17,891 nt of DNA from the NCBI GenBank assembly GCA_038046625.1, contig JBBSVV010000049.1:2672-20562 (forward strand), given 5' to 3'. This DNA is from an archaeon. Lineage in GTDB: Archaea; Iainarchaeota; Iainarchaeia; Iainarchaeales; Iainarchaeaceae. Below, one piece after another: positions 1 to 17,891 of the stretch (its first letter is position 1; every line of letters starts with the position of its first letter). The position numbers and the translations under genes are program-made. Under the pieces are notes generated by a model. The model was not told the DNA's origin, did no database searches, and was given only the letters and a program-made list of their open reading frames with translations.

Positions 1-269
1 GCGCGCAAATCAACAAGCTCACCATCAAAGGGCTGCCTGTTCAAAGAAAGAACCCTTGAAAGAACCGCTTTGCCATCCTTATAACCCAGAGTATAAATTT
101 TTTCATCCGAAGGAAGCATTATCGCCTCATAGCCCTTCTCATTCCTGATGATTTCTTTAGAATACTTCTGGCGCATCTCATCCCAGAGCTGATTAAAAGG
201 TTTTTTTACGAATTCAAGCTCTTTACTGCCTTCTTTTTGCACATAAAGCTCGTTAAACCCGTAATGGCA
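1..269 (-). mobile_element. Intein (N-terminal splicing region) inserted in LonB after ...GDVRHDPLQ
   Basis: The conserved LonB continuation SGGLGTP is replaced by CHYGFNELYVQKEG...IYTLGYKDGKAVLSRVLSLNRQPFDGELVDLR, starting with Cys (codon 267-269). The site matches the Lon intein site known from Thermococcales. Block B and the C-terminal HN/S lie outside the window. Confidence 0.85.
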
Positions 270-884
270 TTGCAGCGGATCATGCCTCACATCACCAAGC
301 AATGCCCCTGCACGGGCACCCGTTGCCTCGAAGAACGGAGCAATCTTTTTCCCCTTGTTGTTTACAAGGAGCTTAGGAACAACAACGCCGCCCTTCACGC
401 GCATCTGCGCGCCAAGAGCAAAGCCCACAATCAAAAATCCGCCGAGAATCAAAGTGGCCGCATAAACAACATCCGGCATGAAACCGAGTGTCCAGAAAAC
501 ATAACTCAGGATGAACCAACCCAAAGGCAGAATGAAACCAAGAAGGCGCATATTATCCTCCTGTGTCTTTGCCTCGAGGCGCGACTCCTCCATAATCCTT
601 GTCCCGTCGCCCGCCTTCACAACACGCACTTTCGGGTTGTTCGGGTCCTCCTCATTCGGGTAAATCAGGGTATCTGTGAGGCGCTGCAGCGGCATTATTT
701 CGGACATGGCCTTTGCAAGCATTGATTTTCCGGTTCCCGGCAAGCCGACAAGAAGAACATTCCTTTTCTGCACCGCGGCCTTGCGAATCAGCTCAACGCA
801 GCGGTCCTGGCCAATGACCTGCTCCAAAAGCAATTTTGGGACAGGAACATCCTTGGTTGAAGCGAGCTTTAGAAGGTCAGGCAT
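1..884 (-). CDS. lonB: Archaeal membrane-bound Lon protease (LonB), N-terminal part, interrupted by an intein; 3' end lies outside the window
   Basis: Hand translation from ATG at 884: MPDLLKLASTKDVPVPKLLLEQVIGQD...RNVLLVGLPGTGKSMLAKAM (Walker A), YPNEEDPNNPKVRVV, two hydrophobic TM segments, then APFFEATGARAGALLGDVRHDPLQ, all LonB signatures. The frame is open to position 1. Confidence 0.95.
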   Translation of the reverse strand, partial: MPDLLKLASTKDVPVPKLLLEQVIGQDRCVELIRKAAVQKRNVLLVGLPGTGKSMLAKAMSEIMPLQRLTDTLIYPNEEDPNNPKVRVVKAGDGTRIMEESRLEAKTQEDNMRLLGFILPLGWFILSYVFWTLGFMPDVVYAATLILGGFLIVGFALGAQMRVKGGVVVPKLLVNNKGKKIAPFFEATGARAGALLGDVRHDPLQCHYGFNELYVQKEGSKELEFVKKPFNQLWDEMRQKYSKEIIRNEKGYEAIMLPSDEKIYTLGYKDGKAVLSRVLSLNRQPFDGELVDLR

Positions 885-907
885 AATTATGAATTATATA
901 AATAAGC

Positions 908-915
908 TATTTAAA
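908..915 (-). promoter_or_regulatory. TATA box of lonB (TTTAAATA), probably a leaderless transcript
   Basis: TTTAAATA on the minus strand about 24 nt upstream of the ATG at 884, with no SD. Confidence 0.6.
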
Positions 916-939
916 TGGTTGTAATTTCTGAGCAGAGAA

Positions 940-957
940 GCAAAATACTTATTTTGC
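940..957. promoter_or_regulatory. Perfect inverted repeat GCAAAATA-CT-TATTTTGC, operator-like
   Basis: 8-bp arms with a 2-nt spacer, between the divergent lonB and sigma promoters. Confidence 0.45.
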
Positions 958-973
958 AATACCAAACACAAAC

Positions 974-1012
974 AATATTTAACCCATGTGAGCGTTCTGA
1001 TATTTGAAGTGA
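974..1012 (+). promoter_or_regulatory. TATA-like box (AATATTTAA, 974-982) and SD-like GAAGTGA (1006-1012) upstream of the sigma gene
   Basis: The identical 9-mer AATATTTAA precedes the pilin operon (13870-13878). A GTGA-type archaeal SD sits 4 nt before TTG 1017. Confidence 0.5.
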
Positions 1013-1016
1013 GAAT

Positions 1017-2186
1017 TTGCCTAAGCCTAAACCACCTCAGAAAATAGGAAGAGTAAACCCTGATGAGATAAATGCCGAACGTGAACCGCTTCGGCACTAT
1101 TATAGCCAGATAAAAGGCCACAGGATTCCGGAAGCAGAAGAAATAAAGCAATGGGCCAGACAATACAGGGCATCACCCAATACCCCAAAAGGACTGGAAG
1201 CAAGGAATAACATAATTCAGCACAACCTTCGTTACTCTCACTCGATCGGGCAAAGATATTACCGCCTTATAAGAAACTTAAACGCTAGGACCACCACGGC
1301 CGACCTCATCCAGGCATCAAATGAAGGGCTTGTAAAAGCAGCTACAAAATATGACCCTGAAAGAGGAGCCACCTTCCTAACTTATGCGACTCATTACATG
1401 AGAGGGCATGTTTTGAGAGAGATTATTAAATCATTCATCATCAAGAAACCGCCATTTTATATCATAAAAATGCTCGAAAAAGAAATTGCGGAAATTGAAA
1501 ATTATGAGAGCAAAGGCAGAAAACCAACTAAAGAGGCCTTTAAAACCCTGCAAAAAAAGAAAGAAAGACTCGATATAATTCAGAGAGCAAACAGAATCCT
1601 CGACATTGATGCCCCTTTGCGAGAGGGAGAAGAACTTTCACTTCATGACAGGGTTTCGAAAACAGGCGCTAGCGAAATGCGCGACCAGATCGAAATAGCA
1701 CTCTTTAGAAATAAATTAACCAGAGCACTTGGAATGCTTAACGAAAACGAGCGCAAAGTAATTGAAATGCGCATCATTGACCCACAAAAAAAGACATTTG
1801 AAGCTATAGGGAAAAGAATGGGGTTTTCAAAGCAAGGTGCACAGCAACTATTCGAACATGCTGTTGCAAAATTATCCGTAAGGCCTGAGCTTAGAGGGCC
1901 TCTTCAAAGAATAATGTTCGGAGACAGAAGAAGAAAAACCAGTAAAATCAAACGCCCAAATGAAACTCAAATCAAGCTGCTTAGAGACGCGATGGAGAGA
2001 ATTGGGTTTAGCGGAATAAGAAAAAGAGTCATACAACTGAGATTCTTGGAACCAAAACCCCTCAGCATTCGTGAAATAGCGTTGCAATGCAGATCCTACC
2101 CGAACCAAATAGGGCTATTGTTGCGCAAAATAAAAATACAGTTAAATGACCCTTCTCTTGACAATCTTTTTGCAATGGACTATTAA
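1017..2186 (+). CDS. Sigma-70 family RNA polymerase sigma-factor homolog (regions 1.2, 2, 3.2-like, 4, plus an extra C-terminal sigma4-like HTH)
   Basis: Region 1.2-like PLRHYYSQIKGHRIPEAEE; region 2.1 ARNNIIQHNLRY; region 2.2 DLIQASNEGLVKAATKYDPERG; region 2.3 FLTYATHYMR; region 3.2-like LDIDAPLREGEELSLHD; region 4 LNENERKVIEMR...TFEAIGKRMGFSKQGAQQLFEHAVAKL. TTG start. Confidence 0.9.
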   Translation: MPKPKPPQKIGRVNPDEINAEREPLRHYYSQIKGHRIPEAEEIKQWARQYRASPNTPKGLEARNNIIQHNLRYSHSIGQRYYRLIRNLNARTTTADLIQASNEGLVKAATKYDPERGATFLTYATHYMRGHVLREIIKSFIIKKPPFYIIKMLEKEIAEIENYESKGRKPTKEAFKTLQKKKERLDIIQRANRILDIDAPLREGEELSLHDRVSKTGASEMRDQIEIALFRNKLTRALGMLNENERKVIEMRIIDPQKKTFEAIGKRMGFSKQGAQQLFEHAVAKLSVRPELRGPLQRIMFGDRRRKTSKIKRPNETQIKLLRDAMERIGFSGIRKRVIQLRFLEPKPLSIREIALQCRSYPNQIGLLLRKIKIQLNDPSLDNLFAMDY

Positions 2187-2206
2187 CCAAAGGGCAAATC
2201 ACCCGC

Positions 2207-2329
2207 CTAAAGTTCTCCAATCGCCCTGAGCAGTTCCTCATGCCCTTTGACCAGTTTCTTGAATTCCCGGATTTCTTCCGAAACTATTCTGTACCGCGCC
2301 TCATCTTTTGAATTCCCTGATTTTTCCAT
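2207..2329 (-). CDS. Small 40-aa protein MEKSGNSKDEARYRIVSEEIREFKKLVKGHEELLRAIGEL; possible antitoxin-like peptide
   Basis: Hand-translated and below the ORF-track cutoff. It has a purine-rich SD-like GGAGTGG upstream and an amphipathic helical sequence. From memory (unverified) it resembles small proteins encoded downstream of Fic/Doc genes in DPANN archaea. Confidence 0.6.
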   Translation of the reverse strand: MEKSGNSKDEARYRIVSEEIREFKKLVKGHEELLRAIGEL

Positions 2330-2401
2330 TTTTTATCCACTCCCTTATCTCCTCGAGTGATCAACTCCAATAATGAAAGGTTTGTTTGGTTTGTAGACCA
2401 T
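2301..2401 (-). pseudogene. Fused gene remnants: an 18-codon start (MVYKPNKPFIIGVDHSRR*, 2345-2401) and an out-of-frame C-terminal fragment (SLEEIREWIKNGKIREFKR*, 2301-2360)
   Basis: Two protein-like fragments in different frames overlap around 2345-2360. The second is preceded directly by an in-frame TGA and overlaps the start of the 40-aa ORF. Confidence 0.45.
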
Positions 2402-2453
2402 ATCAGAGTAAGGAAAAGGACATTATTAATTATTTCACACCAAAAATAATGGC

Positions 2454-3371
2454 ATGAGCGAAAAGCCGAAAATAGTTTTTCTCGGGACAAGCGCCTCGAC
2501 GCCTACAAAAGAAAGGAACCTGAGCAGCATAGCCATCCGCTTCGAGGGCGAATGGCTGCTCTTTGATGCGCCCGAGGGAACGCAAAGGCAAATGATGAAG
2601 GCAGGAGTAAGCTATTTGAAAATAAACAAAATATTCATTTCGCACTTCCATGCAGACCACTTCCTCGGATTGGCGGGCCTGCTCGCAACAATGAACATAC
2701 ACGCACGCGACTGGCCACTCACTATCTATGGGCCGAAAGGAGTTGAAAAGAAAGTCGCGCATTCACTCGAAATGGCCATGCTGAAACCATTATTCGAAGT
2801 GAAATGCATTGAAGCAAAAAAAGGCGTGATTGTGCAGGAAGAAAAATATTCAATCGAGGCATTTCCCCTGAAGCACGAGATAGAGTGCTTCGGCTACGCG
2901 TTTATGGAGAAGGACAAGAAGGGGGAATTCAACAGGCAAAAAGCGATAGAACTCGGCATTCCTATTGGGCCGCTGTTCTCGGAACTGCAGAACGGAAAAA
3001 GCGTGCGCATAAATGGAAAAACAATAAAGCCGGAAGAAGTCATGGATTCTTCGAAAGGCCGCAAAGGGAAAAAAATCTCGATGGTTTTCGATACCTTGCC
3101 TTCAACAATTTACCACAAGGCGATACAGGATTCGGACATCCTTATCCACGAATCGTCTTTCCTCGAGGAGCGGAAGGACCGCGCGGAAGAAACAATGCAC
3201 TCGACAGCGCTTGACGCGGCTTTGGCGGCAAAAAAAACCGGCTGCAAGAAACTCGTGCTCTTCCATTTGAGCGCGCGCCACAAGGAAACCGAAAAATTCG
3301 AGAACGAAGCAAGGAAAGAATTCGGGAACTCGGTTGCGGCAACGGATTTGATGGAAATTGAAGTCGGGTAA
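2454..3371 (+). CDS. rnz: Ribonuclease Z (tRNase Z)
   Basis: FLGTSASTPTKERN, FDAPEGTQRQ, HFHADH, flexible-arm GIPIGP, DT, HESSF, HST and LFHLSARH motifs. Confidence 0.97.
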   Translation: MSEKPKIVFLGTSASTPTKERNLSSIAIRFEGEWLLFDAPEGTQRQMMKAGVSYLKINKIFISHFHADHFLGLAGLLATMNIHARDWPLTIYGPKGVEKKVAHSLEMAMLKPLFEVKCIEAKKGVIVQEEKYSIEAFPLKHEIECFGYAFMEKDKKGEFNRQKAIELGIPIGPLFSELQNGKSVRINGKTIKPEEVMDSSKGRKGKKISMVFDTLPSTIYHKAIQDSDILIHESSFLEERKDRAEETMHSTALDAALAAKKTGCKKLVLFHLSARHKETEKFENEARKEFGNSVAATDLMEIEVG

Positions 3372-3423
3372 CGCGGTTCACTAATCAAAAGTTTAATTAA
3401 CCAAAAAAGCGCATAAAGCTCAC

Positions 3424-4149
3424 ATGAAGGCAGTCATCATTGCCGCGGGCAAGGGCGTAAGGCTGAAGCCGATAACCGAGCAAATACCGAAATGCATGGT
3501 CGCAATAAAAGGAAAGCCCATGCTCGAACTCATCATGGAAAGAATAATCGGCGCGGGCGCGGAAGAAATAAACCTCATTGTCGGCTACAAAAAAGAAATC
3601 ATTGAGGACCACTTCGGCGCGGAATTCAACGGGGTAAAGCTGAACTACTTCGTGCAGAAAGAGCAAAAAGGCACGGCACATGCAGTCAGCCTGGCGGAAA
3701 AATACGTCGGCGAAAAATTCCTTGTGGCGAACGGAGATGTGCTCACGAGCACGGCGAACTACAAAAAGCTCCTTGAAACGGACGAATTCGAAAAGGTGGA
3801 CGGCCTGATTCTCGCGAGAAAAGTGAACGACCCGTGGAGATACGGCGTACTGAAAACAGAGGAGAAAAAAGTCAGGGACATAATAGAAAAGCCACTGCCG
3901 GGAGAAGAGCCGGGCAATTTGATTAACGCTGGCATTTACAGGTTCAAGAGCGACCTCTTTGAATCAATAAAGGAAACGAAGCTCTCGGAAAGGAACGAAT
4001 ACGAAATTGTTGATTCAATAAAAAACTATATGGCGAAAGGAAAGGACGTTGAGTTCAGGATGTGCGAAGGAACCTGCCTCGACATCGGCGACCTGGACGA
4101 CCTGAAAAGGGCGAACACCATGCTCGATGAACTGTTCCCAAAGCAGTGA
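3424..4149 (+). CDS. Sugar-phosphate nucleotidyltransferase (NTP_transferase; RmlA/GlmU N-terminal-like)
   Basis: MKAVIIAAGKGVRLKPIT..PK, QKEQKGTAHA, NGD, YGV, IIEKP, INAGIY and RNEYEI. No left-handed beta-helix domain. Confidence 0.9.
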   Translation: MKAVIIAAGKGVRLKPITEQIPKCMVAIKGKPMLELIMERIIGAGAEEINLIVGYKKEIIEDHFGAEFNGVKLNYFVQKEQKGTAHAVSLAEKYVGEKFLVANGDVLTSTANYKKLLETDEFEKVDGLILARKVNDPWRYGVLKTEEKKVRDIIEKPLPGEEPGNLINAGIYRFKSDLFESIKETKLSERNEYEIVDSIKNYMAKGKDVEFRMCEGTCLDIGDLDDLKRANTMLDELFPKQ

Positions 4150-4179
4150 ATGCGCAAAAAAACCGCGGAATTTTTGGAA

Positions 4180-4869
4180 TCACGTGCCGGTCTTGAATGA
4201 CTGGCCCGGTTTAAGTATTATAGGAACAGTCTTGAGGATGCTTTTCTCAATCCTCGAACTGAAATCCTTCGGGTCGGCGCCAATAGACTCGAATGAATTG
4301 TAATGCATCGGAATCACGAACTTCGGCTTCATTGTTTTTGTGGCGCGGACCGCGTCAACCACATCCATTGTCGAGTTCCCGCCGATGGGCAAAAGGGCCA
4401 CATCACACTTTATATCCGAAAAAGAATCCATCAGCGCAGTGTTGCCCGCAAAAAACAATGACTCGGCGTCCTTTGAAAAGCAAAAACTCAAAGGATAGAA
4501 AGAATTCGGGTAATGCGCCCCGAGAACGGAAACATCCACTCCGCGAAGATTGAACCTGCTGCCAACATTCACGGCGTGCTTCAGGTTAGATGGAATGTCA
4601 AGCTCGTTCAAAACAGATTCATGCGCAACAACGGTTGCGCCGTCCCTTTTCGCGAACGCCTCAACGGTTGCCCTGTCGAAGTGATCGAACTGCTCGTTGC
4701 TCACGCATATGAAATCAATGCCCTTTATTTTGTCGATGCCCACCGGGCACTTAAGCAAGGACCTGTAAGTGGCTTCCCCCTCTGGAATGTTGATGAAGGG
4801 GTCGACAAGAACATTCGTGTTCCCAAAAGCAATCTTAAAGAATGAGTGCCACAGAAACTGAATCTTCAT
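4180..4869 (-). CDS. Metallo-beta-lactamase-fold protein (UPF0173-like hydrolase) with a degenerate metal-binding motif
   Basis: Start reassigned to MKIQFLWHSFFKI (ATG 4869). Motifs LVDPFI, DVALLPIGG and PKFVIPMHY are present. HxHxDH reads NEQFDH and GDT reads GNT. Confidence 0.85.
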   Translation of the reverse strand: MKIQFLWHSFFKIAFGNTNVLVDPFINIPEGEATYRSLLKCPVGIDKIKGIDFICVSNEQFDHFDRATVEAFAKRDGATVVAHESVLNELDIPSNLKHAVNVGSRFNLRGVDVSVLGAHYPNSFYPLSFCFSKDAESLFFAGNTALMDSFSDIKCDVALLPIGGNSTMDVVDAVRATKTMKPKFVIPMHYNSFESIGADPKDFSSRIEKSILKTVPIILKPGQSFKTGT

Positions 4870-4988
4870 AGGACCACATAAAAGATAACAAAAGGCCAGT
4901 ATATTAACCTGCTGGGAAAAAACGCGGCAAAAAACGGCATTGGCGGCCTCGCAAAAATAATTAAATAAGTTCAGCACCAGATTATTGC

Positions 4989-5771
4989 ATGAAAAAACTG
5001 TTTCTCCTCGCCCTTATGCTGGGATTCATCGCGGCAAACGCGTCCGCGGTCAGCGTGGAGCTCCTGAACATCTCGATTTCCGTTAACAACGAGGGATACG
5101 CAGGCATAACAGAAAACTACTTCCTCAAATTCACGAGCCCGTTCGAGGAGGATGACTTCAAGCAAAAGGCGGTAGGCAACTCCTCAAGCCTGCTCTCATG
5201 GGAAGCGTCCTACAATTTCTTTTACCCGCGATTTGCGGAAAGCGCCGGCAACGAGCTTGACACGTCCTCAATAATTTACGACGAGGGCTCCAAGACGCTC
5301 ACGCTCAAGTACGCGCTGAAAAAAACTTTTGCAGCCCTGCTCCGCGAGGAACAGAGGGCAAACTTCTTCAGGATAAATGACAGGCAGTTCGCATCATTCA
5401 ACGAGGGCGGAACAATAGTGATTCCCGAAGGCACAAACATACAACTCACTTTGCCGACAAACTCCGAACTCCAGAGCGACCCGCCGGAAAATGCAATTGT
5501 GAACGGCAACCAAATAATTTTGAGGGGAATCCAGACTAATGCACTTACCATAGACTACAAGGCACTCAAGCCCATTGCCTCAAACCCCTTTGAAATTTTC
5601 ACGGACAACTCAGGGATATACTTCATACTGTTGCCGGTGCTCATAATTGTCGCTATTTTTGCATACATCAAAAGGGAGGAAGTCGAGCAGAGAATCGAGG
5701 ATTATCTCGTGAAGCACTCGGAAATAAAACCCAGAACAGAAGACGAAGACATTGAGCTCTCGGACATCTAA
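4989..5771 (+). CDS. Signal-peptide-bearing, C-terminally anchored membrane protein of unknown function
   Basis: Signal peptide MKKLFLLALMLGFIAANASA, a beta-rich ectodomain, TM segment GIYFILLPVLIIVAIFAYI, and an acidic tail. Confidence 0.85.
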   Translation: MKKLFLLALMLGFIAANASAVSVELLNISISVNNEGYAGITENYFLKFTSPFEEDDFKQKAVGNSSSLLSWEASYNFFYPRFAESAGNELDTSSIIYDEGSKTLTLKYALKKTFAALLREEQRANFFRINDRQFASFNEGGTIVIPEGTNIQLTLPTNSELQSDPPENAIVNGNQIILRGIQTNALTIDYKALKPIASNPFEIFTDNSGIYFILLPVLIIVAIFAYIKREEVEQRIEDYLVKHSEIKPRTEDEDIELSDI

Positions 5772-6181
5772 CCGCGCTTCTTCTTGAACACGCGGTGCTT
5801 TTTTATTTCAGGGTGCGCAACACCCTCAAACTTCACATTCATTTTCTTCAGGACATTCTGGATGCTGTAATCATCCGTAACAACAACAAACTTTTCCCTT
5901 CTTCCTTTGAATTCATGCGCAAGCGCGACTATTGATGCGTCGGCATCGCTCATCTCCGTTCCGGACTCATTCAGCTTCGCAAAAGTTTTCTGCATTGACA
6001 AGGGGCACGGGCCCTGTATCTTCAGCAGGCCCTGCGCAAAAGCGTTCTCCGCGAGGCTCTTAGAAGCAATGTCCCTCCACTCATCAAAAACCTTTGAAGT
6101 GACAAAGTATTTGTTGCCTTTCTCGAAAGAAAAATTCGGGTTGTTCAAAAGCGCAGAAGCGTCGAGGATGAAAATCATCAT
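5768..6181 (-). CDS. nob1: Nob1-family PIN endoribonuclease without the C-terminal Zn ribbon
   Basis: ILDASALL, VFDE, MSDADASIVALA and VTDDYSIQNV are Nob1 PIN signatures. Confidence 0.85.
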   Translation of the reverse strand: MMIFILDASALLNNPNFSFEKGNKYFVTSKVFDEWRDIASKSLAENAFAQGLLKIQGPCPLSMQKTFAKLNESGTEMSDADASIVALAHEFKGRREKFVVVTDDYSIQNVLKKMNVKFEGVAHPEIKKHRVFKKKRG

Positions 6182-6639
6182 TTACGCCTTGACAATTCAT
6201 CAATCCATTGGGTCAGTAACGTGTGAAGTTTATTCAGGTTTTTCCAATTGCTGGAGTCTGCAGAAACCCCGCCCAAACCGGAGATAACCCCGCGTCTTTT
6301 TTTCTCCAAAAAACCCCGTACATCGGCAGTCCTTGTTCTGTACTCTGGATCGGCATGCATCATCAGTTCAATGCCCGCATGGGTTTCCAAAAGACGAATT
6401 TCACGGAGAATAGGGTCATGGAAGGACATTGCACGGTTAATGATGGCATATTCTTCCCGCAAAATCTTTCTTCCGAGAATTTTCCCGTATTCTTCGCGGG
6501 TACGCAGCCCTGTTCTTTCACCGGGTTTGGAAGCGGCATGTTCAGGTTCCCGGGGAGCAGTATGTTGTTCTGTGGAAACCTGCCCGCCCACGGGTTTTCG
6601 TGTAAAACGCAATTTAAGCATATTTAACCAACCGGGCAT
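6178..6639 (-). CDS. Hypothetical basic protein (153 aa)
   Basis: Its stop overlaps the nob1 start (ATGA). It is divergent from pheS across an AT-rich promoter region. No recognisable family. Confidence 0.7.
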   Translation of the reverse strand: MPGWLNMLKLRFTRKPVGGQVSTEQHTAPREPEHAASKPGERTGLRTREEYGKILGRKILREEYAIINRAMSFHDPILREIRLLETHAGIELMMHADPEYRTRTADVRGFLEKKRRGVISGLGGVSADSSNWKNLNKLHTLLTQWIDELSRRK

Positions 6640-6714
6640 TTCTAACCACTAGTGAAAAAGTTAAGTCTTCAATTATTTATAACTTTATTGATGGTATATA
6701 ATGGTGTGGATTAA

Positions 6715-8169
6715 ATGGATTTGAAGGGCGCGGTCGCCTCACTGAGCGAGATTGAAAGGAAAACCCTCTCGGCACTTTCACGGGGCGCAAAAAGCGAGCA
6801 AGGCTTGGCGGCCGAAACAGGCCTCAACATTGATTCCGTGAGGCGCGCAGTGAACTGGCTATCGCAAAAAGGGTTTGCCGAAATAAAGGGCAATGCGCAC
6901 GAAAAACTTGTTCTGACAAAGGAAGGTGAAAAAAGCCTCGAGAAAGGGCTTTCGGAAACGAGAATGCTGAAGGCGCTCGCAAAAATCGAAAAGGCGGATT
7001 TTGAGAAACTGATGAAAGAGGCATCGTTGAACCAGCAGGAATTCAACGTCGCGCTCGGAATAAACAGGAAAAACAACTTCATAGCAATTATCCGCGAGGA
7101 AAAAACAAAGGCAATGCTCACCGAAGCCGGAAAAGAATATGCGCGGAAGAAACTTCCGTTGGAAGAGGCGCTTGAAAAAATAGCCGAAGGCGACAAAGCA
7201 AAGGAAGAGGAAGCAAAAGAATTGATTGCACGCGGCCTTGCGGAAAAAAAAGAACAAACACAAAGAGAAGTATACATAACAAGTTTGGGCGAGGGGGCAA
7301 AAAAAAGCAATGAATTTTCCGGAAAAAGAATGTACAACGTGAAGGACCCTGTTCCCGATGTGTTCGGCGGCAAGAAACAGCCGTACATACAGTTCCTCAA
7401 CATCATAAGGCGCAAGCTGACCGAATTGGGGTTCGAGGAAATGGAGGCGCCAATGATTGTGCACGAATTCTATAATTTTGACATTCTCTTTCAGCCGCAG
7501 AACCACCCCGCAAGAACATGGACAGACACTTACCAGCTGAAAAATCCACAAGTGGGGAAACTCACAGACAGAAAAAATGTGGCCGCGGTAAAGGCCGCGC
7601 ACGAAACAGGCGGGGTTTCGGCCTCAAGCGGTTGGCGCTACTCATGGTTAGAGGAAATCGCCTCCAAAGTCATGCCTACCGCGCATGGAACCGCGCACTC
7701 CGCGAGGCAGCTCACAAAAGGAGTGAAGATGCCCGGAAAATACTTTGCAATAGCGCGCTGCTTCAGGCCGGATGTTCTCGACGCAACTCATTTGATTGAA
7801 TTCAACCAGACCGAAGGATTCATTGTCGGAGAGGACCTGAACTTCACGCATTTGCTCGGAATGCTGGAGCAGTTCGCAAAGGAAATCGCGGGCGCAAAGG
7901 AAGTGAAATTCATTCCGGATTATTACCCGTTCACCGAGCCATCTGTACAGCTGAGCGCAAAGCACCCGGACTTGGGCTGGGTCGAACTCGGGGGTGCGGG
8001 AATGTTCAGGCCGGAAATCCTCGAGAACCTCGGAATAAAGGGACAGGCGATTGCATGGGGAATAGGAATAGACAGGCTCGCGATGTTCAAGCTTGGAATC
8101 AAGGACATAAGGCATTTGTTCTCGGACGATTTGAACTGGCTCAGGAAAACGCCGCTGGTGATGGAATGA
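6715..8169 (+). CDS. pheS: Phenylalanine--tRNA ligase alpha subunit (archaeal type with N-terminal wHTH domains)
   Basis: NFDILFQPQNHPAR, FRPDVLDATHLIEFNQ, YYPFTEPS, WVELGGAGMFRPE and AWGIGIDRLAM. Confidence 0.98.
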   Translation: MDLKGAVASLSEIERKTLSALSRGAKSEQGLAAETGLNIDSVRRAVNWLSQKGFAEIKGNAHEKLVLTKEGEKSLEKGLSETRMLKALAKIEKADFEKLMKEASLNQQEFNVALGINRKNNFIAIIREEKTKAMLTEAGKEYARKKLPLEEALEKIAEGDKAKEEEAKELIARGLAEKKEQTQREVYITSLGEGAKKSNEFSGKRMYNVKDPVPDVFGGKKQPYIQFLNIIRRKLTELGFEEMEAPMIVHEFYNFDILFQPQNHPARTWTDTYQLKNPQVGKLTDRKNVAAVKAAHETGGVSASSGWRYSWLEEIASKVMPTAHGTAHSARQLTKGVKMPGKYFAIARCFRPDVLDATHLIEFNQTEGFIVGEDLNFTHLLGMLEQFAKEIAGAKEVKFIPDYYPFTEPSVQLSAKHPDLGWVELGGAGMFRPEILENLGIKGQAIAWGIGIDRLAMFKLGIKDIRHLFSDDLNWLRKTPLVME

Positions 8170-8438
8170 CAAAACAAAAAATTGCATCTATTGAGAAAGG
8201 ATACCGCACAGCGGAACAAATAAGGCAAGAACTTTTTCAACTGGGCACCAGATTACAAAAGCCCAGAATAAAAGAAAATCGGGAATTGCTTCAAGAGATA
8301 CTAACTAGGCAAAGAGAGTTGTTAGAGGCTCTCGCCAAAAGAGGCGGAAGTGTCATTAAGCGCAAAACAGCAAAAAGGCCAAACCCCCAACAAAAAGCAA
8401 GAATAATTCCAATGAAGTCATTTAGGAGGCACGGATAA
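8166..8438 (+). CDS. Hypothetical 90-aa very basic helical protein between pheS and pheT
   Basis: ATG 8166 overlaps the pheS stop (ATGA) and its TAA overlaps the pheT ATG (TAATG). Sequence MTKQKIASIEK...IPMKSFRRHG. Confidence 0.75.
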   Translation: MTKQKIASIEKGYRTAEQIRQELFQLGTRLQKPRIKENRELLQEILTRQRELLEALAKRGGSVIKRKTAKRPNPQQKARIIPMKSFRRHG

Positions 8439-10093
8439 TGCCCACAATTGAAGTCAGCAAAAAGGATCTGGAATCGCTTATCGGAAAGAAACTTTCCAAG
8501 GAACAGCTCGAAGAGGCGCTGATGTATGCCAAGGGCGAGATTGATTCAGAGGAAGGCGATACACTTAAAATTGACGTGAAGGAAACAAACAGGCCGGATT
8601 TGTGGAGCGCCGAGGGAATCTCAAGGGAACTCCGCACAAGAACGGGAATGGAAAAAGGAATCAGGCAGTACAATGTTTCAAAGGCGAAAATTGAATGCAC
8701 AATTGAAAAGACCGTTGAAAAGGCGAGGCCGTTCATCTGCTGCGCAATAATCAGGAACGTTACGGTAACGGAGAACCTTCTGGTGCAGATGATACAACTG
8801 CAGGAAAAAGTTGCAACCACATTCGGCAGGAAACGAAAGGAAACAGGAATAGGCCTTTACGATTTCGACAAAATGGCGCCGCCGGTGTTTTACCGCGGAT
8901 ACAGGGACAAGGAAATAGAATTCGTTCCGCTGGAATACAAAGTGAAAATGAAGCCGTCCGAAATACTTGCGGAGCACCCAAAGGGCAAGGAATTCGCGCA
9001 TCTCCTCAAAGGAACGGAATATTACCCGATTGTAATTGACTCGAAAAACGTTGTTTCTTCAATGCCGCCCATAATCAATTCCGAAACAACCGGAAAGGTA
9101 ACGGAGCAGACAAAAAACCTTTTCCTCGAGGTAACGGGGCACAACTGGGAAACCGTGAACACGGCATTGAAGGTAATGTGCATGGCGCTCGCTGACCGCG
9201 GCGGAAAAATTGAGGCCGTGAAAATAAATTTCCCAAAAACAAAAACATACCCGCAAAAAAGCATTGAAACCCCGTTCTTCGCGACAAAAAAAATCGGCGT
9301 CACGCTTGATTACATCAACAGGGTTTCAGGCCTGGGCATTGACGCAAAAAAAGCGGTTCTGCTGCTGGAAAAAAGCGGCATGAATGCAAAAGCCAAGGGA
9401 AGCAAAATCGAGGTTGAATACCCGGATTACAGGCTCGACATCCTCCACCAGATAGACATTGTGGAGGACATAATCATTTCTTACGGCTACAACAAAATTG
9501 CGCCAAGCCAGGTGAAAATGAGCGTACTGGGAAGCGAAAGGAAAGAAACCGCCTACATTGACAAGGTGCGCGATGCGTGCACCGGCCTGGGTTTGCAGGA
9601 AGTGCTCACGTTCATGCTCACCTCAATGGAGAAGCAGGAAAAAATGGCTTCCCTCAAAGGAGAAAAATTCGTGGAAATAGCAAACCCCGTTTCAATGAAC
9701 TGGAGCATAATGAGAAAAAACATTTACCCCGAACTGTTAGAATTCCTCGCGAAAAACAAGCACAACGAATACCCCCAAAGAATTTTCGAAATCGGGAAAA
9801 CGCTGGAACTTGACGCAAAAACAGACACTAAAACCGCGGAAAAAACGAGGCTCTGCATTGCAATGGCGGAAAAGGACGCCGGGTTCACGCAAATAAAATC
9901 ATGCCTCAACGCGGTCTGCAGGGAACTCGGCAAAAAAATCTCTACAGATGAAGCCGCGCACCCTTCATTCACGAAAGGAAAAACCGCTTTGGTCAACGGC
10001 GATGTAAAGGGAATACTCGGGGAAATAGATTCCGCGGTTTTAAAGGAATTCGGAATCTCGATGCCTGTAGTGATGCTTGAAATTGAACTGTGA
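8438..10093 (+). CDS. pheT: Phenylalanine--tRNA ligase beta subunit (archaeal type)
   Basis: MPTIEV, NRPDLWSAEGISR, QLQEK...GRKRK, SMPPIINS, PDYRLDILHQIDIVEDI and YPQRIFEIG. AGGAGG SD at 8424-8429. Confidence 0.98.
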   Translation: MPTIEVSKKDLESLIGKKLSKEQLEEALMYAKGEIDSEEGDTLKIDVKETNRPDLWSAEGISRELRTRTGMEKGIRQYNVSKAKIECTIEKTVEKARPFICCAIIRNVTVTENLLVQMIQLQEKVATTFGRKRKETGIGLYDFDKMAPPVFYRGYRDKEIEFVPLEYKVKMKPSEILAEHPKGKEFAHLLKGTEYYPIVIDSKNVVSSMPPIINSETTGKVTEQTKNLFLEVTGHNWETVNTALKVMCMALADRGGKIEAVKINFPKTKTYPQKSIETPFFATKKIGVTLDYINRVSGLGIDAKKAVLLLEKSGMNAKAKGSKIEVEYPDYRLDILHQIDIVEDIIISYGYNKIAPSQVKMSVLGSERKETAYIDKVRDACTGLGLQEVLTFMLTSMEKQEKMASLKGEKFVEIANPVSMNWSIMRKNIYPELLEFLAKNKHNEYPQRIFEIGKTLELDAKTDTKTAEKTRLCIAMAEKDAGFTQIKSCLNAVCRELGKKISTDEAAHPSFTKGKTALVNGDVKGILGEIDSAVLKEFGISMPVVMLEIEL

Positions 10094-10094
10094 A

Positions 10095-11519
10095 TCAGAA
10101 CAGCCTTGTCTGCTTCCCTTTTTCATCCTCGCGCAAATCTGTATCCCCTGCTTCCAGGCTTTCAGGGCCTCCGCCGGGCTCCTCATGCAATGGCCCCTGC
10201 AAATCTTCTTCCTGCACGGGCCCGTAAAAAAACCTTTTCGGCCTTGCGCGCTCATCAATTATTTTCTGCGACTCCTCCATTATGGACTGGACTTTTTTTG
10301 TTTCCGGCTTCGTGTCAAGGAGGAACGCGACTTCCTTTTCAGTGAGGCCGAAAAGCGCCGTGCATCCAACCGCTTTCTTTTTGTCGGCAAAAACCATTTT
10401 AAAGAAAGGCAAATCATTCGAAACCACTTCGCGCGAGGAAGAATGCGTTTTTGCGCCTATCTTGGAGCCGAGCTCGCGCTTCAATGCGCGCAAAGAGGAG
10501 GTCCTTGAAAGCATTGAAAGCAGGCCGGGAAACTGGTACATTACAAAGTCATTTGAAACGCTGCTCTTTGACAATGCGACGCCCTCGGCCGCCAGTTCAG
10601 TGCTGTAGCGCAAAAAACCCCAGTGCTGCTTGTTGAAAATCCGCCCGTTGAAAACGTCCGCACGAGAGAGCCTGTCGAACGCAAGCGCAACGTCATTAAC
10701 GTTGGAATACTGGCGCGGAATGTTCTCCTCTACCCAGTTGAAAAGCATGTCATTGCTCAAATCGCTCTGACTCCTTGCCTCGCGAACCTGCGCAAAGTCA
10801 GTCCCCTTGAAAATCGCCTTCATGACACTGAAAACTTTCTGCTGCCTTTCCCTTTGGGAAAGCGAGGCAACATCCTGCATTGAAATGTTTTTTGAAAGCG
10901 AGAGCGTCTGCAGATCAAGGAGCGCGGAGCGCATGTCCCCCGAGGAGTTCTGCGCCAATTCCTTTACCGCGTTCTCGTCAAAAGGAATTTTTTCAAGTTC
11001 CAAAATCTCGCGCAGGCGCTTGGCAATGGAAAGGTAATTTATTTTCTTGAATTCAAACGCGCGGCACACGAAACGGAGCTGCGAAATGTCTCTGTTCGAA
11101 AAAATATCGTTCGCGGTTATAACTACCGGATTCTTTGCTTCCTTTATGACGGAAAGGATTGCCTTTGCGCCGCCCCTGTCATTCCTCGTGAGGGCGTCAA
11201 CCTCGTCCAAAAGCAGAAGCCTTTTCGAACCCGTTATGGAAGCGCTCTGCAAAGCCGCGCCCGCAACCTTCTCGATGACTTCCTTGGAGCGCAGCATGGA
11301 GCCGTTCAATTCAACAATGCCCCAGTTGAACTGCCTTGCAAGGAGATAAGCCAGGCACGTTTTGCCGGCGCCCGACTGGCCCCAAAACAATAAAGGCGGC
11401 TGCCCGCTGCCCTTGGCCCACTTTTTTGCCCACTCAAAGGACTTCTCGACTATTTCGGTATTGCCGATGAACTCTTCCGCGCCTTTCGGGAAGAACTTTT
11501 CCGTCCAAAAATCCTGCAT
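10095..11519 (-). CDS. rfcL: Replication factor C large subunit
   Basis: WTEKFFP, Walker A GQSGAGKT, ELNGS, LLLDEVD, SGDMRSALLDLQ, WVEENIP, LSRADVF and a C-terminal PIP-like QTRLF. Alternative start at 11528. Confidence 0.95.
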   Translation of the reverse strand: MQDFWTEKFFPKGAEEFIGNTEIVEKSFEWAKKWAKGSGQPPLLFWGQSGAGKTCLAYLLARQFNWGIVELNGSMLRSKEVIEKVAGAALQSASITGSKRLLLLDEVDALTRNDRGGAKAILSVIKEAKNPVVITANDIFSNRDISQLRFVCRAFEFKKINYLSIAKRLREILELEKIPFDENAVKELAQNSSGDMRSALLDLQTLSLSKNISMQDVASLSQRERQQKVFSVMKAIFKGTDFAQVREARSQSDLSNDMLFNWVEENIPRQYSNVNDVALAFDRLSRADVFNGRIFNKQHWGFLRYSTELAAEGVALSKSSVSNDFVMYQFPGLLSMLSRTSSLRALKRELGSKIGAKTHSSSREVVSNDLPFFKMVFADKKKAVGCTALFGLTEKEVAFLLDTKPETKKVQSIMEESQKIIDERARPKRFFYGPVQEEDLQGPLHEEPGGGPESLEAGDTDLREDEKGKQTRLF

Positions 11520-11559
11520 AAATAGCATGATTGGCCGGAAACTAATAAAACCTGTATAC

Positions 11560-12684
11560 TCAAAGCCCTTTCAGTATCAGTTCTTTCGGGATTCCACAGC
11601 GAAACTGCCTTGTTTTGCCCTGATTCCCCATGCTCACGGGCTCCGAAGAAATGAAATTCTGCTTCTCCAGAGCCGCGAGAACATCACGGAGTCGCCGCTC
11701 CTTCAGCGACGCGCCCTTCTCCTTCGAGTAAAGCCCATAAATTGCCCCGGAGTTTATTGCAGGGTTCTCGGAAATTATTTTCAGCAGTAGCAGTTCATCC
11801 CTCGCCAGGAAACCCAGGCCCTTGGCAAGCGAAGCCGCATCAACCGATTCAAATGCGCCCTTCAAATGCGCAACAAGCAATTTCCCCGAATTTTCCTTCT
11901 CCGCAATGCGCCCCGCCTTCAGGAGCGATTCAATGGCTATGCGCGCGTCCCCGCCCAGTTTCGCGGCGTGCGCAGCCGCAACGCCGATTGCATCCTTGTC
12001 GACAACGCCCTTCACGAACGCGAGCTCTGAGCGCTCCGAAAGGATTTTTTTCAGCTGCTCCGGAGTGTAAGGGCTAAACACAACAGTCTGCTCCGCGAGC
12101 GAACTCCTAATCCTTGAATCAAGCCTGGAAGTCAGCTCAACATCATTCGAAATCAGCACAATGCCGATGCCCTGTTTGCCATGCTCAACCACGCGCAGCA
12201 AATCATACAAAAGCTTTGAGCCGGAATCACTCGCGAGAAGCTGATCCACCTCATCAAGGACAACAATCGGCGTAAAACTGCATTTCCTCATTGACTCGAG
12301 AACACTCGTGTAAATCTCGTCGGTTGCGAGCCCGCGCCTCGGAACCGCGGAACCCAAAAAATTCGCCAATGCAATGAGGATTGCGGCGCGGGAATTGAAC
12401 TCAAAACAGTTCAAATAAAGGCTCTTCGCGCGGTCGGAAGCATCCTCAAGCTCCTTGAGCACAAACTTCACGCAGACCGTTTTCCCCACGCCCGTTGAGC
12501 CAGAAAGAAAAACATTCACGGGCTTTTTCCCCTTGAGCAAGGGATCAAAGCAGTAAACCAGCGACTCAATCTCCTTCCCGCGCCCTGGAAGCACCTCGGG
12601 AATGAATTCAGGATATAGGTAGCGCTCATCCAGGAAAATGCTGTTTTCCGTTACGCGCGCACGGAAAAGGTTGGTGCCTGACAT
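11560..12684 (-). CDS. cdc6: Orc1/Cdc6 replication initiator
   Basis: LYPEFIPEVLPGR, GSTGVGKT, LNC, VVLDEVD, LDSRIRSSL, FSPYT...IL.ER and GDARIAI, followed by a C-terminal wHTH. Confidence 0.95.
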   Translation of the reverse strand: MSGTNLFRARVTENSIFLDERYLYPEFIPEVLPGRGKEIESLVYCFDPLLKGKKPVNVFLSGSTGVGKTVCVKFVLKELEDASDRAKSLYLNCFEFNSRAAILIALANFLGSAVPRRGLATDEIYTSVLESMRKCSFTPIVVLDEVDQLLASDSGSKLLYDLLRVVEHGKQGIGIVLISNDVELTSRLDSRIRSSLAEQTVVFSPYTPEQLKKILSERSELAFVKGVVDKDAIGVAAAHAAKLGGDARIAIESLLKAGRIAEKENSGKLLVAHLKGAFESVDAASLAKGLGFLARDELLLLKIISENPAINSGAIYGLYSKEKGASLKERRLRDVLAALEKQNFISSEPVSMGNQGKTRQFRCGIPKELILKGL

Positions 12685-12798
12685 GAATAAAAGTATCGTT
12701 GCCGGGGTTAAAAAGGTTGCAGTGCCGCACCGGCAATGTGCCCCTTCGAAACTGCTTTAAAAGAAAGAAAAGAAAGGTATGCAGGCTCATTGGTTGTG

Positions 12799-12959
12799 GC
12801 GGGAAGCGCGGGTTAAGGGACACACCCTAATTCTTGAATTTCCCCTTAACTCCCTTCGCCCCGCTATAATTCTTGCCCAAGCACGCAAATGGCATTGAGG
12901 AAAAACCGCAATAAATATTTCCCCTAACCAAAGTGAAAAGGTTAAAAAGCCCTAAACCC
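12799..12959. repeat. Repeated GGTTA(A)GGG(G)A motif and an imperfect inverted repeat upstream of cdc6
   Basis: GGTTAAGGGA (+, 12811-12820), AGTTAAGGGGAAAT (-, 12838-12851), GGTTAGGGGAAAT (-, 12917-12929) and the weaker GGGTTTAGGG (-, about 12950-12959). Confidence 0.55.
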
Positions 12960-12972
12960 CCCAATATGCTTT

Positions 12973-13278
12973 ATGAGTGACGGGCACGACAAGGACAGCC
13001 ACGGCGGCGGAAAAAGCGACAGCGCAAAAAAACCCATGACCGATAATTTTTTCCAGAAGGTCGAGGACTACATCACGGGCGCGATAAGCACGTTCGTTGC
13101 GGCCGTTTTCTTCCTCATATCACTGGGCGTGGTATACGGCTTCTTAGTTTCGAGGGCAAATCCCGACATACAACCAATACTTTATGCGGCTCCGCTTCTG
13201 GCAGGAGTAATTGCATACTACAACAGGGCGTTCGCCATTTGGATTTTCATAATAGGCCTAATACTGGTGCTTCTCTGA
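12973..13278 (+). CDS. Small integral membrane protein of unknown function
   Basis: Hydrophilic His/Gly N-terminus followed by 2-3 hydrophobic segments. TATA-like GGTTAAAAAG about 25 nt upstream. Confidence 0.8.
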   Translation: MSDGHDKDSHGGGKSDSAKKPMTDNFFQKVEDYITGAISTFVAAVFFLISLGVVYGFLVSRANPDIQPILYAAPLLAGVIAYYNRAFAIWIFIIGLILVLL

Positions 13279-13289
13279 GTTGAGCAAAA

Positions 13290-13871
13290 ATGGCTGAAAT
13301 CTCGTTGACGAAAAACGAGTTCAAGGCGCTTTCCTCCGACACACGAGTGACAATACTCAAGTCTCTGGACGAGCGCAACTACACGCTCTCCGAACTCGCA
13401 AAAAAACTCGGCGTCGCCCCTCCAACGGCAAAGCAGCACACCACAATCCTCATGCAATCCGACCTCATTGAACTCAAGGACGAAGGAAGAAAATGGAAAT
13501 ACTACTCGCTCACAAGAAAAGGCAAGGACCTTTTGTACTCAAAACAGAAGAACACGAGCGTACTCATAATACTCGCTTCGAGCCTCGTCATGCTCGCGGG
13601 AATAGCAATGGTGTTCGGGCTGGCATTCAGCATTACTTTACAATCCGCAGCAATGCAAAACGATTCAGGAACACTCATGGCAGGCGCTTCCCCGCAGATA
13701 CAGCCTAGCCCTACGGCGGAAAAAATTGCAGGCAAACAGGACTTGGGAAACGAAACAGGATTTGGCACAGGGCAGGAACAGGAAGGCAATAATGCCTTAA
13801 TGGGCGCAATCCTCGTTGCTGCAGGCGCAATCGCAATAATATACACACTTAAATATCGTCAATCAACGTAA
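13290..13871 (+). CDS. ArsR-type winged-helix transcription regulator with two C-terminal TM segments
   Basis: FKALSSDTRVTILKSL...TLSELAKKLGV...KWKYYSLT.KG, followed by TM segments VLIILASSLVMLAGIAMVFGL and ALMGAILVAAGAIAIIYTL. Confidence 0.9.
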   Translation: MAEISLTKNEFKALSSDTRVTILKSLDERNYTLSELAKKLGVAPPTAKQHTTILMQSDLIELKDEGRKWKYYSLTRKGKDLLYSKQKNTSVLIILASSLVMLAGIAMVFGLAFSITLQSAAMQNDSGTLMAGASPQIQPSPTAEKIAGKQDLGNETGFGTGQEQEGNNALMGAILVAAGAIAIIYTLKYRQST

Positions 13872-13903
13872 TATTTAAGTTACTTTTTGTCTAAGGTTCA
13901 ATA

Positions 13904-14431
13904 GTGAACCGAAAAGGATTCTTCAGCATAATCGCGGCCCTGCTGTTCCTCACAATAGCCGCATCAGTTTCGAATGCGGAGCTTAAGGCGGGAACAAAGG
14001 CGGCACAAACCGACAGGGAAGTCCTTTCAATCAGGAAAAGCGCCTTTGAAAGAACCGAAGCGGAACTGTTCATCGACAAAAAAATAGAACGGTCCATTGG
14101 AAACACCGCACCAGAAAAAATAGTTGCGGAGGAAATAAACCGCGAAACAGCATCACAAATCATGGCGGGCTTCCGCGAACTTAACCTTGATGCAAAATCC
14201 TGCGCAAAAAACGGGAACACGATAATTGAAACAGGCCCCCTCGATGAAGGAAAGATTGCGCTGCTCACGAGAACTACCGCAATCAAAACCGGGCCAGTGG
14301 TGACAATAATTTACAGCGTAACCGGCGGCTTAAGCGCGGAGTTCCCCTGCGCGGAAATAACAAGCGGGAATTACTCCCTGTTTTTTGCCCTGCCCATCGG
14401 ATACGCAAAAACAGCCGTGGTGCCGGTATGA
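13904..14431 (+). CDS. Class III signal-peptide (type IV pilin-like) protein
   Basis: MNRKG/FFSIIAALLFL: short basic leader, KG cleavage motif, hydrophobic helix. GTG start. Confidence 0.75.
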   Translation: MNRKGFFSIIAALLFLTIAASVSNAELKAGTKAAQTDREVLSIRKSAFERTEAELFIDKKIERSIGNTAPEKIVAEEINRETASQIMAGFRELNLDAKSCAKNGNTIIETGPLDEGKIALLTRTTAIKTGPVVTIIYSVTGGLSAEFPCAEITSGNYSLFFALPIGYAKTAVVPV

Positions 14432-14745
14432 ACTCGCTCGAACTGATTTTCGCGCTCCTGCTGATTTCATCCTTTGGGGCGCTTGTCATACACGAGGAAA
14501 AAGAACTTTCAATGCGCACCATTTCCGCAGAAAAAGAATTCATGGAAAAATCCGATGCACAGGAATGTGCGGCGCTCGCAAACAATTATTACGCGGAAGC
14601 CGGAGGAAAATTAGAGGCAAAACTAGGCTGCACAAAAAACGGCACAAGGTTTTTGTCCGGGAACCACGCGGCCGAAACACTCGGGTTTGACGCTGAAATA
14701 GTGAACGGCGCAATAACAATACAAACGGAGGGCCACTATGGATAA
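14428..14745 (+). CDS. Pilin-like protein with an N-terminal SLE hydrophobic helix
   Basis: MNSLELIFALLLISSFGALVI. ATGA overlap with the previous gene. Confidence 0.7.
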   Translation: MNSLELIFALLLISSFGALVIHEEKELSMRTISAEKEFMEKSDAQECAALANNYYAEAGGKLEAKLGCTKNGTRFLSGNHAAETLGFDAEIVNGAITIQTEGHYG

Positions 14746-15193
14746 GGGCCTGTTCTTTTCCGCGGACGCGGCGGCATACGTTTTCATAATGCTGGTTATT
14801 CTCGGGCTTGCATTGCAGCACACCGCAGCAGGAACCGGAAAATTGTCCGAAAAAATGGCGTGGTACGAAAAAACGCTTTTTGCGGATTCGCTCGTGGAAG
14901 CGATTGTAAAGAACAGGAGCGCTGAAAAGCCGTGGCTCGGCGCCGCATACTACAATTCAGGCTTTCACAGGGTTGAAAGCAACGTAATTGACGGGAAACT
15001 GCTTGAAAGCATAACGCGGAAAGATTTCGGGAAATTCATGCTTTCCGCAATTTACGAAAAAAACCATGAGGGCATTGCATACCTGTTTAATGCAAACGGG
15101 AAAAACTGCGCCGCGTCCGAAAGGTTCGTGATCGTGAAAGGCGCGGAGGAAAAAAAGGAAATTTTGGGGGTTGTTGTCTGTGAAAACCTATAA
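14738..15193 (+). CDS. Class III signal-peptide (type IV pilin-like) protein
   Basis: MDKG/LFFSADAAAYVFIMLVILGL. Overlaps the previous gene. Confidence 0.75.
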   Translation: MDKGLFFSADAAAYVFIMLVILGLALQHTAAGTGKLSEKMAWYEKTLFADSLVEAIVKNRSAEKPWLGAAYYNSGFHRVESNVIDGKLLESITRKDFGKFMLSAIYEKNHEGIAYLFNANGKNCAASERFVIVKGAEEKKEILGVVVCENL

Positions 15194-15524
15194 AGGGCTA
15201 ATGACACTGGAAGCCATGCTCTCCCTGCTGCTCGTGGCGGCAATCATGGCAACAGCTGCCCCTCACAACGAAACCGCGGAAGAAACACTGCTGCAACACT
15301 CAAAAGCCTCGGACCTGCTCATAGTGTGGGCAACCGAAGGCACTATAGAAAATGAAATGATTCGGGACGCGGAACTTTTGCTCGGGAAAAACAATTTTGA
15401 GCTCTATGTGAACACAGAAAAAATTTACGGGGAACCGAGCATGGAAAAAGTTTCGGGAACAATATTAAGGCACAGGAACGGCAAACCCGAGGAAATAACC
15501 CTTTCAACCCGCATCAACAAATAA
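15180..15524 (+). CDS. Class III signal-peptide (type IV pilin-like) protein
   Basis: A probable GTG start at 15180 gives MKTYKG/LMTLEAMLSLLLVAA with Glu at +5. Confidence 0.75.
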   Translation: MKTYKGLMTLEAMLSLLLVAAIMATAAPHNETAEETLLQHSKASDLLIVWATEGTIENEMIRDAELLLGKNNFELYVNTEKIYGEPSMEKVSGTILRHRNGKPEEITLSTRINK

Positions 15525-16001
15525 AGCGCGGTTCTTTGAAATGCGAAGAGTTATTTTTCCGCGGAACTTAATCGAATCAAAAGTGTACTCGGCACTCGGA
15601 AGCCCGAAGGTTTTGGTTGACCCTGCATAGGAAAGAATCAAGGTTGGCGAAGGGACAGAAACTATTTCCCATTCCCCCTTTATTGGGGAGGAAACGATTT
15701 TTTCCGAGCCTTCGCCAAGCATGGAAATAATATTGATTGCCCCGTTCAGGGATGAAACAAATTCCTGTGCATTTCTCGCCTCCACGGAAAACATGGCGGC
15801 ATTGTAAAGCCCCGAAAGCGCGGCCAGGGAAACAGAAAGAAAGGCGATGAGCGCGGCCATTGCGAGCAGGAACTCGATGCTTGCCTGTGCCCTTGGACAC
15901 AATGCGGGTTCCCCGTCAACGGAACCCCCTTTATGGAATTTGGGTTGCTGCAAAGCAAACACGCCATCAACGGAACCCCCTTGCGGGGTTGGGTTGGTCA
16001 T
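15504..16001 (-). CDS. Class III signal-peptide pilin (QxSxE type) with an abnormally long leader
   Basis: RA/QASIEFLLAMAALIAFLSV after a 36-aa leader containing a repeat. The start overlaps the upstream stop (ATGA). Confidence 0.8.
   Translation of the reverse strand: MTNPTPQGGSVDGVFALQQPKFHKGGSVDGEPALCPRAQASIEFLLAMAALIAFLSVSLAALSGLYNAAMFSVEARNAQEFVSSLNGAINIISMLGEGSEKIVSSPIKGEWEIVSVPSPTLILSYAGSTKTFGLPSAEYTFDSIKFRGKITLRISKNRALFVDAG
15906..15990. repeat. Two 16-nt direct repeats (TCAACGGAACCCCCTT at 15916-15931 and 15967-15982; period 51 nt), each part of a hairpin
   Basis: Directly visible. Stems are GGGTTCC/GGAACCC (15906-15927) and AACCCC-GCAA-GGGGGTT on the minus strand (15974-15990). 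Confidence 0.85.
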
Positions 16002-16165
16002 ATGTCATCTATTTCCTTGAAAATGTCCTCGGTTTTCTTGTCAAAAACCTTGGTGCCGCTCTCCGCCGTTTTCTGCAGCTGCGAAACAAGCAGCAGCACT
16101 ATGGCCACAAGCGCCGCAAGCACAATGATCATTTCAATGGAAATCTGGGCTTTTTCACTCAACAT
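15998..16165 (-). CDS. Minimal 55-aa class III signal-peptide pilin (QxSxE type)
   Basis: Hand translation: MLSEKA/QISIEMIIVLAALVAIVLLLVSQLQKTAESGTKVFDKKTEDIFKEIDDI*. Below the ORF-track cutoff. Confidence 0.88.
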   Translation of the reverse strand: MLSEKAQISIEMIIVLAALVAIVLLLVSQLQKTAESGTKVFDKKTEDIFKEIDDI

Positions 16166-16264
16166 ACACTAAACAATGCGAAAGAACAAATAAAAAGGTT
16201 TCGTCGATTGACGATATTCTTGGCGGGTTGGTTTTTTATAGGTTTTGCGGCAGATACCAAGTGC

Positions 16265-16873
16265 ATGAACCAACGTGAACGGAATGACCTCATAATAAGC
16301 TGGCTGACCATCAGCATAGCGTTTTCATGGATAGGACTCGGCATATTCAATTTAAGGGGCGTTGAAGCATTTCTCTCAAACCTCGCAATAATGCTTGTCG
16401 CCGTTGGAACAGGCTTCATCCTGCATGAATTGGCGCACAAGTACGTTGCAATAAACTACGGCGCACACGCGGAATTCAGGGCATGGAAACAAGGATTGTT
16501 GCTCGCAATCGGCCTCGCAGTGTTCACGAACGGAAGCTTCGTGTTTGCCGCGCCCGGCGCGGTGTATGTTTACGGCAATAACATTTCCGTGAAGCGGAAC
16601 GGGCACATTTCAATCGCGGGCCCGCTCACGAACCTCGCGATAGCATTCCTGTTCATCGCGCTGTTTTTCGGCCTCGGCTTTACGGGCCTCTTGCAGCAAA
16701 TAGTGGTTTCAACTATTTACGTGAACTTCTTCCTCGCGGCATTCAACATGCTGCCGATATTCCCGCTGGACGGAAGCAAGGTTTTTGTGTGGAGCAAAAG
16801 CGCATGGCTCATCACAACACTTGTTGCGGCCGCGGGAGTTTTATTGTTCCCGCTGTTCCTGAACGCATTCTGA
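16265..16873 (+). CDS. Site-2 protease (peptidase M50) intramembrane Zn metalloprotease
   Basis: HELAH, FAAPGAV, ISIAGPLTN and FNMLPIFPLDGSKV. Start reassigned to ATG 16265 (MNQRERND). Confidence 0.95.
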   Translation: MNQRERNDLIISWLTISIAFSWIGLGIFNLRGVEAFLSNLAIMLVAVGTGFILHELAHKYVAINYGAHAEFRAWKQGLLLAIGLAVFTNGSFVFAAPGAVYVYGNNISVKRNGHISIAGPLTNLAIAFLFIALFFGLGFTGLLQQIVVSTIYVNFFLAAFNMLPIFPLDGSKVFVWSKSAWLITTLVAAAGVLLFPLFLNAF

Positions 16874-16944
16874 ATGCAGCGAAGTTTCCAAAAATTAACG
16901 GAACTGCCAACAATTAAAAACAGGTAAAAACAATATCTATTCAC

Positions 16945-17748
16945 ATGAGGAATATTTTCATTGCACTTATTGCGCTGGCCGCACTTTTGCTTTCAGGCTG
17001 TACACAGGGCAACGGAAGCGAAGCATGCACACAGATTGTTACGCCCGCGGTTTCTCCGGACGGCAACTGCACGGCATTCGCGACGCCATGCGACGTGCCC
17101 GGCGGATTCACGATTGTTGCGAGCTGTGAAACTTACGCGCCTAACCCGCCTGTGGAGGAAACACGGCAGCCCGAGCAAGAAATTGATTTGTGCAAAAACA
17201 TCAAATGCGAGGACACGTGCACGGGAACATCATTTTACGGCGACGGCAGATGCCGCGAAGGCCAGTGCGTTTATTCCGTGAAGCAGGAAAATTCCTATAA
17301 ATGCGGCTACATTGAACCGCAACCGACGCAGGGCAACTGGGCTTTCGACGCAAACCTCCTGCTGTGCGAGTACATTTCACCGCCGAACGAATACGACTTT
17401 ATTTACAAAATAAGGAACCTCAGCGACAAGGCACTCCCTTACCAGTCAACCATATGGCTCAAAGTTCCGGACCTGAACAATTATGCGCAGCAAAGGACCA
17501 TACAGGGAAATTACGAACCGAACAGGATTCTCTGGGAAGAAAAGGTTACCAGCTACCTGGGGCAAAACTTCAGGGGCGGGCAGGAATGGCAAATAAGGAA
17601 CCTCGATTCGAACAAATCCCTTGACTTCCAGCTTATTTTCTGCACACCGGAAAATTCCACAAAAGAAAAATGCGGTGCGGAAAACGGCGTCGTGATTGCA
17701 AGCGGCAACACAAATACTGCGTGCAGAATAACGGGCCAGGTAAACTGA
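16945..17748 (+). CDS. Cys-rich lipoprotein (surface protein)
   Basis: Lipobox LLLSGC; small Cys-rich modules CTQIVTPAVSPDGNCTAFATPCDVPGG and CKNIKCEDTC...CREGQC...C; beta-rich C-terminal domain. Confidence 0.85.
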   Translation: MRNIFIALIALAALLLSGCTQGNGSEACTQIVTPAVSPDGNCTAFATPCDVPGGFTIVASCETYAPNPPVEETRQPEQEIDLCKNIKCEDTCTGTSFYGDGRCREGQCVYSVKQENSYKCGYIEPQPTQGNWAFDANLLLCEYISPPNEYDFIYKIRNLSDKALPYQSTIWLKVPDLNNYAQQRTIQGNYEPNRILWEEKVTSYLGQNFRGGQEWQIRNLDSNKSLDFQLIFCTPENSTKEKCGAENGVVIASGNTNTACRITGQVN

Positions 17749-17891
17749 ACAGAACAACAGTTTCGTCCGAGAGTGCGCCTACCCTGACGGGCACAGGTCG
17801 GAAGGGCGCCAAGATTGTTGGGTACGACAGCTATCTTCGCTGCTGCTCAATAGTTATGCTATCATCGCACATACGAAGGCCTGAACACCTG

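Follow-up and report, generated by a model that had tools for sequence, protein, structure and literature searches.

The open reading frame of 389 amino acids at positions 1017..2186 (+) of the window, as the whole analysed stretch of 17,891 nucleotides is called here, encodes a real, intact and highly divergent protein of the sigma-70 family (P0001). The DNA comes from a small groundwater archaeon of the genus Iainarchaeum, which belongs to the DPANN group (Diapherotrites/Iainarchaeota). The insertion of the gene between lonB and rnz is specific to the genus, and the C-terminal 100 residues of its product, unannotated so far, are a second, degenerate sigma-4-like helix-turn-helix (HTH). The most likely role of P0001 is that of an accessory regulator of transcription that binds specific DNA sequences within the archaeal cell; we would give this role about an even chance.

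The intact frame claimed in the first-pass annotation is borne out. It starts with TTG, which is ATG at the equivalent aligned position in the congener Candidatus Iainarchaeum andersonii SCGC AAA011-E11 (genome G001). Two Pfam models score above their cut-offs, Sigma70_r2 (PF04542; residues 69-136, 34.9 bits against 24) and Sigma70_r4 (PF04545; residues 237-286, 32.9 bits against 24.1), as does the superfamily model TIGR02937 of NCBIfam (65.8 bits against 42.9). The RpoS and RpoD models of NCBIfam cover residues 19-287 with scores far under their equivalog cut-offs (96.1 vs 378.7 bits for RpoS TIGR02394; 92.9 vs 354 for RpoD_Cterm). In a phmmer search of the PDB the top match is SigA (8h3v_G, E 7e-20), which aligns with region 2 without gaps; RpoS is also matched. 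The AF2 model of the protein (pLDDT 79.3) has sigma-A and sigma-S chains as its best Foldseek matches (E about 1e-11), and the best 49 of the 177 PDB fold matches at E<=0.001 are sigma chains or chains F, G, E or L of RNA polymerase (RNAP) complexes. The Pfam models of region 1.2 (PF00140) and region 3 (PF04539) have no match in P0001, and Pfam searches with the N-terminal 68 residues, region 3 alone or the C-terminal 102 residues gave no sigma match. Sub-profiles of regions 1.2 and 3 cut from alignment A1 match at E 2e-8 and 3e-10, values that are partly circular because A1 includes the query. Of the regions claimed earlier (1.2, 2, a 3.2-like segment and 4), regions 2 and 4 are secured by Pfam, and 1.2 and 3, which lack a Pfam match, are putative, in agreement with the NCBIfam alignments and the helices of the model. 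The MzaA models of a defence system match through the shared sigma domains only (PADLOC 35 bits; NCBIfam 53.5 against 800), and the defence-system reading was rejected.

The bacterial group 1 and 2 sigmas (SigA/RpoD, RpoS, SigB) supply the best PDB and fold matches and appear to share the domain order 1.2-2-3-4. Regions 2.1-2.4 align without gaps and the patterns of 3.2 and 4.1 are kept. The identity, however, is just about 25-30%, and the score is roughly a quarter of the equivalog cut-off (96 vs 379 bits). Unlike these sigmas, P0001 is without region 1.1, is basic (pI 10.2, with all five segments net positive) and carries the additional sigma-4-like domain.

Region 1.2-like helices occupy residues of about 16-56 (1062..1184); the AF2 helices 15-33 and 40-52 have pLDDT above 90, and the RpoS models align from residue 19-24. 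The sigma-2 domain, residues 57-140 (1185..1436), is defined by PF04542 and the ungapped SigA alignment. The core-binding-type helix 'DLIQASNEGLVKA' is kept in it. In region 2.3/2.4, residue 127 is Y, where 97% of the other rows in an alignment with 114 other sigmas have W, and residue 130 is G, where 89% have Q. Sigma-3 and the region 3.2-like linker (residues 141-225; 1437..1691) were placed by alignment with SigA regions 3 and 3.2; the AF2 helices there, 147-192, have pLDDT 65-81. The sigma-4 domain (residues 226-290; 1692..1886; PF04545, pLDDT above 90) has a changed recognition helix, in which K272, Q273, G274 and Q276 stand in place of R, E, R and R found in 85-95% of the 114 sigmas. P0001 retains 28 of the 50 columns that are conserved at >=85% among them. 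The residues by which groups 1 and 2 typically melt and read promoters, in regions 2.3, 2.4 and 4.2, are not conserved.

The region past sigma-4 begins with a basic linker of low pLDDT (residues 291-315; 1887..1961), which opens with the conserved motif 'RPELRGPL'. The second sigma-4-like unit, a four-helix HTH, follows at residues of about 316-389 (1962..2183). The statistics for this assignment are moderate: hhalign aligns the tail with region 4 at 81% probability (E 1.3e-5), and the top Foldseek rows are SigA region 4 at a weak E of 0.13-1. The region-4 HMM matches the tail of the ortholog at E 7e-7, AF2 folds the isolated tail into 4 helices at pLDDT about 90, and BLASTP of region 4 against the tail of P0001 is not significant (E 0.96). 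The net charge of residues 291-389 is +12.

We define a tandem-sigma4 subfamily by the second sigma-4-like domain past the 'PELR' linker. It comprises the proteins of the source genome (G000), the congener and GW2011_AR10 (G038), that is, 3 of the 196 genomes of the order and 3 of the 215 of the phylum by the tail profile, which beyond these input genomes has weak matches alone in the order (E>=5.9e-4). A word-index search with the tail alone returned only the protein itself and P0003 among 29 candidates, and only archaeal proteins share the C-terminal module. Across the three members the 'RPELRGPL' motif is invariant, and residues 291-389 hold 24 invariant positions (25/104 in A3, which starts at residue 286). 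The GW2011_AR10 homolog (404 aa; CP010424.1, a closed Diapherotrites genome) is the sole other lineage with the full layout among the 215 phylum genomes: 'PELR' after region 4, the second sigma-4-like domain and a C-terminal L..F motif. It comes from another family of the order, is about 26% identical to P0001 overall, falls under the cut-off of Pfam r2 (21.8 vs 24) and lies in another context, amid purine synthesis genes and a ZIP transporter. Its GC3, like that of P0001, is low.

The transcription machinery found in the genome is archaeal, as is the chromosome in which the first-pass annotation placed the gene. TBP, TFB and TFE-alpha are present, the archaeal RNAP gives one Rpb1_1 match in an 872-aa frame, and neither the bacterial alpha-CTD (RNA_pol_A_CTD) nor a bacterial core RNAP was found; the genome is 85% complete, and for this reason 'not found' is said rather than 'absent'. 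We think that P0001 does not run a bacterial sigma cycle, because RNAP, TBP, TFB and TFE are archaeal only, the residues that melt DNA and read the -10 and -35 elements are lost, there is no acidic region 1.1, and all domains are strongly basic. Of the two roles offered in the first pass, we favour the repurposed DNA-binding regulator. The duplicated sigma-4, the lost melting residues and the basic charge suggest that DNA binding has become autonomous instead of being scaffolded by RNAP. The gene entered the lonB-rnz interval in the ancestor of the genus, and purifying selection has maintained it since. In the mechanism that we propose, two sigma-4-type HTH units in one chain would replace the dimer of an ordinary HTH regulator, and the conserved sigma-2.2-type helix may dock on the clamp coiled-coil of RNAP. 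Searches for a DNA target, a partner gene or a conserved neighbour of the sigma gene found none, and the contexts in G000 and G038 differ.

The strongest competitor of the accessory-regulator reading is that P0001 works with the archaeal RNAP as a sigma-like factor for initiation or specificity, with sigma-2 on the clamp coiled-coil of Rpo1N and the two sigma-4 units positioning the enzyme at special promoters. The clamp coiled-coil is conserved universally: bacterial sigma binds there, as do TFE and Spt5 in archaea. The most constrained part of P0001 is sigma-2, with the lowest dN/dS in the protein (0.13), and it includes the helix that binds core RNAP in bacteria; the 'D-A-P' motif of region 3.2 is also kept. 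Both features speak more for a protein bound to RNAP than for a free regulator. Both the sigma-2.2-type helix (D96 L97 I98 Q99 .. N102) and D198-A199-P200 are invariant in the three subfamily members at 26% overall identity, and the complete sigma 1.2-2-3-4 order appears to be retained. Against these points stand the replaced melting and promoter-reading positions, the full TBP/TFB/TFE set, and the accessory nature of the insertion, the gene being missing from 21 of the 22 other genomes of the family; moreover, we know of no sigma-archaeal RNAP complex that has been described. We regard such a factor as unlikely. A more specific version, in which the sigma-2.2 helix of the tandem-sigma4 proteins would use the clamp coiled-coil of the archaeal (Pol II-like) RNAP as its docking site, with the two HTHs recruiting or blocking the enzyme at specific promoters, is likewise unlikely; if true, it would be the first sigma-derived factor to work with a non-bacterial multisubunit RNAP. 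A demonstration that P0001 binds archaeal RNAP would be of major importance for understanding how transcription initiation evolved. A complex prediction with Rpo1N residues 1-420 (A5) and sigma residues 15-145 (A1) scored 0.00; it was run without controls and is evidence neither way.

The flanking genes agree with the earlier placement of the gene between archaeal LonB and RNase Z. LonB (3..884, minus strand; TIGR00764, E 1e-57) is represented by its N-terminal 294 aa and continues past the window, and rnz (2454..3371, plus strand) scores 342 bits against a cut-off of 293 with TIGR02651 and is 98% identical in the congener. In 13 of 18 sigma-less genomes of the family lonB divergently adjoins rnz, with a gap of <300 nt in 10 of those, and none of the 18 has a sigma match at the lonB-rnz locus. 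The GC content of the sigma gene is 0.412 and its GC3 0.392, the 3rd percentile of 699 ORFs (genome mean GC3 0.567); GC3 of the gene is low in all three subfamily genomes. The GC contrast noted in the first pass is thus real, and its size was overstated, since windows of rnz have 0.45-0.49 rather than 0.50-0.60. The horizontal acquisition claimed there agrees with the insertion being missing in all 18 sigma-less relatives and with the odd GC3; a bacterial donor does not emerge, the non-orthologous matches being at most about 30% identical. No convincing direct or inverted repeats flank the gene as insertion scars. A further indel of roughly 230 nt lies beside it in G000.

Between G000 and the congener, a single species pair, dN/dS of the sigma gene is 0.34 overall at dS about 0.3, away from a value near 1. 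Region 4 and the tail are weakly constrained (0.51-0.54); the neighbours have 0.06-0.14. Those two C-terminal values would suit a functionless or near-neutral remnant of horizontal transfer that has not yet decayed, as would the evolution of the protein, much faster than that of its neighbours (81% vs 96-99% identity), its position on a very long branch, whose stem measures 2.3 substitutions per site, the patchy distribution and the atypical GC3. A remnant is nevertheless unlikely: both species carry an intact gene of equal length and with the same start, the overall dN/dS and above all that of region 2 indicate constraint at this dS, and the C-terminal module with its invariant positions is kept as far as a different family.

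Members of the sigma family exceed the cut-off in 44 of the 196 genomes of the order. A homology search with P0001 gave 29,287 matches at E<=1e-3, and no donor can be named because the best non-self match is 30% identical. This best match, P0006, is a 446-aa protein on a 4.5-kb metagenome contig and looks internally duplicated. The phylogeny proposed in the first pass was built from 18 archaeal and 45 representative sigmas, with rows <250 aa, L048, L020, P0006 and every second representative excluded. It has archaeal rows on branches of 2-5 substitutions per site and 35 of its 60 inner branches unsupported, and it neither groups P0001 with the GW2011_AR10 homolog nor identifies a donor. Its starred branches force at least two origins of sigma genes in the order.

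The highest score of any single family model comes from the phage sigma family phrog_351 of PHROG (110.6 bits, E 1.8e-31, residues 33-324), and P0001 might on this account be cargo that a virus or other mobile element brought in, such as a viral sigma-type factor that stayed behind in the chromosome. The lineage-specific insertion, the low GC3 in all three genomes and the adjoining indel in G000 would agree with it. Yet phrog_351 is generic, an RpoD-like profile of 928 positions whose score about equals those of the RpoS models, and no phage genes lie near the locus. Integrase, capsid and transposase genes and flanking repeats were sought and not found; the gene stands singly between housekeeping genes at the identical place in two species, and the G038 homolog sits amid purine-synthesis genes. 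We consider such cargo very unlikely.

The first-pass annotation had also proposed an effector aimed at a bacterial partner, which would hijack or titrate the bacterial core RNAP. The largely retained core-binding-type helix of region 2.2 would suit it, and some DPANN archaea are episymbionts according to the available part of PMC8204110. The DPANN hosts named in that part are, however, other archaea; neither a signal peptide nor a secretion-associated neighbour was seen, and Ca. Iainarchaeum andersonii may be able to live independently, as stated in the accessible text of the review PMC6349945. The proposal found no support and is highly improbable.

Continuity across both junctions was established from independent assemblies. 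An independent sample yielded a contig of 2,330 nt that covers positions 156-2485 with 1 mismatch; a 17,653-nt contig covers 132-4500, and several runs of two studies gave contigs that reach across both junctions. The locus is collinear in the single-cell genome of the congener, with a sigma gene 81% identical in protein, and a homolog occurs in the closed one-contig genome G038. The contig of P0001 also encodes Orc1/Cdc6, the RFC large subunit and an archaeal PheRS besides LonB and RNase Z. Although the scaffold has a gap of 100 N immediately upstream of the window and the GC of the gene is under that of its surroundings, an assembly chimera or bacterial contamination of the bin has practically no probability, because independent assemblies bridge both junctions, the congener has the gene in the same place, and the flanking genes are archaeal without exception.

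Since 2013 it has been asked what role sigma-like proteins play in archaea without a bacterial RNAP. The first description of archaeal sigma factors is reportedly that of Rinke et al. 2013 in Nature, and the SCGC AAA011-E11 genome is said to be among those sequenced there. Castelle et al. 2021 (PMC8204110) describe sigma-70 homologs of DPANN archaea as family fam00359, with emphasis, in the available part, on Woesearchaeota; P0001 is from Iainarchaeota. The review PMC6126073, as far as its accessible text goes, also covers archaeal sigma-70 homologs. A bacterial-type sigma in an archaeon is already known, since Rinke et al. and Castelle et al. describe it, and the earlier reports probably include a close counterpart of the P0001 gene and may list the gene itself. 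Like the fam00359 homologs, the gene is of bacterial type on a truly archaeal contig, with normal TBP/TFB/TFE and no anti-sigma found; archaeal markers lie on the same contig, and the bridged junctions exclude mis-binning. New here are the duplicated DNA-binding tail and the demonstration of a genus-specific insertion: the available parts of PMC8204110 and PMC6126073 make no mention of the tandem sigma-4 tail, the insertion site or the selection figures. A literature search turned up no work on the function of an archaeal sigma factor; in PMC11606122 'sigma' occurs only as a chemical symbol. The locus makes a clean test case: a full-length gene in one copy and under selection, whose point of insertion is defined and whose ortholog lies in a named single-cell genome.

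The aligned stretch of G000 and G001 is 91% identical overall, and the divergent lonB-sigma intergenic region (885..1016) is nearly invariant. A scan for bacterial-type promoters was uninformative (3 sites vs 2.9 expected). None of the 9 sequencing runs listed as holding the sequence is an RNA run. Both host-type signals described in the first pass are present upstream of the gene as putative elements, a TATA-like ATATTTAA at 975-982 with the same letters in the congener, and an archaeal Shine-Dalgarno-like GAAGTGAG at 1006-1013, in which 2 of the 8 bases are changed there.

The open 389-codon frame at window 1017-2186 (+) encodes a sigma-70 homolog, P0001, as the first-pass annotation had claimed. 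Its TTG start is supported by the ATG found at the matching position in the congener, Candidatus Iainarchaeum andersonii SCGC AAA011-E11 (G001). In the Pfam scan proposed by that annotation, both Sigma70_r2 (34.9 bits, cut-off 24, residues 69-136) and Sigma70_r4 (32.9 bits, cut-off 24.1, residues 237-286) exceeded their cut-offs, and the NCBIfam superfamily model TIGR02937 was passed (65.8 vs 42.9). The RpoS and RpoD equivalog models aligned to residues 19-287, with scores only about one quarter of their cut-offs. Sequence comparison with the PDB returned 55 distinct sigma chains at E<=1e-10, the top match being SigA (8h3v_G, E 7e-20), with regions 2.1-2.4 ungapped. The AlphaFold2 model (116-row alignment) has a mean pLDDT of 79.3, exceeding 90 over regions 1.2, 2 and 4, and Foldseek matches it to sigma-A and sigma-S chains at E of about 1e-11.

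The gene is no assembly artefact, because both of its junctions are spanned by a 17,653-nt Logan contig of a public groundwater run (X1; window 132-4500) and by a 2,330-nt Logan contig of run X6, whose sample was not flagged as a possible source (window 156-2485, one mismatch). The sole scaffold gap of the contig, 100 N at C49:2572-2671, lies inside lonB, just upstream of window base 1. The genome comprises 0.99 Mb in 57 contigs and is 84.6% complete. Among the nine public runs found for the locus, no RNA run was listed. Archaeal genes flank it on either side, with LonB matching TIGR00764 at E 1e-57 and RNase Z exceeding its cut-off; both PheRS subunits (alpha and beta) of archaeal type, the RFC large subunit and Orc1/Cdc6 are present too. 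An ortholog with 81% identity to P0001 is carried on a 135-kb contig of G001 and a distant full-length homolog is found in the complete genome 'archaeon GW2011_AR10' (G038), which together place the lineage in Diapherotrites/Iainarchaeota. A profile search of the genome found one Rpb1_1-type RNAP gene, with an 872-aa frame that matches archaeal Rpo1N in size. The genome encodes one TBP, one TFB and one TFE-alpha; at 84.6% completeness, a single sigma-family gene and no bacterial alpha-CTD were found.

Complete sigma factors in Archaea are reportedly listed in the Rinke 2013 abstract, and AAA011-E11 is said to be among the single-cell genomes of that study. According to a review, Rinke and colleagues 'first described archaeal sigma factors' (PMC6126073). 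Castelle et al. (2021) reported sigma-70 genes (fam00359) in DPANN, mis-binning being excluded according to the authors, who found no anti-sigma factors for these genes and call the mechanism unclear (PMC8204110). Of the 196 genomes of the order, 44 have a Sigma70_r2 match over its cut-off; among the 55 high-quality genomes, 14 have one at E<=1e-3. Given these reports and the 44 genomes, sigma genes in archaea are not new, and the present gene is of an already known kind. The present analysis adds an assignment of the lineage, a map of the insertion, figures on selection and a tandem-sigma4 architecture that GW2011_AR10 shares.

The counts for the order may include cases such as L009 (G076:C74). 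This 285-aa sigma resembles bacterial sigmas far more closely than the other archaeal ones do, scoring 228 bits with the family profile and branching within the bacterial representatives of the tree. Because its contig is very short (2.8 kb) and its bin has about 5% contamination, it is probably either a contaminant or recently transferred. In some genomes of the order, tandem sigma-family ORFs occur on single contigs, three in L055 (G128:C47) and two in L015 (G059:C20). The best non-self match, the metagenome protein P0006 (446 aa, 4.5-kb contig), looks internally duplicated, with regions 2 to 4 appearing twice in the alignment; it could be a fusion of tandem sigmas or a product of misassembly. 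A member of the same family without this sigma (G015; loci L039, G015:C15, and L124) carries a different Sigma70_r2-positive ORF (384-aa frame) on the contig that holds rnz, roughly 6 kb upstream of that gene.

Compared with bacterial sigmas, P0001 is without region 1.1, for which there is no room because region 1.2 begins at about residue 16, lacks the region 2.3 tryptophan and has a predicted second sigma4-like domain. It keeps 28 of the 50 alignment columns that are at least 85% conserved among 114 other sigmas. The region 2.1/2.2 pattern (D96, L97, N102, G104, L105, A108, D113, G117, F120, T122, Y123, A124) and region 4.1 are retained. The conserved tryptophan of region 2.3 is replaced by Y127 and the glutamine of region 2.4 by G130, while the recognition helix of region 4.2 is altered at K272, Q273, G274 and Q276. 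Bacterial sigmas use these changed positions to melt and recognise the -10 element and to recognise the -35 element. The tryptophan pair is also missing in the archaeal relatives. P0001 has a pI of 10.2 and a positive net charge on all five segments, the tail (residues 291-389) carrying +12.

Pfam gave no match on residues 291-389. The tail is nevertheless, by prediction, a second sigma4-like domain, on account of profile, fold and structural matches. A region-4 profile cut from the family alignment detects the tail of the G001 ortholog at E 7e-7 and that of P0001 at E 0.003 (search space of two sequences), and hhalign aligns region 4 with the tail over 50 columns (81% probability, E 1.3e-5). 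Modelled by AlphaFold2 alone with two relatives, the tail folds into a four-helix domain (pLDDT about 90). Its Foldseek matches in the PDB have E-values of only 0.13-1. Of the ten best, seven are SigA region 4 in WhiB-SigA r4 complexes, and another two are the region-4 portions of sigma chains bound in RNAP complexes; lower in the list, region-4 domains solved in isolation superpose closely (for example 4g8x_A, target-normalised TM 0.80, rmsd 1.8 Å). The GW2011_AR10 homolog shares the tail (25 of 104 positions invariant; BLASTP of the tail core, E 4e-5) and also carries 'PELR' following region 4. When 196 genomes of the order and 215 of the phylum were searched with profiles built from the tail or from the three full-length proteins, no additional member turned up, nor did one in a word-index search with the tail among 5.8 billion proteins.

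The window is collinear with G001 over 18 kb. Among the 22 other genomes of the family, RNase Z was found in 19, one being the sigma-bearing G001, which leaves 18 loci for comparison. In 13 of these, lonB precedes rnz in divergent orientation at a distance of 61-1024 nt (less than 300 nt in 10); in the other five no lonB lies within the 1.5 kb fetched, the flank of one being just 376 nt long. A sigma match is missing from all 18 loci, and by gene order the sigma gene is a genus-specific insertion. With a GC3 of 0.39, it ranks at the 3rd percentile of 699 ORFs (genome mean 0.567, sd 0.067), and GC3 is likewise low in the orthologs (G001 0.39, G038 0.35). No repeats or mobile-element genes were found flanking it. 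The donor search returned 29,287 matches, the best non-self one 30% identical, and the family tree is without resolution, so that no donor can be named. Of the earlier proposal of a horizontally acquired bacterial gene, acquisition is thus borne out by the insertion and low GC3, and a bacterial donor is not, either by the best match or by the phylogeny. The spacer separating the sigma stop from rnz includes about 230 nt (window 2200-2425) that G001 lacks. They hold a 40-aa minus-strand ORF (2207-2329) without a Pfam-independent PHROG match, whose 5' end (2300-2345) has no second copy in the genome but is about 90% identical to parts of several short, unrelated metagenome contigs, the flanks differing in each.

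The sigma gene has a dN/dS of 0.34 at dS 0.30 against G001 (NG86, one species pair), which is not near 1; by segment the values are 0.13 for region 2, 0.36 for region 3, 0.51 for region 4 and 0.54 for the tail. Values of 0.06-0.14 were obtained for RNase Z, the NTP transferase and both PheRS subunits. Protein identity is 81% for the sigma and 96-99% for these four and the adjacent MBL hydrolase. The figures for this one pair indicate a gene that is maintained yet fast-evolving.

Most likely, P0001 would act as an accessory sequence-specific DNA-binding regulator and would not run a sigma cycle, because two sigma4-type HTH domains are predicted in one basic chain with no auto-inhibitory acidic region, the melting residues are lost and the cell's RNAP has its own initiation factors. 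It is possible that P0001 works bound to RNAP instead. The strongest point against the regulator is the pattern of conservation: sigma2 is the most constrained part, including the helix by which bacterial sigmas bind the clamp coiled-coil, and the motif of region 3.2 has been kept as well.

Elsewhere, window 5768-6639 (-) holds a PIN-domain gene (PF17146/PF13638) preceded, with a 4-nt overlap, by a 153-aa ORF without annotation (dN/dS vs G001 about 0.95-1.1), a layout resembling toxin-antitoxin; PADLOC matches the PIN protein weakly to 'C3a166, poss. crRNA proc.'. An ArsR-type HTH gene (13290-13871) lies upstream of four same-strand ORFs at 13904-15524 (+) of 175, 105, 151 and 117 aa, of which three overlap, beside an opposite-strand ORF at 15504-16001 (-); none of these five has a Pfam match.
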